From NCBI GenBank assembly GCA_963816215.1, contig CAWFKB010000003.1:6839-70838 (forward strand): a stretch of DNA of 64,000 bases. Reading direction: 5' to 3'. The DNA is from an uncultured Chloroflexia bacterium (GTDB lineage Bacteria; Chloroflexota; Limnocylindria; QHBO01). Of the stretch, positions 1-64,000 are shown in pieces; positions within the stretch are counted from its first letter, which is position 1, and every line of letters begins with the position of its first letter. The notes beneath the pieces were generated by a model. That model had not been told where the DNA came from and searched no databases. It saw only the letters and a list, made by a program, of their open reading frames with translations. The position numbers and the translations under genes were made by a program.

Positions 1-636
1 GCCGGCCCCCTCGAGGATGGCCTCGAACATGGCCGGCTCGGGCTTGCCGATGACGAGTGGGCTGACGCCCGTCGCCGCCTGCACGGCGTCGACCATGGCC
101 CCGGCCCCGGGCCGGAACCCGTCGGGTGTGGGATAGCGGGCATCGGCGTTGGTGGCCACGAACTGTGCGCCAGCTCGGATGGCCGCCGCGGCCGCGGCCA
201 GGCGAGGCTCGTCGAAGTCGAAGTCCACGCCCACCAGGACGGCATCGACCCGAGGCACCGAGCCGGCCCGGGCCGCGTCTGCAGCGGGAAGGACCTCGAA
301 TCCCGCTCCGCGCAGCTCCTCGACCATCCCGCTCGCCCCCACGGTCATGACAGACCGAACCTGGGGCGAGTGCCGTCGGAGGTGCTCGATCGTGGCCGAC
401 ACCGAGGTCACGATCTCCTCGGGTGTGGCGATGATCCCCATGGCTGTCAGCCGCGTCGCGAACTCTGGGCGGGTCGACATCGAATTGTTCGTCGCGTAGC
501 GGACCGCCATCTTCGCCTCGTGGAGCCGAGCCACGAGCTCCGGAGCCCCATCCACGGGCTGCGTCCCTCGGTACATGACCCCGTCCAGGTCGAAGATGAG
601 CAGCCTGAGTGGGGCGTGAACCGGCTCGGATGCCAT
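1..636 (-). CDS. HAD-superfamily hydrolase, subfamily IIA (NagD-like sugar-phosphate/nucleotide phosphatase). N-terminal part only; the C-terminus runs off the window start.
   Basis: Reverse-strand translation starts MASEPVHAPLRLLIFDLDGVMY (DxDG motif I) and continues with ATNNS, VGASGM and GKPEP motifs typical of HAD-IIA. ATG near 634-636. Not in the ORF track because it is cut by the window edge. Confidence 0.6.
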   Translation of the reverse strand, partial: MASEPVHAPLRLLIFDLDGVMYRGTQPVDGAPELVARLHEAKMAVRYATNNSMSTRPEFATRLTAMGIIATPEEIVTSVSATIEHLRRHSPQVRSVMTVGASGMVEELRGAGFEVLPAADAARAGSVPRVDAVLVGVDFDFDEPRLAAAAAAIRAGAQFVATNADARYPTPDGFRPGAGAMVDAVQAATGVSPLVIGKPEPAMFEAILEGAG

Positions 637-674
637 GGCGGCCGATTCTACGGGCCGACCGCGGCGGAAATTTC

Positions 675-704
675 TTGAGTCCCTCGCCAGAAGGCGGCTA
701 TCAT
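675..704 (+). promoter_or_regulatory. Putative sigma70-like promoter (TTGAGT-18-TATCAT) upstream of the BMP SBP gene
   Basis: Hexamers read directly in the 170-nt intergenic leader. No experimental support. Confidence 0.25.
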
Positions 705-805
705 GCGGCCGTCTCGCACGGGCTCTGCCCTCAGGGCCCCGAGCGTTGCCGCGTGATGTACGCCGCGGCGGATCCATCCCGTTATGGAGGGCGGAAGGAG
801 AACGC

Positions 806-1945
806 ATGCGGAAGCGGAATTACGCATTCAGCGCGTTGTTTGTGTCCTTTGCGCTGGTGCTCGCAGCCTGTAGCAGCGGCCAGATCGACACCGGTGCCGG
901 GCTATGCCGAGAGATCGGTGACAACCTGGCAGCCGAGGCATCGGCGCCGGCGGCTGGCGCGACAAGTGACCTGACCATCGGTCTAGTGACCGACGTGGGC
1001 ACCCTGGATGACCACAACTTCAACCAGTACAGCTGGGAAGGTGCGGTTCAGGGCGCGACGATCACCGGTGGTGAGGCAAACAGCATCGTCACCACCAACT
1101 CCGCGGACTACGCGGACAACATCCAGTCGTTCGTGGACGATGGCACCGACATCATCGTCACCGTTGGTTTCGCCCTTGGCGCGGCCACCCTCGAGGCGGC
1201 CCAGGCCAACCCTGACATCCACTTCGTGGGTGTGGACCAGTTCCAGGGCAATGATCCGACGGGCAATTACGAGTCGCTGATCTTCAACGAGGCCCAGGCC
1301 GGCTACCTGGCCGGTATCGTGGCCGCGTCGATCAGCGCAAGCGGCGAAGTAGCGGCGCTCGGTGGATCGGGAACGATTCCGCCGGTCGTGAACTACATGC
1401 GTGGCTTCGAGAATGGCGCGCACAGCGTCAATCCCGACGTGGTGGTTGACCTGAAGTACGTCAGCAACGACCTGGCGGTCGCGTTCAACGACCCGACCAC
1501 CGGCAAGTCCTTCGCTGACGAGTTCCTGTCCGTGAACCCCGACGTGGACGTCCTGTTCCAGGTCGCGGGCAAGACCGGCAACGGCATGCTCGACTCCGTC
1601 GTTGCGCACGGCATTTACGGCTTCGGCGTGGACGTGGATCAGTGGATCTCGTACCCGTCGGCCCAGATCTGCCTCGTGACCAGCGCCGAGAAGCACCTGA
1701 CCAAGGCGGTCAGCGAGGCCATCACGACCTTCGCCTCGGGCGACGCGCGTGACAGCAACGTCTTCTACGGAGCTGACAACGACGGGATCGGCCTGTCGCC
1801 GTTCTACCAGTTCTCGGATCTGATCACGTCCGACGTCCAGACGGCTATCGACGATGCCTTCAGTGGCATGGCCGATGGCTCGGTGGATCCGTGCCAGCCC
1901 TCCGGGCTGTGCTACGCGGGCGAAGAGGACCTCGGAACCGAGTAG
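806..1945 (+). CDS. BMP-family ABC transporter substrate-binding lipoprotein (PnrA/Med-like, nucleoside-binding)
   Basis: Internal start MRKRNYAFSALFVSFALVLAACSS with an LAAC lipobox and GGAAGGAG RBS. BMP hallmarks LTIGLVTDVGTLDDHNFNQ and DIIVTVGF follow. Starts an operon with the ATPase and permeases. Confidence 0.85.
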   Translation: MRKRNYAFSALFVSFALVLAACSSGQIDTGAGLCREIGDNLAAEASAPAAGATSDLTIGLVTDVGTLDDHNFNQYSWEGAVQGATITGGEANSIVTTNSADYADNIQSFVDDGTDIIVTVGFALGAATLEAAQANPDIHFVGVDQFQGNDPTGNYESLIFNEAQAGYLAGIVAASISASGEVAALGGSGTIPPVVNYMRGFENGAHSVNPDVVVDLKYVSNDLAVAFNDPTTGKSFADEFLSVNPDVDVLFQVAGKTGNGMLDSVVAHGIYGFGVDVDQWISYPSAQICLVTSAEKHLTKAVSEAITTFASGDARDSNVFYGADNDGIGLSPFYQFSDLITSDVQTAIDDAFSGMADGSVDPCQPSGLCYAGEEDLGTE

Positions 1946-1972
1946 GACTCGCCGAGTCGTACCAAGCCCATC

Positions 1973-2002
1973 GAGCGGGCCGATCTTCGGATCGGCCCGC
2001 TC
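1973..2002 (+). promoter_or_regulatory. Intercistronic stem-loop (13-bp perfect stem, UUCG tetraloop) between the SBP and ATPase genes
   Basis: GAGCGGGCCGATC ttcg GATCGGCCCGCTC read directly. Resembles the mRNA-stabilising or partial-terminator hairpins seen after SBP genes. Confidence 0.45.
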
Positions 2003-2020
2003 GTGCGTTCATGACCAACC

Positions 2021-3595
2021 ATGACGGCTGAACAGACGACGACCGCCACCGGCGCCACCGCCCCACCGCTCGAGATGCGGGGCATCACGAAGCGGTATCC
2101 GGGGGTGACCGCCAATGACAGCATCGACCTCGTCGTGCGTGCCGGCGAGATTCACGCCCTGCTGGGCGAGAACGGCGCCGGAAAGACGACCCTCATGAAC
2201 GTCCTGTACGGCCTGGCCGTGCCTGACGCTGGCGAGATTCGCCTGCATGGCGAGCCGGTGACCATCCTGAGCCCACACGACGCGATCGATCGCGGAATCA
2301 GCATGGTCCACCAGCACTTCATGCTGGTACCGGTCCTGTCGGTGGCCGAAAACATCCTCCTGGGCGAGGAGCCGGTCAAGCGACGGATCTTCCTGGACCG
2401 ATCCGGCGCCCGAGAACGCATCCGGGAGCTCGGCTCCCGCTTCGGCTGGGAGATCGACCCCGACCGCAAGGTCGGCCAGCTGTCGGTGGGCTGGCAGCAG
2501 CGGGTCGAAATTCTCAAAGCGCTCTATCGCAACGCGAAGGTGCTCATTCTCGACGAGCCAACCGCCGTGCTCACTCCCCAGGAGACGCGCGAGATCTTCG
2601 ACGTCCTGCGCCGCCTTCGCGACGAGGGGTACGCGATCGTCTTCATCTCGCACAAGCTGTACGAGGTCCTCGAAGTCGCCGACCGGATCACCGTCATCCG
2701 ACGTGGGAAGGTCGTCGGGGAGCGGATCCCCGGCGAGACGAACGAGGACGACCTGGCCGAGCTGATGGTCGGGCGCGAGGTACAGCTCACGGTCGATCGC
2801 GGAACGAGCCATCCAGGCGATCCGATCCTGACCGTCGCGGACCTCCACGTGCGCGACGACCGAGGCGGAGAGGTCGTCCACGGCGTGTCCTTCACCATTC
2901 GTGCCGGGGAGATCTTCGGGATCGCAGGGGTGGGCGGCAACGGTCAGGACGAGCTGGTCGAGGCCCTGACCGGGCTCCGCAAGCCGACCTCCGGATCGGT
3001 CCGCCTGGGGGAGGCCGACGTCACCGGGGTCGGGCCACGGCGCCTCCACCAGGCGGGCGTCGGGTTCGTGCCCGGCGATCGACAACGATTTGGGCTTGTC
3101 CTTTCGTTCCCCGTGTCCGACAACCTCGTCCTGAACGACTACTACCATGCGCCGTACAGCCGTGGCCTGGTGCGGGACGAGGCGGCGATCCTGCGCGACG
3201 CGGAGGACGTGGTGGTCCGCTACGACATTCGGACGCCCTCGGCCACGGTCAGCGCCGGCACGCTGTCCGGGGGCAATCAGCAGAAGGTCATCGTCGCTCG
3301 CGAATTCGAGGGGGAGCTCAAGCTCCTCGTCCTCGACCAGCCGACGCGGGGCCTCGACGTGGGATCCATCGAGTTCATCCACCGGCAGGCCATCGCCCGC
3401 CGCGACGCCGGGATCGGGATCCTGCTCGTCTCGGCCGAGCTGGACGAGATCCTCGAGTTGAGCGACCGGATCGCGGTCATGTACCGCGGCGCGATCGTGG
3501 ACGTGCTCGACGGCCGGACGGCCGATCGCGAAACGGTCGGCCTTCTCATGGCCACCGGCGGCCGGACGGCGGAGCCCGAGGAGGCGGCCTCGTGA
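2021..3595 (+). CDS. ABC transporter ATP-binding protein with two fused ATPase domains (nucleoside/sugar type)
   Basis: Walker A GENGAGKTT in the first domain, LSVGWQQRVEI signature, and a second LSGGNQQKV signature in the C-terminal half. 524 aa. Confidence 0.9.
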   Translation: MTAEQTTTATGATAPPLEMRGITKRYPGVTANDSIDLVVRAGEIHALLGENGAGKTTLMNVLYGLAVPDAGEIRLHGEPVTILSPHDAIDRGISMVHQHFMLVPVLSVAENILLGEEPVKRRIFLDRSGARERIRELGSRFGWEIDPDRKVGQLSVGWQQRVEILKALYRNAKVLILDEPTAVLTPQETREIFDVLRRLRDEGYAIVFISHKLYEVLEVADRITVIRRGKVVGERIPGETNEDDLAELMVGREVQLTVDRGTSHPGDPILTVADLHVRDDRGGEVVHGVSFTIRAGEIFGIAGVGGNGQDELVEALTGLRKPTSGSVRLGEADVTGVGPRRLHQAGVGFVPGDRQRFGLVLSFPVSDNLVLNDYYHAPYSRGLVRDEAAILRDAEDVVVRYDIRTPSATVSAGTLSGGNQQKVIVAREFEGELKLLVLDQPTRGLDVGSIEFIHRQAIARRDAGIGILLVSAELDEILELSDRIAVMYRGAIVDVLDGRTADRETVGLLMATGGRTAEPEEAAS

Positions 3596-4719
3596 CCGGG
3601 GACCGATCCCTGTCCCTCGCCAGGATCCGGTCGGTCGTCCTGGTTCCGTTCCTGGCCATCGTCCTCGCTCTCATCACGGGCGGCGTGATCATGATCCTGT
3701 CCAGCCCGTTGGTCAGCGGCTCGTTTGACCTCACCCTTCCCATCACGGCGTACGTCGCCCTGTTCGAGGGCGCGTTCGGCTCCGTCGATGCGTGGATCAA
3801 GACCCTGGTCAACGCGACCCCACTCATCCTGGCCGGATTCGCGGTCGGCATCGGCTTCAAGGCCGGTCTGTTCAACATCGGCGGCTACGGCCAGTTCCTG
3901 ATCGGCGCGCTGGGGGCGACCACGGTTGCCCTCGCCCTGAACGACGCCTCGCCGTGGGTGGCAGTCCCGCTCTCCCTGCTGGGAGGGATGGGCGCGGGAC
4001 TGCTGTACGGGATGATCCCGGGCATCCTCAAGGCGTTCAGCGGCGCCCACGAGGTCGTGACCACGATCATGCTGAACTACGTCGCGGTCTTCATCGTGTC
4101 GTACGTGATCGGCGGCCCGCTTCGCGGCGAGAACGTCACCTACTCCCGGACCGACGACATCGTCGCAGCGCGGCTCCCGATCATCCTCGGTGACGCGGGG
4201 CACATCGGAATCCTGCTGGCCGCGGCCTCCGTGCCCATCGTATGGTGGTTCCTCTTCCGCTCGACCATCGGTTTCGAGGTCCGCACCACGGGCGCCAACA
4301 GCGAGGCGGCCCGCTACGCCGGGATGAACCCGCGTTGGCTGATCATCTTCACGCTGTCGTTGTGTGGGCTCTTTGCCGGGCTGGCCGGCGCGACCCAGAT
4401 CCTGGGCGAGGTGGGCTACATGCCGGCCTCGTTCGCCACCACGGTTGGGTTCGATGCCATCGCCGTGGCGCTCCTGGGCCGGGCCAACCCGGTGGGCATC
4501 CTCTTTGCCGGGCTGCTCTTCGGCGCCCTCCAGGCCGGCGCCGGACCGATGCAGATCGAGGCCGGGATCCCGGTCCAGATCGTGAGCGTGCTCCAGGCGG
4601 TGATCCTGTTCTTCCTGACCGCCGAAGTGCTCGTTCGGCGGATCTTCCGGGTCAAGGCCGACACCAAGGCGTTGGGCGAGGTCCCGAACCTGTCCGGCTC
4701 ATACGCGGCGCGGCGCTGA
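3592..4719 (+). CDS. ABC transporter permease (BMP/nucleoside system, YufP-like)
   Basis: Polytopic membrane protein. Start overlaps the ATPase stop by 4 nt. Confidence 0.85.
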   Translation: MTGDRSLSLARIRSVVLVPFLAIVLALITGGVIMILSSPLVSGSFDLTLPITAYVALFEGAFGSVDAWIKTLVNATPLILAGFAVGIGFKAGLFNIGGYGQFLIGALGATTVALALNDASPWVAVPLSLLGGMGAGLLYGMIPGILKAFSGAHEVVTTIMLNYVAVFIVSYVIGGPLRGENVTYSRTDDIVAARLPIILGDAGHIGILLAAASVPIVWWFLFRSTIGFEVRTTGANSEAARYAGMNPRWLIIFTLSLCGLFAGLAGATQILGEVGYMPASFATTVGFDAIAVALLGRANPVGILFAGLLFGALQAGAGPMQIEAGIPVQIVSVLQAVILFFLTAEVLVRRIFRVKADTKALGEVPNLSGSYAARR

Positions 4720-4723
4720 CGAC

Positions 4724-5794
4724 GTGGAAGTCCTGTACGACATCCCGGTCATCGGGCTGCTGATCCAGTTCGTCGTGTACCTCGCCGGTCACACCCCGGT
4801 GATCGCTCCCATCATCGTGGCCGCGGCCGTTCCGGTCGCCCTGGGCGCCCTGTGCGGGTTCATGAACGAACGCTCGGGGGTGGTGAACATCGGGATCGAG
4901 GGCATGATGCTGACCGCCGCTTTCGTGGCCTGGTGGGTGGCCTCCATCGTCCAAGGGATCATCCCCTCGTCGGGGAGCTCGCTTCCGTTCGGGATCACCC
5001 TCCCGTTGCTGATCGGACTGGTCGCCGCCATCGCGGCCGCCTGCGCAGTCTCGGCGGTCCATGCCTGGCTGTCGATCACGGTCCGGGCCGACCAGATCAT
5101 CAGCGGCACGATCATCAACATCTTCGCGATCGGGATCACGGGATATCTGAACCTGCTCATCAGCCAGCAGGCGCCGGCCACGGCTGGCGCCTTCAGCTCG
5201 ATCAGCCTGCCCAAGGCGGTGACGGACCTACCGGTTATTGGCTGGCTGCTGGATTCGTTCATCGCGGTGGGGCCGATCGCGTTGACCATGCTGATATCGG
5301 TCATCGTGCTCCAGATCCTGCTCCACCGCTCCCGCTGGGGCTTGCGGACCAAGGCGGTCGGCGAGCACCCCAAGGCGGCCGAGACAGTCGGAATCGACGT
5401 CATCAAGCTGCGCTACCGCAACGTCATCCTGGGAGGGATCTTCGCGGGACTGGCCGGCGCCTACCTCACGATCGAGTTCGGCAGCTCGTTCCAGGGGGGC
5501 ATGACGAACGGGCGCGGGTTCATCGCCCTCGCAGCGCTCATCTTCGGCCGCTGGACGCCCATCGGCTCGTTCGGGGCGGCACTCCTGTTCAGCGCGTCCG
5601 TGGGCATCGAGCGTCTGATCCGGTTCGTCCCACCCGAAGGAACCCTGGGCGACATCCTGACCAGCATCCCGTTGGAGTTCTACGAGGCGCTGCCGTACCT
5701 CGTCACGATCATCGTGTTGGCCGGGGTGGTGGGCCGGAGCATCCCGCCGGCGGCGGACGGCCGCCCGTACGAGCGCGAGTCGAAGGCGGCCTAG
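4724..5794 (+). CDS. ABC transporter permease (BMP/nucleoside system, YufQ-like)
   Basis: Polytopic membrane protein with a GTG start 5 nt after the previous stop. Confidence 0.8.
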   Translation: MEVLYDIPVIGLLIQFVVYLAGHTPVIAPIIVAAAVPVALGALCGFMNERSGVVNIGIEGMMLTAAFVAWWVASIVQGIIPSSGSSLPFGITLPLLIGLVAAIAAACAVSAVHAWLSITVRADQIISGTIINIFAIGITGYLNLLISQQAPATAGAFSSISLPKAVTDLPVIGWLLDSFIAVGPIALTMLISVIVLQILLHRSRWGLRTKAVGEHPKAAETVGIDVIKLRYRNVILGGIFAGLAGAYLTIEFGSSFQGGMTNGRGFIALAALIFGRWTPIGSFGAALLFSASVGIERLIRFVPPEGTLGDILTSIPLEFYEALPYLVTIIVLAGVVGRSIPPAADGRPYERESKAA

Positions 5795-5795
5795 C

Positions 5796-6881
5796 TCAGC
5801 TGACCGCGGCGGCGACCATGGGGGCGGCGAGGACGGAGACGCGACCGGCGACCACCCGGGAAACGTCGCGCAGCGCCGCGGCCGCGGCCGAGCGATCTGA
5901 GTCGGGATGCTGGGCTGAGGTGATCGGGACGCCCGCGTCGCCGCCGGCTCGGACGGCTGGCTCGAGCGGGATCCGGCCGAGCACTTCCAGCCCCAGCTCA
6001 CGGGCCATGGCCTCGCCGCCGCCGGACCCGAACAGGTCGTGCTCGGTCCCGCAGTGAGGGCAGATGAAGCCGCTCATGTTCTCGACCACGCCCAGAGTCC
6101 GGACGTTGACCTTGGTGAACATGGCGATGGCCTTGCGGGCGTCCATGAGGGACGCCTCCTGGGGCGTGGTCACGATCACCGCGCCGGACAACGGAATGAG
6201 CTGGGCCAACGACAGGGCCGCGTCCCCGGTTCCCGGCGGAAGGTCGATGACCAGGTAGTCCAGGTCGCCCCACTCGACGTCACGCAGGAACTGCTGAATG
6301 GCAGAGTGGATGAGCGGCCCGCGCCAGATGACCGGCGCGTCGCCGGTGAGGAAGTACTGGATGGACATCATCTTCACACCGTGGCTGACGACCGGGTTCA
6401 CGCGCCCCGCGTTGCCGGTCACGTGGCCTTCCTGGGTGCCCATCATGAGCGGCACGTTGGGCCCGGTGATGTCCGCGTCCAGGAGGCCTACCGAAGCGCC
6501 CTCGCGGGCGAGGCTGACGGCCAGGTTGACCGCGACGGTCGTCTTGCCCACCCCGCCCTTGCCGGACGCGACCGCGATCGTGTTCCGGACGCCGGGGATG
6601 AGGTCGGCCATGGGACCGCCAAAGCTGCGCTTCACGTTGGCCGCCCACTCGATCCGCACGGCGCCGGCCCCAATCCCGGTCAGCTCGTCGGCGATGTCCG
6701 ACTCGATCTTGGCCTTGAGAGGGCAAGCCGGGGTGGTGAGCTCCACAGTCACGGTGACCAGGGAGCCTTCGATGTCGATCCCGCGCACCATGTTCAGCGA
6801 CACGAGGTCGCGCCCGATCTCCGGGTCCGTGACCCGAGAGAGGGCAGCCATGATCGCGTCGTCGGTCAGCACGATGGTCAC
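5796..6881 (-). CDS. Mrp/ApbC-family Fe-S cluster carrier ATPase with an N-terminal MIP18/DUF59 domain
   Basis: Deviant Walker A GKGGVGKTT, and CPHCG in FICPHCGTEHDLFG for Fe-S ligation. Confidence 0.9.
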   Translation of the reverse strand: MTIVLTDDAIMAALSRVTDPEIGRDLVSLNMVRGIDIEGSLVTVTVELTTPACPLKAKIESDIADELTGIGAGAVRIEWAANVKRSFGGPMADLIPGVRNTIAVASGKGGVGKTTVAVNLAVSLAREGASVGLLDADITGPNVPLMMGTQEGHVTGNAGRVNPVVSHGVKMMSIQYFLTGDAPVIWRGPLIHSAIQQFLRDVEWGDLDYLVIDLPPGTGDAALSLAQLIPLSGAVIVTTPQEASLMDARKAIAMFTKVNVRTLGVVENMSGFICPHCGTEHDLFGSGGGEAMARELGLEVLGRIPLEPAVRAGGDAGVPITSAQHPDSDRSAAAAALRDVSRVVAGRVSVLAAPMVAAAVS

Positions 6882-6924
6882 CCCCCGAGGGTATCAGAGG
6901 ACCGGGTTGACCGTTCCGGGCGCC

Positions 6925-7779
6925 TCAAGCCAGGCCGTCGAAGAGGCCAGCCGCAGCATTCGTGGCTAAACCGCGCAGGTTCGACACCGCAAGCCGGTAG
7001 TGCTCGGTGGCGAGCCACTCGTCGCGGACCGCGGGATCCCAGCCGGCGTACGGTCCGGAGGATCCGGTCTGCGATACGTGCCGCTCGATGGCCGCCAGCT
7101 TGAGCTGGGCCAGCTCCCCCAGGGACAGGGCGACCGTTGGGGCGTCGGTCGAGCCGTATTCGGTGTGCGGCGCCATGGTGCCCAGGACCGCCAGCCGTTC
7201 AGGTGGGACGGTGAGGTGGAACAGCTTGGCGATCTTCCAGGCCACCTGGTCCTCCTCCAGGTCGTCCTCGTAGGCGAACGGCTCGCTGGCCTGCTTGACA
7301 GCCTCGTCCACCGCCCGCGAGAGGGTGACGTGGTCCGCGTCGCCGGTGATCCCGTCCGGGCCGAAGGTCAGGACGACCTCGGGCTGATGCATGCGGATGG
7401 GCTCCACCAGGCGACCGACGAGGTTGTGGAAGTCCACGCGGTCCAGGTCGCCCTCCGCGTAATCGAGCATGCGGAGAACGCGGACACCCAGCAGGGCGGC
7501 GGAGCGGCGCATCTCGTCCTCGCGGACGGTGTCGAGGTTGCGCCACCCCAGCGGCTCGAGCAGGTCGCGGTTCCGGCCCCCGGGAGCGGCCGGTTTCATC
7601 GTGATCCGGGCGTCGAAGTAGCCGCGCGTGGCGCACACGACCGCGACGTACGCCCCTTCCGCCGCCGCCTGGGCGATCGCGCCACCGAATCCAAACGCCT
7701 CATCGCCCGGGTGGGCGACGATGACCATCAGGCTGCGGGCAGGATTCCGTTCGCGGACGGGCCGCCAGATCGACGACAC
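6925..7779 (-). CDS. PIG-L family deacetylase (LmbE/MshB-like)
   Basis: VAHPGDEAFGFGG motif near the N-terminus. Confidence 0.75.
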   Translation of the reverse strand: MSSIWRPVRERNPARSLMVIVAHPGDEAFGFGGAIAQAAAEGAYVAVVCATRGYFDARITMKPAAPGGRNRDLLEPLGWRNLDTVREDEMRRSAALLGVRVLRMLDYAEGDLDRVDFHNLVGRLVEPIRMHQPEVVLTFGPDGITGDADHVTLSRAVDEAVKQASEPFAYEDDLEEDQVAWKIAKLFHLTVPPERLAVLGTMAPHTEYGSTDAPTVALSLGELAQLKLAAIERHVSQTGSSGPYAGWDPAVRDEWLATEHYRLAVSNLRGLATNAAAGLFDGLA

Positions 7780-7797
7780 GGCGCCGAGTCTACAGGG

Positions 7798-8949
7798 TCA
7801 GACCTCGAGCTCGAGGGCTACCCGGGCGGCCGGATCACGGGTCCGATGCCGCGCTCCCGGGACCCGCTCGGCGGCAGGGACGCGGTCCAGGAAGCTGGCC
7901 TGGTGCCCGGTCTCGATGGCCTGCTCCACCTCCTCGGGGGACAGGATGTCCTGGCGGAGGACGAGCGCGAACTCGTCGCGCAGATAGCGCTCCAGGATCT
8001 CCGGACCATCGGTCGAGAGGGTGAAGAGCACGCCGTTATCGACCAGCGCCCGGAGATGGGTGCGCAGCTCGGGCAGCCCACTCACCACGCCGGTGCTCAG
8101 GTTGGACGAAGGGCACACCTCCAGCACGACGCCCCGCTCGTGGAGCATGGCCATGACCTTGGGATCGGTCGCACTCCGAATGCCGTGACCGATGCGCGCC
8201 GGGTCGAGCGCCTCCACGGCCTCCTGGACCTCGTCCGCACCACCGGTTTCGCCCGCGTGGACGGTAATCCCCAGCCCGGCGCGGCGGCACTCGTCCATGA
8301 CGTCGCGGTAGTCCGCAAATCGGAAGTCCGCAACGACCGGGCCGGCGATGTCGATCCCGATCACGCCGCGGCGCTGCCAGCTGATGGCCTTGGACGCGAG
8401 GATCTCGTTCAGGTTGCGGCTGAATGCGCGGTCGAGGCAGAAGATGAGCCCGGCCTGGACCTGCGGATACTCGAGGATCGCGCGGTCCATCCCGCGCACC
8501 GCGGCCGCGATGATGTGGTCCAGGTCCTGCTCACCGCCGCGGTTGCGCTTCATCGGGTTGAATCGCAGCTCCAGCCGGGTGATGTTGCTGCGCCGATAGG
8601 CGCCGCCGATGACCTCGTAAACGCTGCGCTCTACGGCGAGCGGGCTGGACTGGATCAGCTCGGTCCAGTGGAATAGGTCCAGGTACCCGTTGAACGTTCG
8701 GCGACGGCGTGTGCCCAAGGTGATGAGCTCGCGAAAGGCCCAGTAGTCCTTGGTTGGCAGGCGGATCCCCTGGGCGTGGGCGATGCCCCACATGATGGCC
8801 GGTGAAACGGCCGCTCCAAGGTGGACGTGGAGCTCGCTGAGGGCGGTCTTGGGATCGATCCGCGGTCGCGCCAATGCGGCACCCGGTGCGAGGTTCCGGG
8901 GAGTGTAGCAGCAGGGTTGGGGCCGAGACCCGATGCTAGAATCGGCCAC
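7798..8949 (-). CDS. add: Adenosine deaminase family protein
   Basis: ELHVHLGAAV, RFNPMKR, HAGE and RIGHG metal-binding/catalytic motifs. True start may be internal to the tracked ORF. Confidence 0.8.
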   Translation of the reverse strand: MADSSIGSRPQPCCYTPRNLAPGAALARPRIDPKTALSELHVHLGAAVSPAIMWGIAHAQGIRLPTKDYWAFRELITLGTRRRRTFNGYLDLFHWTELIQSSPLAVERSVYEVIGGAYRRSNITRLELRFNPMKRNRGGEQDLDHIIAAAVRGMDRAILEYPQVQAGLIFCLDRAFSRNLNEILASKAISWQRRGVIGIDIAGPVVADFRFADYRDVMDECRRAGLGITVHAGETGGADEVQEAVEALDPARIGHGIRSATDPKVMAMLHERGVVLEVCPSSNLSTGVVSGLPELRTHLRALVDNGVLFTLSTDGPEILERYLRDEFALVLRQDILSPEEVEQAIETGHQASFLDRVPAAERVPGARHRTRDPAARVALELEV

Positions 8950-8951
8950 CG

Positions 8952-9329
8952 ATGGACCTCAAGGGACTGATCGAGTCACTCGCCACCGGCTGGGCCGAGC
9001 GGCTCACCATCCTCGTCCCCCTCGCCCTCATCGCCCTGCTCGGTCTGTACGTCCTGTATCTGCTGATCGGGTACCTCCATGCCTCGAACCAGGGCATCGA
9101 GGCCGAAGCCGTGGGTGGTGAGGCCGTGATCCCCGACCCCGGGTCGGCGGGAACGGCGGTCGCGCCAGCCCGCGGGACGCCGTACTGCCCGGTGGACGGT
9201 CTTATCCACCCCGCTGGAGCCGTCTATTGCGCACGGTGCGAGGCGGACCTGGCCCGCGACTGCACGACCTGTGGGACGACCATTCGGGCCGTCGACGCCG
9301 TCTGCTACCAGTGCGGAACCCGCCAGTAG
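8952..9329 (+). CDS. Small membrane-anchored protein with a C-terminal double zinc-ribbon
   Basis: One N-terminal TM helix, then CPVDG...CARCE and CTTCG...CYQCG. Confidence 0.5.
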   Translation: MDLKGLIESLATGWAERLTILVPLALIALLGLYVLYLLIGYLHASNQGIEAEAVGGEAVIPDPGSAGTAVAPARGTPYCPVDGLIHPAGAVYCARCEADLARDCTTCGTTIRAVDAVCYQCGTRQ

Positions 9330-9353
9330 CGAACCCCCGGGAGCGAACCTGGT

Positions 9354-10361
9354 CTAGCGGTCGCCCATCACCGACTGCACGTAGTACCGCATCGCAGGCA
9401 CGTTCGCGATCATCACGTAGCCGCGGTTCGTCCCAGGCTCCAGGCCGGAGTACAGCGCGAACTGGGGTGGCGCGAGGACGGTGGCCGTCACGTCAGCGTT
9501 CGCCGCCGCATCGACCACCTTGAGCAGTGAGGGGACGTCGGCCATCGGGATGTCCGTGTGGAGGGTCGTGAGCAGGGCCACGATGGTGGCGGGATCGAAC
9601 CGGGTGCCCAGGTCCGCGATGCGCTGGGCGAGACTCAGGATGACCTGCATCTGGCGCTGCGACCGCGCGAAATCGCTGTCGAAGTGTCGGGCACGCGAGT
9701 ATTGGAGCGCCGTCGCGCCGTCGAGGCGCTGGGCACCGGCACCGATGTTCAGGCCCACCTCGCCGTCGTGGATCTCGTACGGCACGTCCACCCAGACCCC
9801 GCCCAGGGCATCCACCAGCCGGGGAAGGTCGGGCATGCTGATCTCGACGTAGTAGTCGATCGGGATGCCATAGGTCGCCTCGAGCGCGCGCTCGAGCCCG
9901 GGCATGTCGTAGCTGAAGCGGATGGCGTTGGCCTTGAGGTGCCAGATGCTGCCGTTGCCCAGCGGGATGTCAGTCGCGTCGCGGGGCAGAGCGACCATGG
10001 CCAGTTGCTGGTGGTTGGGACTCACCGAGGCCACGATCATCGAATCGGTCAGCGCGCCGTATCCGTTTCGTACCCGGGTGGGCGTCGAGTCATTGCCCGC
10101 GAACAGGACGGTGATCCGCCCGTACAGGAGCGAGCTGTTCAGCGGAACGGGGGTGGGCGCTGGAGTCGGCGTGGGCTCGGGCGTCGGTGTGGGGCGGACA
10201 GTGGGCGTGGGGGCTGCGGTGGCCTCACCGCTGGAACTGGGAGATGCGCTCGGAGACAGCAGCGAGCACCCGGCGACCAAAGCCAGGGCAAGCGGGATCA
10301 GTAGGCGCAGGCGGCGCGGCGCGGGCGACATCGACGGCGGATCGTATCCCGTACGCTCCAT
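9354..10361 (-). CDS. LCP family protein (LytR-CpsA-Psr), lipoprotein with a Pro/Thr-rich linker
   Basis: LVAGCS lipobox, PTPTVRPTPTPEPTPTPAPTPVP linker, and an LCP core (DSMIVASV, ALPRD, DYYVEI). Confidence 0.85.
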   Translation of the reverse strand: MERTGYDPPSMSPAPRRLRLLIPLALALVAGCSLLSPSASPSSSGEATAAPTPTVRPTPTPEPTPTPAPTPVPLNSSLLYGRITVLFAGNDSTPTRVRNGYGALTDSMIVASVSPNHQQLAMVALPRDATDIPLGNGSIWHLKANAIRFSYDMPGLERALEATYGIPIDYYVEISMPDLPRLVDALGGVWVDVPYEIHDGEVGLNIGAGAQRLDGATALQYSRARHFDSDFARSQRQMQVILSLAQRIADLGTRFDPATIVALLTTLHTDIPMADVPSLLKVVDAAANADVTATVLAPPQFALYSGLEPGTNRGYVMIANVPAMRYYVQSVMGDR

Positions 10362-10363
10362 TC

Positions 10364-10777
10364 ATGCATTCGCGCGAGTTTTCGGTCGACACCGCAGGTC
10401 GCCGGGGCGTTCACGATCTGACACCGATGTGCGCCGCGTTCGCGGCGGAGGCCGCCGGCGCCGGCGACGGCATGCTGAACGTCTTCGTCCCCCACGCCAC
10501 GGCCGGCGTGCTGGTGATGGAGCTCGGCAGCGGCTCCGAGACCGATGTCATGGAGGCGCTCGATCGGCTCCTCCCCCGCGATGACCGATGGCGTCATCGC
10601 CACGGGTCGCCCGGACATGGCGCCGACCACGTGCTGCCCCTGCTGGCCGGACCCTCGCTCAGCGTCCCGGTCGTGAGCGGACAGCTCGCCCTCGGCACCT
10701 GGCAGTCCATCGCCCTGCTCGATCCCAACCAGGACCGCGGCGATCGGCGAGTACGGCTCTCGTTCCTGCCCGGCTAG
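10364..10777 (+). CDS. YjbQ/UPF0047 family protein (secondary thiamine-phosphate synthase-like)
   Basis: Internal start [10 protein letters not shown]. Conserved [16 protein letters not shown] and HVLPLL motifs. Confidence 0.75.
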
Positions 10778-12822
10778 GTCGCGGGCGGTGCCGAGAGGCG
10801 CGTGACCTGCTGCTCGACCTCCGCAGGATCGGTGGTCGGGGCGTCGCAGGCGTAGCCACGGCACACGAAGGCGGTCGGCACCCCGTTGCGAGGAGCCTTG
10901 CCCGCGAACAACGGGCGTGAGTCGAGGGCGTCGCCCGGCGGGAGCGGCGCCATGACCACGTCGGGCGCGTAGGGTCGGGCCGCGGCCCGGCGAAGCGCCA
11001 CCGAGCGCTCGTCCTGCGCCATACCGGCCACCACCACGTCGGTGGCGGGCCGGCCCGCCCGGTCGGCCGCGCTCAGCATCCGCCCGAACCCGGTGGGCTG
11101 GCGTTCGAGTGCCGGGCCGACGGCGGCCAGGATCCGGCGCGCCCGTCGGTGATGCTCCTCGTCGCCCGCGAGGAGCGCGAGCCGCAGCCACACGTCGGCG
11201 GCCAAGGCATTCGCGCTGGGCGTGGCCCCGTCCACGAGCGATCGTGGTCGAGCCACGGTCTGCTCGTGCTCAGGTCCGGTGTCGAACAGCGTCCCGGACT
11301 CGTCGTCCCAGAAATCGGCCAGCAACCGTCCCATGAGCGCCTCCGCGAGGCGCAGGTCGTCTGGCTCGCCCAGCGCCCCGTAGGCCTCGAGCAAGCCGTC
11401 GGCCACGGCCGCGTAGTCCTCGGCGAAGCCGGGGGTATGCGCCTGGCCGTCGCGGGCCGTACGCCACAGGCGATCCCCGTCGTGCAGCAGCGTGCCGCGC
11501 ACGAACCGGACCAGTTCGCGGGTGCCAATCATGAACCGCTCCTCGCCCAGGACGAGCGCGGCGCAGGCGAAGGCGCGCAGGGCCATCCCGTTCCAGGCGG
11601 CGAGCTGCTTGTCGTCGCGCCCGGGCCGGACGCGCGATGAGCGGGCCGCGAGGAGCGCGGACCGAGCCCGCTCGAGATCGCGCGCCGCTGGGTGCGGGGC
11701 GTCGGCGACGTGGAGGATCGTGTGGCCCTCCCAGTTCCCGCCCTCGCGGAGATCCCAGTGGGCAGCGACGGCGTCCACGGCATACGGCTCGAGGCCTGCG
11801 TCCGCCAGCGCCGCCCGGGCGAGATCGGCATCCCACACGTAGAAGCGGCCCTCCTCGCCTTCGCTGTCGGCATCCAGGGCGGCGGCGAAGCCGCCGTCAT
11901 CGGTCCGTAGCTCGGCAAGGAGGAAGTCCAGGGTCGAGGCCGCGACCCGGGCGTATCGGTCTTCACCAGTTGCCCGGAAGGCTTCGAGGTAGGCGTGGGC
12001 CAGGAGGGCGTTGTCGTACAGCATCTTCTCGAAGTGCGGTGCGAGCCAGCGGACATCGGTGCTGTACCGCGCGAAGCCGCCTCCCAGCTGGTCGTGAATC
12101 CCGCCGTTCGCCATTCGGTCGAGGGTGAAGGTCACCATGTGGAGCGTCGCCGGGTCCCGGGTATCCCGCCAGCGGCGCAGAAGGAACTCGAGGGCCATGG
12201 GCGCCGGGAACTTGGGAGCGGGGCCGAATCCGCCCTCCCGCGGGTCGAATGCCGACGCGAGGCGCCGCACCGCGCCGTCGAGGATCGCATCCCCCGGTTC
12301 GGCACCCGCGACCGGCGCCGCCATCTGGGTCCGCAGGTGCTCCGCCAGGTGCGAGGCCACGTCGCTCACCTCGCCGCGTCGATCCCGGTAGGCCTCGGCC
12401 ACGCCATCGAGCACGGTCCCGAACGCGGGCAGACCGTGGCGGTCCGCTGGCGGGAAGTAGGTTCCGCCGAAGAACGGCTCCAGGTCCGGGGTCAGGAACA
12501 CGCTCAGCGGCCAGCCGCCCGACCCGGTCATGGCCTGTACCGCGGCCATGTACACGTCGTCGATGTCCGGACGCTCCTCGCGGTCCACCTTGATGGCCAC
12601 GAAGTCGCGGTTCAGGCGTTCCGCCAACGCCGGATCCTCGAACGACTCGTGGGCCATCACGTGGCACCAATGACAGGCCGAGTAGCCGATGGACAGGAAG
12701 ATCGGCCGATCCTCCGTCCGCGCCCGGGCCAGCGCCTCCGGTCCCCACGGGTACCAGTCGACCGGGTTGTCGGCGTGCTGGAGCAGGTACGGGCTCGTCT
12801 CACCCGCCAGGCGGTTGCTCAC
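10774..12822 (-). CDS. Thioredoxin-domain (DUF255) protein fused to an N-acylglucosamine 2-epimerase-like domain (YyaL/SSP411-like)
   Basis: N-terminus [21 protein letters not shown]...[11 protein letters not shown]. Confidence 0.85.
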
Positions 12823-12899
12823 GATGGACCGATCGTATCGGACGGCGCTCGCTGTTCCCCGGATTGCATCCGCGATTGACCCCGGCCCGCCACGGTCGG

Positions 12900-12918
12900 C
12901 ATACTACCCCGGAGTATG
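12900..12918. promoter_or_regulatory. Candidate CsoR/RcnR-type operator (CATACT-ACCCCGG-AGTATG) over the RBS and first ATG of the CsoR-family gene
   Basis: AT-rich inverted repeat flanking a G/C tract, matching the TACT-G6-N-AGTA architecture of RcnR/CsoR type-1 operators. Confidence 0.5.
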
Positions 12919-13263
12919 GACATGACCGATCCCGCCCACTTTCGCCACAGCTACTCCCGCGACCGCAAGGAGCTCCTGAACCGCCTGCGGCGGATCGAGG
13001 GCCAGGCGCGCGGCATCCAGCGGCTGGTCGACAACGAGGCGTACTGCCTCGACATCCTCCAGCAGGTGGAGGCCATGACGGCCGCCGCCGACCAGGTGGC
13101 GATGCTCGTCCTCGAGGACCACATCGACGGCTGCCTGACCCACGCGATCGACTCGGGGCAGGGGGAGCCGTACGTCCGCGAGGTGATGCAGGTGGTCCGC
13201 AGGGCGATGGGCCGGCCGGCGGCACGGCGAAGCCGACGGGGCGCCGGGGCGCCCACGGGGTAG
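12916..13263 (+). CDS. CsoR/RcnR-family metal-sensing transcriptional repressor
   Basis: 115 aa. Fingerprint residues Y-C (NEAYCLD) and H-x3-C (HIDGC), plus an N-terminal His. Confidence 0.8.
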   Translation: MDMTDPAHFRHSYSRDRKELLNRLRRIEGQARGIQRLVDNEAYCLDILQQVEAMTAAADQVAMLVLEDHIDGCLTHAIDSGQGEPYVREVMQVVRRAMGRPAARRSRRGAGAPTG

Positions 13264-13343
13264 CAGACGGGAGTGCCGCAGGGGGGAACCACGGCACTCC
13301 CGGTCCCGACTATACGAGCGACGGTCAAGCCGACCGACCGGGT

Positions 13344-16175
13344 CTACTCCCCGAACATGGTGAGCTGTTTGCCGCCGCGCTCGACCAGTGGATCGAGGCC
13401 GATCATCGGCTCCAACCACTCCATCCGGGCCCCGTCGCGGGCCACCAGGGCTTCCAGATGCGGCCACTTCAGGACGTGCCAGTTCTGGCGTTCCATCTCG
13501 GCCCGCAGCCACGGGGAGCGGGCGATCTTCAGGCGCAGCAGCTCCGTTCGTTCGGCGGGAATGACGAGGAAGCGGGCCTGCTGTTCCGAGGTCGGGATCT
13601 GCGCGCCGCGGCGCAGGACGGCGTCACCGATCATGGCCGTCCACTCCACCTCGAACAGGTAGCTGGACCGATTCCGGACGTACCACAGGGCGTCCACCGC
13701 GCCGAGCACCTCGGCCGGAGCGCGAATCACGAGCGGGAGGTAGGTACGCCGCTCGTCTTCCTTCAGCAGGTCGGCCAGGGCGCCGTGGCGCCACGGGCGA
13801 TCCTGCTCCCGGCGGCTGACCCAGGCCCGGAGCCCGAGCCGGTGCCCGAAGTCCACGATCCCGGCAATGATCCTGGTGTGGTCCGCCATCCGGGCCGCGA
13901 GATCCTCCTCGGAGCGGATGTGGCCCCGCTCCCCCACCGTCCCGTAGGCGCCGAGGCAGGCACGAACGAGCTCTTCGTCGGGCGAGGACGTGCCCGGGAA
14001 GAGGGCGTAGATGCGATCCAGGAAGGCCGATTCGTCGAGGCGACCGGCCGTCGTGAGCAACGAGAACGTGGCCCATTCCACCCGATCGGCGATCGTGCCC
14101 TCTCCCAGGGTGGGCTCGCGCAGCCACCATGACGGACGTGGCCCGTCGTCCCCCACCCGAACCAGGCTCGGATGGTCGTCGCGCCACAGCTCCTCCCGGA
14201 GCAGGACGGCCAGCAGGGCTGGCCCGCCGCGGTCGACGCGCCCGGCTTGCTCGTCCGCCGCTTCCCCTGGGGCGTCGCCTGCCTCGCCGTCCGATCGCGC
14301 CTGGACGAGGCGGCGCAGCAGCCCGGTACGCTCGAGCTCGATCAATGCCGCGCATGCGATCCGCGCCAGGCCGGCGGGCTCGCCTCGCTCCCGTAGGAGG
14401 TTCACCGCGGCCCGCTCGATCGCGCCGGCGAGCTCGGGATAGGTGAGATGCCCGCCCTCGGCGCCCAGGCGGAGGGGCTTGGGGCGGACGGCGTCGCGCA
14501 GGCGATCTTCGGCCGAGGCGCGCCGGAAATGGAGGGTCACCCCATCCCCCACCCTCCCCGACTCTCGGGGAATGGCGTGCACGAGCTCCAGCTCCGCAGC
14601 CGCGGCAGCCAGGGCCACGGCCAGAACGCGGTCCGGGTCGTCGCCCTCGAGCAGGACCGTGCACCAGCCACCCGGTTTCAGGGCGCCTGTCGCCGAAGCG
14701 AGCGCGTGCCGGAAGGCGGTCACCTCCGCCCCCTCGGAACGGGCCGAGCCGCCGCCGAACAGCGGCTCCAGGCGCAGGGTCTCGGCCGCTTCGCGCCCCA
14801 TCAGCCAGGCGGTGGCCAGGTACTCGAAGCTCAGCTCGTCGACGCTTTCGGGAGGCGGTGGCGAACCGATGACCAGGTCCACGCTCTCGGGCGGCAGGTA
14901 CTGACCCACGACCGCGGGCCGGCATCGGATCCACAGCAGGTTGGCCGCGCTCATCCCGCCCAGCTCGTCCAGATCGGCGGCGAAGCGCACGGGACGGCGG
15001 TCACGGCCCAGGGCCGCGAGCGCTGTGCGCACGTCCTGATAGGCGACCTCGAACAGGCGCCACACGTTCACCTCGCGGTGATGACGGGACGCGGGCTGGC
15101 GGACGTGGCCGCCGCTGATGCGCAGCGACGCGACGCGGCCGGGATACCCGTTCAGACGGCTGGCGGGGAGCAGGCAGCCGGCCAGCGCAAGGCGGAACAC
15201 GGCGGCCAGGGGCTGGTCATGGAACTCCGCATCGATCTTGTTGGCGATCGTCTGGAGGGCGTACAGGTTGCGCGAGGTGTACAGGTCCAGCACCTCATCC
15301 ACCACGTCGCCCCGCTCGTCCAGCACGGGAAACCGGTCGCGCAGCTGCTGGTAGGCCAGGCCCTGGCGGACATCGGTCCCCACTGGGGCGGGAAGCGGCG
15401 TGGGCCGCACGGTTGACGCGTAGCGGGGACCCTCCGAGGCGGTGAGCGACATCGGCGGATCGGGCGCCCGCGCGGGTGGCGGTGGAGGCCCGCCGGGCTC
15501 GCCCAGCGGGGCCAACGGCGGGGGCTCGGTCGCTCCGGCGTCCCCGATCAGCCCCATTGGGGCGGGCGGCAGATCCTCGTCTGCATCGGCTGCCGGTTCG
15601 ACACCGGCCGCTGGCTCGGCCGGTGGAGGCGGTTCCAGCCCCAGCTTGGCGTAGTCCGATTCGTCCACCGGCGCCACGCGCTCGTCAGGACCGCCCAGGG
15701 CCACGTCACACGCGGCGCATCGGTACACCTTGCGGCCGGGCGCATCGCCGTCCCGGGGCCAGATGAACTCCTCCGCCATGACCGGGCGGCTGCAGACCGG
15801 GCAGCGGGACGCGTAGAGCTCCTCGATGTGCTGACGGAGCGGGATGTCCACCCGACGCGAGGAGGCGAGCTGCGCAAACGCCGCATCGACGGACGCCACC
15901 TCGGGGGCCAGGAGGAAGGCCTGGGCCGCCATCTGGGCGAACGGGCTGGCCTCGGCGGCCACGACCCGCATGCCGTGCGCGACCGCGCGACGGGCTGTCC
16001 AACCGGTGCCGGCCCATGGGTCGAGGATCGTGTCGCCCGACGTGGCGAACGACGCCAGCTCGGCGTCGAGGACGTTATCGGCCGGGGAGGGAAAGTAGCG
16101 CTCGAGCAGGGCGAGTCCCGGTAGGCGCCTCGGAAGGACGACGTGGTCGAGTCTCTTCCGTTCGGCCAAGGTCAT
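13344..16175 (-). CDS. Large (943 aa) N4/N6-methyltransferase-like protein with a Zn-ribbon insert, Pro-rich linker, degenerate catalytic motif IV and an unknown C-terminal domain
   Basis: N-terminus ILDPWAGTGWTARRAVAHGMRVVAAEASPFA resembles the SAM-binding end of PF01555 (DPFAGSGTT). CPVCS...CAAC ribbon. Motif-IV-like VDLVIGSPPPPE lacks the aromatic residue. GC3 checked at about 90% in the C-terminal part. Confidence 0.7.
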   Translation of the reverse strand: MTLAERKRLDHVVLPRRLPGLALLERYFPSPADNVLDAELASFATSGDTILDPWAGTGWTARRAVAHGMRVVAAEASPFAQMAAQAFLLAPEVASVDAAFAQLASSRRVDIPLRQHIEELYASRCPVCSRPVMAEEFIWPRDGDAPGRKVYRCAACDVALGGPDERVAPVDESDYAKLGLEPPPPAEPAAGVEPAADADEDLPPAPMGLIGDAGATEPPPLAPLGEPGGPPPPPARAPDPPMSLTASEGPRYASTVRPTPLPAPVGTDVRQGLAYQQLRDRFPVLDERGDVVDEVLDLYTSRNLYALQTIANKIDAEFHDQPLAAVFRLALAGCLLPASRLNGYPGRVASLRISGGHVRQPASRHHREVNVWRLFEVAYQDVRTALAALGRDRRPVRFAADLDELGGMSAANLLWIRCRPAVVGQYLPPESVDLVIGSPPPPESVDELSFEYLATAWLMGREAAETLRLEPLFGGGSARSEGAEVTAFRHALASATGALKPGGWCTVLLEGDDPDRVLAVALAAAAAELELVHAIPRESGRVGDGVTLHFRRASAEDRLRDAVRPKPLRLGAEGGHLTYPELAGAIERAAVNLLRERGEPAGLARIACAALIELERTGLLRRLVQARSDGEAGDAPGEAADEQAGRVDRGGPALLAVLLREELWRDDHPSLVRVGDDGPRPSWWLREPTLGEGTIADRVEWATFSLLTTAGRLDESAFLDRIYALFPGTSSPDEELVRACLGAYGTVGERGHIRSEEDLAARMADHTRIIAGIVDFGHRLGLRAWVSRREQDRPWRHGALADLLKEDERRTYLPLVIRAPAEVLGAVDALWYVRNRSSYLFEVEWTAMIGDAVLRRGAQIPTSEQQARFLVIPAERTELLRLKIARSPWLRAEMERQNWHVLKWPHLEALVARDGARMEWLEPMIGLDPLVERGGKQLTMFGE

Positions 16176-16180
16176 CGCGG

Positions 16181-17008
16181 CTACGTCTCTTCGAGCAGTT
16201 CCTCTTCTTCATCGGGCTCGCTCGAGAGCTCCGGAAGGCTGGTGTCGAGCTCCTCGACCTCTTCCGGCTCTTCTTCGGACTCCTCCGACTCGTCGTCGTC
16301 ATCGTAGCGGAGGGCACTGCCCTTCATATACGGTCGAACGTCACTCGTACGGCCCGCCGCCGCGCCCGGGAACGACACCCGACCGAAGTTCGCCGGGTGG
16401 GCGAACACCTCGCGGATGATGAGTCGCAGATCGTCGTTCGTGACGGTGGTCAGGGCCGCCTCGTACCGATTTCCCTTGGCCATGAGGTCGAGCAACCGGT
16501 TCGCGACCCGCGGTTCCACCTGGCCCACCTTGATCCCGCGGACCTTGGCCTCGAGCTCGCCATCGGCCGCGTGGAGCTCGATCGCATCGCCGGCGGAGAG
16601 CGGCGCCAGCTGCCTGGCCGGCGCGAGGTTGATGAGTCGGGCGCTGCCGGTCTTGCCCATCTCCTCGATGAACAGCGCGGCGGGGGCACGGGCCGCATGC
16701 CGGTCGCCGCGGGTCGTGCCCTCGGACGCGATCAGGGCCTGAAGCCGCTCCACGTTCCGCTCGGCAATCCGATTCGTGCGCTCCCGCTCGAGGGCGGACT
16801 GGTAGGCCTCCAGCGCTTCGGGCAGGCGGTCGAGCTCAGCCAGGGCCTTACCGAGCCGGTTGTAGGCGTCCACGTCACCGCCCAGCTCCACGATCTGGCG
16901 GTTGGTGTCGACCGATTCCTCCCACTCGCCGCGCGCAGCCTGGGCAATCGCAATTTCGGCGAGCTGGCGGCGCTGGCGGGTGGTGGCGTCAGGATCCCCG
17001 GCGGTCAT
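16181..17008 (-). CDS. TPR-repeat protein with an uncharacterised middle domain and a C-terminal polyacidic tail
   Basis: Start at MTAGDPD. Tail DDDDESEESEEEPEEVEELDTSLPELSSEPDEEEELLEET. Its stop lies 5 nt upstream of the downstream 943-aa gene start. Confidence 0.65.
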   Translation of the reverse strand: MTAGDPDATTRQRRQLAEIAIAQAARGEWEESVDTNRQIVELGGDVDAYNRLGKALAELDRLPEALEAYQSALERERTNRIAERNVERLQALIASEGTTRGDRHAARAPAALFIEEMGKTGSARLINLAPARQLAPLSAGDAIELHAADGELEAKVRGIKVGQVEPRVANRLLDLMAKGNRYEAALTTVTNDDLRLIIREVFAHPANFGRVSFPGAAAGRTSDVRPYMKGSALRYDDDDESEESEEEPEEVEELDTSLPELSSEPDEEEELLEET

Positions 17009-17127
17009 GGGCGAGCGACTCTCCCCGGAAATTGATGAAAAAGGCGAAACGGCGCCGCGTTCGACCAGCGGAAACCGTCGGAGGGCGACACTTTCTATCA
17101 CCGACCCCCCGGAGTGTCAACGCGATT

Positions 17128-17916
17128 TCAGCTCCGGCTCAGGAAGAGCGCCACGAAAGCGCCGATGACGGCCAGCGAGCCGTACTCCAGGGCGACTGCC
17201 CGATTGGGTACGCCGGACTCGAGCGCGTCGGCCGCTCCGCTCCAGGCGTGGAAGGTCAGGGCGATCAGCGCGGAGCCCACTGGTTGGGGCAGGTCGAGCA
17301 GGATCAGGGCGGTCGCAACCTGGAGCACGACCAGCAGGTGCAGCGCCCCATGGCCTACGGCCGGCACGCCGACCGCTCCCCGGGCCTCCGCGGCCCGCAG
17401 GCAGGGCACCGCGACCAGGATGGCCAGCAGCACGATCTGGAGCAGCCACAGCTCCGACGGAATCACTCCTGCCAGGCCGACCGCGGCGCAGAACACGGTG
17501 AAGACCAGCAGCAGGTCGAGCGACAGGCGATTGGTGGGGGCCGTGGGGCCCATCCGCTCGGTGTAGAGGGTCCACCACAGGAAGGCCCAGGCCACGGGCG
17601 CGGCCAATGGACCGATGCCGGGCGGCAGCAGCCGCCCGGCCAGGGTGATCGATACCGTGGCCACGGCCAGGATCGCGTAACGCGCGTACCCCACCGACGC
17701 GCGAGCCGCGCCCAGGAGGGCGGCCATGCCCAGGCCGGCCAGGGCCAGCTCGAGGGCCAGCACGCCGGCCAGGGCCACCATGTCGACGACCCAGCCCGCT
17801 GCGACGAGCGCGGCGAGAATCAGGGGCAGGGCGACGGGTCCCGCACGCTTCACGGCCCGCGCGCCCCGCACGCGTCCCGCGCGGAAGAGTCGCCGGCGAT
17901 CCGCGACCGCGCTCAT
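17128..17916 (-). CDS. Hypothetical polytopic membrane protein
   Basis: 6-7 predicted TM helices. Start overlaps the PolX stop by 4 nt. Confidence 0.55.
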   Translation of the reverse strand: MSAVADRRRLFRAGRVRGARAVKRAGPVALPLILAALVAAGWVVDMVALAGVLALELALAGLGMAALLGAARASVGYARYAILAVATVSITLAGRLLPPGIGPLAAPVAWAFLWWTLYTERMGPTAPTNRLSLDLLLVFTVFCAAVGLAGVIPSELWLLQIVLLAILVAVPCLRAAEARGAVGVPAVGHGALHLLVVLQVATALILLDLPQPVGSALIALTFHAWSGAADALESGVPNRAVALEYGSLAVIGAFVALFLSRS

Positions 17917-19661
17917 CGCAGCAGCTCCCCGGCGCTGCGAGTGGTGGCCACCTGCTCGGCCGCGAGGCCTGCCCGGCGGGCGACGCCGACCGCGTAATCG
18001 AGGTATCCCAGCTCCTCGGTTCGGTGCGCATCGCTCGACAGCGTGAGCCGCACGCCGGCCCGGGCTGCGTCCCGCGCCAGCCGTTCGTCCAGGTCGAGGC
18101 GCGGGCTGCCGTTGATCTCGAGCAGGGTGCCGGTGCGAGCGGCGGCCTCGAACAATTCGGGCCAGTGGAATGAGACGGGCTCGCGCCGGTTCACGATCCG
18201 CCCGGTGGGGTGGGCAATGATGTCCACGTGGGGGTTCTCGATCGCGGCGAGGGCCCGCTTGGTGAGCTGATCGACCGGCTGGCTGCGAGCGGCGTGGATG
18301 CTGGCCACCACCACGTCGAAGGTGGCGAGCAGCTCGTCGGGATAGTCGAGGGTCGCATCGGCCAGGATTTCCATCTCGGTACCGTGCAGGATGCGGAACG
18401 GGCTGAGCTCCCCGTTGAGGCGGTCGATCTCTGCCCGTTGCTCGGCCACCCGCTCCGGCGACAGCCCGCGCGCCACGCCCAGCGACGGGGAGTGATCGGT
18501 CAGGACCATGTACTCCAGGCCCGATGCGCGGGCGGCGCCGGCCATGGTCTCGATGTTGTCCACGCCATCGGTCCAGTTCGAGTGGGTATGGGTGTCACCC
18601 CGGATGTCGCCCCGCTCGACGAGGTGCGGCAGCGTGCCCGCCGCGGCGGCGGCCACCTCGCCCTCGCCCTCGCGCAGCTCGGGCGGCACCCACGCCATGT
18701 CCAGACGGGCGTAGACGTCTTCCTCGGTCGCGGCCAGGAGCAGCTCTCCGGTCTCCACGTCCTTGAACCCCTTCTCGCTCAGGGATAGCCCCCGGTCCTG
18801 GGCCCGGGCGCGGAGCTCGACGTTGTGCTCCTTGCTGCCGGTGAAGTGGACGAGATGCGAGCCCCAGGCCTCGGGACGGCACAGCATGAGGTCCACCTGC
18901 CGGTCCCCGTCGGCTCGCAGCACCACGCTGGCCTTGTCGGTCCCCGCGTTGAGCACCCGATCGACGTCCGGTAGCTGCTCGAATACCCTGATCAGCTCCG
19001 CTGGATCGTCGCAGGCGGCCAGGACGTCGAGGTCGCCGATCGTAGCCCGCCGGCGCCGCAGCGACCCGGCGGCCGCGATCTGATGAATACCCGGCACCCG
19101 GCCCAGGCCGGCCAGGATCTCGGCGGCCAGCCGGTCGGCATCGTGGAGGAGAAGCCGGCCGGATTGCTGTTCCAGGCGTCCGATCCCGGCCAGGATGTTC
19201 TGCTCGGTCCGAGCCGACATGCCGCTTACCTGGCGCACGCGCCCGGTTTCCGCCGCGGCTCGCAGCTCGTCGATGGAGGTGATGCCCAGCTCCACGTGAA
19301 GCTGGCGCGCGGTCCGCGGCCCAACTCCGCTGATGCGGAGCACGTCCAGGAGGCCGGGTGGGATCTGCTCTCGAAGGCGCTGGTGGTACTCGAGCTTCCC
19401 GGTCGTGGCCAGCTCGGTCAGCCGCGCACCGATGGCCGGGCCCACGCCGGCGATTTTCGGTGTGTGACCGTCCACCACGAGCGGAGCCAAGTCCACGGGA
19501 TAGCGCTCGATGGCATCGGCCACCCGTCGGTAGGCGACCGCCTTGTAGGGAACTTCGTCGAGGAGATCGAGGAGGTCGCCCACTTCCCGGAACGTTGCCG
19601 CCAGCTCGGCGTTGCTCAACCCGCCGCGGGCAGAACGAGTGACGGGGCGGGGTCGTGGCAT
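17913..19661 (-). CDS. polX: DNA polymerase X family protein with a C-terminal PHP (phosphoesterase) domain
   Basis: HhH motifs and the Pol-beta-like nucleotidyltransferase GSLRRRRATIGDLDVL. PHP metal ligands GDTHTHS and LTDH. Confidence 0.9.
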   Translation of the reverse strand: MPRPRPVTRSARGGLSNAELAATFREVGDLLDLLDEVPYKAVAYRRVADAIERYPVDLAPLVVDGHTPKIAGVGPAIGARLTELATTGKLEYHQRLREQIPPGLLDVLRISGVGPRTARQLHVELGITSIDELRAAAETGRVRQVSGMSARTEQNILAGIGRLEQQSGRLLLHDADRLAAEILAGLGRVPGIHQIAAAGSLRRRRATIGDLDVLAACDDPAELIRVFEQLPDVDRVLNAGTDKASVVLRADGDRQVDLMLCRPEAWGSHLVHFTGSKEHNVELRARAQDRGLSLSEKGFKDVETGELLLAATEEDVYARLDMAWVPPELREGEGEVAAAAAGTLPHLVERGDIRGDTHTHSNWTDGVDNIETMAGAARASGLEYMVLTDHSPSLGVARGLSPERVAEQRAEIDRLNGELSPFRILHGTEMEILADATLDYPDELLATFDVVVASIHAARSQPVDQLTKRALAAIENPHVDIIAHPTGRIVNRREPVSFHWPELFEAAARTGTLLEINGSPRLDLDERLARDAARAGVRLTLSSDAHRTEELGYLDYAVGVARRAGLAAEQVATTRSAGELLR

Positions 19662-19702
19662 CGGCGCATTCTACGAACCGCAGCCGAATTGCAGAAAGCA
19701 CG

Positions 19703-19728
19703 AAGCCGGGCCCGTCGGCCCGGCTTCG
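19703..19728 (-). terminator. Intrinsic-terminator-like hairpin (11-bp GC stem, 4-nt loop) downstream of the small basic-protein gene
   Basis: GAAGCCGGGCC cgtc GGCCCGGCTTC, followed on the minus strand by UUCGUGCUUUCU. Confidence 0.45.
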
Positions 19729-19750
19729 AAATTGGTTGGTTGTGGTTGGC

Positions 19751-19912
19751 TTATCGCGTCCGGCGCAGTGCGCGCGGCAAGCTCAGGCCGAACATTCGGC
19801 TTCGGCGGCGACGTGGGACTTCGGTGATGTACCGCTCCCGGTGTGCCTCCTCGAGCAGCTCGCGCTGCCGGATGGACGCGATCAAGGCCATGTAGGTCAG
19901 CCCGCGGCTCAT
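19751..19912 (-). CDS. Small (53 aa) highly basic hypothetical protein
   Basis: Strong SD AAGGAGGAAACAGG before the ATG. MSRGLTYMALIASIRQRELLEEAHRERYITEVPRRRRSRMFGLSLPRALRRTR. Sits in a low-GC intergenic island with a terminator hairpin downstream. Confidence 0.5.
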   Translation of the reverse strand: MSRGLTYMALIASIRQRELLEEAHRERYITEVPRRRRSRMFGLSLPRALRRTR

Positions 19913-20042
19913 CCTGTTTCCTCCTTGTCCAAAACCGATGCCCCCTGACTGGCGAACTCCAGCTTGCATCGGTAACTATTGCAGAACACTTTATCGGTTA
20001 CGAATGATAGATTGCTGTCAGTAACTTGTCAACCTACCTATA

Positions 20043-20726
20043 ATGGTTACGACAATGCGCCCCCCGACAGACGTCCTTCCCGAACCCCCGTCCACCGACC
20101 TCTGGGTCCGGTTCGTCAACACCGAGACCTTCACCCGCGGGCGGTCCACCGATCACATCGGCCAAGGGGACGCGCTGGTGGCCTGGCTGCGCGACGCGCG
20201 GCTTCTCTCGGATCGAGCAGCGAGTGCCGAGCGCGCCCAGCTTCGCGACGACCCCGAAGAAGCGAGCCGTCGCCTGGAGGACTACCGCGCCCTGCGCGAC
20301 CTGATTCGGGCGATGGCCGTGGAGCTGACCACGGGCGGCGAGCTGCAGCGTGGACAGGTCCGCGACCTGAATCACATCCTCCGTCGTGGTCTCCACTACC
20401 ACCAGCTCGAGACGAACATCGATGGCAACCAGTACGCGCTCGCGCGCGTGGGCGACCGGCTGGACCAGGCCCGAGCCACGGTGGCCGGAACGTTTGCCGA
20501 ATACCTCGCCGGGCGCGACCTGCGCCGGCTGCGCATCTGCGCCAACGACGGTTGTCGCGAGATCTTCATCGACCGATCCCCCACCGGGCGGCGACGCTGG
20601 TGCACCATGCGGACCTGCGGCAACCGGGCCAAGGTGGCGCGCCACCGAGAACGGCACCGGGCTGACGCAAGCGTTCCGCCGCCGGACATGACTGGGACAC
20701 TTCCCGCCGGAGCCATCGCGCACTAG
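20043..20726 (+). CDS. ABATE-domain / CGNR zinc-finger protein
   Basis: C-terminal RRWCTMRTCGNRAKV zinc finger. Real start may be the second ATG at 20055. Confidence 0.8.
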   Translation: MVTTMRPPTDVLPEPPSTDLWVRFVNTETFTRGRSTDHIGQGDALVAWLRDARLLSDRAASAERAQLRDDPEEASRRLEDYRALRDLIRAMAVELTTGGELQRGQVRDLNHILRRGLHYHQLETNIDGNQYALARVGDRLDQARATVAGTFAEYLAGRDLRRLRICANDGCREIFIDRSPTGRRRWCTMRTCGNRAKVARHRERHRADASVPPPDMTGTLPAGAIAH

Positions 20727-20888
20727 AATCAGGCGCTTTTCCGCATACGAGGCTCCATCGACCCAGTGGACGCTGGTTGTAGTACCCGTTTCGCGCGCCG
20801 GTCGCTCGGCGCCGAGGTGACCGCCTAGCGAGGATTGTCCCGGCGGGACCCCGGCGATCGACGACCACCCGACGCGCAACTAACTTCA

Positions 20889-20933
20889 CGGTGCCGCGAC
20901 GAGGTGGTTTTTCTGTGCCCGTCGCGCGGCACC
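20889..20933 (+). promoter_or_regulatory. Stable stem-loop in the mgtE 5' leader, immediately 5' of the SD
   Basis: GGTGCCGCGACG ... CGTCGCGCGGCACC, about 12 bp with a 2-nt bulge. The 18-nt loop contains GAGGUGG, duplicating the SD GGAGGUGG. Confidence 0.4.
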
Positions 20934-20949
20934 CCAAGGAGGTGGTCCG

Positions 20950-22305
20950 ATGAGCGAGGTCGAGACTGGCGAGCTGCTCGCCGAAGTCCAGGCCCTCATT
21001 CGCGAGCGCGAGCAGGAAGGCGTGCGAGGCCTTGCCGAGCGCATCGGTCCCTCCGAATGGGCTGACCTGGTCCCCCAGCTGGAGCCGGCCGAGGTTGCGG
21101 TCCTGATCCAGTGGCTGCCCGACGAGGAGGTCCCGGCGCTCCTCGAGGAGCTGCCTCCGGCAGAAGCGGCCCGCATCCTGCGCACGCTGTCGCAGTCCGA
21201 GGCGGCCCAGCTGCTCGAGGGGATGGACCCCGACGATGCGGCGGACATCATCGAGAACCTGCCCGACACGACGGCCGACGAGATCCTGGTCCGGATGCGA
21301 GCCGAGGACGCGGCCGAGATCCGCGAGCTCGCGGCATACGAGCCGGACTCGGCCGGTGGCCTCATGACCCCCGCGTTCGTGGCGGTGGAGGCAGACGTGA
21401 CTTCCGCTCAGGCGCTGGCCGCCATCCGACGCCTGGTCGACGAGGCGGAGACGGTGAACTACGTGTACGTGGTGGACGGCGACCGCCACCTGCTCGGCGT
21501 CCTGTCCCTGTATCGGCTCCTGCTGAGCCCGACCGAGACGCCGGTCCGCGAGCTGATGGCGCCCGACACGGTGCGCGTCCGGGCCAGCGCGGACCAGGAA
21601 GCCGCCGCGCGTCTGCTGACCGACCGCAACCTGCTGGCCATCCCGGTGGTCGACGACGAGGACCATCTGCTGGGGATCATCACCGAGGACGACGTGGCCG
21701 ACGTCCTGCAGGCGGAGGCCACCGAAGACATCGAGCGGCTTGGTGGTTCGCAGCCGTTGAACCTGCCCTATCGGCTGGCCAGCGTGTCGCTCCTGTTCCG
21801 GAAGCGCGTGTTCTGGATCCTGCTCCTGTTCGTGGCCGAGGCCTACACCGGTACGGTGCTCCGCAACTTCCAGGGTGAGCTGGCCACGGTCGTTGCGCTC
21901 AGCTTCTTCATCCCGCTCCTGATCGGGACCGGCGGCAACATCGGCAGCCAGACGGTGACCCTGATCGTGCGCGCCATGGCCGTGAACGATCTCGCCATGC
22001 GCGACATCGGCTGGATCGTGTTCAAGGAGATGCGCGTTGGGCTGGCGCTCGGCGCCGTCATGGCCGTGGCTGCATTCATTCGGGCTTACCTGCTCGACGT
22101 GGGTCCCGACATCGGACTGGTCGTCGCCCTAACGGTCGTCGCAATCTCCGTCTGGTCAGCCACAGTGGCCGCGGCCCTGCCTTTACTCCTGCGGCGGCTC
22201 CGGGTGGACCCTGCCGTTGTTTCGGCGCCGCTCATCACCACCCTCGTGGACGGGACCGGGCTGATCATCTACTTCGAGATCGCACGGCTGGTGCTGAGCC
22301 TGTAG
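20950..22305 (+). CDS. mgtE: Magnesium transporter MgtE
   Basis: MgtE N-domain, tandem CBS domains, and a C-terminal 5-TM channel with the GTGGNIGSQ motif. Confidence 0.9.
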   Translation: MSEVETGELLAEVQALIREREQEGVRGLAERIGPSEWADLVPQLEPAEVAVLIQWLPDEEVPALLEELPPAEAARILRTLSQSEAAQLLEGMDPDDAADIIENLPDTTADEILVRMRAEDAAEIRELAAYEPDSAGGLMTPAFVAVEADVTSAQALAAIRRLVDEAETVNYVYVVDGDRHLLGVLSLYRLLLSPTETPVRELMAPDTVRVRASADQEAAARLLTDRNLLAIPVVDDEDHLLGIITEDDVADVLQAEATEDIERLGGSQPLNLPYRLASVSLLFRKRVFWILLLFVAEAYTGTVLRNFQGELATVVALSFFIPLLIGTGGNIGSQTVTLIVRAMAVNDLAMRDIGWIVFKEMRVGLALGAVMAVAAFIRAYLLDVGPDIGLVVALTVVAISVWSATVAAALPLLLRRLRVDPAVVSAPLITTLVDGTGLIIYFEIARLVLSL

Positions 22306-22333
22306 CTAGCGGCGCCGGTGGCCGCGGGGCGCG

Positions 22334-23335
22334 TCAGACGCCGATGGGGTGCCAGACGGTTTTGATCTCGACGAACTCACCGATGAGGTACGGCGACTGC
22401 GCGTCGGCCGACAGCCAGTCGTAGCCGTTCAGGCCACCGTTCGGCGGCCGCGAGAAGCGTTTCACGTTCTCGGTGGCCGCTTCCTCAACTGCGGTAACGC
22501 TGGCGAGGTCCAGCCCGAAGCCATCGAGGGCGTTGACGTCCATGTGGGACGCGAGGTGCGGCACGAGCTCGCGCCGCAGGCCGGTGATCACGTTCACGAC
22601 GCCGCCCGGAACGTCAGAGGTGGCGACGACCTCGGCAAGGGTGATGGCCGGCAGCGGGCGAGACTCACTTGCCAGGACGACCGCGGCGTTACCCGACACG
22701 ATGACCGGCGCCAGGCGGCTCACGAGCCCGAGCAACGACGAGTCCTCGGCAGCCACGATCCCCACCACGCCGGTGGGTTCGGGGATGGAGAAGTTGAAGT
22801 ACGCCCCGCCGACGGGGTTCACGTTACCGAGGATCTGCGGGAACTTGTCGGCCCAGCCCGCGTACCAGACCCATCGGTCGATCGCGGCATCCACCAGGCG
22901 CCGCGCACGCTGGAGGCCCACCCCTTCGGCTGCGCGGACCTCGGACACGAACTGGTCGCGGCGCCCTTCCATGAGCTCCGCGATGCGATAGAGGATCTGG
23001 CTCCGGTTGGCCGCCGTCTTGTCGGCCCATTCGGGCTGGACCTTGCGCGCCGCCCGGACCGCGTCACGGATGTCCTTGCGGGTGCCGCGGCAGGCATTGG
23101 CCAGCATCGCGCCCTGCGCATCGCGTACCACGTACGCGCGCCCTGACTCGGTGCGCGGGAACGCCCCGCCAATGAACAGCTTGTATGTCTTTCGCACGCC
23201 CAGGCGCTCCCCCGCTGCACTCGCGCCGTCGCGCAGGGCGAGGGGAGCCGGGGAACGCGTGTCCAGGACGGAGGCGCGGGCGCGCGGGCGCGTCGTGGTG
23301 GGGCGGCGAGCGGTGGAGCGACGCGGAACCGCCAT
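22334..23335 (-). CDS. Aldehyde-dehydrogenase-like protein with an internal deletion of the catalytic domain (non-catalytic paralog?)
   Basis: N-terminal ALDH regions YKLFIGG, VVGIVAAEDSS and GVVNVITG up to ATENVKRF. It then joins directly to the extreme C-terminal ALDH tail PPNGGLNGY...EFVEIKTVW. ELGGK and the catalytic Cys region are absent. Confidence 0.6.
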   Translation of the reverse strand: MAVPRRSTARRPTTTRPRARASVLDTRSPAPLALRDGASAAGERLGVRKTYKLFIGGAFPRTESGRAYVVRDAQGAMLANACRGTRKDIRDAVRAARKVQPEWADKTAANRSQILYRIAELMEGRRDQFVSEVRAAEGVGLQRARRLVDAAIDRWVWYAGWADKFPQILGNVNPVGGAYFNFSIPEPTGVVGIVAAEDSSLLGLVSRLAPVIVSGNAAVVLASESRPLPAITLAEVVATSDVPGGVVNVITGLRRELVPHLASHMDVNALDGFGLDLASVTAVEEAATENVKRFSRPPNGGLNGYDWLSADAQSPYLIGEFVEIKTVWHPIGV

Positions 23336-23338
23336 TGG

Positions 23339-24850
23339 TCAGTTCGCCCCGTTCATGCGTGTATAAGCCGCCAACCCGTGGAGCCCGCCCTCGCGGCCGT
23401 AGCCGGACTCCTTGTAGCCGCCGAACGGGGAGGTGGGATCGAATCGGTTGAAGGTGTTGGCCCATACCACGCCGGCCTTCATGGCCCCGACCATCTTGAA
23501 GATCCGGCTGCCCTTCTCGGTCCACACCCCGGCCGACAGGCCATACGGGGTGTTGTTCGCCTTCTCGACGGCCTCTTCGGGCGTTCGGAAGGTGAGGACG
23601 GAGAGCACGGGGCCGAAGATCTCCTCCTGCGCGATCCGATGGCTCTGGCTCACGCCCGTGAACAGGGTGGGCCGGAAGAAGAAGCCCTTGTCCGGCAGGA
23701 CGCAGTCGGGCTGGAAGATCTCGGCCCCTTCCGCGATCCCCGATTCGACGAGCTCAGCGATCTTGGCCAGCTGGCCGGCGGAGTTGATGGCGCCGACATC
23801 GGTGTTCTTGTCGAGCGGGTCGCCAACACGCAAGGTCGAGAGGCGGTCCTTCAGCTTGTCGAGGAGCGGCTCATAGACCGATTCCTGCACGAACAGGCGC
23901 GACCCGGCGCAGCACACCTCGCCCTGGTTGAAGTAAATGCCGTTGATGATGCCCTCGATTGCCTGGTCGAGTGGCGCATCGTCGAAGACGATGTTCGCCG
24001 CCTTCCCGCCCAGCTCCAGGGTCACCTTCTTGTGGGTGCCCGCCACGGCGCGGGCGATGAGCTTGCCCACCGCCGTGGAGCCGGTGAAGGCCACCTTGTC
24101 GACCTGCGGGTGGCGGACGAGCTCCATCCCGATGTCGCCGGGCCCGGTGATGATGTTCACGACCCCGGGAGGCAGCTCCGCCTGGCGGACGACATCGGCG
24201 AATAAGTAGGCGGTAAGCGGCGTGGTCGAGGCTGGCTTGAGGATCACCGTGTTGCCGCAGGCCAGGGCCGGGGCGATCTTCCAGGCCAGCATGAGGAGCG
24301 GGAAGTTCCACGGGATGATCTGTGCGGCCACGCCCAGCGAGGTGGGCCTGCGATTCGGGAACGCGTACTCGAGCTTGTCGGCCCAGCCCGCGTAATAGAA
24401 GAAGTGGGCCGCTGCGAGTGGCACGTCCACGTCGCGGCTTTCCTTGATGGGCTTGCCGCTGTTCATGGTCTCGACGACCGCGAACTCGCGCGAGCGCTCC
24501 TGCATGATCCGTGCGATGCGGTAGAGGTATTTCGCGCGCTCGCTGCCCGGCATGCGTGACCAGACCGTGTCGTGCGCACGGCGGGCGGCGGTGACGGCTC
24601 GGTTGACGTCCGCCTTGCTGGCCCGGGCCACCTTCGAGAGCACTTCCTCGGTCGCGGGGTTGATGACGTCGAAGGTCGCCTTCGGACGCGCTGGCGTGAA
24701 CTGGTTGTCGATGAACAGCCCGTATTCGCGCTCGATCCGGATGTGATCGGTGGACTCCGGAGCGGCGGCATACTCCCAGGGCACTCCGCGCGCGCCCATG
24801 CCCCACGAGGCAGCGGCGGGCTTGGCGTCCGGCTTTCGGGTGAGTGCCAT
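23339..24850 (-). CDS. Aldehyde dehydrogenase (NAD(P)+), full length
   Basis: ELGGKAAN and FNQGEVCCAGSR catalytic motifs. 503 aa. Confidence 0.9.
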   Translation of the reverse strand: MALTRKPDAKPAAASWGMGARGVPWEYAAAPESTDHIRIEREYGLFIDNQFTPARPKATFDVINPATEEVLSKVARASKADVNRAVTAARRAHDTVWSRMPGSERAKYLYRIARIMQERSREFAVVETMNSGKPIKESRDVDVPLAAAHFFYYAGWADKLEYAFPNRRPTSLGVAAQIIPWNFPLLMLAWKIAPALACGNTVILKPASTTPLTAYLFADVVRQAELPPGVVNIITGPGDIGMELVRHPQVDKVAFTGSTAVGKLIARAVAGTHKKVTLELGGKAANIVFDDAPLDQAIEGIINGIYFNQGEVCCAGSRLFVQESVYEPLLDKLKDRLSTLRVGDPLDKNTDVGAINSAGQLAKIAELVESGIAEGAEIFQPDCVLPDKGFFFRPTLFTGVSQSHRIAQEEIFGPVLSVLTFRTPEEAVEKANNTPYGLSAGVWTEKGSRIFKMVGAMKAGVVWANTFNRFDPTSPFGGYKESGYGREGGLHGLAAYTRMNGAN

Positions 24851-24971
24851 TGCCGCCGATTATGGACTGACGGTGCCCAACGGGTGCCGCAGAGCGGGGT
24901 TCCTTCGGCGGTTGGGTTCGTGGCTTTCGGCACTGGCCGCCGTGACGGGGTCGGCAGACCATGTCAGCACG

Positions 24972-25970
24972 ATGAACAGCATCGGCTCGGGTGGGGGGCC
25001 GTTCCGCGCCCGCGTAGCGTGGGCGATGTTGGCCGCCGTGCTCGTCAGCTGCTCGCCATCGCCGTCGATGACACCGCAGGACTCCGCCAGCCCCGGGCCA
25101 TCGGCTTCCACCATGCCGACCACGTCGCCGACCGGGTCGCCGGCCACGCTTCTGGTCCGGCTGACCAGCGAGATTCACAACCCACCCGTCCTCACCCTCA
25201 GCGTGGAGATCATGGCCGACGGTCAGGTGATCGAGGGCGGCGAGCAGTGGTCTAGCCGAACCCTAACCGCGGACGGGCTGGAGCAGGTCGAGGAGGCAAT
25301 CCTCAGCTCCCCGCTGCTGCAGGACAGCGCCGACTACCCATGGGAGCTCGCCGTGCCGCCGGAGCAGGCGCCCATCGGGATCTCGGGAACATGGAAATTC
25401 GTCATCGGGGAGCAGCCGGAGCCGATTGTCGTGACATCGGGCGTCTGGCTGGATGAAGCCGAGGCCTTGTACTTCGTCCCTTCACCCGAGCGCCAGGAAC
25501 TCGATCGCCTTGCACACCTTCTGGCGGATCCCACTGCCTGGGTCACCTCGGACGGCTGGGTGGAGGCGGACTCGGCTCCGTACGAGGCCGCCAGCTATCT
25601 GCTATGGGTGACGGTGTGGCCTGCGCCTACTCCGGACGGGATCGTCTCCGGCGCCGAAGTTACCTGGCCGTTCGCGGAACCCCTCGAGGAGTTCGGTGAT
25701 GTCGTCGAAACCGGTGAAGGCGGTGTTGGACCCGGTCCGCCCGGCTCGGCCGAAGGTCGCTGCGGGTACATCGACTCGTCCATGGCCGCCGACCTGGTGA
25801 CCGTCCTCACGGGGCTGGGTTTCGACCCCCCGACCCTCGACGGTGCCAATTCCCAGGCCGACATGAACGTTGCCACGGAGACTGGTTGGGTCAGCCTCTT
25901 CCTCAGTTCACGGACCGTGGATGAGTTTCCGACCTGCGCTGACGCCGCGGGGTTCCTTCCGCCGCACTGA
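24972..25970 (+). CDS. Hypothetical lipoprotein
   Basis: Internal start MNSIGSGGGPFRARVAWAMLAAVLVSCS (lipobox), then a Ser/Pro/Thr-rich linker. No recognisable domain. Confidence 0.5.
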   Translation: MNSIGSGGGPFRARVAWAMLAAVLVSCSPSPSMTPQDSASPGPSASTMPTTSPTGSPATLLVRLTSEIHNPPVLTLSVEIMADGQVIEGGEQWSSRTLTADGLEQVEEAILSSPLLQDSADYPWELAVPPEQAPIGISGTWKFVIGEQPEPIVVTSGVWLDEAEALYFVPSPERQELDRLAHLLADPTAWVTSDGWVEADSAPYEAASYLLWVTVWPAPTPDGIVSGAEVTWPFAEPLEEFGDVVETGEGGVGPGPPGSAEGRCGYIDSSMAADLVTVLTGLGFDPPTLDGANSQADMNVATETGWVSLFLSSRTVDEFPTCADAAGFLPPH

Positions 25971-25985
25971 GCGCACCGTCAGGCT

Positions 25986-26594
25986 TCAGCGTGCGACAGC
26001 CCCCTCGAGGCGGAGCAGAAATCGCTTGTTGTCCAGGCCGCCGGTGTAGCCGCCGAGACCGCCGTCGGCGTGGATGACCCGGTGGCAGGGCACCACGATC
26101 GGGATCGGGTTGCCGGCCAGGGCGTTGCCAGCTGCCCGGGCAGCGCGCGGCGAACCGGCGGCAGCGGCCACCTCCCCGTAGCTCGCCGTCTCGCCAAACG
26201 GGATCTCGGCCGTCGCCTGGAGCACACCAACGTTGAAGCCGCGGACCAGGGTCCAGTCGATCGGCAGGTCGAACCGATGGCGCCGCTCCCCGAAGTACTC
26301 GTCGAGCTGCGCACGAACCGGATCGGTCCGGCGCGGGGCGACCAGGACCCGAGGCGAGACCTGCTCGGCGACCTCTTCCGCCACCTCACCGAAGTTCTCC
26401 CGGTCGTACGCAACGCGGACGAGGCCGCGCGGCGTCACGAATACCGCGATCGGCCCCAGCGGCGTGTCGAGCGTGGCCCACGCCACGTCGAGTAGCCCCG
26501 CAGCATCGGCCCGGCGGGCCAGCTCGGCGGTGACCCGCGCAGGGTCCACGGATGGGGTTGCGCGACGGGAGAGTCGCTTCTCCAGATCGGTCAT
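25986..26594 (-). CDS. ogt: Methylated-DNA--protein-cysteine methyltransferase
   Basis: Active-site PCHRV and GNPIPIVVPCHRVI. Start at MTDLEKR. Confidence 0.85.
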   Translation of the reverse strand: MTDLEKRLSRRATPSVDPARVTAELARRADAAGLLDVAWATLDTPLGPIAVFVTPRGLVRVAYDRENFGEVAEEVAEQVSPRVLVAPRRTDPVRAQLDEYFGERRHRFDLPIDWTLVRGFNVGVLQATAEIPFGETASYGEVAAAAGSPRAARAAGNALAGNPIPIVVPCHRVIHADGGLGGYTGGLDNKRFLLRLEGAVAR

Positions 26595-27102
26595 CGGTCC
26601 ACCTCGACTCTCAGCCGGCGCAGCCCGGCGCTGACATTCTGGCGAGCGGCTTCCTCGGACGTCCCCATCCGCTCCGCGATCTGGCGGTAGTCCAGGTCGA
26701 GCACGTACCGATGAACCACGGCCGCGCGCTGCTTGGCGGGCAGCTCCCGAACCGCGGACCACAGACCCTCATCGGCCGGGGAGACCGGCAGGGTGGAGGG
26801 CTCCGTGGCGGGCGTCAGGCCGTCCAGCGCCACGGTTGCCGGTCGACGGGCACGGACGCGGACCGTATCGGTCGCTTTGCGGTGGGCAATCGTGTACAGC
26901 CAGGCCCGCAGGTTCTCGGCGTGACGGAGTCTCGGGTAGGCACGAAGGGCAGCCATGAACGTCTCCTGAAGACAATCCTCCGCCGCATCCGGCCCCACGC
27001 ACCCCACCAGGAAGTGGTGCAGCTCGATAGCATGGTCGTCAACGAGGCGCTGGAACGGCGGCAGGCTCACTGTTCGTGGAACGCGCCGCGCGCCCGATTC
27101 GT
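26591..27102 (-). CDS. ECF (sigma-70 family) RNA polymerase sigma factor
   Basis: Region 2 LQETFMAALRAYPRLRHAENLRAWLYTIAHRKATD and region 4 AVVHRYVLDLDYRQIAERMGTSEEAARQNVSAGLRRL. GTG start near 27100, approximate. The upstream part of the tracked 459-aa ORF is spurious. Confidence 0.7.
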
Positions 27103-27174
27103 GAGGCACCACGCAAGCGTACGGCGAGCGAAACCCTGCGCGGGTCGCCACCCGCCGCCATCGGTCCCGGCTGA

Positions 27175-28143
27175 CTAGTCGATCGTGAAGTAGTCGCCGC
27201 CGCTGTAGCGGCCGGTGCGCTCCTTGCGGATCTGCATGAGGACGTCGTTCAGGAGGCTGGACGCGCCGAATCGGAATCGGTCCGGTGTCATCCAGGCGGG
27301 ACCCAGGGTCTCGTACAGGACGGTCAGGTAGGCGATTGCCTCCTTCGAGGTCCGGATCCCACCCGCCGGCTTCATACCAACAGCCCGACCGGTCTGGGCG
27401 TGGAAGTCGCGAATGGCCTCGAGCATGACCAGGGTCACCGGCAGCGTTGATGCGGGCTGGACCTTGCCGGTGGAGGTCTTGATGAAGTCCGCGCCGGCCG
27501 CCATGGCCAGGACCGATGCTCGACGCACGTTGTCGTAGGTCTCGAGCTCGCCAGTCTCGAGGATCACCTTCAGATGGGCCGGACGGGCAGCCTGCTTCAC
27601 GGCCACGATCTCGTCGTAGACCTTCCCGTAGTCCCCGGCCAGGTATGCCCCACGATCGATGACCATGTCGATCTCGTCTGCGCCGGCCGCGACCGCCTGG
27701 CGGACGTCCTCGAGTTTGACTTCGAGCGAGGTTTGCCCCGACGGGAAGTAGGTTGCCACCGATGCGACCTTCACGCCGGAACCGGCGAGGGCCGCCTTTG
27801 CGGTGGCGATCATGTTCGGGTACACGCACAGCGCGGCCACGGACGGGATGGTGGGATCGGTGGGATCGGGGCGGACCGCCTTGCCGGCCAGGGCGCGAAC
27901 CTTGCCCGGCGTGTCCTTCCCCTCGAGGGTGGTGAGATCCATCATCCGGATGGCCAGGTCGAGGGCCCACAGCTTCGACTCGCGCTTGATGCTCCGCTTG
28001 GCGAGCATCGCGGCGCGCTCCTCGACTCCCACCTGGTCAACCGCCCAGACCCGACCGAGCAGGTTGCCGAGGGCCTGGTGCCGGGACGCGCTGAGCGGCG
28101 CCCGCCGACGCGCCGGCGTCTTGGCGCCGGGGGTTACGGCCAT
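27175..28143 (-). CDS. deoC: Deoxyribose-phosphate aldolase (long form with N-terminal extension)
   Basis: DeoC core with the Schiff-base Lys in the FIKTSTGK motif. Confidence 0.8.
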   Translation of the reverse strand: MAVTPGAKTPARRRAPLSASRHQALGNLLGRVWAVDQVGVEERAAMLAKRSIKRESKLWALDLAIRMMDLTTLEGKDTPGKVRALAGKAVRPDPTDPTIPSVAALCVYPNMIATAKAALAGSGVKVASVATYFPSGQTSLEVKLEDVRQAVAAGADEIDMVIDRGAYLAGDYGKVYDEIVAVKQAARPAHLKVILETGELETYDNVRRASVLAMAAGADFIKTSTGKVQPASTLPVTLVMLEAIRDFHAQTGRAVGMKPAGGIRTSKEAIAYLTVLYETLGPAWMTPDRFRFGASSLLNDVLMQIRKERTGRYSGGDYFTID

Positions 28144-28327
28144 GACTTTCGCCTGCCGAGCGCGTAGAACGCGAGGGCGGCTCCGACCCAGATCAGCATC
28201 ACGTAGATCGCCGAGCCGTACAGCGTGTCACTGACCGAGTGGGAGCCCTGGTCCACGAACGCGATGACCGCGATCGTGGCGGCGATCGCACTTCCCAGGA
28301 GGACGAGCTGCATGGTCCGAATCATGG
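28134..28327 (-). CDS. Small two-TM membrane protein (hypothetical)
   Basis: MIRTMQLVLLGSAIAATIAVIAFV...YVMLIWVGAALAFYALG. Start uncertain. Confidence 0.35.
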
Positions 28328-28350
28328 GAGGCCGATGATACGCTCTGATC

Positions 28351-28722
28351 GTGGGCACTCCGGCGGAGCCGCTTGTCTATTGCCTGACCCGCGACCACGA
28401 CCTGGCCGCGATGCTCGACGAGCGCCTGACCGGGGCACTGGTCTTCTTCTACAACGACGCGGCGCGGCTCCACCAGGCCATCGTCTTGCGGGTCCCGACC
28501 GTGGTCGTGATCGACACCGGAGCGGTGCGGGCGGAGTTTGGCGACGCCGGCCTGGGACCGGTGGTGGCGTTCGTCCGCGAGCGGGCGGCCGAGGCCCGGA
28601 TCGCCGTCCGGCCGGGTCCGGGTGCCGAGTGGCTGGTGGGCGCGGAGGCGGGCGTGGGGGTCGTGATGCTGCCGGCCGCGGTCGCGCCGTGCGGGGAGGC
28701 GGTCGCCGCCCTTACCGGCTGA
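28351..28722 (+). CDS. Hypothetical protein (123 aa)
   Basis: High-GC3 open frame with no recognisable motif. Confidence 0.35.
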   Translation: MGTPAEPLVYCLTRDHDLAAMLDERLTGALVFFYNDAARLHQAIVLRVPTVVVIDTGAVRAEFGDAGLGPVVAFVRERAAEARIAVRPGPGAEWLVGAEAGVGVVMLPAAVAPCGEAVAALTG

Positions 28723-29060
28723 GTCGGCCGACCAGCCCGATCCGCCGGGGTGGCCAGTACCGCAAGAGCACCCGCCAGCGCACCGATGAGGCGGGCACGA
28801 GACCGAAGGTGCGCGAATCGGTGCTGTCGGGGTTGTCGCCCAGGATCGTGACCGCCCCGCCCTCCAGGGCCGCGACCCGCTTCACGAGCTCGCGATGCGG
28901 GGCGCGCGGGTCGGCGGCCAAGCACGATTTCACCGGGGAGCGGCGAGCGCCTCCGATAGGAGCGCGCCTCCACGATCAGCCGATCGCCCGGCTCCAGGGT
29001 GGGGACCATGGATCGACCAGTGACCGCCACCGCGTCGAGATCACGCAGGGCGCGCGACAT
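28712..29060 (-). pseudogene. sodX: Ni-SOD maturation protease SodX (S26 signal-peptidase family) interrupted by a 1-nt frameshift near 28900-28925
   Basis: Frame A gives TGRSMVPTLEPGDRLIVEARSYRRRSPLPGEIVL (the S26 SMxPT box). The adjacent frame continues AADPRAPHRELVKRVAALEGGAVTILGDNPDSTDSRTFGLVPASSVRWRVLLRYWP (the S26 KRV and GDN boxes). Removing one base in cttggcc restores VLAADP. Lies directly beside sodN. Confidence 0.65.
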
Positions 29061-29163
29061 AGCCACGCCGACCACGGCGGCAGCAGCCGCCAATCCGGCC
29101 GACGACGAGGACGCCTCCCGGGCGCATCGGTCTGGTGTGACCGTGAACCCGGTCAGGAATCGG

Positions 29164-29583
29164 TCAGTGGACCCTGGTCTTCTCGGGGCCGCCGGTGGAC
29201 TTCCACATCTCGTCGATGCGGTCGATGGCGGTCAGCAGGTCCTTGGCGGCCTGGACGTCAAGCGTCTGCTTCACCTTGGATGCCTGCTTGGTGGCCTGCC
29301 AGAACGCCTCGTGGAGGTCGGGATGGGCCTCGAGGTGCTCGGGCTTGAAGTAGTCGTGCCACAGGACGTCGAGATGGTGCTTCACGAGCTCGGCGCGCTC
29401 CTCCTTGAGGTGAATGCACCGGGCGCGGAACAGGGCGTCCTCGCTGGCGTCGTGCTTCTCGATGATGCGCAGGCACGATTCGGCCTCGATCCGGGCCTGT
29501 ACCGGGTCGTAGACCCCACATGGCAGGTCGCAGTGCGCGGCCACGTGGCGGGTGGGATGGATGAGTCGGCGAATGGTCAGCAT
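29164..29583 (-). CDS. sodN: Nickel superoxide dismutase precursor
   Basis: Ni-hook HCDLPCGVYDP directly after a 15-aa propeptide MLTIRRLIHPTRHVAA. Confidence 0.9.
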   Translation of the reverse strand: MLTIRRLIHPTRHVAAHCDLPCGVYDPVQARIEAESCLRIIEKHDASEDALFRARCIHLKEERAELVKHHLDVLWHDYFKPEHLEAHPDLHEAFWQATKQASKVKQTLDVQAAKDLLTAIDRIDEMWKSTGGPEKTRVH

Positions 29584-29622
29584 GGACCGATTGTGCCCCA
29601 CCGAGACCCCGTGAGCGAACGG

Positions 29623-30204
29623 TTAGAAGCGCGCGACCTGGTACTTCTGCACGGTCATGACCGTGACGGCGCCCAGCACGGTCAGGATGGACCCCACCAC
29701 TGCGACCCCCACCAGGTCCAGCGGGTAGTGGCTCGAGCCGGCCATGAAGAAGAGCATGGGGAACGACAGTGCGAAGTTGACACGCGAGGCGAAGAGGGCG
29801 TTGCGCGGCCATTTCGGATCCGGGGGCTGGCCCGCCTTCATGGCGGCCAGCACGCGGCGCTGGTTGGGCCAGATCACCATCCAGACGTTGGCCAGCATGA
29901 TCACGCCCAGGAGGCCGCCGAAGAAGATCGTGATCTCGGTCCTGCTGCTGAACAGGTCCCCATCCTGCCAGTACAGGCCGTAAATCAGCAGCAGTCCCGC
30001 GGTCACGGTGACGACCGCCGACCAGCGGAACCACGCCAGGGCCCGGGTGAACAGCGGCGGGTTGACCTGCCCCTTGACCGATGCGTCCAGGACCCGCTGG
30101 AACGGGATGTTCACGAGGTTGAACCAGTAGAGCAGCCCGATCCAGGTGATACCGGCCACGAAATGCACCCAGCGGATGCCGATCAGGACCTCGGGCGTGA
30201 ACAC
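29623..30204 (-). CDS. Hypothetical integral membrane protein (4-5 TM)
   Basis: Trp-rich TM helices. No family assigned. Confidence 0.5.
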   Translation of the reverse strand: MFTPEVLIGIRWVHFVAGITWIGLLYWFNLVNIPFQRVLDASVKGQVNPPLFTRALAWFRWSAVVTVTAGLLLIYGLYWQDGDLFSSRTEITIFFGGLLGVIMLANVWMVIWPNQRRVLAAMKAGQPPDPKWPRNALFASRVNFALSFPMLFFMAGSSHYPLDLVGVAVVGSILTVLGAVTVMTVQKYQVARF

Positions 30205-30212
30205 GGGTGCCC

Positions 30213-30968
30213 TCAGTTCCCCATCACGATGCCGCCGTCCACGCCCAGCACCTGGCCGGTCAGGAAGCGGGCCTCGTCGCTGGCGAAGAAGACGGCGGCG
30301 GCAGCCACGTCGTCCACGGTGGCCAGGCCGCCGAGCGGCGTGATCTGGAGGATGGCCTCGCGCGCGGCGTCGGACAGGGTGTTCAGGATGTCGGTCTCGA
30401 CCAGTCCGGGGGCGATGGCGTTGCAGGTGACGTTTCGGCTGGCCAGCTCGCGCGCCGTGGTCTTGGTCAGACCGATGAGCCCCGCCTTGGCGGCCACGTA
30501 GTTCGCCTGGCCCACGTTGCCCATCCGTCCGGCCACGCTCGACATGTTGATGATCCGCCCGTATCGGGCCTTCATCATCGGACGCGAGACGGCCTTGGTC
30601 ATCCAGAACGGCCCGGACAGGTTGGTCGCAATGACCGCATCCCAGTCCTCCGGATCCATTCGCATGATCAGGTCGTCGCGGGTGATGCCCGCGTTGTTGA
30701 CCAGGATGTCGACCTTCTCAAACGCCTCCAAGGCGGCCTTCACGATCGCGTCGCACGCATCCCGACCGTCGGCGGTGCTGCCCTGGATGGCGACCGCCCG
30801 ACGGCCCATGGCGGTGATCTCGGCCACCACGGCCTTCGCGCCCGCGGCGCTTTCGCGATAGTTCACCGCCACGTCAGCCCCCTGGCGGGCGAACGCCAGC
30901 GCGATCGCGCGCCCGATGCCCCGGCTGCCGCCGGTGACGAGCGCTGTGCGGCCGGTCAGGTCAAACAT
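30213..30968 (-). CDS. fabG: 3-oxoacyl-[ACP] reductase
   Basis: TGGSRGIGRAIA Rossmann motif and NNAG. Catalytic YxxxK present as YVAAK. Confidence 0.9.
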   Translation of the reverse strand: MFDLTGRTALVTGGSRGIGRAIALAFARQGADVAVNYRESAAGAKAVVAEITAMGRRAVAIQGSTADGRDACDAIVKAALEAFEKVDILVNNAGITRDDLIMRMDPEDWDAVIATNLSGPFWMTKAVSRPMMKARYGRIINMSSVAGRMGNVGQANYVAAKAGLIGLTKTTARELASRNVTCNAIAPGLVETDILNTLSDAAREAILQITPLGGLATVDDVAAAAVFFASDEARFLTGQVLGVDGGIVMGN

Positions 30969-32044
30969 CAGGCGCTCCCCGCCGTGACCGGCTCGCGCTG
31001 GGGCTGGCCGGCGCGGGTCTGCTCCCCGGGGGCCAGGAACGCGCGCAGCGGATCCGCGGTCCACTCGACCACCGCGGCGCCGGCGGTGTAGCCCGAGCCA
31101 AAGGCCCCCATCAGGATCCGGTCTCCCTCGTGGACGCGGCCCGCGGCGACGGCCTCGGTGAGCGCCATGGGAACGGAGGCGGCCGACGTGTTGCCGTATC
31201 GGTCGATGTTCACGAAGACCTTGTCCGGCGGAACGTTCAGCAGCTCGCGGACGGTGTCGAGAATCCGCATGTTGGCCTGGTGGTAGAGGAACAGGTCGAC
31301 GTCGCCAATCCGCAGACCGGCATTGGCGACAGCCGCCTGGGTGGTGTCGGCCAGCTGGCGGGTGGCATAGCGATAGACCTCCTTGCCCGCCATGCGCATG
31401 AAATGCAGCCGGTCTGCGACCGTCTGGGCCGTGGCCGGGTGGGCCGTCCCCCCGCCGGGGATGATGATCCCCTCGGCTCCGGTGCCGTCGCTGTACAGCT
31501 GGAAGCCCAGCAATCCGCCGGGCTGGTCGGACGCGGACAGGACGACGGCCCCCGCCCCGTCGCCGAAGAGCACGCACGTGTTCCGATCGGTCCAGTCCAG
31601 GTAGCGGCTCAGGAGGTCCACCCCCACCACCAGCACGTTGCGGTACATGCCGCTGCCCACGAAGCTCGCCCCGGCCGCGAGGCCGAAGACGAATCCCGAG
31701 CACGCGGCGTTGAGGTCAAAGCCAGCCGCGTTGGTGGCGCCCAGGTCCCGGGCCACGAGCACGCCAGTGGCCGGCATGAGGTAGTCGGGGCTCGCGGTGG
31801 CCACGATCACCAGGTCCACGTCCGCCGGATCGAGGCCGGCCACGGCCAGCGCATCGCGGCTGGCATTGGTGGCCAGGGTGGCGGTGGTCTCGTCGTCGGC
31901 GGCGATGCGCCGTTCGCGGATCCCGGTTCGGCTCCGGATCCACTCGTCGGACGTATCGACGATTCGCGACAGGTCGTCGTTGGTCATGACCCGGGCCGGG
32001 GCATACATCCCCCATCCGGTGATCACGGTGTGGGGAGACGTCAC
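30968..32044 (-). CDS. fabH: Beta-ketoacyl-[ACP] synthase III
   Basis: Active-site ACSGF Cys, and the HQAN and GNTSAASVP motifs. Confidence 0.9.
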   Translation of the reverse strand: MTSPHTVITGWGMYAPARVMTNDDLSRIVDTSDEWIRSRTGIRERRIAADDETTATLATNASRDALAVAGLDPADVDLVIVATASPDYLMPATGVLVARDLGATNAAGFDLNAACSGFVFGLAAGASFVGSGMYRNVLVVGVDLLSRYLDWTDRNTCVLFGDGAGAVVLSASDQPGGLLGFQLYSDGTGAEGIIIPGGGTAHPATAQTVADRLHFMRMAGKEVYRYATRQLADTTQAAVANAGLRIGDVDLFLYHQANMRILDTVRELLNVPPDKVFVNIDRYGNTSAASVPMALTEAVAAGRVHEGDRILMGAFGSGYTAGAAVVEWTADPLRAFLAPGEQTRAGQPQREPVTAGSA

Positions 32045-32478
32045 GACAATTTGACCTCGAACAGGGGCTGCTGGCGCTTCACCAGTGTCCCACTGTCGGC
32101 CAGGATCCGGCTGACGGTGCCCGCGACGTCGGACTTGATCTCGTTGAACAGCTTCATCGCCTCGATCAGCCCCACCACCTGGCCGGCCGACACCTCGCCG
32201 TTGAGCTGGACGTACGGGCGGGCGCCGGGCGACGGGGCGCCGTACCAGACACCGGTCAACGGAGCGGTGATGAACCGATGGCCGGGCGCCGGCTCGCCGA
32301 ACGGGCCGGAGGCCGCCGGTGCACCCGCGGGAGCGGCCGCGGCAGCGAGCGCCGGTGCGCGGCGCTTGGCCAATCGCACGGTGATGCCGCCGGCCTCGAC
32401 CTCCAGCTCGTCCAGGTCGCTCTCCGCGAACGGCCCGGTGAGCGCGTCAACCGCGGCAAGGATGGGATCGGTGTCCAT
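32041..32478 (-). CDS. accB: Acetyl-CoA carboxylase biotin carboxyl carrier protein (canonical, with biotinyl-Lys)
   Basis: GLIEAMKLFNEI biotinylation motif and a C-terminal hammerhead domain. Confidence 0.85.
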   Translation of the reverse strand: MDTDPILAAVDALTGPFAESDLDELEVEAGGITVRLAKRRAPALAAAAAPAGAPAASGPFGEPAPGHRFITAPLTGVWYGAPSPGARPYVQLNGEVSAGQVVGLIEAMKLFNEIKSDVAGTVSRILADSGTLVKRQQPLFEVKLS

Positions 32479-32482
32479 GCGG

Positions 32483-33778
32483 TCAGTCGCCGTCCCAGCG
32501 CCGAAAGACGAGCGTGGCGTTGTGCCCGCCGAAGCCGAAGGCGTTGCTCATCGCCGTCTCGATGGGAACCTGACGCGCCACGTTGGGGACGTAGTCGAGG
32601 TCGCACTCGGGGTCGGGGTTGTCGAGGTTGATGGTGGGCGGAATCGTGCCCGTCTCGAGCGCCCGGACGCAGGCGACGGCCTCGATCCCACCGCCGGCGC
32701 CCATGAGGTGCCCGGTCATGGACTTGGTGCTGCTGATCGGGACCGTGTAGGCATCGGCCTCGAAGACGGTCTTGATGGCTGCCGTCTCGGCCGGGTCGTT
32801 GGGCGGGGTGGAGGTGCCGTGGGCATTGATGTACCCCAGTTCCCCCGGGGCGAGGCCGGCGTCGGCGAGGGCAATCCGCATGCTGGCCGCGGCCCCGCGA
32901 CCGCCCGGAGCGGGAAGGGTCACGTGCGATGCGTCGTCGGAGGCGCCGTAACCGATGAATTCGGCCCGGATGGTCGCCCCGCGGGCGTGCGCGTGCTCGA
33001 GGTCCTCGAGGACCAGCATCCCGGCCCCGTCGGCGATCACAAACCCGTCGCGATCCGCGTCAAAGGGGCGCGAGGCTCGCGTTGGCTGGTCGTTGCGCTT
33101 GGTGGAAAGTGCCCGCATGGCGCAGAACGCGGCGACCACCATCTCGCAGATGGCGGCCTCGGAACCGCCGGCCACCATGACGTCGGCGTCGCCGCGGCGG
33201 ACGATCCCCAACGCCTCGCCCAGGGCGTGGTTGCTCGAGGCGCAGGCGCTGACCGTGGCGTAGTTCGGGCCGCGCAGGTTGGCGGCGATGGCCACGTGCC
33301 CGGCGGCTGTGTCGGGAATCATGTTCAGCAGGGCGAAGGGGCTGACCCGGTCATAGCCCTCGACCGCGGCTTCCTGCGCGTCGCGGACGAGCGAGGTCAC
33401 TCCACCAATGCCGGTGGCCACGATGGCCCCGATCCGCTCCGCTTCCTCGTCTGCCACGACCGGGAAGGCGATGCCGGCATCGGTCAGGGCCTGCGACGCC
33501 GCGGCCCAGGCGTAGTGGACGTACCGGTCGTGGCGGCGGACGTCCTTGCGGTCCATGACGGTTGTGGGGTCGAAGTCCTTGACCTCGCCGCCCACCTGGG
33601 ATGGGACGCGGGACGGATCGAACGATTGAATCCGGTCCAGCCCGCTTCGGCCGGCGACCAGGCCGTCCCAGTAGGTCGCCACGTCATTGCCGAGCGGCGT
33701 GACAGCGCCCAGGCCGGTGACCACCACCCGGCGCTCGCCTCGTTCCTGCGAACTGCGCTGCGGGGACCGATCAACCAC
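32483..33778 (-). CDS. fabF: Beta-ketoacyl-[ACP] synthase II
   Basis: Active-site Cys in SACASS, and the HGTSTP and GHNAT motifs. Confidence 0.9.
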
Positions 33779-34271
33779 CGGCTGCGCGGCTCCCGCCCAG
33801 ATCCTGATCGCGGGGCATGATGAAGGAGAGGAGGGCCTCGACCGCGACCTCGCCCTCGACCGTGGCCACGGCGCGGGCGCGTCCCGAGACGCGGCCCAGC
33901 TTCTCGACCGTGATCTCGAGGCGCAGCGTATCGCCCGGAATCACGATTCGTCGGAAGCGGCATTCGTCGATGCCGGCAAAGAGGATGAGCCGGCCCCGGT
34001 TCTCCGGGGCGGCCAGGATCGCGACGCAGCCGGTCTGGGCCAGCGACTCGACGAGGAGGACGCCGGGCATGATCGGGCGGCCGGGGAAGTGGCCCGTGAA
34101 CTGCGGTTCGTTGGCGGTGACGTTGCGGATGGCCACCACCCGCTGACCGGGCTCGACCTCCACCACACGGTCGATGAGCAGGAACGGGTAGCGGTGGGGC
34201 AGGATCTCCATGATGTCGGCCGCCTCCCAGGGGAGCGGCGGCAGGGTGGAATCGGGCGTTTCGGTCGTCAT
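33771..34271 (-). CDS. fabZ: 3-hydroxyacyl-[ACP] dehydratase
   Basis: [13 protein letters not shown] and [13 protein letters not shown]. Confidence 0.9.
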
Positions 34272-34279
34272 CGGTCCTC

Positions 34280-35644
34280 TCAGGCGGGCTCGCCCACGAA
34301 GGCGGCGGCGCCGACGCGGTCGAGCATGTTGGTGCTGACCTCCGCCCCCACGAAGGCCGCATTGTCAACGATCCCTCGATGGAAGGGGAGGTTGGTCTTC
34401 ACGCCCTCGACCGTGGTCTCGGCCAGGGCGCGGCGGGCTCGGGCGAGGGCTTCGGTGCGCGTCTCGCCCCACACCACGAGCTTGGCCAGGAGCGAGTCGT
34501 AGTACGGCGGGATCTCGTAGCCGGGATACAGGTGGGTGTCCACCCGAACACCCGCTCCGCCAGGCCACTGCACGTCGGTCACCACGCCGGTCTGCGGAGA
34601 GAAGTTGTCGAGCGGGTCCTCGGCGGTGATCCGGAACTCGATTGCATGGCCGCGCAGCTGGACCTGCTCCTGGTTCAGGAGCAGCCGTTCTCCCGCCGCG
34701 ATCCGGATCTGCTCGGCCACGAGGTCCACCCCGGTCAGCATCTCGGTCACCGGGTGCTCGACCTGGATCCGGCAGTTGATCTCGATGAAGAAGAAGTTGC
34801 CCTCGCGGTCGAGGAGGAACTCGAGCGTGCCCATGTTCTCGTAGCCAGCGGAGACGACCGAGCGGATGGCGAGGTCCCGCAGCCGCTCACGGGCGGGCTC
34901 GGTCATGGCCGGCGACGGCCCCTCCTCGATGAGCTTCTGATGCCGGCGCTGGACCGAGCAGTCGCGCTCGCCCAGGTGGATGCCGTTCCCATGGCTGTCG
35001 ATCAGGACCTGGACCTCGACGTGGCGGTTCTCCTCGATCCACCGCTCGAAATACAGCGAGTCATCCCCGAACGCGGCGCGGGCCTCCGACTTGGCCAGGG
35101 GCAGTGACGTCTCCATCTCGCGCGGGGAGCGGACGAGGCGCATCCCTCGGCCGCCCCCGCCGGCCGAGGGCTTGAGCAGGACCGGGTAGCCGGCGGCCTC
35201 GGCCTGGGCCAGGGCGTCGGCCAGGTCGGCGACGATCCCGGTGCTGCCCGGGACGGTGGGCAGGCCAGTGGCGGCGAGCATCCGGCGGACGGCGTACTTG
35301 GAGGCGAACCGCTCGATGACGTGTGCGGGTGGACCGATGAACACCAGGTCGTGCGCGGCGCAGGCCTCGGCGAAGGAGGCGTCCTCCGACAGGAAGCCGT
35401 AGCCGGGATGGATGGCGTCGCAACCGGTGATGAGTGCCGCGCTGATGAGCGCCGGCTGGTTCAGGTATGACCGCCGGGCCTCTGCCGGACCGATGCAGAT
35501 GGCCTCGTCGGCCTGCTGGACGGCCATGGACTCACGGTCGGGCTCGCTGAATGCGACCACGGCCGGGATCCCCAGCTCGCGACAGGTGCGCAGGATGCGG
35601 ACCGCGATCTCGCCCCGGTTGGCAACCAGGATCTTGGCGAACAT
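34280..35644 (-). CDS. accC: Acetyl-CoA carboxylase biotin carboxylase subunit
   Basis: Start at [19 protein letters not shown]-grasp motifs. Confidence 0.9.
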
Positions 35645-36114
35645 CAGGCTCCGGACCCGTCGCCCGAGCCACGCTCGAGCTCGATCAGGAGCTGCCCGTA
35701 CTCCACCGGCTCCCCGCTTTCCGCCACCAGGTGGCGGACGACCCCCACCGCGCTGGCCCGCACTTCGTGGCGAATGCCGAGCATCTCCACGTACCCGACC
35801 TCGGTCCCCGGGCCCACGGCGAGGCCCGGTCCCAGGCCATCGGCGTACACGAAATGGCCCACCGCGGGGGACTTCAGCTGGTCGAGTGTCGTCACGGCCG
35901 CGGGCGCGGGATCCGTCGCGCTCGGCCGGGTGACAGTGACGTCGACCCCCGAACCGGATCCCGATGGCGATTTCTCGACCGCCACCACCCGGACCCGGAT
36001 GTCGCCCTGCCGGACCTCGATCTCGCCCAGGCCCAGGCGGTTCAGGCGTTCGGTAAGAGGAGGGACCAGGTCGGCGGCGGCGCGCGCGATGGCCTTGGCC
36101 GGATCGTCGCTCAT
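35644..36114 (-). CDS. BCCP-like protein (AccB paralog) lacking the biotinyl-lysine: EAMKM replaced by EMLG
   Basis: Full AccB architecture, SPAVGHFV ... VAESGEPVEYGQLLIELE. The biotinyl position reads VGYVEMLGIRHEV, with Gly where Lys should be. There is no Lys anywhere in the biotinyl domain. Sits in the canonical accB slot, ATGA-coupled to accC. Confidence 0.75.
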   Translation of the reverse strand: MSDDPAKAIARAAADLVPPLTERLNRLGLGEIEVRQGDIRVRVVAVEKSPSGSGSGVDVTVTRPSATDPAPAAVTTLDQLKSPAVGHFVYADGLGPGLAVGPGTEVGYVEMLGIRHEVRASAVGVVRHLVAESGEPVEYGQLLIELERGSGDGSGA

Positions 36115-37094
36115 GCACCCTCCTCGTCGAGATCGTCCTCATCGGTCTCCGGAGCCTGAGCCCCAGCCGGGAGCCCCAGCAGGCGCCCCAGCCGCTCCCC
36201 GAAGGAGGGCGAAGGACCCCGAAGAGCCTCGGCCTCCAGCTCGAGGACGGTGCCGATGGTGCGCAGCCGAGCATAGCGAGCCGCGCGCAAATCGTCGGGA
36301 GCGAGCCGATCCAGGCGGGCCAGCGATCCGAGGATGGCCTGTTTGATGGCCGCCGCGGTCGCCGGAAGATCGGTATGGGCGCCATCGGGCGGCTCGTCGA
36401 TCACGCCGTCCACGATCCCCAGCGCGTGCTGCTCGGCGGCGGTCATCTTCATGGCGGCGGCGGCGCGGGGTGCCGCGTCGGCCGAGCGCCACAGGATGGC
36501 CGCGCAGCCTTCGGGCGAGATGACCGAGTAGACCGCGTTCTCAAGGGCCAGGACCTCGTCCCCCACCCCGATGGCCAGCGCCCCGCCGGATCCGCCCTCC
36601 CCCACGATCACGACCACGACCGGAACCCGGAGCCCGGTCATGAGCCGGATGGAGCTGGCGATGGCTTCGGCCTGGCCTCGCTCCTCGGCGGCAGGCCCGG
36701 GGAATGCACCGGCGGTGTCGAGGAACGTGATGAGGGGCACACCGATACGGTCGGCGAGGCGCATCAGGCGCTGCGCCTTGCGGAAGCCTTCGGGCATGGG
36801 CGAGCCGAAGTTCCGGAAGATGTTCGACTCGGTATCGGTGCCTTTCTGGTGTCCGATGACCATGATCGCCCGGCCGTCCAGGAGAGCGGGGCCACCCACC
36901 ATGGCCGGGTCATCGCGGAAGGTCCGATCGCCGTGGAGCTCGACGAACTCGTCGAACATCTGCGCGACCAGGGACAGGGTTCGCGGACGCTGGGGGTGGC
37001 GCGCCAGCTGGACGCGGCGCCAGGCCGCCTCGGCGGCCTCCTGCGTGACCTCGGGCGGGCTGGGCTGGACGGTCATCTCGGTCGTCTCGGTCAT
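36111..37094 (-). CDS. accA: Acetyl-CoA carboxylase carboxyltransferase subunit alpha
   Basis: AccA core motifs across the gene. Confidence 0.85.
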   Translation of the reverse strand: MTETTEMTVQPSPPEVTQEAAEAAWRRVQLARHPQRPRTLSLVAQMFDEFVELHGDRTFRDDPAMVGGPALLDGRAIMVIGHQKGTDTESNIFRNFGSPMPEGFRKAQRLMRLADRIGVPLITFLDTAGAFPGPAAEERGQAEAIASSIRLMTGLRVPVVVVIVGEGGSGGALAIGVGDEVLALENAVYSVISPEGCAAILWRSADAAPRAAAAMKMTAAEQHALGIVDGVIDEPPDGAHTDLPATAAAIKQAILGSLARLDRLAPDDLRAARYARLRTIGTVLELEAEALRGPSPSFGERLGRLLGLPAGAQAPETDEDDLDEEGA

Positions 37095-38056
37095 CGGCCG
37101 CCACCAGCCGGTCGGCCGGGCGTGACATCGGTGTCGATGCCGGCTGTTTCGCTGACCGCCCCGCCGACGCGCTGGGCCAGGCCCTGGAGCATGCCGATGG
37201 GTCGAATCGCCCGGCGATCGGTGCTGTCGGACTGACCCGCGACCGGGAGCACACGGACGAGGCGCGCGACCGTCGCGCGGAGCTGGGTGCGGGGCACGAT
37301 CACGTCCACGAACCCGTGCTCCATGAGGCGCTCGGCGCTCTGGAAGCCATCGGGAAGCTCCTCCCCCACCGTTCCACTGGCCACCCGCGCTCCGGCGAAC
37401 CCGACCAGGGCCCGTGGTTCGGACAGGACGACGTCTCCCAGCGACGCAAAGCTGGCCAGCACGCCCCCGGTCGTGGGATCGGTGAGGATGCTGATGAACG
37501 GGATGCCGGCCTCGTTCAAGCGCTCGAGAGCGGCCGTCGTCTTGGCCAGCTGGAGGAGCGAGATCGTCCCTTCCTGCATCCGGGCTCCGCCGGAGGCGCT
37601 GACCACGATGGCCGGGATCCGCTCGGCGAGGGCGGCCTCGAAGCAGCGCGCCACCTTCTCGCCCACCACACTGCCCATGGATCCGCCCATGAACCGGAAG
37701 TCGAACAGACCGATGGCGACGCGCTCGCCCTCGATCTTGCCGATGCCCCAGATGGCGGCCTCGGGCAGCCCGGACCGGACCCGCGAGGATTCCAGGCGCT
37801 CGGGGTAGGGCTTGCTGTCCACGAAGCCGAGCGGGTCACCGCTGACCAGGTTCGCGTCGCGCTCCTCGAAGGTGCCGTGGTCGATGAGCAACTCGATCCG
37901 CTCGACGGCCGACAGGCGGAAGTGGTGGCCGCAGGTCGGGCATACCCGCTGGGCCCGCTCCAACTGACGGTTGAACAGCTGGTTCTCGCACACGGGGCAC
38001 TTGGTCCACGCGTCGGTGGGGCCCGTGCGCCGGCTGAAGGGAAACTTGATCTTCAT
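37091..38056 (-). CDS. accD: Acetyl-CoA carboxylase carboxyltransferase subunit beta
   Basis: N-terminal Zn finger CPVC...CPTCG, and a CT-beta core. Confidence 0.85.
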   Translation of the reverse strand: MKIKFPFSRRTGPTDAWTKCPVCENQLFNRQLERAQRVCPTCGHHFRLSAVERIELLIDHGTFEERDANLVSGDPLGFVDSKPYPERLESSRVRSGLPEAAIWGIGKIEGERVAIGLFDFRFMGGSMGSVVGEKVARCFEAALAERIPAIVVSASGGARMQEGTISLLQLAKTTAALERLNEAGIPFISILTDPTTGGVLASFASLGDVVLSEPRALVGFAGARVASGTVGEELPDGFQSAERLMEHGFVDVIVPRTQLRATVARLVRVLPVAGQSDSTDRRAIRPIGMLQGLAQRVGGAVSETAGIDTDVTPGRPAGGGR

Positions 38057-38060
38057 GCGC

Positions 38061-38390
38061 TCACCGATGCACCAATCGCCAGGCGAGGACCGCGGCGCTG
38101 GCGGTGCTGAGCACGACCGAGCTCACCGCACCGGTCACGACGAGGCGCTGGTGATGGCGGACGAATCGGCTCATCAGCCGACCTGGATCGGTCCCCTGCC
38201 CGCGGGCGAGCCGCTCGGCGAGCGCGTCCTCGAACGCGGATCCGGCGGGAACCGGGGACAACGCGGTCCGCAGCACGCGAGCCATGGCAAGCTGGTCGGC
38301 GAGGGTCGGCGGAACCGCGGCTGGCTCGTCGGCCAGCACGGCGGTCACCGCACGGTCGAGCCGGTCGGCATCAGTCGAGCGTGAATGCAT
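38061..38390 (-). CDS. Tail-anchored membrane protein downstream of the ECF sigma (possible anti-sigma factor)
   Basis: 109 aa with a single C-terminal TM helix. No recognisable ASD zinc motif. Confidence 0.4.
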   Translation of the reverse strand: MHSRSTDADRLDRAVTAVLADEPAAVPPTLADQLAMARVLRTALSPVPAGSAFEDALAERLARGQGTDPGRLMSRFVRHHQRLVVTGAVSSVVLSTASAAVLAWRLVHR

Positions 38391-38423
38391 CCTGTCGCGG
38401 CTAACACCGCCGCTGCCGCTTCG

Positions 38424-39017
38424 TTACAGGTCGGCTCGGTCCAGCTCGGCGGCAAGGTCGGCCAGGGCCCGATGGAGCAGAACCCGGGCGGCTCCAGGGC
38501 TACGATCGAGCACCGCGCCGATCTCGCGCGAGGACAGGCCATCCACGAAGCGCAGGACGATCACCTGGCGACGCTCGGCCGGGATGCGGGCCAATGCCTC
38601 GCGGACGGCGCGCGAACGATCGGCGCCGGCCACGACCGCGGCCGGATCGGCTCCGGGGGCGTGCGGCTCCGCGATGGACTCGATGGGCTCGGTCCGGCGA
38701 CGCGCGCGCGAGCGATGCGCATTGGCAATGGCGTTGTGCGCGATCCGGAACAGCCAGGCCCGGAACGTCGATCCATCGTCGCGGTAGCGACCGATGGCGG
38801 CGAGCGCCGACAGGAAGGTCCGCTCGGTGACGTCTTCCGCCTCGTGGTGGTCGCCCAGCTGGTAGAACGCATAGCTGTAGACCCGATCCACGTAGCGCCG
38901 GTAGAGCTGGTCGAAGGCGGCGGGGTCCACCTGGGCGGCGCGAACGTCGGCCAGGTCCGGATCACCGGTCTCCGGGGGCGTGAGGCGGAGGGCCTCGGGT
39001 CGCGGGTCGGCGTTCAC
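38424..39017 (-). CDS. ECF (sigma-70 family) RNA polymerase sigma factor
   Basis: Region 2 FDQLYRRYVDRVYSYAFYQLGDHHEAEDVTERTFLSAL and region 4 VIVLRFVDGLSSREIGAVLDRSPGAARVLLHRAL. GTG start overlaps the birA stop. Confidence 0.75.
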   Translation of the reverse strand: MNADPRPEALRLTPPETGDPDLADVRAAQVDPAAFDQLYRRYVDRVYSYAFYQLGDHHEAEDVTERTFLSALAAIGRYRDDGSTFRAWLFRIAHNAIANAHRSRARRRTEPIESIAEPHAPGADPAAVVAGADRSRAVREALARIPAERRQVIVLRFVDGLSSREIGAVLDRSPGAARVLLHRALADLAAELDRADL

Positions 39018-39829
39018 ACGCTCGCCCCCCGCGCGTGGACGCGGATGACCTCGCCCACGCTGATCGTCGTCTGGAACGCGGGACCGGTGAGCAGCAGACC
39101 CCCGGTGTCGGCCACGGGGCCGGCCACGCCGCTCAACCGGCCTGCGGGCGTCTCGACCTCGATCGCCTGTCCGGTGAGCCACGAAGCGGCCTGGAACCGG
39201 GCGAGCGGGGAGATGCCGGACTCGACCGCGCCGATCTCCTCGTCGAGGGACTCCAACAGCGCGGCCAGGAGGGCCACCCGGTCGACCGAGCTGCCCGCCT
39301 CGTCCGCCAGCGACGTCGCCCCGGGGGCGATGTCGGGCGGCATCGCGGAGCGCGCCCAGTTCACGTTGATCCCCATCCCGAGCACCGCGCTCACGAGCCG
39401 CTCGCCCTCGATCTGGGTTTCGGTCAGGAGGCCGGCCACCTTCAGGCCCTCGCTCGTCACCAGGTCGTTGGGCCAGCGGATATGGAGCTCGACCCAGGGG
39501 GACGCGGCCGCTCGCACGGCCAGGGCGGAGGCGGCACCCAGCCACCACGCCCGCTCCACGGGGAGATCCAGCTGCAGTCCCACGCTGACCAGCAGGTTCG
39601 CGCCCGCCGGGGACAGCCAGGCGCGACCCATCCGTCCGCGGCCCGCGAGCTGCCGATCGGCCACGACCGCCAGCCCATCCCCGCCCGGAGCTCCCAGCGC
39701 CTCGTGCGCGCGGTCGTTGGTGGACCCGATCTCGGCGTGGTACTCGACCACGTGCCCCAACCGGCGTCCGGCGCGCGCGGCACGCGACCACGCGGGGGTC
39801 GGCGAAGCGGCGAACACGAATTCAGACAC
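39014..39829 (-). CDS. birA: Biotin--[acetyl-CoA-carboxylase] ligase
   Basis: HVVEYHAEIGSTNDRA, RQLAGRGRMGRAW (the GRGRxG biotin-binding loop) and IRWPNDL. GTG start near 39829. Confidence 0.85.
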   Translation of the reverse strand: MSEFVFAASPTPAWSRAARAGRRLGHVVEYHAEIGSTNDRAHEALGAPGGDGLAVVADRQLAGRGRMGRAWLSPAGANLLVSVGLQLDLPVERAWWLGAASALAVRAAASPWVELHIRWPNDLVTSEGLKVAGLLTETQIEGERLVSAVLGMGINVNWARSAMPPDIAPGATSLADEAGSSVDRVALLAALLESLDEEIGAVESGISPLARFQAASWLTGQAIEVETPAGRLSGVAGPVADTGGLLLTGPAFQTTISVGEVIRVHARGASV

Positions 39830-39900
39830 GGCGGCCTCGGGTCCTCGAAAGGTGGCCGATTCTACCAGCCGTCGAAATCGGCTCCGGTACACTCGGCCGG

Positions 39901-40905
39901 ATGTCCGACCCTGCGTCGCGCGAACGCGTCTTCTCCGGCATCCAGCCCAGCGGCGCGAGCCACCTGGGCAACTATCTCGGCGCACAGCGAAACTACGTCG
40001 CGCTCCAGGACGAGTACGAGGCGATCTACGCCATCGTCGACTACCACGCCCTGACGACCGTCCACGACGGCGAGGAGCTGCGACGGCTCACCCGCGAGAT
40101 GGCGCTCGACCTGCTGGCCGTGGGCCTGGATCCCGACCGCTGCGCGCTCATTCGCCAATCGGACTTCCCCGAGGTGGCCGAGCTGTGCTGGATCTTCAGC
40201 ACCGTCGTGCCAGTCAGCTGGCTCCAGCGCAACCCCACCTACAAGGACGGGCTTGCGGAGGGCAAGGAGAACAGCAACGGACTGCTGACCTATCCGGTCC
40301 TCCAGGCGGCCGACATCGTCATCTACAAGGCCAGCCGGGTCCCGGTTGGCAAGGATCAGGCCCCGCACCTCGAGCTGTCACGCGAGATCGTGCGTGCCTT
40401 CAACCACCGATACGGACCGATCTTTCCGGAGCCCACCGCCGTCTTCACCGATGCGCCGGTCGTGCTCGGGACCGATGGCGTGCGCAAGATGAGCAAGTCC
40501 GCCAACAACACGATCCCGATCTTCGCCGAGCCCGACGAGATCCAGCGGATCGTGATGAACATGGTCACCGACCCCCAGCGCATCAAGCGCACCGATCCGG
40601 GCCGGCCCGAGGTGTGCAACGTGTGCCAGCTCCACCGGTACTTCGGCGGGGACTACCTCCAGATCCAGGACGGCGAGCGCACCGCGCGGACCGGGTGCGT
40701 GGACACCAAGGGGCTCCTGGCGGAGCGGATCATCGAGTTCTTCCGGCCCATGCGCGAGAAGCGTGCTGTGCTCGCGGCTGATCCGGGCATGGTGGAAGCG
40801 GTACTCTCGGCGGGCGCGGACAAGGTCCGGCCCATCCTCGAGGCGACCAGGGCCGAGGTCCTGGAGGCGGTCGGGACCGGGCGAGCGGGGCGGAGGACGT
40901 CGTGA
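39901..40905 (+). CDS. trpS: Tryptophan--tRNA ligase
   Basis: HIGH-class motifs GIQPSGASHLGNY and KMSKS. Confidence 0.9.
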   Translation: MSDPASRERVFSGIQPSGASHLGNYLGAQRNYVALQDEYEAIYAIVDYHALTTVHDGEELRRLTREMALDLLAVGLDPDRCALIRQSDFPEVAELCWIFSTVVPVSWLQRNPTYKDGLAEGKENSNGLLTYPVLQAADIVIYKASRVPVGKDQAPHLELSREIVRAFNHRYGPIFPEPTAVFTDAPVVLGTDGVRKMSKSANNTIPIFAEPDEIQRIVMNMVTDPQRIKRTDPGRPEVCNVCQLHRYFGGDYLQIQDGERTARTGCVDTKGLLAERIIEFFRPMREKRAVLAADPGMVEAVLSAGADKVRPILEATRAEVLEAVGTGRAGRRTS

Positions 40906-42059
40906 TCGAGCTGTTCCAGGGAGCGTGGGTCCGGGAGCGTCGGCTGTTGGCAGCGTTCCTGATCGCCGGCACGGTCTACTTCGGGCTGATGGCCATCGGC
41001 TTGATCCTGAACATCCTGACCGGTTTCCAGGACATCCTGGTCGCCCTGTTCATGGCCTGGCTGCTGGCCTTCCTGATCTCGCCCCTCGTCCACCGGGTCC
41101 AGGATCGGCTCAAGGTCGGCCGCGGCGCCGCGGTTGGCGTGGCGTTCGGGGTGACCCTCATCGGCCTGGGCACGTTCCTCCTGGTCATCGCCGCGGTCAT
41201 GGTCTCGGACCTGGCCAACTTCATCGGCACCTGGCCCTCACGCGAAGATCAGCTGGCCCAGCAGATCCGCGACCTCCAGCAGGCGATCGGCTTCGAGGAG
41301 CCGGACCTGGCCGTCATCTTCATCGGTGTCATCGACCAGGTCGGCAGCCTGGGCGGTGATCTCGCCGGCTCGGCGGGGGCGATTGCGAGCGGAGCCTTCA
41401 GCGCGGTCGGAACCCTGTTCCTGGTCGTTCTGCTTGCCTTCTTCATGGTCCTGGACAGCCACAAGATCATGGTCTGGTTCAGCCGACTCGTTCCCAGCCG
41501 GCTCCGTGAACAGTCGCTCCTCCTCCAGGAGGGGGTCGCCCGTTCATTCGGCGGGTTCATCCGGGCCCAGACGGTGCTCGCCCTCTTGATGTTCACCGTG
41601 GTCATCCTGGTGGGCCTCGTCGCGCGCGCCCTGGGCGGGATGGAATACATCTTCGTGACCGCGGTCGTATCGGGGCTGCTGATGTTCATCCCCATGATCG
41701 GCCCGGTCCTGGCCCTGGTACCGCCCATCTTCATCGCCTTCCTCACTAGCGAGAACTGGGTCGTGGCGCTGGTCGCGGTCGCGGTCATCGTCATCGTCCA
41801 GACGGTCATGGTGAACGTGCTCCAGCCCAAGATGATGCAGGAGTCATTGGGCCTGCACCCCATCCTCCTGTTCGTCGGCCTGCTGGTCGGCGTCCAGATC
41901 GCCGGACTGTGGGGCGCGCTCTTCGGCATCCCGATCTTGGCCGTGATCGTCATCTTCGTGAACCACTGGGTGGACGTGTACCGACCGCCGGACCCCGAGT
42001 TCGTGGCCGAGGTCGAAAGCGTGCATGCGCAGGTGACGCAGGGGGACACCGGGACCTAG
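40902..42059 (+). CDS. AI-2E family transporter (PerM/YhhT-like)
   Basis: 8-TM topology typical of the family. Confidence 0.8.
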   Translation: MIELFQGAWVRERRLLAAFLIAGTVYFGLMAIGLILNILTGFQDILVALFMAWLLAFLISPLVHRVQDRLKVGRGAAVGVAFGVTLIGLGTFLLVIAAVMVSDLANFIGTWPSREDQLAQQIRDLQQAIGFEEPDLAVIFIGVIDQVGSLGGDLAGSAGAIASGAFSAVGTLFLVVLLAFFMVLDSHKIMVWFSRLVPSRLREQSLLLQEGVARSFGGFIRAQTVLALLMFTVVILVGLVARALGGMEYIFVTAVVSGLLMFIPMIGPVLALVPPIFIAFLTSENWVVALVAVAVIVIVQTVMVNVLQPKMMQESLGLHPILLFVGLLVGVQIAGLWGALFGIPILAVIVIFVNHWVDVYRPPDPEFVAEVESVHAQVTQGDTGT

Positions 42060-42833
42060 TTCGGGCTGCCTCCGCGTCCCGAGAGGGCGAGGGCGGCGGC
42101 CAGAGAGATCTCGAATACGCGCGAGACCGTGGCCGGCTGAAGCACGTCGGCCGCCGGCCCATCGGCCACGATCCGACCCTCGCTGAGGAGGACCACGCGC
42201 GGGTCGGCGAGCGCGGTCAGGGCCGGATCGTGGAGCACGGCCACGACCGCTATCCCGCGCGATCGTCGGAGCCGCTCCAGCATGGCCAGGAGAGCGACCT
42301 GGTGGGCCAGATCAAGGTGCTGGGTCGGCTCGTCCAGCAGAAGAAGCCGCGGCTCCTGGGCCAGGGCCATGGCCAGCACCACCCGTTGGCGTTCCCCACC
42401 GGACAGCTCATCAATCGTGCGCCCCACCAGGTCGGTGGCGCCGGCATCCACCAGCGCCTGCTGCACCGCGTCCGCGTCCTCGGTGGTGGCCCCGAACCGG
42501 GAACGGGCGTGCGGCGCCCGGCCCATCTCGACCAGCTCCTCGACCCGGAACCCCTCTGGAAGGGTGGGGATCTGGGGAAGGACGGCCACGCGCTGGGAGA
42601 CCTCGCGCCGGCTCCACTCGCCGATCAACCGGTCGTCCAGGCGCACCGCGCCGCTCTGCGCGCTGAGCAGCCCGGTGGCCAGGCGCAGGAGCGTGGTCTT
42701 GCCGCTCCCATTCGGTCCGAGCAACGCGACCATCTCCCCGGGGGCGATGGCCAGGCTCACGCCGCGCAGCACGGTCCGGTCGGGCCGCCCGCGCCGCCGA
42801 TACGCGAACTGGACGTCGTCCATGGCCAGCATG
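42056..42833 (-). CDS. Iron-chelate/cobalamin-type ABC transporter ATP-binding protein (FecE/BtuD-like)
   Basis: Walker A GPNGSGKTT, LSGGERQRV signature and LLLLDEPT Walker B. The upstream part of the tracked ORF is spurious. Confidence 0.85.
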
Positions 42834-42867
42834 GGCGCATGCTCCGAGTACACGGCAGGCACGGCAC

Positions 42868-43959
42868 TCACGGGGTGCCCGGCCCCCCGACCGAGCGATG
42901 GAGCAGCCACAGGAAGAACGGGGCACCGATCAGTGCGGTGATGACCCCCACTGGAACGCCGCCCAGCAGCCGCGCCCCGAGGTCCGCCAGGACGAGCAGC
43001 GACGCACCGCCGAGGCAGCTCATGGGCAGGAGGAGCCGATGGTCCGGCCCCAGCGCGAGACGAACGACGTGCGGCACGACCAGGCCGACGAACCCGATCG
43101 TTCCGGCCAGAGCGACCGCCGCCGAGGTGACGAGGGTGGCGAGCATGATCAGCGTCCGTCGAGCCCGCACGAGGTCGACCCCCAGGCCGGCGGCCGCCTC
43201 GTCGCCCAGGAGCAGCAGGTTCAGCGTCCGCCAACGCAGAAGGAGCAGGACCGATCCGCCCAGGATGAGCGGGGCGGCGATGGCGAGCTCGGAATAGCCG
43301 GTTCCTCCCAGGGAACCGAGTAGCCAGCCCACGACCGATGCCAGCGCCCGTCCGGCGCTGACCAGCAGGAGGGCCACGCCGGCGGCCAGCAGGGACGAGA
43401 CCGCATAGCCGGTCAGCAGGAGCGTGACCATGCTGGATCGACCGCCCTGGCGGGCAACGACAAGGACCAGCGTTACGGCGCCCAGGCCGCCGACGAAGGC
43501 AAGGACCTGGGCCAGACCGATGCCCAACCACGCCGACCCGGCCCCCACCGCGAGCGCGGGCAGCAGGATAGGAGCGGTGATGGCCAGCACGGCGCCCAGC
43601 GACGCGCCGGCCGCGCTCCCGATGATGTACGGATCGGCCATGGGATTGCGGAGCAGCGCCTGGAACACGACGCCCGCGCACCCCAGGCCGGCACCTACCA
43701 ACGCCCCGGCCAGGACCCGCGGCAGCCGAACCTCGAACAGGATGGTGGGCGCGGTGGCCGACCACGTCTCGTGGACCGACAGCCCGAGCCGGTGAGCGAT
43801 GATGGCCAGGGCCTCGCCAAGGCCCACGTCGGCGCTGCCCAGGCCGATGGCGACGACCATCGAGGCCGCCAGGACCAGGACGCCGCCGCCGATGACCAGC
43901 GTCGAGCGGGCAAGGCTGGGCCCCCCGACCAGCGGACGCGCGGCGACCGAGGCCCGCAC
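42868..43959 (-). CDS. FecCD-family ABC transporter permease
   Basis: FecCD/BtuC-like polytopic permease. Start approximate. Confidence 0.8.
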   Translation of the reverse strand: MRASVAARPLVGGPSLARSTLVIGGGVLVLAASMVVAIGLGSADVGLGEALAIIAHRLGLSVHETWSATAPTILFEVRLPRVLAGALVGAGLGCAGVVFQALLRNPMADPYIIGSAAGASLGAVLAITAPILLPALAVGAGSAWLGIGLAQVLAFVGGLGAVTLVLVVARQGGRSSMVTLLLTGYAVSSLLAAGVALLLVSAGRALASVVGWLLGSLGGTGYSELAIAAPLILGGSVLLLLRWRTLNLLLLGDEAAAGLGVDLVRARRTLIMLATLVTSAAVALAGTIGFVGLVVPHVVRLALGPDHRLLLPMSCLGGASLLVLADLGARLLGGVPVGVITALIGAPFFLWLLHRSVGGPGTP

Positions 43960-43966
43960 CGTCAGC

Positions 43967-44932
43967 TCACTCGAATACGTCGGGATGGATGGCGCGGGCC
44001 AGGGCCTCGAGCCCGTCCACGATCCGCGGACCGGGGCGCGTGATGACCGGGTCATTGGCCATGACAAAGACCTGGCCCGCGGTCACCGCGGTCATTGCTT
44101 CCCAGCCGGGCCGCGCGGCAACCGACTCGGGCGTGATGGACAGGTCGTAGGCCGCGTCGCCCAACAGGATGATCAGCGGGTCAGCGGCGATCAGATCCTC
44201 CAGGGAAATCGACGTCGTCAGCGCATCCCCGGTGACGGGTATTCCACCCGCGATCTCGATCAGGCTGGAGAGGAACGAATCCTCTCCCGCGGTGTAGATG
44301 GTTCCCTCGAACACCCCCACCTCATAGAAGACAGTGGGCACGACAGACGGGACCGCGTGTCGAACCACGTCGATCCGGTATTGCATGTCCGCCGTGAGAT
44401 CCGCCGCCTCCTGCGGGGCGTTGATGGCCTCGCCGACCAGCGTGATGTTGTCCAGGACCGCGTCCAGGGTCTCGGGGTACAGGACGAGGACCGGGATGTC
44501 GAGGTCCGCGATCTGGGTGATGACCGCGCTGGGCGTCAGCTCATTGCCGGCGGCAATGACGAGATCCGGATCAGCTTCGACCACGAGCTCGACGTCCACC
44601 ACCGCGCCGATGACCACGTCGGGCACCTCGGCCACCTCGGCCGGGTAGTCGTCGAAGTCGGTGACGCCCACCAGGCGGTCGCATGCGCCGAGCGCGCACA
44701 CGATCTCGGTGTTCGACGGGGCGAGACTGACGATCCGCTGCGGCTCGGCCGGGAGCGCAACGGCGCGACCGGCGTCATCGGTCAGGGAAAGGGGATAGCT
44801 GGTCTCGGCCGGAGCCAACGGAGATGGAGACGATGGCGCGCTGGCGCTGCTGGATGGCCCCGGACTGGAAGGCTGGCAGGCAACGGCCAGCACGAGAAGG
44901 AGTCCAAGAAGGGGCACACGGCACGAGCGCAA
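43967..44932 (-). CDS. ABC transporter substrate-binding lipoprotein, BtuF/siderophore (helical-backbone) class
   Basis: LAVACQ lipobox and the RIVSLAPSNTEI motif. Cobalamin riboswitch directly upstream. Confidence 0.8.
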   Translation of the reverse strand: MRSCRVPLLGLLLVLAVACQPSSPGPSSSASAPSSPSPLAPAETSYPLSLTDDAGRAVALPAEPQRIVSLAPSNTEIVCALGACDRLVGVTDFDDYPAEVAEVPDVVIGAVVDVELVVEADPDLVIAAGNELTPSAVITQIADLDIPVLVLYPETLDAVLDNITLVGEAINAPQEAADLTADMQYRIDVVRHAVPSVVPTVFYEVGVFEGTIYTAGEDSFLSSLIEIAGGIPVTGDALTTSISLEDLIAADPLIILLGDAAYDLSITPESVAARPGWEAMTAVTAGQVFVMANDPVITRPGPRIVDGLEALARAIHPDVFE

Positions 44933-44939
44933 GTGATGT

Positions 44940-45115
44940 CACGCCCTTTCTCACGAGGGTTGAGACATCGCGTGCTGGCTGGTCGACCTGGCTCCCAGGC
45001 TCGAGAGCCTGGATACAGTTGCGGGACAGCGCCGGCCTTGAACCGGCTTCGCCATTCATCCGCCGGCCTTTCGGCGGCGGCACCCCACGCGGTCTTTGGT
45101 TGGTCGGCCGATCGT
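44940..45115 (-). promoter_or_regulatory. Cobalamin (adenosylcobalamin) riboswitch in the 5' leader of the BtuF-like ABC importer operon
   Basis: Minus-strand RNA reads ...GGUGCC..GAAAGGCCGG..AAUGGCGAAGCCGGUUCAAGGCCGGCGCUGUCCCGCAACUGUAUCC...GAGCCUGGGAGCCAGGUCGACCAGCC. This matches the conserved GAAGCCGGU / GCUGCCCCGCAACUGUA / GCCAGG..ACC core of the Rfam cobalamin family. Confidence 0.7.
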
Positions 45116-45145
45116 AGCAGACGGCCCGATCGATTCGGCCGAGTG

Positions 45146-45427
45146 TCAGACCCCGGCGCCGACCTCTGCGTGCCCGTACAGCGGCGTCTCGCGGGCCGCC
45201 TCGGAGAGCATGGGGTCGAGCATCTTCTGGACCGCCAGGGTGTGGGTGCAGCCTCCCGCCTGTTCGAAGAGATGGCAGTCACAATGCCAGTGCTCGCCGT
45301 CCAGGGTGACCGTGTGCGATCCGTTGTCGCCGGCGAAGGTCGCTTCGAGGCGGTGGATGGCCACGCGGTCCGGTTCGTGCGCGTAGCGCATCGCCTTTTC
45401 GACCTTGCCGATCATGCCCGATTGCAT
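45146..45427 (-). CDS. Small Cys/His-rich hypothetical protein (93 aa)
   Basis: Start MQSGMIGKVEKAMRYA. Putative metal site HWHCDCHLFEQAGGCTH. Confidence 0.5.
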   Translation of the reverse strand: MQSGMIGKVEKAMRYAHEPDRVAIHRLEATFAGDNGSHTVTLDGEHWHCDCHLFEQAGGCTHTLAVQKMLDPMLSEAARETPLYGHAEVGAGV

Positions 45428-45474
45428 GTCGCAACTCCTCCAGGCGCCCGGGGGCGCCATCTTCGTGGCGCCCG

Positions 45475-46647
45475 TCAGTCGGACCTGGCGAGCCGCTCCT
45501 TCAGCATCTCGAGCAGTGTAACCGGGGTGGGGTCGGTCTGGTAGAGGACAGCCAGGTACACGCTCACCAGGTCCCCCACGGCGACGGCGGCCAGCACCCG
45601 GGCCAGGGGTGACGGGCCCTCGGCCCACACCGCGCTCCGATTCGTGGCCCGCTCCCCCAGGAGCTCCTCGACGACCCGGTAGCGGGCCGCAATCGCCTCG
45701 GACTCGTCCGGATCACGGATCTCGATCACGACCGGCGCATCGGCCAGCTCGCGGGGATTGAGCGACCCTTCGATCGCGTTGTGGTTGGCCTCGGGCATCG
45801 GTTCGTACGACGCCCACGCCTTGGCGTTCTCGTTCAGCTGGGTCTTCCAGCGGCGGGCGACCGCGGCCATGGATCCGGCCCCGTAGATGACCGGGATCCG
45901 GCCAAACAGGCTCCAGGCCAGCTGCTTGGCCGGATTGGCATCGGTGTCTACGCCGGGGCCCATCCGCTCGAGGATGTCGTCCAGCGTCGCCACGGCCGGA
46001 CCGAGCGGGTCGGGATCGGTGATCAGCCCGGCGGCCCCCAGGAGCTCGTGGATCAGGCCCACCGACCAGCCCAGGGCGGCGCGCGGCTGGCCGGGCTGTT
46101 CGTATTGGAGCCACGGCGTTCCGTCCGCAGCGGCCTCGCGGCCCAGCCGTCCCCCGGTGGCGATGACGACCAGCGGCAGTTCGCGTTCCCGGGCCTGGGC
46201 GGCGGCGGTCAGGGTCTCGATCGTGTCGCCCGAGTGGGACGCGGCCACGACCAGGGTCCGCGGGCCCAGGCCGGACGGCAGCTCGTAGTCGCGCTGGACC
46301 AGGAGAGGAACACGGAGCCGATTGCCGGCTGCGCCGGCGACCAGGTCGGCCCCGATCGCGGATCCGCCCATCCCCAGCACCACGACCAAGTCCACGTCCC
46401 GGTGGCGGTCCTCGAGGGTCAGGCCGGCGGCCGCCTGGCGAGCGCCCGCCAGCTGGCGGGGCAGGTCGCGGACCCGGGCCAGCATGCCGCCCCGGTCGAT
46501 CCGGGCCAGGGCGGACGAGGAATCGAGGGTGATGGCCTCGTCCACCTGGAGCGGCGCGTCGGGATCGAGCTCGTCCTCGTCCTCGGGGCGGCGCCCGGGC
46601 TCCTGGTCGGGATCCTTGTAGCCGAAGAAGTCGCGGGCGTCGGTCAT
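45475..46647 (-). CDS. Bifunctional phosphoglucose/phosphomannose isomerase (SIS domain)
   Basis: Start MTDARDF. SIS motif VVLGMGGSAIG and a C-terminal PGI/PMI domain. Confidence 0.8.
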   Translation of the reverse strand: MTDARDFFGYKDPDQEPGRRPEDEDELDPDAPLQVDEAITLDSSSALARIDRGGMLARVRDLPRQLAGARQAAAGLTLEDRHRDVDLVVVLGMGGSAIGADLVAGAAGNRLRVPLLVQRDYELPSGLGPRTLVVAASHSGDTIETLTAAAQARERELPLVVIATGGRLGREAAADGTPWLQYEQPGQPRAALGWSVGLIHELLGAAGLITDPDPLGPAVATLDDILERMGPGVDTDANPAKQLAWSLFGRIPVIYGAGSMAAVARRWKTQLNENAKAWASYEPMPEANHNAIEGSLNPRELADAPVVIEIRDPDESEAIAARYRVVEELLGERATNRSAVWAEGPSPLARVLAAVAVGDLVSVYLAVLYQTDPTPVTLLEMLKERLARSD

Positions 46648-48101
46648 GCCGGTGCCGCAGCCGCGTCGGCGATCCGACGGCCCTCGTCCAGGAGCGCCTC
46701 CACGTCCGCCGGGGAGCGCGCCTCCACGTAGATCCGGAGCAGGGCCTCGGTCCCGCTGAAGCGGATCAGGAGCCACGACTCGTCATCGCGGTAGAACTTG
46801 AACCCGTCCCCGGTTTCGAGGGCCTGGCGACGCGCGACCGGACGGCCTGCGAGGGCGGTCGGGGCCTCGTCGCCCAGCCGTGCCAGCGTGTCGCGCCGAA
46901 TGCCGTCGTACACGTCCCGCGAGAAGCGGACGTCGATCCGGTTGTAATACGAGGGACCAGCCAACGCCTGGAGCTCGGCCAGGACCTCGGAGGCGCGCCG
47001 CCTGCGGGACAGCCACAGGTCGAGCAGGAACAGGCCGGCCGCCAGGCCGTCGCGCTCGGGGATGTGCATCCCGAACCCGAACCCGCCCGACTCCTCGCCG
47101 CCGATCACCGCCTTGGTCTCGGCCATCTTGGGCCCCACGTACTTGAAGCCCACGCTCGTCTCGAACGCCTCGGTCCCGTAGCGCTCGGCCAGGCGCCTGG
47201 CCATGGAGGTCGTCGTCACGGTGTACACCGCCGGACCGATCTGCCCGCGCACCTCGAGCAGGTACCAGTACAGCAGGCCGTAGACCTGGAGCTGGTTGAC
47301 GAAGACGCCCTCCTCGGTCGCCATCCCCACCCGATCGGCGTCTCCATCGAACGCAATACCGATGTCCGCGCCCCAGCGCGGGATCTCGCCCAGCCACTCG
47401 TCGATGTTGGGGCGAATGGGCTCGGGGTTGACCCCGCCGAAGAAGGGGTTGCGCTCGGTGTGGAGCTCGCGCACGTCGAGCGTGCCCCCGGCGAAGATCC
47501 GCCCGAACCAGCCCGCGCCGGATCCCCACATCGGCTCCACCAGGACCTTGCCGCTCGATCCCCGGATGCGCTCCAGGTCGACGAGCGAGGCGAGCTGGTC
47601 GCGGAATCGGGGATAGGGATCGAAGACCTCCACCAACCCGGCTGCCAGCGCGTCGTCGTACTCGCGCCGGGGCGGGACCTCGTCCTCCGGGTAGCGACCC
47701 ATGGTCGCCTCGATGGCCGCCAGCATGGCCGGCGCCGCGGCGCCGCCGGTGTCGGCCTTGACTTTGAACCCGTTGTCGGTCCACGGATTGTGGCTGGCGG
47801 TGATCACGATCCCCGCCCCCGCGTGCAGCTCGCGGGTGAAGTACGACACGACCTGGGTGGGCACCGCTTCGGGCGGGGTCATGCACCGGATGCCGTGCGC
47901 GGCGAGGACCTCGATGCAGGCGCGCGCAAAGTGCTCCGAGGCGAAGCGCCGGTCGTGAGCGACCACCACGCCGCGGTCGGCGCTGCCCTGCTCGGTCAGG
48001 TAGTCGGCCACGCCGCGCGCGCAGCGGCGCACGTTGTGGAAGGTGAAGTCCTCGGCAATGGCGGCGCGCCAGCCATCGGTTCCGAAGCGGATGGTCGTCA
48101 T
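46644..48101 (-). CDS. Phosphomannomutase/phosphoglucomutase (alpha-D-phosphohexomutase family)
   Basis: RFGTDGWR, the active-site Ser in TASHNP, and GEESGG. Confidence 0.9.
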   Translation of the reverse strand: MTTIRFGTDGWRAAIAEDFTFHNVRRCARGVADYLTEQGSADRGVVVAHDRRFASEHFARACIEVLAAHGIRCMTPPEAVPTQVVSYFTRELHAGAGIVITASHNPWTDNGFKVKADTGGAAAPAMLAAIEATMGRYPEDEVPPRREYDDALAAGLVEVFDPYPRFRDQLASLVDLERIRGSSGKVLVEPMWGSGAGWFGRIFAGGTLDVRELHTERNPFFGGVNPEPIRPNIDEWLGEIPRWGADIGIAFDGDADRVGMATEEGVFVNQLQVYGLLYWYLLEVRGQIGPAVYTVTTTSMARRLAERYGTEAFETSVGFKYVGPKMAETKAVIGGEESGGFGFGMHIPERDGLAAGLFLLDLWLSRRRRASEVLAELQALAGPSYYNRIDVRFSRDVYDGIRRDTLARLGDEAPTALAGRPVARRQALETGDGFKFYRDDESWLLIRFSGTEALLRIYVEARSPADVEALLDEGRRIADAAAAPA

Positions 48102-48138
48102 GGGCGGGCCTATGGTAGCCGTCGCTCGGCGGCTGCCG

Positions 48139-48740
48139 TCACCCGGTCGAGGGCCTCCTGGACCGGGCCAGGTAGGGGCGCAGCGGACCGGTCTCGGGCA
48201 GCCGGATGGGATCGCCCACGACGAGGCGCAGCCGCGAGAACGGGAGCGGCAGCAGCTGGCGATCCCAGCGGCGGGCCAGGCGCAGCGCGGGGTGGGCAGC
48301 GACCGCGACCGGCAGGATGGGCAGGCCGGATTGACGGGCGACGAGCAGGATGCCGGGCTTCACCACCCGGTACGGGCCCCACGGGCCGTCGGGCGTGACC
48401 ACCAGCGAGCTGCCGGCGGCGCCAAGGTCCCCCAGCTGGCGGGCCAGGGCACGTCCCGCTTCCCGGTCCGTCTCGTCGGGCAGTCGGAGGACGACGATCT
48501 GGCCCGGCCGCTGGGCCAACGACTCGAAAATAGTCTGGATGACCGTGCCGCGCGCGGTGTCGGTCGTGAACGAGGCATGGGGAAGGTCGCCGCGTCGCGC
48601 GCGGGCGGCCACGAACAGGCCGAGGTTGTACTCGTGCCAGAACGCGAGCACGACCTGTTCGCGGGTGACCGGACCGATGCGCGCGGTGCGCGCGACGAGG
48701 CGCAGGTAGAGGGCCAGCAGGCGGCCCGAGAGGCGAGCCC
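48139..48740 (-). CDS. DUF374 / lysophospholipid-acyltransferase-like family protein
   Basis: DUF374 signature VLAFWHEYNLGLFVAA...LVVTPDGPWGP. Start approximate. Confidence 0.6.
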
Positions 48741-49804
48741 TAGAGGTAGCGGTCGCCGGTGGCCTCGGCAATCTCGTCGAGGATGGGCTTGATCTCCTCC
48801 GCCCGGTCCCGGGCACAGACGAGGAGCGCATCGGGCGTGTCGACGATGATCACGTCGCGCAGGCCGACGGTGACCACCAGTCGCTCCCCACCGTGGACGA
48901 GCACGCGCTCCGACCCGCGGTCGAGGTGCTGGCCCGAGGCGACCATGCTCTTCCCGCTCTGACGGCTGAGCGCCTCCAGGAGGGCCGACCACGAGCCGAT
49001 GTCGGACCAGCCGGCGTCCAGGGCGACGACCGCCATCCGCCCATCGGCGGCCGCGGGCTCCGCGATCCCGGCGTCGATGCTGATGGCGGGCAGCGGCTCC
49101 AGCAGGGCCCGGGCGTCGGTCTGCCATCCCGGCGTTCGTGGCATGCGGCCGATCGCGTCCAGGGCCGTCGTCAGCTCGGGCTGGAAGCGTTCGATCGCCT
49201 GGCGGAAGGCGTAGCCGGTCCACACGAACACGCCCGCGTTCCACAGGGCGCCCGACTCGACCAGCGCCTTGGCGGCCTTGGTGTCGGGCTTCTCGACGAA
49301 CTCGCTCACGGCCGAGGTGCCCGTCGCGAACAACTGCTCCCCGCGCTTGATGTACCCGTACCCGGTGGCCGGGTGGGTGGGAGTCACGCCCAGGACCACG
49401 AGGTAGCCGCGCTCGGCGGTGACGACCGCCTCGCGGACGGCGGCCAGGAAGGCCTCCGGGTCGGCGACGTGGTGATCGGCGGGCAGGACGATGGCCACTT
49501 CATCGGTCTGGCGTCGGGCGAGCAGCGAGCCAAGCGCTGCGGCGACGGCCGTGGAGCGGGCCAACGGCTCGCCCAGGATGTTCCCCTCGGGCAGCTGGGG
49601 GAGCTGGCGCTGGGTGGCGTGGACGTGCGATTCGGCGGTGATGACGTAGATGTCGTGGGGGCGGAGGAGCGGCTCGAGGCGGCTCACGGTCTGCTGGAGG
49701 AGGCTCATGTCGCCGGTCAGGGGCAAGAGCTGCTTGGGCGTACGACGGCGGGACAGCGGCCAGAGCCGGGTCCCCGACCCGCCGGCCATGATGAGGGCGT
49801 ACAT
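48740..49804 (-). CDS. manC: Mannose-1-phosphate guanylyltransferase
   Basis: MYALIMAGGSGTRLWPLSR nucleotidyltransferase motif. Confidence 0.85.
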   Translation of the reverse strand: MYALIMAGGSGTRLWPLSRRRTPKQLLPLTGDMSLLQQTVSRLEPLLRPHDIYVITAESHVHATQRQLPQLPEGNILGEPLARSTAVAAALGSLLARRQTDEVAIVLPADHHVADPEAFLAAVREAVVTAERGYLVVLGVTPTHPATGYGYIKRGEQLFATGTSAVSEFVEKPDTKAAKALVESGALWNAGVFVWTGYAFRQAIERFQPELTTALDAIGRMPRTPGWQTDARALLEPLPAISIDAGIAEPAAADGRMAVVALDAGWSDIGSWSALLEALSRQSGKSMVASGQHLDRGSERVLVHGGERLVVTVGLRDVIIVDTPDALLVCARDRAEEIKPILDEIAEATGDRYL

Positions 49805-50655
49805 CAGTCGCTGTCGGCCACGGTTTCGGCCTCCAGCCGCTCACCCAGCTCGGCCGTGCGCCGATACGCAGCCCATACGGCATCGGAGAGGACCGTGCGC
49901 AGACGTCCCTTCTCGAGCTCGTAGATGGCTGCGGCACTGGTTCCGCCGGGCGAGGTGACCGCGTTGCGCAGCTGGGCCGGATGCAGGTTCGAGGCCGCGG
50001 CGTATTCACTGGACCCCACCAGCGTGGCGGCCACCAGGTCGTGAGCCATCTCCCGCGGGAACCCCAGGTGCACACCGGCGTCCACGAGCGCCTCCATGAC
50101 CGCGAACAGGTAGGTGGGCCCGGTCCCCGACAGGGCGGTGGCCATCGCCACGAACTGCTCGTCCTCCACCTGGCGCTCTTCGCCGAGGGCGCGCAGCACC
50201 GCACGCACCAGGTCCCGCTGGGCGGCGGTACAGGCCGGGGCGGCTGCCCATACCGCGATGCCCTTGCGAATCTGGGCCGGGGTGTTGGGCATGGCCCGCG
50301 CCACGGCGGCGTGGCGGAGTCCCGCGCTCAGGGTTCGGAGCGTGGCGCCGGCAACGATCGAGAGGACGATCTGGCTGTCATCGAGGGCCGGCGCCACTTC
50401 GCGCATGACCGGGCGCAGCATCTGGGGCTTCACGGCCAGGACGACGATGTCCGCGTTCGCAACCGCCTCGCGGTTGCGGGCCACGACCGAGATCCCGTGG
50501 GCCGTGGCAAGGGCGGCGCGGCGGTCGCGTCGCGGATGGGAGGCGACCAGGGCGGCCGGGCGCACGGCGCGATCGGCCAGAAGGCCCGTGATCATGGCCT
50601 CGGCCATAACACCGGCTCCTACGATGCCCACCCGCACCGGTCGGCGCGCGCTCAT
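49804..50655 (-). CDS. proC: Pyrroline-5-carboxylate reductase
   Basis: VGIVGAGVMAEA Rossmann motif and a C-terminal ProC dimerisation domain (SPGGTSAAAI). Confidence 0.85.
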   Translation of the reverse strand: MSARRPVRVGIVGAGVMAEAMITGLLADRAVRPAALVASHPRRDRRAALATAHGISVVARNREAVANADIVVLAVKPQMLRPVMREVAPALDDSQIVLSIVAGATLRTLSAGLRHAAVARAMPNTPAQIRKGIAVWAAAPACTAAQRDLVRAVLRALGEERQVEDEQFVAMATALSGTGPTYLFAVMEALVDAGVHLGFPREMAHDLVAATLVGSSEYAAASNLHPAQLRNAVTSPGGTSAAAIYELEKGRLRTVLSDAVWAAYRRTAELGERLEAETVADSD

Positions 50656-51278
50656 CTGCTCTCGGCGTCCTGTTCGGACACGCTCCGCTCGTCGCCCTGC
50701 AGCTCGCGGGCAGCCGCGATTTCGCCCTCGGCGCCGCTCCCCCGCTCCAGCAGCGTGACGGCAATCCCGGCCAGGCGTCGCGACGCGGTCACGTTTCCCA
50801 GGTCCAGTTCGGCACGGCCCATCCCCGTCGCGGCAAGGCCCTCCTCGCGCTCCGCACCGAGGTCACGGGCTTCGCTGATCGCCTCCGCATAGTAGCGCCG
50901 GGAACTCGCCGGATCGCCGCCGGCCACTCGGAGATCCCCGATCCGCCGAGCGGCCCGGGTGGCCTGCAACGGGAGGTCACCGCGCTCGAAGTGCCACATC
51001 GCCCGATGCGCCCACAGGTCGGCGGCCCACCATGCCTCGACCTCGATGGCCGCCTCCGCCGCGGTCATGGCCGCCGCGCCCGCCCGGCGGTGATCCCCTG
51101 CCCGCTCGGACTCAAGATACGGGGCGGCCAGCTCGGTCCGCCGCAAGGCGACCGGCAGCTCCGGAAGGGTCGCAATCGCCGGCGACGGCTTTCCGGAAAT
51201 ACCGCGGATCCAAACGGTGAATCGTGTCCATTTCCCGGGCGGTGGCGGGCCCCAGTGGACGAGCGTGGTTCGGGTCAC
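50652..51278 (-). CDS. Hypothetical protein (helical, TPR-like), GTGA-coupled to metK
   Basis: GTG start overlaps the metK stop. No recognisable motif. Confidence 0.4.
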
Positions 51279-52483
51279 GCGCGGACCGCGGCCAGACCGG
51301 CTGCGGAGCGCAGCTCGTCGGCGATGTCGGTCCGCTCCCAGCTCAGGTCGAGGTCAGATCGGCCGAAGTGGCCGTACGCTGCCGTCGGGCGGTAGATCGG
51401 TCGTCGGAGGTCCAGTCGCTCGATGATCGCCCCCGGCCGAAGGTCGACCGATCGGTCGATGGCTCCGGCGATAACCGTGTCGGGCACGATGCTCGTGCCA
51501 AAGGTGTCGACATTGAGGGCCAGCGGTCGGGCCACCCCGATCGCGTAGGCAACCTGGATCTCGCAGCGGCGGGCGAGCCCGGAGGCGACCACGTTCTTGG
51601 CCACCCAGCGCGCGGCGTAGGCCCCGCTGCGGTCGACCTTGGTCGGATCCTTGCCCGAGAAGCTGCCGCCCCCGTGGCGGGCCATTCCGCCGTACGTGTC
51701 CACGATGATCTTTCGCCCGCTGAGTCCCGAGTCCCCCGCCGGGCCACCGAGCACGAACCGGCCGCTCGGATTCACGAGCACGCGAACCTCCCTCCCGTTG
51801 CCATGCGCGAGGGGCACGATCGGGGCGATCACGGACTCGATGACCGCGCCGGTCAGCTCCGCCAGGCCAACGTCCGGATGATGCTGGGTGCTGATCAGGA
51901 CGGTATGGACGCCCTCTGGCCGGCGATCCGGGCCGTATGCGACGGTGACCTGGCTCTTGCCATCGGGTCGGAGGAACGACAGCTCGCCGCTGCGCCGGAC
52001 CTCCGCCAGGCGTCGGCACAGCTGGTGTGCAACGTGGACGGGCATGGGCATGAATTCGGGCGTTTCATCGGTCGCGTAGCCGAACATCATTCCCTGGTCG
52101 CCCGCCCCCAGCTCGTCCGTGCGCTCCGCGGAGCCGTCGCGGTAGGCGTGATCCACGCCCTGCGCGATGTCCGGCGACTGGCCCTTGATCAGGTTGGTGA
52201 CGACCAGGCTGTCGGCGTCAAATCCAAGCTCGGGGTCGTCATAGCCGATGTCGCGGACGGTTCGACGGACGATCGACTCCACGTCCGGCTGATGGGGGCT
52301 GGTGAGCTCGCCGAGCACGATAACGGTGCCCGTGGTGGTCGCCACTTCCACCGCCACTCGGGCCATGGGGTCCGCGGCAAGCACGTCGTCCAGGACGGCG
52401 TCGGCCACGGCATCGGCAACCTTGTCAGGGTGCCCGGCAGTCACCGATTCCGAGGTGAACAGGTAGCGGAGCTGGTCGTACAC
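51275..52483 (-). CDS. metK: S-adenosylmethionine synthase
   Basis: [20 protein letters not shown], and [23 protein letters not shown]. Confidence 0.95.
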
Positions 52484-52602
52484 GGGCGGGAGTGTAGCGC
52501 CCCTCCAGGGGGATGCGCCGGACGCGGCGCAGGGCCGCGGTGGAAGCCGCCCGCTACAATCTCGCCTTCAGACTGATCCGTCCCCTGTAAGGAGCAACGC
52601 CC

Positions 52603-53148
52603 ATGCGCCGCCCAACACTCATCCTGACCACCATCGTAGTTGGACTCCTCGTCGCCGCCTGCGCGGCGCCATCCGGAGAGCCGGGCTCGTCAGACGGTGG
52701 CAACGGCTCGTCGCAGGGCCAGCCGGTCCAGACCGATGAGCCCACCACCAGCGACGGTGGAAGCGGCGGCAATGGGGGCAATGGCGGCACCGGAGCGAAC
52801 GGCTCGGTGACCTTCGACATCAGCGGCGACGTGACCGAGAGCGGTGAGCTGCCGTTCCTCACCGTTCTGGGCGGGTTCTTCCAGCAGAACGGAGCCAGCT
52901 ACATGCCGTTTGCGAACTCGGAAAACTCCGAGGGCGAAGTCATCTTCATCTCGCTGTCGGCGGACGGGAACGTGTTCGCCTACGGCAACGGGACCGTGTC
53001 AATCCCGGCAGCCGAGTGCGACTGGAATATCACCCAGAACGACGATAGCGGTGCTGCCGGCAGCTTCACCTGCAACGATGCGTTGGCCATCACCGAGAGC
53101 GGGATGGGAACCGTGGATGTCCACGGGGAGTTCGACGCCCACGACTGA
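52603..53148 (+). CDS. Hypothetical lipoprotein with a Gly/Ser-rich linker
   Basis: LLVAAC lipobox, then SDGGNGSSQG and DGGSGGNGGNGGTGANGS low complexity. Confidence 0.55.
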   Translation: MRRPTLILTTIVVGLLVAACAAPSGEPGSSDGGNGSSQGQPVQTDEPTTSDGGSGGNGGNGGTGANGSVTFDISGDVTESGELPFLTVLGGFFQQNGASYMPFANSENSEGEVIFISLSADGNVFAYGNGTVSIPAAECDWNITQNDDSGAAGSFTCNDALAITESGMGTVDVHGEFDAHD

Positions 53149-53206
53149 CCGATAGCGGTCCTCGCAACCCCGAGAGCCGGCCGCCACGCGGCCGGCTCTT
53201 CGCTAT

Positions 53207-54460
53207 TCAGGTGCCCGAATGCCAGGAAACGGCGTACTCCGCCTGCTCAGGGGTGAGGTCGTCGATCGCGATCCCCATGGTGATCAGCTTCAGCCGGGCG
53301 ACGTCGCGGTCGATGTCGTCGGGGATGGAGTAGACCTGCGGGCTGAGCTCGGTCGCATGGTCGTGGAGCCACTTGAGTCCGAGGGCCTGGTTGGCGAAGC
53401 TCATGTCCATGACCAGCGCCGGATGACCCTCGGCCGCGCCGAGGTTCACAAGGCGCCCATCGGCCAGAACGTAGATGCGCCGGCCGTCGGCCATCAGGTA
53501 TTCGGTCGTGAACGGGCGGACCTCGCGCTGTCCGGTTGACTGCTCCGCGAGGGCACCCAGCTCGAACTCATCGTTGAAATGGCCGGCGTTGGCCAGGATC
53601 GCCCCATCGGGCATGAGCGGGAAGTGCGCCCTGCCCCACACGTTCAGGTTCCCGGTGGCCGTTATGAACATATGGCATGTCGCGGCCGCGGTGGCGGCAT
53701 TCGCGACTCGGAAGCCGTCCATGGCGGCCTCGATGGCACGTATCGGATCGACCTCGACCACGGTCACGATGGCGCCCATCCCGGCCGCCCGTGACGCGAT
53801 GCCCCGCCCGACCCATCCGTAGCCGCCCACCGCAACCGGCTTGCCGGCGAGCAGCACGTTCGTCGCCCGCAAGATGCCGTCGATCGCGCTCTGGCCGGTC
53901 CCGTAGCGGTTGTCGAACAGATGCTTGGTGAGCGCCTCGTTCACACCGACGACGGGGAATTTCAGGGCGCCGTCGGCCGCCATGGCCCGCAGGCGAATGA
54001 CGCCGGTCGTGGTCTCCTCGGTCCCTCCCACCACTTCGGGGAGCAGCTCGGTGCGGTTGGTATGGAGCTCGCTCACGAGGTCGGCCCCGTCGTCCATGGT
54101 GACGTGGGGATGGTGGTCCAGCGCCTGGCCGATGTGCCGGTAGTAGGAGTCGCGGTCCTCGCCCTTGATGGCGAACACGGGGATCTGGTGGTGGACCGAC
54201 AGGGACGCAGCGACGTCATCCTGGGTCGAGAGCGGATTCGACGAGCAGAGCACCACGTCCGCCCCGCCGGCGGCGAGGGTTCGCACGAGGTTCGCGGTCT
54301 CCGCGGTCACGTGGAGGCACGCGCTGATTCGCCAACCAGCCAGGGGCTGTTCGGCGGCGAATCGGTCCCGTATGGCAGCCAGGACGGGCATCTGGCGATC
54401 GGCCCAGTCGATACGCAGGGCGCCAGCATCGGCAAGGCCAGGGTCGCGGATGTCGCTCAC
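53207..54460 (-). CDS. ahcY: Adenosylhomocysteinase
   Basis: SAHH motifs [17 protein letters not shown] (NAD-binding) and HFDNE-like HFNDEF. Confidence 0.9.
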
Positions 54461-54470
54461 GGTTCCTCCA

Positions 54471-55331
54471 TCATCGGTCTGCCCAGGGCCAGCTCAGGCG
54501 CAGCGCGGCGCGCAGCGGGCGCATGAGATCCCATCCGCCAGCACGGCGGTATGCGACCCACTCCCCGAGCCGGCAGTATTCGCGATAGCCCAGGCGGCTG
54601 TAGGCCGCCACGGCCGGGTCATTATCGGCGTAGACGTTGAGGGCGACGTCACGAACGCGGTCGAGGAGCTCCGCGGTGACGCCCGCGGTGACCGCTTTGG
54701 CATGGCCCTGGCCCCGGTGGTCCACGTGGGTCAGGACATTCCCGACCACGGCGATGCCTTCTTCGGGGTTGATCACGTGGGTCCCCGCTGCGGCCACCAG
54801 GCGGCCCCCCACCCGCAGCCCGTAGTAGACGCCGTCCTCGAGGATGGAGGCCGGGAAACCCCCGCCCAGGCCGAGCTGATAGAGGCGATTCAGGTCACCG
54901 ATATCCGCCGGCCCCAGGCGGACCGCGCCGCCGGCGTAGGGCTGGAAGGTGTCGCGCGTGACCACCATCCGCAGCAGGGAGGCCGGGAGGTCGACCCGAT
55001 ACAGCTGGTCGAAGGCGGTGGCCAGCTCGTGGCGGGCCTGCACGAACGCGTAGCGCGGCCGCACCTCGGTGGCCAGGACGGCACGACACGCGTCCGGGTC
55101 GCCCATCAGGAACAACGGCTGCGGCGGGAGCCCCAGGTGCTGCATGGCCAGGCCACGAGGCCGTCCATCCGCGTCGTAGGCCATGCCCCAGGCCGCGCGC
55201 TTGCGGACCGAGGCATCGAGGTCGCCCAGGGCATAGGCCGCGTACAGGCGGTCGGTGCGAAGGAAGGCCGCCACCTCGACGCGGTCGGTGACTTCTCGGG
55301 TATGCCACCCAGTGGCCTGGGCCACGGTCAT
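54471..55331 (-). CDS. GNAT family N-acetyltransferase
   Basis: C-terminal acetyl-CoA motif [10 protein letters not shown]. Start at [10 protein letters not shown], approximate. Confidence 0.6.
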
Positions 55332-55353
55332 CGGTATGCCGACCGGGATTGGG

Positions 55354-55884
55354 TCAGTAGGTGAGCAAGGTGAAGATCGAGAAGTCGCCCAGGCGCTCGC
55401 GACCGTGGAGCGCACTCAGCTCGACCATGAAGGCCAGACCGGCCACCTCGCCGCCCAGCCGCTGCACCAGCTCGATGGTGCCCATGACCGTGCCGCCTGT
55501 CGCCAGCAGGTCGTCCACGATCAGGACCCGCTGACCGGGCTGAATGGCATCGCGGTGGATCTCGAGGGTCGCGGTTCCATATTCCAGCGCGTACTCGACC
55601 TCGATCGTCTCGGCCGGCAGCTTCCCGAGCTTGCGGACCGGGACGAACCCGGCGCCCAACTGATAGGCAAGAGGCGCGCTGAAGATGAAGCCGCGCGACT
55701 CCATGCCGACCACGATGTCGATGGCCGTGCCGCGCACCTGCTCGACCATGCGGTCGATCACTTCCTTGAAGGCGGCGGGATCCTTCAGGAGTGTGGTGAT
55801 GTCGTAGAACAGAATGCCCGGCTTGGGGAAGTCGGGAACCTCGCGGATCAGCTTTCGCAGGTCGTCGGCCGAGCTGACGGTCAC
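55354..55884 (-). CDS. apt: Adenine phosphoribosyltransferase
   Basis: PRPP motif [13 protein letters not shown]. Confidence 0.9.
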
Positions 55885-55978
55885 CGCGGGAGTCTAGTCG
55901 GCCCGGCGGCGCCCCTGCAATCAAACGGGACCATTGGCCCATCGTCGCGCGCGCGCAGCGCGGGATACGGTCAGACCG

Positions 55979-58306
55979 ATGGCGACCCGAATCCTGCGTC
56001 GCCGGGCCGAGCGATGGCTGCCCGGTTACATCATGGTGTCTGCGATCGGCGTGGCCGTGCTGGTGGTCGTGTCCGGCCTGGTCAGCCAGGAACGGTTCAT
56101 GGTGGCCAGCGCCATGGTCGCGGTGCTGGTCATCCTGGCATCGGTCCAGGGCGTCGTCCTGTGGCGGCGCAACACCGCTGCGGAACGCGCGGGCGCGCGC
56201 CTGGCGGGCATCGAATCCGAGGAAGGCACCTTCCGGGCCCTGGTGGAGCGGCTACCGGCCGCGCTGTACATCGCCGGATTCGGCCCGCAGGCCACCTGGA
56301 ACTACGTGAGCCCGCGAATCGAGACCATCCTCGGATTCAGCGCCGCGGAATGGATGGCCGATGCGTCGCTCTGGATGCGGCAGATCTATCCCGACGACCG
56401 GGACCGGGTCGAGCGGGAAGAGGCCCAGGACTGGAGCCGCGAGCCGGGCGTCGTGAGCTCGAGCGAGTACCGGATCCTGTCGCGCAGCGGCGAGGTGGTC
56501 TGGATTCGCGACGAGGCGGTGATCATCACCGATGAGCAGGGCAACCCGGCCTTCTACCGCGGCTACATCATCGACATCACCGCCCAGAAGGAGGCCGAGC
56601 AGGCGCTCCGCCGAAGCGAAGAGCAGACCCGGCGAATCATCGACACCGCGAGCTACGCGTACATCGCCATGGCCAGCGACGGTCTGGTGACGGACTGGAA
56701 CCAGGCGGCGGAGCAGACGTTTGGCTGGACCCGGGAGGAGGTCATCGGTCATGGATTGGCCGAGAAGATCATCCCCGCCGCGCAGCGAGACGCGCATCGG
56801 GATGGATTGGCCCAGTTCGCCGTCCGCGGGGCTGGGGTCATGCTCGGATCGCGCCGCGAGATGACCGCCCTCCACCGTGACGGGCGCGAGTTCCCGGTCG
56901 AGCTCACGATCTGGGCCGTGGGCGAGGGGGCCGAAGCCACCTTCTCGGCCCTGGTCCACGACATCACCCTGCGCAAGGAGCTCGAGCGTCAGCTCCAGCA
57001 CCAGGCGTTCCACGACTCATTGACCGGCCTCGCCAACCGGGCGCTGTTCGCGGATCGGGTTTCCCATGCCATGTCACGCCAGGGGCGTGCCCGACGGTCG
57101 CTTGCCGTCATCTTCCTGGACCTGGACGACTTCAAGACGGTCAACGACAGCCTGGGCCACGCCGCCGGGGATCAGCTCCTGACCGCGGTTGCCGAGCGCC
57201 TGCGCGGCGTGATGCGGCCCGAGGACACCGTTGCCCGCTTCGGCGGGGACGAGTTTGCGATGCTCCTGGAGGAGACGAACCGCGAGTCCGCACGTCGCGT
57301 GGCGGAACGCGTGCTGGCGGCCCTCCGCTCTCCGTTCGACCTGCAGGGGAAGCAGGTCTTCGCGCGGGGCAGCGCGGGCGTCGCGGTGGCGCAGCCGGGC
57401 AGCTCGCCGGCCGACGACCTCCTCCGCCACGCCGACCTGGCCATGTACACCGCCAAGGCGCGGGGCAAGGGCAGGATCGAGTTCTTCGAGCCGCGCATGC
57501 ACCTGGCCGTCATCCGTCGCCAGGAGCTGCGTACCGAGCTGGAGCACGCCATCAGCCGCGAGGACTTCGTCCTCCACTACCAGCCATTCGTCGACCTGCG
57601 CAACGGCCGCCTGGCCGGGCTCGAGGCCCTCGTTCGCTGGCGCCATCCCGAGCGCGGGTTGATCGAGCCGGCGGAGTTCATCCCGGCCGCCGAAGAGACG
57701 GGCCTGATCGTGCCGCTTGGCGCGTGGGTGCTGGGCGAGGCCACCCGCCAGATGGCCGCCTGGATCAAGGCCGGGGTCCTGCCGGGCAATGCCCCGTTGA
57801 TCAGCGTCAACCTCTCGACCCGCCAGCTGACTGATCCGGGGCTCGTGAACATGGTCGCCGCCGCGCTCCGTGAGGCCGAGTTCGACCCCGCGCGCCTGTA
57901 CCTCGAGATCACGGAGAGCGCGTTGATGGCCGATGTCGCCGAGCAGTCGCTCGCCGATCTGCGCGGGATCGGCGTCAAGCTGGCCATGGACGACTTCGGC
58001 ACCGGCTATTCGTCGCTGAGCTACCTGGAGCGGCTGCCGGTCGACCTGCTGAAGATCGATCGGTCCTTCACCGCCTCGCTGGGCAGCGACCGGGAAGTCC
58101 CGGTCCTCTTGCGCTCGATCATCAAGCTGGGGCAAACGCTCCGTCTCCAGGTCCTGGCCGAGGGAATCGAGCGGCTGGACCAGGTCGTTCGCCTCCGCGA
58201 GCTCGGCTGCAAGCTGGGCCAGGGCTACCACTTCTCGCCGCCGCTCCCCGCCGACGCCGTGCCCGAGGCGTTGAGCCACGAGTGGGAGAGCGCGCTCAGC
58301 GCGTAG
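55979..58306 (+). CDS. Membrane-anchored sensory diguanylate cyclase/phosphodiesterase (2 TM, two PAS, GGDEF, EAL)
   Basis: RFGGDEFAML (GGDEF) and EALVRW (EAL) are both intact, after two PAS segments. Confidence 0.85.
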   Translation: MATRILRRRAERWLPGYIMVSAIGVAVLVVVSGLVSQERFMVASAMVAVLVILASVQGVVLWRRNTAAERAGARLAGIESEEGTFRALVERLPAALYIAGFGPQATWNYVSPRIETILGFSAAEWMADASLWMRQIYPDDRDRVEREEAQDWSREPGVVSSSEYRILSRSGEVVWIRDEAVIITDEQGNPAFYRGYIIDITAQKEAEQALRRSEEQTRRIIDTASYAYIAMASDGLVTDWNQAAEQTFGWTREEVIGHGLAEKIIPAAQRDAHRDGLAQFAVRGAGVMLGSRREMTALHRDGREFPVELTIWAVGEGAEATFSALVHDITLRKELERQLQHQAFHDSLTGLANRALFADRVSHAMSRQGRARRSLAVIFLDLDDFKTVNDSLGHAAGDQLLTAVAERLRGVMRPEDTVARFGGDEFAMLLEETNRESARRVAERVLAALRSPFDLQGKQVFARGSAGVAVAQPGSSPADDLLRHADLAMYTAKARGKGRIEFFEPRMHLAVIRRQELRTELEHAISREDFVLHYQPFVDLRNGRLAGLEALVRWRHPERGLIEPAEFIPAAEETGLIVPLGAWVLGEATRQMAAWIKAGVLPGNAPLISVNLSTRQLTDPGLVNMVAAALREAEFDPARLYLEITESALMADVAEQSLADLRGIGVKLAMDDFGTGYSSLSYLERLPVDLLKIDRSFTASLGSDREVPVLLRSIIKLGQTLRLQVLAEGIERLDQVVRLRELGCKLGQGYHFSPPLPADAVPEALSHEWESALSA

Positions 58307-58440
58307 CCCGCCCGGGGGCTGTCGCCAGGCCGACAGTGCGTCAGTCAGGCACCCGCTAACCCAAGGCTCGTGCCGGAACCGATGCTGCGCGCCATCAGAA
58401 CAGCACCACTTCCCGAACCCACCTGACAGGAGACACTCCA

Positions 58441-58650
58441 ATGACCACCATCACGATGCCGCAGGCCAAGGACAGCGCTCCGGTCATGGCGATCATCGCC
58501 GTCGCGCTGGCGCCCCTGATCCTGGGTCTGGCCGTTGCCCTGGCCTCCGTCACCTCGCAGGCTCCGGTCCAGTCGCCGGCGACCATGACGAACGATGCCA
58601 ACAGCGACGATCCCACCCCGAACTCGGGATTCCTCGAGTTCTCGAACTGA
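58441..58650 (+). CDS. Small hypothetical membrane protein (69 aa)
   Basis: SD CAGGAGACACTCCAATG, then one TM helix IIAVALAPLILGLAVALA. Confidence 0.4.
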   Translation: MTTITMPQAKDSAPVMAIIAVALAPLILGLAVALASVTSQAPVQSPATMTNDANSDDPTPNSGFLEFSN

Positions 58651-58671
58651 ACATCCCAGTCGGGAAGCCAC

Positions 58672-58697
58672 GAGACCCGGGAGTGATCCCGGGTCTC
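58672..58697. terminator. Bidirectional intrinsic-terminator-like hairpin between the convergent small ORF and acnA
   Basis: GAGACCCGGG agtgat CCCGGGTCTC perfect 10-bp stem. Confidence 0.45.
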
Positions 58698-58757
58698 CGG
58701 TTTCCCCGCGCCGGGGTGACCTGGCGGCGGCGGCACCATCAGGCCCTCCCTCTGGTG

Positions 58758-61445
<2,688 letters not shown>

Positions 61446-61552
61446 GATCGCGCCTCCTCAGTCACTGCTGATCGGCGCCGGACGGGTGCGCCCGTCCCGG
61501 GTCGAGAATCGCGTTTGAGTATACGCCCGTGCTGTCAGTGGACCACCTCGCG

Positions 61553-62098
61553 TCAGGCGTCGCCGCGGATGATCGCGAAGGTGACCAGGTCGTGATAGGC
61601 GCCAGCACGGAACTGGGACTGGCGGGCGGTCCCTTCCCGGACGAAGCCGGCCTTCTCGAGGGCCCGCTGCTCGGCCACGTTCTCGACATCGGTCTGAGCC
61701 TCGACCCGGTTCGCGTCGGTCGTTTCGAACAGGTAGTCGGCCAGCTGTCGTTGGGCGATCGGTCCGAAACCCTGTCCCCGCGCCTCGGGGATGAGCGAGA
61801 TGCCGATGTTCCAGGCCCGGGACTTGGGGGGTGGACCGTAGTCGACGGCGTGCCAGCCAACGGTGCCGATCGGCGCCCCATCCGACTCGCGGAGGACGAG
61901 CATTTCCCCGTTCCGCTCGTTGCGGAGCGGTCCTTCGGCCAGGGCGTCGCGCATGGCGGACCGATCACCGGGCCCGAGCCCGAAATCGTTGAACTCGCCG
62001 CGGATCTCGGGCGAGGCCGCCCATTCATCGAGCATGTCGGCGTCAGCGAGCGTTACGTCTCGGAGCCGGACAACGGCCACCAGCCGATCACTCATCAA
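61553..62098 (-). CDS. GNAT family N-acetyltransferase (RimJ/RimL-like)
   Basis: GQGFGP and the NVAEQRALEKAGF motif. Confidence 0.7.
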   Translation of the reverse strand: MMSDRLVAVVRLRDVTLADADMLDEWAASPEIRGEFNDFGLGPGDRSAMRDALAEGPLRNERNGEMLVLRESDGAPIGTVGWHAVDYGPPPKSRAWNIGISLIPEARGQGFGPIAQRQLADYLFETTDANRVEAQTDVENVAEQRALEKAGFVREGTARQSQFRAGAYHDLVTFAIIRGDA

Positions 62099-62179
62099 TC
62101 TCGCTCGATTCGACTAGGGATTTGGAGCCGGCGCGTATTCTGCCCAGAAGCAGAAGAGCGCACGGAGGATTGTCGTCCC

Positions 62180-62713
62180 ATGTTTCGCAGAGTTCTCGCG
62201 CTGTCAACGGTCGTCCTGGTCATTGCGGCCTGTTCCGGCTCACCAGCCGCGTCGAGCCCGGGCGACGGAGGCGGGGGTTCGAGCAACGGCCCGGAACCGA
62301 GCGCCGCGGCTTCCACAGGCGGTGGCGGTGGTGGTGGAGCGGCAGCGGCCTGCGACCTGATCACGGCCGATGAGGCATCCTCGGTGATGGGTGTGGACGG
62401 CCTGACCAGCGAGTCGACCGCAGGCGAAACCTCGTATTGCATCTACTCCGGGGCCGATTCCGCTGCGGTCGTCGCGACCTCGTTCAACGCCTCGAATGCG
62501 AACGACATCATGGCCGCATTCGGGGGCCAGGACGGGGTGACCGAGGTCTCCGGCATCGGGGACCGGGCCCTATGGGACTCGAACTCGGCGACACTGTTCG
62601 TGGCCAAGGGCGATGCCGTCGTCGGCATCACGGCCGGCGATGGATCAATGGATGCTGCCCAGCGCCAGGACTACTCCGAGCAGCTGGGAGCGATCGCCGC
62701 CGAACGCATGTAG
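62180..62713 (+). CDS. Hypothetical lipoprotein with a Gly-rich linker
   Basis: Internal start MFRRVLALSTVVLVIAACSG (lipobox), then a GGGGSSNG...GGGGGGGAAAA linker. Confidence 0.5.
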   Translation: MFRRVLALSTVVLVIAACSGSPAASSPGDGGGGSSNGPEPSAAASTGGGGGGGAAAACDLITADEASSVMGVDGLTSESTAGETSYCIYSGADSAAVVATSFNASNANDIMAAFGGQDGVTEVSGIGDRALWDSNSATLFVAKGDAVVGITAGDGSMDAAQRQDYSEQLGAIAAERM

Positions 62714-62751
62714 TCATCGGCCACGGATGCGCGGGGTCGCGCCCCGGCGGA

Positions 62752-64000
62752 TCAGTCCGGGATCAGGTGGACCGGGTTTCCGCGGATGGTGACCGCCCAG
62801 GTGGTCGTGTCGTTCCCGCCGGCCACGGTGTAGCGGATCTTCCACCAGCCCGCAGCGGGCTCGCCGCCAGGCGTGAGGCCGCCCTGGCCGTAGGTTGACG
62901 GAAGTCGGACGCTGATCCGCAGCCAGTACGAGTCGAAATGGCTGCCGCTGTTGTTCGTGCTCCGCGGACACGCCCCCGACAGACCGATGGGGATGCTGGT
63001 CCCGTGGTTGGTCTGGATGCAGCTCACGTTGACGCCCGACTCACCGACCACCCCAGCTTTCGATCGGCTGGTGAACGAGAAGGTGGCCGCGTTGTACACG
63101 TTGCCGTCCGGGTTGAGGATCTCGAGCCACGCGCCACCGCCCACGTCCCCGGGGTCATACAGGTCGATGTCAACCGTCTTGCCAGCGCCGGAGGCGCGGT
63201 CGATCTGCGCGAGGTAGAACGTCTGGACCCCGGCCTGGACGTTGGCGTAGGCCGCCATCCGGCTGCTGCCGTAGACCCGCGGGTTGCCCCCGGCGCTGCT
63301 GACCTCGAGGCCCCACCGGTTGGCGGCGCCGACGTTCGAGTTCACGGAGGGGTCGAGCACGGCGGTGCCGCCCCCCGATGCGGTCACCATCTTGGTGGTC
63401 GTGATCTGGAGGCGATAGTTGCCGGCGCCCAGGGTAACGGGGATGCGCCACCACTTGAGGTGGTACTGGTAGTTCGGGTCAGCCGGCCGGTCGCAGCGAG
63501 TCACGCCGTTGCTGCCGCTGGCGTATTGCGGCGATCCGGTCCCGAGCAGGCCGCTCTCGTCGACCTGCCGCTCGTTCTCGAAGAGGTTGCCGGAGCCCCA
63601 CACGAGCGTGTCATCGGTCAGGAGGAATGGCGTCCCGTTCTGGTTAAAGAGGTTGAAGTAGGTCGACACTGATTGGGGGTTCGTGCCGCCCATGTTCGTC
63701 GTCCACTCGTCACCGGTGCCCGCGCGGCCCGAGCCGAGGACTGGCATGCCGCAGAAACCAGGGTCGAACAGGTATACGCTCCCGCCTCCTCCGCCCGGAA
63801 TCTCGACCGTGTAGCCGTAGCCGGAGGGGTCGTACTCGGCGTTGGCTATGGTTGGGCCGCTAACCGCGGTGGGTAGATACGCGTCACCGTTGCGGCTGTC
63901 ACCGCCCTTGGTGAACGAAACCCCCCAGAATCCCTGGCTGCTCAGCTGGCTCGGCGCGGGCTTTCCGATGACGCTGCTCCCCGTTGTGGCGTTTGGCACG
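62752..64000 (-). CDS. Hypothetical secreted Gly/Ser/Thr-rich protein. C-terminal part only; the N-terminus runs off the window end.
   Basis: Open to the window edge. The C-terminal 415 aa has no recognisable motif. Confidence 0.4.
   Translation of the reverse strand, partial: VPNATTGSSVIGKPAPSQLSSQGFWGVSFTKGGDSRNGDAYLPTAVSGPTIANAEYDPSGYGYTVEIPGGGGGSVYLFDPGFCGMPVLGSGRAGTGDEWTTNMGGTNPQSVSTYFNLFNQNGTPFLLTDDTLVWGSGNLFENERQVDESGLLGTGSPQYASGSNGVTRCDRPADPNYQYHLKWWRIPVTLGAGNYRLQITTTKMVTASGGGTAVLDPSVNSNVGAANRWGLEVSSAGGNPRVYGSSRMAAYANVQAGVQTFYLAQIDRASGAGKTVDIDLYDPGDVGGGAWLEILNPDGNVYNAATFSFTSRSKAGVVGESGVNVSCIQTNHGTSIPIGLSGACPRSTNNSGSHFDSYWLRISVRLPSTYGQGGLTPGGEPAAGWWKIRYTVAGGNDTTTWAVTIRGNPVHLIPD

Follow-up and report, generated by a model that had tools for sequence, protein, structure and literature searches.

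The window, a 64,000-nucleotide stretch of DNA from an uncultured soil bacterium (Candidatus Limnocylindria bacterium, Chloroflexota), carries a real and ancient string of four minus-strand genes encoding PolX, a membrane protein, a TPR protein and a 943-aa methyltransferase-like protein. The last of these probably descends from a fused restriction-modification enzyme: a PglXI/type II-like N6/N4 methyltransferase fold, with a zinc ribbon, is combined with a putative NmeDI-like endonuclease domain. What is new is the pairing of a TPR/HIRAN-like/acidic-tail protein with a restriction-enzyme relative that has lost its methylating site. Our best reading, tentative and with slightly less than even confidence, is that these two form a DNA-processing pair of restriction origin, inherited vertically and linked to repair by PolX, a function that we infer.

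Gene order and its conservation

The string comprises the following genes:

17913-19661, minus strand: polX, 582 aa
17128-17916, minus strand: membrane protein gene, 262 aa
16181-17008, minus strand: TPR protein gene, 275 aa
13344-16175, minus strand: 943-aa protein gene

The first-pass annotation had listed four minus-strand genes with 4-nt, 119-nt and 5-nt junctions and had identified their products as PolX with PHP, a membrane protein, an acidic-tailed TPR protein and an N4/N6 methyltransferase-like protein with an inactive-looking catalytic motif; the junctions are present in the sequence and the identities were right. polX and the membrane gene share 4 nt (ATGA, the stop of the first and the ATG of the second), the gap between the membrane and TPR genes is 119 nt with the TPR start placed at ATG 17008, and 5 nt separate the TPR stop from the ATG of the 943-aa gene. 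In a mechanical ORF list the TPR ORF begins at GTG 17101, but ATG 17008 is the better start because it is preceded by a GGGGAGAG ribosome-binding site and yields the 275-aa length of ~120 homologs. Since DNA of ~70% GC contains long spurious ORFs in all frames, coding status was judged by homologs. The 943-aa protein had 468 matches in the homolog search and the TPR protein 1801. Generic TPR matches swell the second number; the top 120 of these 1801 are all full-length Limnocylindria homologs. Using tblastn, all four proteins were found in 80 related genome loci.

Where Limnocylindria loci extend far enough 5' of the 943-aa gene, they contain the TPR gene (70/70), the membrane gene (66/66) and polX (60/60), and the order PolX-membrane-TPR-943-aa was invariant in all contigs of sufficient reach. 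The same order recurs in a second Chloroflexota lineage (943-aa protein 37-41%, PolX ~50% and TPR ~48-51% identity), in all contigs long enough to show it (L087, L094, L098, L101, L104, L107, L109, L111 and L112). Homologs of the four genes do co-occur, which was the test of co-localisation proposed with the original annotation (60/60-70/70 Limnocylindria loci, and the second lineage at 37-50% identity). The two cluster-bearing lineages are probably related, and two lineages give only a small number of independent cases. In other Chloroflexota, more distant relatives of the 943-aa protein (24-33% identity) stand alone among housekeeping genes, with no PolX, TPR or membrane neighbour; the PolX/TPR link is not a family-wide property.

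These distributions bear on an alternative that we consider unlikely, namely that the synteny reflects descent only, with four functionally unrelated genes in a slowly rearranging region and the 943-aa protein a decayed restriction-modification relic in an unrelated role. It draws support from the solitary distant homologs, each subfamily having lineage-specific neighbours, and from other nearby genes that are also strongly syntenic in the class: the window neighbours are CsoR, YyaL, CGNR, MgtE and aldehyde dehydrogenases, and CsoR occurs in 69/74 Limnocylindria loci and aldehyde dehydrogenases in most. The flanks are nevertheless less constant than the string itself (CGNR in 37/53 loci; YyaL at 0.5-6.2 kb), and the second lineage argues against descent only, for there the four genes are still found together and nearly all tested flanks are replaced. 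DUF885 takes the downstream place of CsoR, and the Limnocylindria flanking genes are almost all missing, with a distant MgtE-like match in L109 alone.

PolX, the membrane protein and the two predicted transcription units

By its sequence, the window PolX belongs to the canonical bacterial family-X DNA polymerases and carries a PHP domain at its C-terminus. It matches the NCBIfam equivalog NF006375 over residues 25-580 (2e-144, 482.3 bits, cut-off 426) and Pfam HHH_8, HHH_5, DNA_pol_B_thumb and PHP, and its translation contains GSLRR, GDLDVL, VDLML and HFTGSKEHN, in agreement with the catalytic Asp triad (DxD...D) and the dNTP-site motifs GSxRR and xxTGSKxHx that PMC9226535 defines for PolX. 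The signals 5' of polX and in the gap between the two gene pairs are as follows:

20004..20032, minus strand: sigma-70-like promoter TTGACA-17-TATCAT (consensus scan, 11/12 matches), 5' of the small ORF
19751..19912, minus strand: small ORF of 53 aa just 5' of polX (MSRGLTYMALIASIRQRELLEEAHRERY...; ribosome-binding site AAGGAGG)
19701..19728, minus strand: intrinsic-terminator-like hairpin between the small ORF and polX, 12 bp (10 G-C) and then a T-rich run
19668..19673, minus strand: conserved TAGAAT -10 box, 6 nt 5' of the polX ATG
17092..17120, minus strand: internal promoter of the TPR/943-aa pair (-35 TTGACA, 17115-17120; 17-nt spacer; TG, 17099-17100; -10 TAGAAA, 17092-17097)

The small-ORF promoter is a candidate recognised by consensus match only. 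The small ORF itself lies 5' of polX in 30 Limnocylindria loci (38-100% identity, tblastn) and its alignment has a codon-like conservation pattern, and the stem of the terminator-like hairpin is maintained in other loci through compensatory changes. In the aligned loci, TAGAATGG is the sole strongly conserved block 5' of polX. The polX mRNA appears, as a prediction, to be leaderless because the conserved TAGAAT stands 6 nt before the ATG.

The membrane protein is polytopic and translationally coupled to polX, the 4-nt overlap being kept in 61/66 loci. Hydropathy gives ~5-8 hydrophobic segments, a crude count as they overlap. The protein had no family match in Pfam, NCBIfam or PADLOC (PADLOC likewise returned nothing for PolX); three of 35 orthologs weakly match DUF5656, and the positional counterpart in the second lineage has 24% identity with invariant polar residues in common. 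No described operon with the four-gene arrangement was found in the tools and libraries queried or in the literature searched, as the earlier annotation had stated. The nearest comparison, and a precedent, comes from Bacilli, where one operon joins polX to the genes of a CvpA/Colicin V membrane protein and of the MutS2 nuclease (PMC9226535). As in zapA - cvpA/yshB - polX - mutS2, polX of the window shares an operon with the gene of a small polytopic membrane protein and adjoins that of a nuclease-type protein. In contrast to the Bacillus neighbourhood, no relation to CvpA/Colicin V was detected for the window membrane protein, the nuclease-like neighbour is of restriction origin and not MutS2/Smr, and zapA is absent.

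The gap promoter is universally conserved, with the consensus TTGACA-17-TGnTAnAA: the block CGCGTTGACAcc...GGTGnTACAA is kept in 66/66 aligned Limnocylindria gaps, the second-lineage counterpart reads TTGACG-17-TGCTACAAG, and the ribosome-binding site in the gap is also conserved. It was overlooked by the scan tool because its -10 box ends in A. Together with the -10 box of polX itself, this promoter contradicts the proposal of one operon of four genes. Downstream, the TPR and 943-aa genes are 0-9 nt apart in most loci (median 6). In the second-lineage loci L087, L096, L114 and L125, a 744-aa gene on the opposite strand splits the two pairs. From these predicted signals, the four genes are two adjacent, separately promoted pairs held together, not one operon; given the separate promoters and the opposite-strand insertion in part of the second lineage, four-gene co-expression is therefore not required. 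Read-through transcription across the two units may occur, and neither an SOS box nor an RNA element links them. Descent without shared function would accommodate the three separate promoter/terminator signals in the string, and class-specific PolX neighbourhoods are known (PMC9226535), whereas the tight coupling that persists inside each pair and the DNA-related folds of three of the four products speak against it. The proposal of an undescribed DNA-repair or DNA-modification-sensing module is partly supported, by the co-localisation and by these three folds, and fails as regards a single operon and family-wide linkage.

The 943-aa methyltransferase-like protein

The AlphaFold2 model of the 943-aa protein (pLDDT 81.4, pTM 0.80) points to a class I Rossmann N6/N4 methyltransferase-like fold with a winged-helix-like middle region. 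Foldseek matched the model exclusively to methyltransferases (Trm11, 3e-4; TTHA0409, 4e-3; Pandoravirus N4-cytosine DNA methyltransferase, 2.6e-6). In Pfam, the window protein matched no family at E <= 0.1 and stayed below the threshold of N6_N4_Mtase (PF01555), whereas distant canonical members of its family pass PF01555 at 59-77 bits (cut-off 26.7), and canonical members match PADLOC PglXI at 2e-72. Its features are:

15996..16025, minus strand: motif I LDPWAGTGWT (AdoMet-binding loop), residues 51-60, aligned to motif I of TTHA0409 and M.RsrI
15708..15803, minus strand: zinc ribbon CxxC...CxxC, residues 125-156
15378..15650, minus strand: Pro-rich disordered insert, residues 176-266 (pLDDT <50 at 189-266)
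14844..14873, minus strand: decayed motif IV VIGSPPPPES, residues 435-444, GSPPPP without the aromatic residue
13440..13901, minus strand: putative C-terminal NmeDI_C/PD-(D/E)xK-like domain, residues 759-912 (D828, E842, E844, K883)

Motif I is identical in 100/118 Limnocylindria orthologs, with conservative changes in the others, and the motif II Glu/Asp is retained. The catalytic motif IV, (D/N/S)PP(Y/F/W), is not matched in the window protein, and its position is hypervariable among the same 118 orthologs (GSPPPAGS, GAPPPPES, GSVTDAAT, SSVADAPS and others); the canonical DPPY is kept only in the distant members P0210, P0229 and P0260. The inactive-looking catalytic motif noticed earlier is therefore borne out. 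With motif I under constraint and motif IV unconstrained, the protein is predicted to bind AdoMet but not to transfer methyl groups. The four Cys of the zinc ribbon are (nearly) invariant family-wide, and the Pro-rich insert is missing from distant homologs. Most of the family lacks motifs I and IV, the nuclease triad has also been lost in several subfamilies, and the blocks that are invariant in the family (LYTxRNLYAL, ExNVW and RGEP) are non-catalytic.

The C-terminal domain is modelled as alpha-beta-beta-beta-alpha-beta with pLDDT >90, and the residues D828, E/D842, E844 and K883 (D...(E/D)xE...K) are conserved in the Limnocylindria class. Its putative triad is D...ExE, which we take to be BamHI-like, not D...ExK. 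PADLOC REase_II matches seven of 21 C-terminal domains of the family (best E 2.2e-6), the window domain being under the threshold of this and every other REase profile tried; precomputed Pfam PF27126 NmeDI_C matches on homologs range from faint to unmarked, and fold searches recovered no solved nuclease structure for the domain. Positions 177-265 of the REase_II profile (PDLC03534) correspond to the last 150-190 residues of family members; with 351 positions, the profile has the length of the type II restriction endonuclease R.NmeDI, an enzyme of 351 aa (PMC2095814). This likeness concerns the half of NmeDI for which PMC2095814 describes no role, either catalytic or in DNA recognition. The matches to R.NmeDI are weak to faint, and the window domain, unlike that enzyme, forms one polypeptide with a dead methyltransferase.

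The overall architecture is shared with type IIG/IIC enzymes, BREX PglXI and COG1743/DUF1156 methylases: in these, too, motif I of the Rossmann fold is N-terminal, a zinc ribbon is inserted and the motif IV position is distal. As in fused restriction-modification enzymes, the endonuclease-like domain shares a polypeptide with the methyltransferase-like fold. The differences from restriction-modification and BREX enzymes are that motif IV is decayed, that the window protein reaches no curated threshold, that its gene is vertically inherited and fixed among housekeeping genes and not located in a variable defence island, and that its partner is a TPR/HIRAN-like protein, not a specificity, helicase or BREX protein.

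The TPR partner and the proposed function of the pair

The TPR protein matches Pfam TPR_1 at 30.5 bits (cut-off 27.8), and its AlphaFold2 model (pLDDT 72) has five helices at residues 6-96, which Foldseek matched to TPR proteins including the EEVD-binding HOP, Sti1, SGT and Sec72. Two further features follow the repeats:

16403..16651, minus strand: HIRAN-like six-stranded beta-barrel, residues 120-202 (Foldseek against the PDB)
16184..16306, minus strand: acidic C-terminal tail, residues 235-275, 24/41 Asp/Glu (...EEPEEVEELDTSLPE..EP..EEELLEE)

Foldseek aligned the barrel with lp_0118 (3k2y; E 5.6e-4, TM 0.70), with DNA-bound HLTF HIRAN (4s0n; E 1.1e-3) and with 4xzg, 6kcs, 5bnh and Rad5 (6l8o), the HIRAN matches ranging over TM 0.56-0.70 and rmsd 2.1-2.6 Å over ~93 columns. 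At the sequence level, Pfam HIRAN did not match even at E <= 10, phmmer against the PDB gave nothing relevant for the TPR protein, and hhalign with HLTF was not significant (E 0.057 over 24 columns; barrel segment VGQVEPRVANRLL..LM aligned with HLTF QVGHLKKELAGALAYIM). In HLTF, N90, N91 and Y93 in the loop between strands 2 and 3 border a single-stranded DNA pocket (PMC4666394). When the barrel was compared without superposition, the HLTF 3'-end/ssDNA pocket (Y72, N90, N91, Y93) was not reproduced: N90, N91 and Y93 had no counterparts, the turn between strands 2 and 3 being only AADGE, with neither Asn nor an aromatic residue. The modelled barrel is thus HIRAN-like at the fold level only: it has the six strands and the strand/helix order of HIRAN (HLTF, Rad5, lp_0118), but shares its polypeptide with TPR repeats and an acidic tail, and we found no description of this combination.

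The Asp/Glu tail reported previously is confirmed, at 41 residues of which 24 are acidic. It is disordered in the model, its sequence and not its composition alone is nearly invariant in 34 homologs, and the second-lineage TPR protein is also acidic-tailed. Known acidic mimics and partner-recruiting tails include Ocr/ArdA-type mimics, the SSB C-terminal tip and the Hsp70/Hsp90 EEVD-TPR pairs. The window tail resembles these in being long, Asp/Glu-rich, disordered and conserved, and it contains EEVEELD; unlike the EEVD of Hsp70/Hsp90, which is at the free C-terminus, its EEVE is internal. Roles in DNA mimicry or in sensing DNA modification are speculation.

Under the preferred reading of a DNA-processing pair linked to PolX, the 943-aa protein would bind DNA through its methyltransferase-like and winged-helix scaffold, would take AdoMet as a cofactor or signal and not as a methyl donor, and its C-terminal domain would nick or cleave DNA. 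The TPR partner might bring it to DNA, or keep it off, through the HIRAN-like barrel and the acidic tail, and the neighbouring PolX, which fills gaps and acts as a 3'-5' exonuclease and AP-endonuclease, could complete repair. The analysis shows gene identities, folds, the conservation and decay of motifs, promoters and synteny; we infer AdoMet binding, nuclease activity, a physical complex of the TPR and 943-aa proteins, and any cooperation with PolX.

It is improbable, in our estimate, that the pair is instead an immune or toxin-like module, in which the 943-aa protein would be a methylation-independent nuclease from a type IIG/BREX-type enzyme, possibly modification- or AdoMet-dependent, its acidic partner a DNA-mimic inhibitor or sensor, and PolX unrelated. 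The family does match the PADLOC PglXI, type II methyltransferase and REase_II models, nuclease-like residues have been kept while methyl transfer was lost, and the polyacidic tail of the partner is conserved. The TPR partner accompanies two of the subfamilies with the D...ExE set, but other triad-keeping subfamilies have none. Against this reading, inheritance is vertical, at least 80 species-level genomes have the gene at the same place among housekeeping genes, and the neighbourhood contains no defence island, mobile-element signature or BREX partner gene. Moreover, the 943-aa protein has 61-97% identity across the class, the same range as PolX and unlike fast-turnover defence genes. The active modification enzyme, partner genes and variable context of anti-phage restriction-modification or BREX systems are absent from the locus.

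Least credible to us, and very unlikely, is that the 943-aa protein works without catalysis, as a scaffold or ligand sensor with RNA or protein and not DNA as its target, its restriction-enzyme likeness being only ancestral: the best PDB fold matches are tRNA/rRNA methyltransferases (Trm11, TrmM, Bud23), and the losses of motifs I and IV in most of the family, the triad losses in several subfamilies and the invariant non-catalytic blocks would fit, but these PDB matches are weak and reflect the Rossmann methyltransferase fold in general, the canonical relatives are clearly DNA-methyltransferase-like (PglXI at 2e-72, N6_N4_Mtase, Pandoravirus N4-cytosine methyltransferase), and motif I and D...ExE...K are both constrained in the window lineage.

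Transcription units of the four-gene string

The window has a GC content of ~70% throughout and carries long ORFs in every frame; therefore, genes were accepted only where homologs supported them. AT skew reached 0.287 in one 2-kb bin (window positions 42001-44000; GC 0.727), compared to a magnitude of at most ~0.13 elsewhere in the window. The four minus-strand genes proposed by the first-pass annotation are present in the sequence at the following positions, separated by junctions of 4, 119, and 5 nt, and are faced by a convergent regulator gene:

17913-19661, minus strand: polX (582 aa)
17128-17916, minus strand: gene for a hydrophobic membrane protein (262 aa)
16181-17008, minus strand: gene for the TPR protein (275 aa)
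13344-16175, minus strand: gene for the 943-aa protein
12916-13263, plus strand: CsoR/RcnR-type metal-sensing repressor gene, convergent to the 943-aa gene and 80 nt from its stop

The polX stop overlaps the membrane gene ATG by 4 nt, and 5 nt separate the TPR stop from the ATG of the 943-aa gene. For the TPR gene, ATG 17008 is the most likely start, rather than the mechanical GTG 17101; this ATG is preceded by the ribosome-binding site GGGGAGAG, and the resulting length of 275 aa is common to ~120 TPR homologs. With this start, the gap to the membrane gene is 119 nt. The nearest relatives of all four proteins belong to metagenome-assembled genomes (MAGs) of Candidatus Limnocylindria (Chloroflexota), with one locus 97% identical. 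The surrounding genes are ordinary (CsoR-type repressor, YyaL thioredoxin-domain protein, UPF0047 protein, LCP protein, CGNR zinc-finger regulator, MgtE, and two aldehyde dehydrogenases).

Across Limnocylindria loci, the 4-nt overlap of polX and the membrane gene recurs in 61 of 66 cases, and most loci have 0-9 nt (median 6) between the TPR and 943-aa genes. Between the membrane and TPR genes lie 87-277 nt in every case (median 114), and all 66 aligned gaps contain a block consisting of CGCGTTGACAcc, ~17 nt, and then GGTGnTACAA, which reads as the -35 box and extended -10 box of a putative internal promoter. A GC hairpin and a GGAGA ribosome-binding site lie downstream of this block. The corresponding elements read in the window, and those found upstream of polX, are as follows:

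17115-17120, minus strand: -35 box, TTGACA
17099-17100, minus strand: extended -10 element, TG
17092-17097, minus strand: -10 box, TAGAAA
19751-19912, minus strand: conserved 53-aa ORF (MSRGLTYMALIASIRQRELLEEAHRERYITEVPRRRRSRMFGLSLPRALRRTR) with a strong ribosome-binding site, directly upstream of polX
19701-19728, minus strand: terminator hairpin between the 53-aa ORF and polX, its stem kept by compensatory changes across loci
within 19659-19673, minus strand: universally conserved TAGAAT, 6 nt ahead of the polX ATG

Upstream of polX, 30 Limnocylindria loci carry the 53-aa ORF, and none was detected in a second Chloroflexota lineage that has the four genes. No Shine-Dalgarno sequence precedes the polX ATG in window positions 19659-19673, and the position of TAGAAT, just 6 nt before this ATG, points to a polX mRNA that is probably leaderless. 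Ahead of the TPR gene, the arrangement TTGAC(A/G)-17-TGnTACAA also occurs in L087, the one second-lineage locus read for it. Thus, the co-directional string is real and its order is conserved, whereas the apparent single operon is, as predicted from these elements, two pairs, each tightly coupled and behind a promoter of its own. The two units are tied neither by an SOS box (no LexA site, GAAC-N4-GTTC, in either promoter region) nor by an Rfam element (no matches in window positions 12500-20500).

Proteins encoded by the two pairs

PolX exceeds the NCBIfam PolX equivalog cut-off (482 vs. 426 bits), and its translation contains GSLRR, GDLDVL, VDLML, and HFTGSKEHN. These are the motifs defined for canonical, polymerase-competent enzymes (PMC9226535), and the protein is a regular canonical PolX. 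The PHP domain of PolX supplies 3'-5' exonuclease and AP-endonuclease activity (PMC2566882, PMC9226535). The membrane protein has roughly 5-8 hydrophobic segments by hydropathy, a crude count because the segments overlap, and Pfam, NCBIfam, and PADLOC assign it to no family; a weak DUF5656 match was found in three of 35 orthologs.

The 943-aa protein reaches no curated family above threshold in Pfam and NCBIfam. When the PDB was searched by sequence with the protein and with its C-terminal profile, no nuclease was found, and the sole match was that of residues 24-88 to motif I of the beta-class DNA methyltransferases TTHA0409 and M.RsrI. An exhaustive representative search recovered 1225 relatives, including full-length proteins at 26-42% identity. 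A CxxC...CxxC zinc ribbon is present family-wide in their alignment, and the DPFxGSGVT and TDPPY motifs are degenerate in the majority and canonical in three distant members (P0210, P0229, and P0260). These three and P0313, which was counted as canonical by profile matches alone, pass Pfam N6_N4_Mtase and match PADLOC PglXI (E 6e-38 to 2e-72) as well as several type II methyltransferase models, which places the origin of the family among PglXI/type II-like DNA methyltransferases. AlphaFold2 yielded a good model (pLDDT 81.4, pTM 0.80), with two disordered inserts (the proline-rich residues 189-266, and 628-650). It retrieved methyltransferases only in Foldseek, including Trm11 (3e-4) and TTHA0409 (4e-3) in the PDB and a Pandoravirus N4-cytosine DNA methyltransferase in BFVD (2.6e-6 over 635 columns).

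The best-conserved part of the family is the C-terminal 190 residues. Homologs carry precomputed matches to Pfam PF27126 (NmeDI_C), and PADLOC REase_II was matched by the C-terminal domains of seven of 21 family members (best E 2.2e-6), the matches falling at positions 177-265 of a profile 351 positions long; the type II endonuclease R.NmeDI is itself 351 aa in length (PMC2095814). The domain is NmeDI_C-like at the family level, and that of the window protein itself reaches no curated threshold. Several distant subfamilies have lost the D...ExE set and show FVVQW, VVRW, or FIFRE instead.

The most informative result on this protein is the selective pattern at its motifs among 118 Limnocylindria orthologs:

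motif I: LDPW(A/S)G(T/I)GWT, virtually unchanged throughout
motif II: acidic residue retained
motif IV position: GSPPPAGS, GAPPPPES, GSVTDAAT, SSVADAPS, and others, unconstrained
nuclease-like residues: D828, (E/D)842, E844, and K883, conserved

By this pattern, methyl transfer is apparently lost in the Limnocylindria orthologs, and selection still acts on the cofactor loop and on the nuclease-like residues. The earlier impression that the catalytic motif looks inactive was right, and the drift of motif IV across 118 orthologs is stronger evidence for it than a single sequence. The protein resembles type IIG/PglXI-type enzymes, from which it is derived; because it lacks the motif IV that defines DNA methyltransferases and stays below all curated thresholds, it is not filed among them.

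The AlphaFold2 model of the TPR protein (pLDDT 72) comprises five TPR helices (6-96), a beta domain (120-202), and a disordered tail. In Foldseek, the beta domain groups with HIRAN structures, including bacterial lp_0118 (3k2y; 5.6e-4, TM 0.70), DNA-bound HLTF HIRAN (4s0n; 1.1e-3), 4xzg, 6kcs, 5bnh, and Rad5 (6l8o), and it shares strand and helix order with the six-stranded barrel of HLTF HIRAN (PMC4666394). Pfam gave no match to this domain even at E <= 10, phmmer with the HIRAN-like segment found no HIRAN protein in the PDB, and hhalign against an HLTF HIRAN sequence identical to the PDB entries was not significant (24 columns, E 0.057). The HLTF loop with N90, N91, and Y93, which borders the single-stranded DNA pocket (PMC4666394), is replaced by a short AADGE turn in the TPR protein. 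Given the negative sequence methods and the missing pocket loop, the modeled domain is best described as HIRAN-like in fold only.

The polyacidic tail described for this protein is present, with Asp/Glu at 24 of the last 41 residues. Because its sequence (DVRPYMKG..LRYDDE.EESEE.EEEPEEVEELDTSLPE.S.EP..EEELLEE) hardly varies among 34 homologs of 64-94% identity, it argues for a specific binding partner rather than mere bulk charge.

Synteny across lineages

Within the class, we compared 80 species-level Limnocylindria loci (943-aa protein 61-97% identical), counting only those whose sequence extends far enough upstream of this protein's gene. The TPR gene was found upstream in 70/70, the membrane gene in 66/66, and polX in 60/60. 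Among flanking genes, CsoR was present in 69/74 and CGNR in 37/53, and YyaL lay at a distance of 0.5-6.2 kb. Two MAGs each hold two complete or near-complete copies of the cluster on different contigs (L053 and L064 in MFD01275.bin.2.46; L055 and L062 in LH_M65), representing either a true duplication or a strain-mixed bin.

In the second lineage, identity to the window is 37-41% for the 943-aa protein, ~50% for PolX, and 48-51% for the TPR protein. The order PolX, membrane protein, TPR protein, 943-aa protein was found in every contig that reaches (L087, L094, L098, L101, L104, L107, L109, L111, and L112). A DUF885 gene takes the place of CsoR downstream of the 943-aa gene, and the Limnocylindria flanking genes are almost all absent, except for a distant MgtE-like match ~6 kb upstream in L109. 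In four loci (L087, L096, L114, and L125), a 744-aa gene on the opposite strand lies between the two pairs (L087 3109-5343, minus strand); its product has an N-terminal hydrophobic segment and no family match. The spacer between the TPR and 943-aa genes is 280-364 nt in L087 (6420-6782) and L086 (168-447), compared to ~6 nt in Limnocylindria, and holds short repeats (tcacgggc / gtcgcg / gactcacgg), possibly a small inserted element. The two genes are close together or overlapping in at least one other second-lineage locus (L109).

Homologs of the 943-aa protein at 24-33% identity (Anaerolineae and other Chloroflexota) have no PolX, TPR, or comparable membrane neighbor. They stand alone among housekeeping genes, with local synteny that differs per subfamily: one is divergent from an adjacent recA-recX (L083/L084 5716-7870, minus strand), another is followed by Lon, and a third by DJ-1, Cob adenosyltransferase, and AP_endonuc_2. 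In two subfamilies that keep the FEVEWT nuclease-like motif without a TPR partner, the neighbor of the homolog is a stand-alone HD-domain protein of 211-220 aa (L081 7150-7812, plus strand; L091 154-789, minus strand). A HEAT-repeat protein is divergent from the homolog in L088 (6485-7510, minus strand) and L092 (4170-5222, minus strand); its acidic tail in L088 (...DNEEEMLEATSDEPDEERESEE) loosely parallels the TPR/acidic-tail partner. The idea that an acidic-tailed helical-repeat protein is the general partner was rejected, given that small genes intervene (two in L092) and other subfamilies are without it.

Co-localization of the four genes thus holds in Limnocylindria and the second lineage and breaks down among the distant homologs. 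The gene neighborhoods indicate that the two pairs stayed adjacent across a deep split while flanking genes turned over, and that the PolX/TPR link is specific to these two lineages and not a property of the whole 943-aa family.

Candidate role in DNA processing

From the gene identities and folds, the conserved and decayed motifs, the promoters, and the synteny established here, we infer that a domesticated restriction-modification fusion and its TPR partner, linked to PolX, act in DNA processing, a reading that is plausible, if not quite probable. The 943-aa protein would no longer methylate, may still bind AdoMet as a cofactor or signal, and could still apply its NmeDI-like domain to DNA. 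The co-translated TPR partner would bring a HIRAN-like barrel, a TPR protein-binding module, and the sequence-conserved acidic tail, which may occupy a DNA-binding groove or recruit another factor, and processing of the ends or gaps so produced would fall to the neighboring PolX. Bacilli offer a partial precedent for the polX-membrane-nuclease-like neighborhood, with polX in one operon with genes for a CvpA-type membrane protein and the MutS2 nuclease (PMC9226535).

Synteny by descent, with no shared function, is a somewhat unlikely explanation. The linkage rests on two lineages that are themselves probably related; the order persisted in both, with changed flanks in the second. It is quite improbable that the pair is an immune or toxin-like nuclease and its DNA-mimicking partner, a role to which the nuclease-like residues and acidic tail might be suited; a defense-system reading was rejected, with PADLOC giving only weak MTase_II and mad2 matches on motif I of the window protein and a housekeeping context. 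A scaffold or sensor role away from DNA is very doubtful beside a conserved AdoMet loop and conserved nuclease-like residues.

Returning to DNA processing, its most novel form is unlikely as it stands: a core genome-maintenance factor, in which an AdoMet-binding, methylation-dead nuclease is targeted or controlled by the TPR/HIRAN-like/acidic-tail partner, itself not described before, and forms, together with the leaderless polX-membrane operon, a new DNA-damage or DNA-end processing pathway of Limnocylindria-type Chloroflexota. In agreement with the first-pass annotation, the string corresponds to no operon described in the databases queried or the literature searched, which includes the TPR/943-aa pairing and the four-gene arrangement; the literature on NmeDI, bacterial HIRAN, Limnocylindria DNA repair, and PolX operons yielded no description of the cluster. 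The cluster joins a pseudo-methyltransferase of restriction origin to a new partner, in linkage with PolX. Its evolutionary pattern is clean and lends itself to testing, the hosts are uncultured, and the function is what we infer.

If this function is true, the cluster would be a clear exaptation of a restriction-modification enzyme into a vertically inherited housekeeping role, in which drift of the methylation loop is tolerated and the cofactor and nuclease-like sites remain under constraint. The HIRAN-like fold would then be known from a new bacterial architecture, and bacterial PolX, whose in-vivo pathway is to our knowledge still poorly defined, would gain a lineage-specific partner set. 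Limnocylindria are abundant, uncultured soil and freshwater bacteria, and any defined repair module would aid the reading of their genomes. Should the function fail, the annotation retains its value: two 'hypothetical' proteins gain domain-level descriptions, and the apparent operon is still resolved into real transcription units.

Follow-up and report, generated by a model that had tools for sequence, protein, structure and literature searches.

The 943-aa protein encoded on the minus strand at 13344..16175 of the window (the whole 64,000-nucleotide stretch of DNA analysed here) is best read as an exapted, methylation-dead restriction-modification (R-M) fusion that now has a housekeeping role, binding DNA and possibly cutting it, a reading to which we assign a probability of roughly 0.6. 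As judged from its sequence, the protein has lost methyl transfer and probably now serves in another DNA-related role, and it is encoded by a conserved, vertically inherited core gene of a lineage of soil Chloroflexota, under strong purifying selection. Automatic annotation labels such proteins as hypothetical or would take them for DNA methylases, and it is wrong in both cases. The open reading frame is a real gene: its GC3 of 0.87 is typical for the genuine genes of the window (69% GC), and its translation holds all the sequence features listed in the earlier note on this DNA. An AF2 model of the full-length protein (pLDDT 85.6, pTM 0.84) was combined with profile searches and orthologue alignments to delimit the following parts:

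13344..16175, minus strand: the target open reading frame, 943 aa from an ATG start; as a whole, a methylation-dead PglXI-like methyltransferase / HTH / restriction-endonuclease-like fusion
15906..16175, minus strand: methyltransferase N-lobe, residues 1-90 (profile matches to TTHA0409, M.RsrI, MboIIA and CcrM)
15696..15815, minus strand: four-Cys zinc ribbon at the start of the insert, residues 121-160 (C125, C128, C153, C156)
15372..15638, minus strand: Pro/Ala/Glu-rich disordered linker, residues ~180-268 (model pLDDT and conservation)
14946..15371, minus strand: helical/beta TRD-like part of the insert, residues 269-410 (family-wide motifs)
14451..14945, minus strand: methyltransferase C-lobe, residues 411-575, covering Rossmann strands 3-7 (Foldseek, model and alignment)
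14847..14882, minus strand: motif IV position, from V432 through S438 to E443 (translation)
13911..14450, minus strand: helical HTH-like region, residues 576-755 (predicted secondary structure)
13401..13910, minus strand: restriction-endonuclease-like domain (Pfam NmeDI_C), residues 756-925 (Pfam and PADLOC on relatives, tblastn, model)

Methyltransferase core and motif IV

Residues ~45-80 had earlier been assigned to the SAM-binding end of the N4/N6 DNA-methylase family, and profile and fold searches agree in relating the N-terminus to this fold. A profile of 84 relatives matched solved beta-class DNA methyltransferases (TTHA0409, 2.3e-11; M.RsrI, 1e-9) as well as MboIIA, an N4-cytosine methyltransferase and CcrM, and in these matches the strands of motif I and motif IV both align (VdLvltqpPrl, compared with VHLVVTSPPYW in TTHA0409). 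With the AF2 model as query, the best Foldseek matches were class I methyltransferases at probability 1.00 (Trm11, Bud23, TrmM, CamA and TTHA0409), with E-values of only ~1e-3 because the insert splits the methyltransferase fold. Strands and helices alternate over residues 411-575 of the model, and this C-lobe aligns with the block that follows motif IV in intact relatives (LW..WL, LKPGGW). The family profile is strong against solved methyltransferases, whereas in the PF01555 search that the earlier note had proposed the single target sequence stays below threshold (Pfam N6_N4_Mtase, E = 0.13; 12.6 bits against a PF01555 gathering cutoff of 26.7), and PF01555 gave sub-threshold matches only in 36 of 38 orthologues (best E = 0.0019). 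That the core has a class I SAM-methyltransferase fold, and that it is of the N6/N4 DNA-methyltransferase type, is nonetheless confirmed by profiles and fold alike.

Motif I reads ILDPWAGTGWT (residues 50-60; core D52-P-W-A-G56-T-G58), and the acidic residue of motif II is E75, within AAEASP (residues 73-78). D52, W54, G56 and G58 do not vary across 118 orthologues, and position 75 is always acidic (D or E). With its glycine-rich motif I and acidic motif II residue, the window's clade may bind SAM or SAH as a ligand.

The motif IV position is occupied by VDLVIGSPPPPE (residues 432-443, nt 14847-14882), in which SPPP stands in place of the catalytic (D/N/S)PP(Y/F) and which aligns to TDPPYG/TDPPFG of intact relatives and SPPYW of TTHA0409. 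Neither the target nor any of 118 orthologues has an aromatic residue at motif IV, and the column aligned to the Y/F of TDPP(Y/F)G holds P, D, A, G, N, L or H; whereas intact relatives combine TDPP(Y/F)G with DPFCGSG, all 80 Chloroflexota members tabulated have SPPPPE or other variants. In the 118 orthologues, positions 439-443 (entropy 1.7-2.0 bits) are as variable as the disordered linker and are flanked by invariant D433 and D446-E447, and the variants of this loop include SVTDAA, MPSVAG and SLGEAP. Alignments and orthologues bear out the earlier picture of a methyltransferase-fold protein with motif I, a long insert and then a degenerate motif IV, from which loss of methyl transfer is predicted. 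The accompanying idea of an m4C-type SPPY/F motif stripped of its aromatic residue survives only in part: the aromatic residue is indeed lost, but we rejected SPPP as a conserved relic, since the loop is unconstrained and SPPP is one state among several.

Could the protein still be an active methyltransferase, on DNA or another substrate, with a non-canonical catalytic loop in which, for example, the invariant SFEYLATAW block just downstream positions the base? Motif I and D/E75 are invariant in the 118 orthologues, as SAM binding requires; a relic of purely structural use would not be expected to keep them, so that SAM binding or an unusual catalytic arrangement is conceivable. The methyltransferase core also ranks with the most strongly constrained parts of the protein. 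However, positions 439-443 contain no conserved residue and are never aromatic, and the SFEY...W block is no replacement because intact relatives have YFEL..LW..WL besides DPPY. Moreover, the pre-motif is degenerate (ERYFPSP in the target, HxYxxKxP in intact relatives), and sister clades have lost the GxG of motif I (DPFCQxxx, DLHGRGGW). We consider continued methyl transfer highly improbable.

The insert and the C-terminal half

An insert of ~320 residues (~90-410) with a four-Cys zinc ribbon splits the methyltransferase fold after core strand 2, in keeping with the alpha-class-like order of motifs I...IV around a very long insert described earlier. The CPVC...CAAC ribbon and the Pro/Ala/Glu-rich stretch reported there were also recovered. 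Three of the ribbon cysteines (C125, C128 and C153) never vary and the fourth, C156, occurs in at least 90% of sequences, in dead and intact relatives alike, and beta-strands are predicted at residues 122-152 of the model. The linker that follows, predicted to be disordered at residues 197-267 (pLDDT <50), is specific to the window's clade and absent from groups a and b and from intact relatives; with a mean entropy of 1.36 bits in the 118 orthologues, it contains invariant short motifs (LPPAPxGL, LGExGxPP and PRYASTVxP) and the invariant positions L202, P203, A205, P206, G208, L209, G225, E226, S254, T255 and V256. Few regions are as constrained as the TRD-like part (residues 269-410), which shows dN = 0 relative to L004, an orthologue of 97% identity, and a mean entropy of 0.48 bits; it has the family-wide motifs YT(S/P)RNLYAL (299-307) and ExNVW (368-372), with R302 and E368 invariant and N370 and W372 nearly so in 84 diverse relatives. 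In relatives, this region is matched by the PADLOC PDLC03312 and PglXI models.

The last 350 residues, previously described as having no assignable family, can be assigned to predicted HTH-like domains, as judged from the model, and to an NmeDI_C / restriction-endonuclease-like domain, to which Pfam and PADLOC matches in relatives and tblastn point. Residues 576-755 are modelled as three helical bundles, of which the second has a beta-hairpin wing (pLDDT mostly >85), and RGEP (597-600) and WWL (683-685) are conserved across the family. For the domain that follows, the window protein itself has no significant match to a restriction-enzyme HMM. Precomputed matches to PF27126 (NmeDI_C) are graded weak or faint on close orthologues and carry no such grading on two relatives, P0141 and P0482 (E<=1e-5), and the PADLOC model REase_II PDLC03534 matches 4 of 42 family members (best 8.7e-5). 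In an intact relative (P0481), the corresponding domain has tblastn matches (9e-10) to plasmid genes whose annotation is type II restriction endonuclease, with H..D..W..FEVExT..P..R common to both. In the target, the nuclease-type signature comprises D765-H766, D828, E842-V-E844 (within SYLFEVEW, residues 838-845) and R876. All 118 orthologues keep D828, H766 and R876 and have E or D at position 842, and 114 of them have E at position 844; H766, D828, E842, E844, T846 and R876, common to annotated restriction enzymes, are almost invariant in Limnocylindria. The model predicts an alpha-beta-beta-beta-alpha-beta order (H759-779, E783-786, E829-833, E837-843, H850-859, E866-872) that fits the PD-(D/E)xK core, yet glutamate replaces the canonical lysine, giving E-x-E instead of (D/E)-x-K.

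With its complete nuclease-type signature, the window's clade may cut DNA. The D...ExE signature is absent in many Anaerolineae-type relatives, so nuclease activity is not the family-wide function. This observation also bears on the possibility that the protein serves without any catalysis, as a scaffold or as a nucleoid-associated DNA-binding protein, with both modules inactive and the conserved acidic residues needed only for folding or for metal-dependent binding of DNA. In other Chloroflexota classes, D...ExE is gone from many relatives that keep the rest, which implies that the ancestral, retained function needs no nuclease chemistry; the missing lysine points the same way, and the clade-specific linker with its invariant motifs, next to a TPR protein, suggests protein-protein contacts. 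However, the near-invariance of the signature in Limnocylindria is difficult to account for unless these residues act in catalysis or metal binding, and we regard a wholly non-catalytic protein as unlikely.

Inheritance, neighbourhood and probable role

The protein is no orphan in the sense of lacking relatives, as had been supposed: ~1,600 exist. In a neighbour-joining tree, the forms with a dead motif IV make up one clade that is limited to Chloroflexota and mirrors taxonomy, and 171 species-level genomes, among them a complete chromosome of 2.09 Mb, contain full-length intact reading frames. The gene is single-copy, chromosomal and syntenic across Limnocylindria, with 61-97% sequence conservation across the class and a dN/dS of 0.031 at dS 0.42 between the target and L004.

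Kinship to the PglXI / DUF1156-HmaB methyltransferase lineage appears to be transitive, through intact intermediates. The intact full-length relatives P0481 and P0482 match PADLOC PglXI at ~1e-58 and also match DUF1156_MTase and HmaB, as well as NCBIfam DUF1156_antiphage at 1.4e-16. PglXI is matched by 20 of 42 dead family members (best 1.9e-10), and the window protein itself matches none of the PglXI, DUF1156_MTase and HmaB models at E<=1. The earlier pointer to DUF1156 was thus right about the lineage but not about the domain, as the DUF1156 N-terminal domain (PF06634) was found at E<=1 in neither the window protein nor 38 orthologues.

Upstream of the target lies a conserved, co-directional array:

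17913..19661, minus strand: PolX gene (DNA polymerase beta-like plus PHP domain; NCBIfam NF006375, 2e-144)
17128..17916, minus strand: gene for a 262-aa polytopic membrane protein (hydrophobic sequence)
16181..17101, minus strand: gene for a TPR protein with an acidic C-terminal tail (Pfam TPR_1/TPR_2)

The order PolX, membrane protein, TPR protein, target is found in every orthologous locus with upstream DNA. PolX (with Pfam HHH_8, thumb and PHP domains) is the first gene of the array and keeps its upstream position in these loci, and the TPR gene, whose stop codon lies 5 nt before the target ATG, is directly upstream in all of them. The membrane protein, which has no Pfam or NCBIfam match, diverges quickly and was detected by tblastn in 44 of 88 loci. 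PolX also lies within 8 kb in the sister order; the linkage is confined to Limnocylindria, and homologues in other classes have unrelated housekeeping neighbours. It could also be plain synteny, one intervening gene being a membrane protein with no evident DNA role. The remaining neighbours encode CsoR, a DUF255 thioredoxin and LytR; the genes of the window are housekeeping genes only, and no separate restriction, DUF499, PglZ, BrxC or helicase partner gene was found among them, in line with the earlier remark on missing restriction and DUF499-type partners.

This setting weighs on a further alternative, a stand-alone defence nuclease, either modification-dependent (type IV-like) or BREX-related, in which the dead methyltransferase is a DNA reader that guides the nuclease to foreign DNA. 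The nearest intact relatives do belong to defence-type methyltransferase lineages (PglXI, DUF1156/HmaB and a Sphingosinicella methyltransferase that adjoins MTaX1, helicase and AAA genes), and the nuclease signature is conserved in the window's clade. Defence genes, however, are typically patchy and sit in variable islands, whereas this gene is single-copy, syntenic and vertically inherited across the class, is present in a 2.09-Mb genome and lies among housekeeping genes; there is no BrxC, PglZ, DUF499 or helicase partner, and the conservation across the class is unlike that of fast-evolving specificity modules. We hold a defence role to be improbable.

In the preferred reading of an exapted R-M fusion, the protein descends from a single-chain R-M-type enzyme: an N6/N4 methyltransferase of the PglXI/DUF1156 lineage whose fold was split after strand 2 by a target-recognition insert with a four-Cys zinc ribbon, followed by helical HTH-like DNA-binding domains and a C-terminal restriction-endonuclease-like (NmeDI_C) domain. 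Judged by sequence, its methyl-transfer machinery decayed in the common ancestor of the Chloroflexota copies: the motif IV aromatic is lost in every member, the loop drifts, HxYxxKxP is lost and, in most lineages, so is GxG. The protein was kept and vertically inherited; its single-copy chromosomal gene is strongly constrained and in Limnocylindria lies at the end of the PolX/membrane/TPR array. As to function, it would not methylate DNA and would bind it through the zinc-ribbon insert and HTH domains, in a housekeeping role, possibly tied to PolX-dependent repair, rather than in self/non-self restriction.

A bolder version, which we think quite unlikely as it stands, is that an R-M fusion, captured early in Chloroflexota evolution, became a housekeeping factor for genome maintenance: in Limnocylindria the dead methyltransferase module would still bind regulatory SAM/SAH or flip and inspect bases and steer the BamHI-like (D...ExE) nuclease to DNA lesions or structures, working with co-transcribed PolX and tethered to the TPR protein by the Pro-rich motifs. 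If so, a defence gene would have given rise to a repair endonuclease of a new type. Eukaryotes offer familiar cases of catalytically dead methyltransferase homologues that were retained for another task (DNMT3L, METTL14); as core genes of bacteria they have, to our knowledge, rarely been documented. In the present case, a defence-type methyltransferase-nuclease fusion appears to have lost methylation once and then to have been inherited vertically across several classes of Chloroflexota, a major phylum of soils and fresh water, under selection that equals in strength that on housekeeping genes. An active nuclease would be a restriction-like enzyme without protective methylation, raising the questions of what is cut and how the host survives.

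Comparison with known systems

The closest parallels are the PglXI/BrxXI methyltransferases of type 3 BREX and the DUF1156 (HmaB, 'BR') methyltransferases of DUF499-centred systems, which, like the target, have motif I before motif IV in the Rossmann core and a large insert with a four-Cys zinc finger after core strand 2. Published work on PglXI/BR methyltransferases describes C-terminal HTH domains and, between strands 2 and 3, an insert (insert-TRD) that carries a 4C zinc finger (10.1101/2025.10.09.681413); in the target, C-terminal helical HTH-like domains are predicted. Unlike these enzymes, the target lacks (D/N/S)PP(Y/F), the DUF1156 N-terminal domain and BrxC, PglZ, DUF499 or helicase neighbours, and has an additional C-terminal restriction-endonuclease-like domain; it is a core, vertically inherited gene, whereas they are mobile defence genes. 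With the PF01555 beta-class methyltransferases (TTHA0409, M.RsrI, M.MboIIA, CcrM), it shares profile homology (motifs I/II and the motif IV strand) and fold, but differs from them in its alpha-like motif order I...IV, its ~320-residue insert and its degenerate catalytic tetrapeptide.

R.NmeDI is an experimentally characterised restriction enzyme (PMC2095814). Enzymes of this type (NmeDI_C; REase_II PDLC03534; plasmid genes of ~420 aa) have the signature H..G..G..D-x-x-W..F-E-V-E-x-T..P-x-x-R in common with the target domain, and the model predicts their alpha-beta-beta-beta-alpha-beta order for it as well; in the target, however, the domain forms the end of a 943-aa chain whose methyltransferase is dead, and its own HMM support is weak or faint. 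The target differs in layout from classical fusions in having its nuclease-like domain at the C-terminus and in its dead methyltransferase. Single-chain type IIC/IIG R-M enzymes such as MmeI and BpuSI also combine methyltransferase and nuclease in one polypeptide, with the nuclease N-terminal and an active, gamma-class methyltransferase. The intact relatives P0481 and P0482 look like such single-chain R-M enzymes.

The gene and its methyltransferase fold

The target gene has a third-position GC content (GC3) of 0.87, like that of the real genes of this 69% GC window. Two long opposite-strand ORFs (12864-14132 and 14448-15416, both plus strand) failed the GC3 screen, in which real genes lie above 0.85, and look like shadow ORFs. 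Every string that the earlier note had quoted was located in the translation of the target.

Features of the target ORF and its protein
13344-16175, minus strand: target ORF, ATG start, 943 codons
Residues 50-60: motif I string ILDPWAGTGWT
Residues 73-78: motif II string AAEASP
Cys 125/128/153/156: zinc ribbon CPVC...CAAC
About residues 180-268: Pro/Ala/Glu-rich stretch
Residues 432-443 (nt 14847-14882): motif IV region, VDLVIGSPPPPE
Residues 838-845: SYLFEVEW

The gene is under purifying selection: comparison with a 97%-identical orthologue yielded dN = 0.013, dS = 0.42 and omega = 0.031, with the strongest constraint (omega <=0.015) in the N-lobe, the helical insert and the MTase C-lobe. All estimates are those of this one pair; in deeper comparisons synonymous sites are saturated. 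A pseudogene was rejected as a reading: dN/dS is 0.03, and the ORF is intact in 171 genomes.

Scans of the window protein alone (Pfam, NCBIfam and PADLOC, the last including a Type II MTase model) returned only weak matches, at motif I; the Pfam N6_N4_Mtase match to residues 43-78 was sub-threshold (E=0.13; 12.6 bits, cutoff 26.7), so that family profiles were required. A profile of 38 orthologues matched M.RsrI at 4e-4, and one of 84 diverse relatives matched TTHA0409 at 2.3e-11 and M.RsrI at 1e-9, followed by MboIIA, an N4-cytosine MTase, CcrM and the PvuII MTase. In a second, weaker stretch, the latter profile aligned the family strand "VdLvltqpPrl" with "VHLVVTSPPYW", which is motif IV. 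At the level of sequence, these profiles are decisive for the MTase relationship. A first AlphaFold2 (AF2) model, built from the 38 close orthologues, was of low quality (pLDDT 57) and had no significant match in a fold search, but a second, built from the 84 diverse relatives, was confident (pLDDT 85.6, pTM 0.84), and its best Foldseek matches in the PDB were class I SAM MTases at probability 1.00 (Trm11, Bud23, TrmM, CamA and TTHA0409). The Foldseek E-values are modest, about 1e-3, because an insert of ~320 residues splits the Rossmann fold. Profiles and model together bear out the MTase fold proposed in the earlier note, and the window protein is homologous to, and shares the fold of, MTases of the PglXI/DUF1156 lineage.

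Relatives and descent

The protein had been called an orphan, a description that does not survive database searches: a word-indexed search found >468 homologues, the best 120 of which are all full-length, 66-93% identical and named hypothetical (from soil and freshwater metagenomes and from "Candidatus Limnocylindria"/Chloroflexota MAGs). An exhaustive search with a profile yielded 1,605 cluster representatives (E<=1e-3). In a genome scan the target was carried by 171 species-level genomes, including L004, the source of the 97%-identical orthologue, and L009, a complete 2.09-Mb chromosome; its details cover the best 80 loci, all Limnocylindria, and the genome-level taxonomy of the distant group is that of MAG names.

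Groups of relatives, with identity to the window protein (dead, motif IV without its catalytic aromatic; intact, motif IV kept)
Window's clade, dead: Limnocylindria; 61-97%; motif I DPWAGTG; motif IV SPPPPE and other variants
Group a, dead: Limnocylindrales; about 36-42%; motif I DLHGRGGW; motif IV e.g. QPPQRP, QPPTHW
Group b, dead: Anaerolineae, Dehalococcoidales and other Chloroflexota; 25-31%; motif I DPFCQxxx; motif IV e.g. SPPR, DPPR, NPPR, APPH, WPPP
Intact relatives: 19-24%; motif I DPFCGSG; motif IV TDPPYG / TDPPFG

Group b proteins are 750-870 aa long and lack the Pro-rich insert. Two intact proteins of 787-819 aa, P0481 and P0482, share the full-length architecture of the window protein, and one of them bears the name "DNA modification methylase"; shorter intact relatives come from Hodarchaeota and other sources, and in Sphingosinicella and Methylobacterium there are intact relatives of ~1,260 aa that carry two MTase modules and an HTH domain. 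P0481 and P0482 match PADLOC PglXI at about 1e-58, then DUF1156_MTase and HmaB, and match the NCBIfam "anti-phage-associated DUF1156" at 1.4e-16; PglXI is still matched by 20 of 42 dead members. Dead and intact forms alike have R302 of YTxRNL, E368 of ExNVW and three of the zinc ribbon's four cysteines without exception, and C156, N370 and W372 almost without exception. P0482, the closest intact full-length relative, lies on a JGI contig (3300034984; L087) beside heliorhodopsin, UPF0147 and Auto_anti-p27 genes, a context of archaeal appearance, which hints that the intact sister group may itself belong to the archaea.

The dead forms are restricted to a clade: in a neighbour-joining tree of 743 well-occupied columns, which carries no support values and is indicative only, every dead form falls into one clade, within which Limnocylindria (window's clade and group a) are sister to the other Chloroflexota. 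This topology suggests that the loss was ancient and happened once, and that the dead forms have since been inherited vertically. Copies 65-70% identical to the target also occur in MAGs labelled Steroidobacteraceae, Binatia, Zixibacteria or Dormibacteraeota (L046, L050, L054, L057, L082; P0070, P0022); the five loci have the Limnocylindria gene order, and all seven are probably mis-binned or mislabelled contigs.

Motif IV and the C-terminal region

Alignment of these groups shows motif IV to be degenerate family-wide. Among 118 orthologues of the window's clade, positions 439-443 have an entropy of 1.7-2.0 bits, a variability like that of the disordered linker (mean 1.36 bits), between invariant flanks (D433, V435, D446-E447-x-S-F-E-Y-L-A-T-x-W). 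Opposite the catalytic Y/F the residue is P, D, A, G, N, L or H, and none of the 118 has an aromatic there. Because this loop varies and the aromatic is never present, SPPP is one among several forms of a loop without constraint and does not represent a conserved variant of the motif; the degeneration seen in the earlier note is real, but its reading of SPPP as the relic of an m4C-type SPPY/F motif gives way to drift, SPPP not being fixed. Intact relatives have a conserved HxYxxKxP (HKYWARKP, HSYHTKVP) ahead of motif I, where the window protein reads ERYFPSP. D52, W54, G56 and G58 do not vary among the 118 orthologues, and residue 75 is D or E in all of them, so that a nucleotide or SAM pocket may persist in the window's clade; the sister clades have lost the GxG of motif I.

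The last 350 residues, for which no family had seemed assignable, can be assigned to predicted HTH-like bundles and a restriction-endonuclease-like domain. In the AF2 model, residues 576-755 form three helical bundles, the second with a beta-hairpin, an arrangement that would fit the three HTH domains seen in PglXI-type enzymes. An alpha/beta domain follows at residues 756-925 (helix 759-779; strands 783-786, 829-833 and 837-843; helix 850-859; strand 866-872), and its modelled element order is that of a PD-(D/E)xK core. Precomputed Pfam annotations assign NmeDI_C (PF27126) to many relatives, weakly or faintly to close orthologues and at E<=1e-5 to P0141 and P0482. PMC2095814 describes R.NmeDI as an experimentally characterised enzyme. 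PADLOC REase_II (PDLC03534, a 351-position model) matched 4 of 42 members (best 8.7e-5), and tblastn with the equivalent domain of P0481 reached 86 plasmid records, down to 9e-10; 6 of the 15 matches listed are annotated "type II restriction endonuclease", the rest being hypothetical or unannotated. A profile of the C-terminal domain found no match among PDB sequences, and the Pfam-A copy searched gave no family for these ~420-aa plasmid enzymes.

With those plasmid genes the domain shares the signature H766...G...G...D828-x-x-W831...F-E842-V-E844-x-T846...P873-x-x-R876; it is related to restriction endonucleases and keeps this signature. All 118 orthologues have H766, D828 and R876; residue 842 is either E or D, and E844 is kept in 114 of them. 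The window protein has a glutamate in place of the lysine of (D/E)xK; BamHI likewise uses D...ExE. Many group b proteins have lost the acidic residues (FVLLSTVA and similar), so nuclease chemistry cannot be a function common to the whole family; in Limnocylindria it may have been kept. Two of the ~420-aa "type II restriction endonuclease" genes with the FEVEHTTSIYSG domain lie on Deinococcus aetherius plasmid pDAETH-3 (L089), between heavy-metal ATPase genes and without an adjacent methylase, and on a Magnetospirillum plasmid (L090), adjoining a class I SAM MTase gene.

Housekeeping neighbourhood and defence-type ancestry

Genes upstream of the target, all co-directional with it
17913-19661, minus strand: PolX (NCBIfam, 2e-144)
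17128-17916, minus strand: 262-aa polytopic membrane protein of no known family
16181-17101, minus strand: TPR protein, immediately upstream, stop codon 5 nt before the target ATG

Synteny is conserved within Limnocylindria: in tblastn searches of 83 orthologous loci, the order PolX, (membrane protein), TPR protein, target recurs wherever upstream DNA suffices. The membrane protein gene, which separates PolX from the TPR gene, has a 4-nt overlap with the PolX stop; tblastn detected it in only 44 of 88 loci, and its sequence diverges much faster than those of its neighbours. The sister order still has PolX and the TPR gene within 8 kb, with a MoxR/DUF58/DUF4129 operon inserted; on a 2.85-Mb Limnocylindrales contig (L085) this operon, with a MoxR-type AAA gene, lies on the opposite strand between the TPR and dead-MTase genes, breaking the tight array of the window's clade. 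Unrelated housekeeping genes flank the family member at two group b loci. The TPR protein ends in an extremely acidic tail (DDDDESEESEEEPEEVEELD...EEEELLEET), and the clade-specific disordered linker of the target carries invariant proline motifs, LPPAPxGL and PRYASTVxP, which could be TPR ligands.

Downstream lies a convergent gene for a CsoR-type repressor, followed by DUF255 thioredoxin and LytR genes. Elsewhere the window encodes aconitase, PGI, PGM, MetK, AdoHcy hydrolase, FabF, a GGDEF-EAL protein and the like; no defence-related genes were found in the rest of the 64 kb. MetK (51275-52483, minus) and S-adenosylhomocysteine hydrolase (53207-54460, minus) lie about 35-40 kb from the target with no evidence of linkage; their one point of interest here is that SAM or SAH may still be a ligand of the target protein. 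A 333-aa ORF (22334-23335, minus) directly downstream of a full-length aldehyde dehydrogenase (23339-24850, minus) covers only the N-terminal half of that family; a 330-aa counterpart is also called in another genome (L001), and the short form seems conserved, not a fresh pseudogene.

We favour, at a probability of about 0.6, a restriction-modification fusion exapted into a methylation-dead, DNA-binding and possibly nucleolytic housekeeping factor; the uncertainty lies mostly in present-day function, not in ancestry or loss of catalysis. We infer that the protein no longer methylates and acts through DNA binding; in the window's clade it may bind SAM and may cleave DNA, and linkage to PolX hints at repair. 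The earlier reading is supported overall, except in taking motif IV as fixed, the C-terminus as unassignable and the protein as other than a lineage-wide conserved component. The literature search found no paper on this protein, its gene in Limnocylindria or a bacterial inactive-MTase/nuclease protein. We would class the window protein as a pseudo-enzyme: a restriction-modification fusion of the defence type, exapted and now fixed among the core genes of a bacterial phylum.

An MTase type described in a recent preprint (10.1101/2025.10.09.681413) has an insert of ~250 residues that separates strands 2 and 3 of the core and bears a 4-Cys zinc finger at the apex, and it ends in three HTH-like domains; it occurs in type 3 BREX and DUF499-centred (Hma) systems. 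The intact relatives of the family are exactly this MTase type, that of PglXI, and the window protein has the insert with its zinc ribbon. Membership of a DUF1156-DUF499 system was rejected, the protein lacking a DUF1156 domain and the locus DUF499 partners. In Sphingosinicella sp. (SBFF01000012.1; L088), an intact relative (~1,263 aa, HTH and two MTase modules) is encoded together with a pair of MTaX1-domain proteins, an HNH protein, a DEAD/ResIII helicase and an AAA_23/SMC-like ATPase, in a cluster that looks like an uncharacterised MTase-centred defence island. Whereas the window locus is free of defence genes, this intact relative stands beside MTaX1, helicase and AAA genes.

Follow-up and report, generated by a model that had tools for sequence, protein, structure and literature searches.

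A lysine-less, thumbless BCCP paralogue encoded in the acc operon of Limnocylindria: a candidate non-catalytic subunit of acetyl-CoA carboxylase

The acetyl-CoA carboxylase (ACC) operon of an uncultured Chloroflexia bacterium encodes, directly before accC, a BCCP-like protein, here called X, in which the biotinyl-lysine is replaced by glycine and the thumb of the biotinyl domain is deleted, while a canonical biotinylatable AccB is encoded further downstream in the same operon. X belongs to a family of lysine-less proteins conserved throughout Limnocylindria, a class of soil and freshwater bacteria within the phylum Chloroflexota. Most likely it is a non-catalytic subunit of a four-subunit ACC, derived from a duplicated accB, and a structural, parked or anchoring role is favoured over that of a pure inhibitor, a reading to which we give somewhat less than an even chance. 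The window, that is, the whole stretch of DNA analysed, comprises 64,000 nucleotides (positions 6,839 to 70,838 of contig CAWFKB010000003.1, assembly GCA_963816215.1), and the positions in Table 1 refer to it.

Gene context and loss of the biotin acceptor site

The minus strand of the window carries, in this order, birA, an ECF sigma factor gene, a small ORF, accD, accA, X, accC, fabZ, fabF, accB, fabH and fabG, and the genes from accD to fabG constitute a single tightly packed operon, whose members accD, accA and accC are assigned at or near equivalog level by their family profile scores. X is found immediately upstream of accC, the usual position of accB, and this placement is the same in all Limnocylindria loci. 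A sequence-only reading of this DNA had placed X in the accB slot of the acc operon, which agrees with its location between accA and accC, overlapping both. The accA stop and the X start overlap as ATGA, the X stop and the accC start overlap as TGATG, and a Shine-Dalgarno sequence, GAGGAGG, is located 5 nt 5' of the X ATG; the two overlaps and the strong Shine-Dalgarno sequence imply that X is co-produced with the core subunits AccA and AccC. Between X and accB lie three genes, and accB is translated from an unrelated start of its own. The same reading had described this second accB as lying three genes downstream, flanked by fabF and fabH; the canonical EAMKL copy is indeed there, but its position is more exactly given as after three intervening genes (accC, fabZ and fabF). 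The operon had also been described as lying beside birA, which has to be corrected, since the ECF sigma factor gene and the small ORF separate birA from accD.

Table 1. Positions of the genes and sequence features discussed (window coordinates)
Feature	Position	Strand	Evidence
X (BCCP-like protein, 156 aa)	35644..36114	-	ATG start, TGA stop, internal stops 0
X residues 5-45: N-terminal helix + two strands (alpha/beta/beta)	35980..36102	-	AF2 model: H5-27, E31-36, E39-45
X residues 46-79: predicted flexible linker, Pro/Ala/Gly/Ser-rich	35878..35979	-	pLDDT <50 at 48-55 and 64-72
X residues 80-148: predicted biotinyl-domain fold, no lysine, no thumb	35671..35877	-	pLDDT 95-98; Foldseek
Six-residue deletion site (Gly93/Leu94), thumb removed	35835..35836	-	Gap against AccB PSPGAR, E. 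coli PSPDAK
Codon GGC, Gly113, at the biotinyl-lysine position	35776..35778	-	Alignments to AccB, E. coli BCCP and homologs
Hairpin VEMLGIRHEV, in place of canonical IEAMKLFNEI	35761..35790	-	Alignments
birA (biotin-protein ligase)	39014..39985	-	TIGR00121 131.5 bits; about 2 kb upstream of accD
ECF sigma factor	about 38424..39020	-	Between birA and accD
Small ORF, no family match	38061..38390	-	Between birA and accD
accD (carboxyltransferase beta, N-terminal Zn ribbon)	37091..38056	-	TIGR00515 344.6 bits; PF17848 Zn_ribbon_ACC
accA (carboxyltransferase alpha)	36111..37094	-	NF004344 386 bits, above cut-off
accC (biotin carboxylase)	34280..35644	-	NF006367 645 bits
Canonical accB (EAMKL motif, thumb, N-terminal motif)	32041..32478	-	PF00364 49.1 bits; TIGR00531 95.2 bits
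fabZ-fabF-(accB)-fabH-fabG, downstream part of the same operon	30213..34271	-	Junctions with gaps or overlaps of at most 8 nt

In the gapless comparison of VGLIEAMKLFNEIKSDVAGTV, from the AccB of the same window, with VGYVEMLGIRHEVRASAVGVV, from X, Gly113 is aligned with the biotinyl-lysine. Similarly, a profile of 149 members of the X family matches full-length E. coli BCCP (4HR7_B) with E=6e-20, in an alignment that is collinear from E. coli residue 28 onwards and that pairs VdvLGv with VEAMKM. The alignments to AccB, to 4HR7_B and to the homologs agree on the replacement of lysine by glycine that had been read from the DNA. The only lysines of X are K7, K48 and K81, all of them outside the biotinyl domain and none conserved; K81 directly precedes the SPAVG signature, and homologs have T, R, S or A at that position. 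With a lysine-free domain and a glycine at the tip of the hairpin, X cannot be biotinylated, in line with the earlier claim. A genuine biotinyl motif elsewhere in the protein was considered and rejected, taking into account the lack of conservation of these three lysines and the collinearity of the alignment with E. coli BCCP.

It was also considered whether a sequencing error or a frameshift could have created the substitution. The GGC codon is three substitutions away from either AAA or AAG, so it is not a one-base error, and the ORF has no internal stop, so the frame is intact, as had been claimed. Since 68 loci that were assembled independently, as well as hundreds of metagenomic proteins, show the same substitution, an artefact was rejected.

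Besides the acceptor lysine, X lacks the thumb, a protrusion typical of the BCCPs of multi-subunit ACCs, which in the AccB of the window corresponds to the segment PSPGARPY and at which X shows a gap of six residues exactly. The part that X has lost is the one that packs against biotin, and this deletion, like the replacement of lysine by glycine, is shared throughout the family. X also scores below the curated cut-offs of the families to which a functional BCCP belongs, with 21.7 bits for PF00364 (cut-off 22.1) and 33.6 bits for TIGR00531 (cut-off 115.2). Thus, the 'full AccB' architecture attributed to X cannot be maintained, and the term 'hammerhead', which had been applied to its C-terminus, is not a recognised one for a biotinyl domain. 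Lacking the acceptor lysine, the thumb and the family score, X should not be classed as AccB. Neither the thumb deletion nor the class-wide distribution of X had been mentioned in the sequence-only reading.

An AF2 model of X, obtained with a 149-sequence alignment, reached a mean pLDDT of 78, versus only 60.7 with a 16-sequence alignment. The C-terminal domain (residues 80-150) is modelled with a pLDDT of 95-98 and the linker as disordered; among homologs, this linker is variable in length and weakly conserved. Foldseek superimposes the domain on the E. coli biotinyl domain 1BDO (TMt 0.83, rmsd 1.7 A), and the best superposition is with the thumbless BCCP of P. horikoshii, 2EJF_C (TMt 0.91, rmsd 1.3 A). 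The N-terminal region (residues 5-45) aligns with residues 28-53 of E. coli BCCP and contains residues that are invariant among homologs, and the alpha/beta/beta unit modelled there corresponds to the E. coli BCCP motif for oligomerisation and association with biotin carboxylase (PMC11160672).

Distribution, selection and origin

The glycine is present at the lysine position in all of the 120 best homologs (down to 55% identity), which read VEMLG[IV]RH[ED]V in the hairpin; a look-up of the exact protein sequence found no record, and the nearest relative is 96% identical (P0001). Representatives at 50% identity were also searched exhaustively with a profile, which retrieved 386 clusters at E<=1e-10, and glycine occupies this position in 149 of the 150 best of them, with the first canonical BCCP (ESMKL) appearing at rank 149.

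A scan in which each GTDB species was represented by a single genome gave 80 loci, 68 of which contain the lysine-less form. Nearly all of these bear the label Ca. Limnocylindria/Limnocylindrales, Chloroflexota or 'uncultured Chloroflexia', and they include the CSP1-4 genome (L056); a few short lysine-less contigs have other taxon labels, probably through mis-binning. In the 11 loci from other phyla, accB and accC form ordinary pairs with an EAMK motif. All the members of the X family come from uncultured MAGs. The arrangement birA ... accD-accA-X-accC-fabZ-fabF-accB-fabH-fabG is conserved in related loci, and a survey of related genomes for the pair of genes, proposed with the first reading, found both copies in every one of the 48 lysine-less loci whose downstream sequence extends for at least 5.5 kb, the canonical EAMKL copy being located between fabF and fabH. 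The X-accC junction in these relatives is mostly of -1 to +3 nt where it is measurable, that is, where the AccC alignment starts at residue 1, the large 'gaps' obtained otherwise being artefacts of partial local alignments.

In the source databases, proteins of the X type, if named at all, are labelled 'acetyl-CoA carboxylase biotin carboxyl carrier protein' or 'biotin/lipoyl-containing protein'. The BCCP label is a systematic functional mis-annotation, and it could mislead metabolic reconstructions of Limnocylindria.

Nei-Gojobori dN/dS values over 14 locus pairs range from 0.08 to 0.30 for X, from 0.08 to 0.28 for AccB (one pair at 0.65) and from 0.04 to 0.16 for AccC, and by this estimate X is under purifying selection comparable to that acting on the true AccB. 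Moreover, 24 positions are at least 90% conserved among 149 sequences of the X family whose identity falls to about 30%. It is very improbable, taking into account these two results, that X is merely what remains of a decaying ancestral accB, retained only to couple the translation of accA to that of accC. This possibility would fit the scores of X under the curated family cut-offs and its faster overall evolution (in mid-distance loci, identity to the proteins of the window is 51-57% for X versus 58-67% for AccB), but the fold of X is confidently modelled and, leaving evident assembly errors aside, no lineage with a frameshifted or truncated X was seen among the 68 loci.

In a neighbour-joining tree (145 columns, 100 bootstraps), X is monophyletic (100), the AccB of Limnocylindria is monophyletic (100), and both together are split from the outgroup BCCPs (99); this is a distance-based tree of a short protein, in which Limnocylindria alone represent the Chloroflexota and the outgroups are from other phyla. 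X and AccB are sister clades and their internal topologies are mirrored, from which both appear to derive from a duplication of accB at the base of Limnocylindria, followed by vertical inheritance of the two copies. Of the 51 columns conserved in the outgroup BCCPs, 14 persist in both X and AccB. A further 9 persist in X alone: the N-terminal RV, S-V-F of beta1 and the C-terminal E-EYG, of which the last two groups were assigned by eye to S82, V85, F88, E135 and E138-Y139-G140. In AccB alone, 12 persist, namely the thumb and E-A-M-K-L-x-N-E. Judged from these columns, the retention of ancestral residues is complementary between the two proteins.

The relation to plant BADC and the possible roles of X

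Plant BADCs (Arabidopsis BADC1-3) are non-catalytic subunits of the plastid heteromeric ACCase, and it had been claimed that X mirrors them. The analogy is apt: as in the case of BADC, X is derived from BCCP, has neither biotinylation motif nor lysine, and coexists with a genuine BCCP, encoded nearby in the same genome, so that the two features that identify a BADC at the sequence level are found in it. Both are expected in a BC-BCCP subcomplex, of which, for X, the operon coupling known from the genes gives a hint. However, X is a bacterial protein, it is encoded in the accB slot of an acc operon with translational coupling to accA and accC, and it additionally lacks the thumb. BADC has been described as 'unique to the plant htACCase' (PMC11926652). 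X probably arose independently of it, by convergence rather than as a homolog by descent, since the tree, which covers X, the Limnocylindria AccB and outgroup BCCPs, unites X with that AccB (99 of 100 NJ bootstraps), which points to an independent duplication. With the plant BADCs as its closest known functional counterpart, X would be a convergent, bacterial and operon-embedded BADC-like BCCP with an added loss of the thumb. In the literature searched, nothing relevant turned up on BCCPs without the lysine in bacterial acc operons, on the ACC of Limnocylindria or on BADC in organisms other than plants.

The same debate, inhibitor versus assembly glue, applies to BADC and to X. The literature on BADC is divided between an inhibitor and an assembly 'glue' (PMC11926652). 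Reconstitution and genetic work, as cited in that paper, presents plant BADC as a 'glue', and in vivo studies cited in it suggested that BADCs inhibit ACCase.

In E. coli, ACC forms tubes in which the C-terminal domain of BCCP is parked at a non-catalytic site of the biotin carboxylase (BC) by the N-terminus of AccD, and in which the N-terminal alpha/beta/beta motifs of BCCP oligomerise in the lumen and tether the carrier in transit (PMC11160672). Neither parking nor N-terminal tethering needs biotin, which favours X as a dedicated anchor. The N-terminal alpha/beta/beta motif of X would co-oligomerise with its counterpart in AccB, while its C-terminal domain would fill the parking site that the biotin carboxylase has beside the AccD N-terminus. 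X could thereby glue BC to the carboxyltransferase (CT) and tether the biotinylated AccB, which would be the only copy to shuttle from one active site to the other. Such a division of the ancestral BCCP, with X as the structural and AccB as the catalytic copy, would be a case of subfunctionalisation. The coupling to accA and accC, the class-wide presence, the kept N-terminal motif and the kept surface residues outside the hairpin are at least as compatible with an obligate structural subunit as with a negative regulator. In its complete form, with Limnocylindria running a five-protein ACC in which X is a biotin-free anchor (occupying the BC/AccD parking site and nucleating the N-terminal oligomer) and AccB the swinging carrier, as a convergent bacterial version of BADC, the proposal is put forward tentatively. 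What a structural role leaves unexplained is the abandonment of the ancestral one-protein solution, which suffices in E. coli.

The main alternative, rather unlikely in our estimation, is that X is a competitive negative regulator, as first envisaged for BADC and as suggested in the sequence-only reading, which would bind the biotin carboxylase instead of holo-AccB and form dead-end BC-X or X-AccB assemblies, the X:AccB ratio setting the activity of ACC. The N-terminal motif and the domain fold required for the sites of BCCP are retained in X, and its most conserved part is the hairpin, the element that normally reaches into the active sites, with the motif [DEN]-x-L-G-[VI] as the best-conserved segment of the family. 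This conservation could just as well reflect competitive docking in the active site of BC or CT, and is compatible with the anchor and the inhibitor readings alike. The ratio would be tunable, since accB is three genes away from X and has its own translation start. On the other hand, through the translational coupling to accA and accC, production of the enzyme always entails that of X, which would be unusual for a regulator; X is retained without exception across a deep class, with no sign of being accessory (48 of 48 loci); no sensor domain or separate promoter was identified that would make a regulatory input evident; and the inhibitor reading of BADC is itself contested (PMC11926652).

The possibility that X acts outside catalysis and assembly, for example by regulating its own operon, or by binding BirA as a decoy or buffer and so modulating the biotin ligase, seems improbable. 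The conserved N-terminal motif of X and the conserved upstream position of birA would agree with such functions, and in E. coli there is a precedent, the repression of accBC by the N-terminus of BCCP. However, BirA recognises the hairpin through the region of the acceptor lysine, which is altered in X, X has no DNA- or RNA-binding feature, and a function of the N-terminus only would fail to explain the strong conservation of the entire C-terminal domain.

Non-catalytic BCCP look-alikes are now viewed as a plant peculiarity whose role is disputed. A bacterial equivalent of BADC that is encoded in an operon, present class-wide and easily expressed in E. coli would offer a minimal system for the role of a biotin-free BCCP, and could be used to probe the 'parking' and N-terminal tethering roles proposed for BCCP in ACC filaments. 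If the anchor proposal is true, the split BCCP would represent a natural experiment separating the two roles recently inferred for BCCP from the E. coli filaments.

Comparison with other biotinyl proteins and carboxylase subunits

The canonical bacterial AccB (E. coli; 1BDO, 4HR7; TIGR00531) has in common with X the N-terminal alpha/beta/beta region, the Pro/Ala-rich linker and the C-terminal flattened beta-barrel, as well as a gene directly upstream of accC and the SPxVG and GEPVEYGQ signatures. X differs in Gly113 in place of the acceptor lysine, [DE]xLG in place of EAMK and the deletion of the thumb, and on account of these three losses it cannot carry carboxybiotin. The only paper retrieved on an ACC of Chloroflexota deals with another solution, the BC-BCCP fusion of Chloroflexus, in which EAMKM is intact (PMC11077971).

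Thumbless biotinyl domains, such as those of the P. horikoshii BCCP (2D5D/2EJF) and the transcarboxylase 1.3S subunit (1DCZ), give the best superpositions with the modelled domain of X (TMt 0.85-0.91, rmsd 1.3-2.3 A) and have the same compact barrel. Unlike X, both retain the lysine of AMKM and serve as carriers in biotinylated form.

The epsilon subunits of actinobacterial acyl-CoA carboxylases (AccE/PccE) are unrelated to BCCP in sequence and fold, whereas X is a BCCP paralogue. As small non-catalytic proteins that aid the assembly or activity of the biotin carboxylase complex, they are cited as a precedent in PMC11926652.

Finally, the free-standing biotin/lipoyl proteins (B. subtilis BLAP, 1Z6H) consist of a single domain with a modifiable lysine and without the N-terminal region of BCCP, and X has this region, together with the linker, and lacks the lysine; the match between the X family profile and 1Z6H is weak (E=8.6e-4).

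Atypical features of the genuine AccB and divergence of its paralog

The genuine AccB of Limnocylindria, like X, the K-less BCCP paralog, is atypical. In the AccB of the window and of related loci L003-L074, the first strand reads APLTG, versus SPMVG, and the C-terminus reads G(T/K)LVK(R/A)xQP, versus the widespread GEPVEYGQ. Its score against TIGR00531 (95.2 bits) is below the cut-off of 115.2. Its gene is located between fabF and fabH, away from accC.

In distant, Limnocylindrales-type members (the CSP1-4 genome locus L056:9950-10573; cluster representatives P0140-P0267), the linker of X is much longer, giving proteins of 180-340 aa versus 156 aa in the window. The N-terminal motif and the C-domain are still conserved in these members. 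Another difference is that the LG that replaces MK is followed by (R/P)Q(E/D)V in place of RH(E/D)V.

Genes flanking the acc-fab operon

Features of the window in and around the acc-fab operon
Feature	Position	Strand	Remarks
Canonical accB	32041..32478	-	Between fabF and fabH, instead of adjoining accC
ECF-type sigma factor and 109-aa ORF	38061..39020	-	Between birA and accD
Membrane protein	29623..30204	-	Urate_ox_N match (PF06181, 84.6 bits); directly downstream of fabG
Nickel superoxide dismutase gene	29164..29601	-	Sod_Ni, 134 bits; HCDLPCGVYDP motif
ORF downstream of nickel superoxide dismutase gene	28449..28850	-	Contains GRSMVPTLEPGDRL

The sigma factor matches Sigma70_r2 and r4_2, and the 109-aa ORF beside it, which has no family match, is a possible anti-sigma factor. 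Since the birA-accD spacing of roughly 2 kb is conserved in related loci, this pair may act as a regulator of the acc-fab operon. Downstream of fabG, the ORF following the nickel superoxide dismutase gene gave no Pfam match over the stretch tested; its GRSMVPTLEPGDRL is similar to a signal-peptidase-like SodX maturation protease.

Taxonomic labels and assembly quality among relatives

The Limnocylindria-type K-less gene appears under other-phylum labels in a few contigs (L001, Pleomorphomonadaceae; L011, Solirubrobacterales) and proteins (P0318, Dormibacteraeota; P0346, Sulfotelmatobacter), which are most likely explained by mis-binned MAG contigs rather than by horizontal transfer. In the long-read 'MFD' MAG loci L079, L024, L030 and L050, the acc/fab ORFs are fragmented, with several partial matches per gene, a pattern typical of uncorrected indel errors that should not be taken for pseudogenisation.
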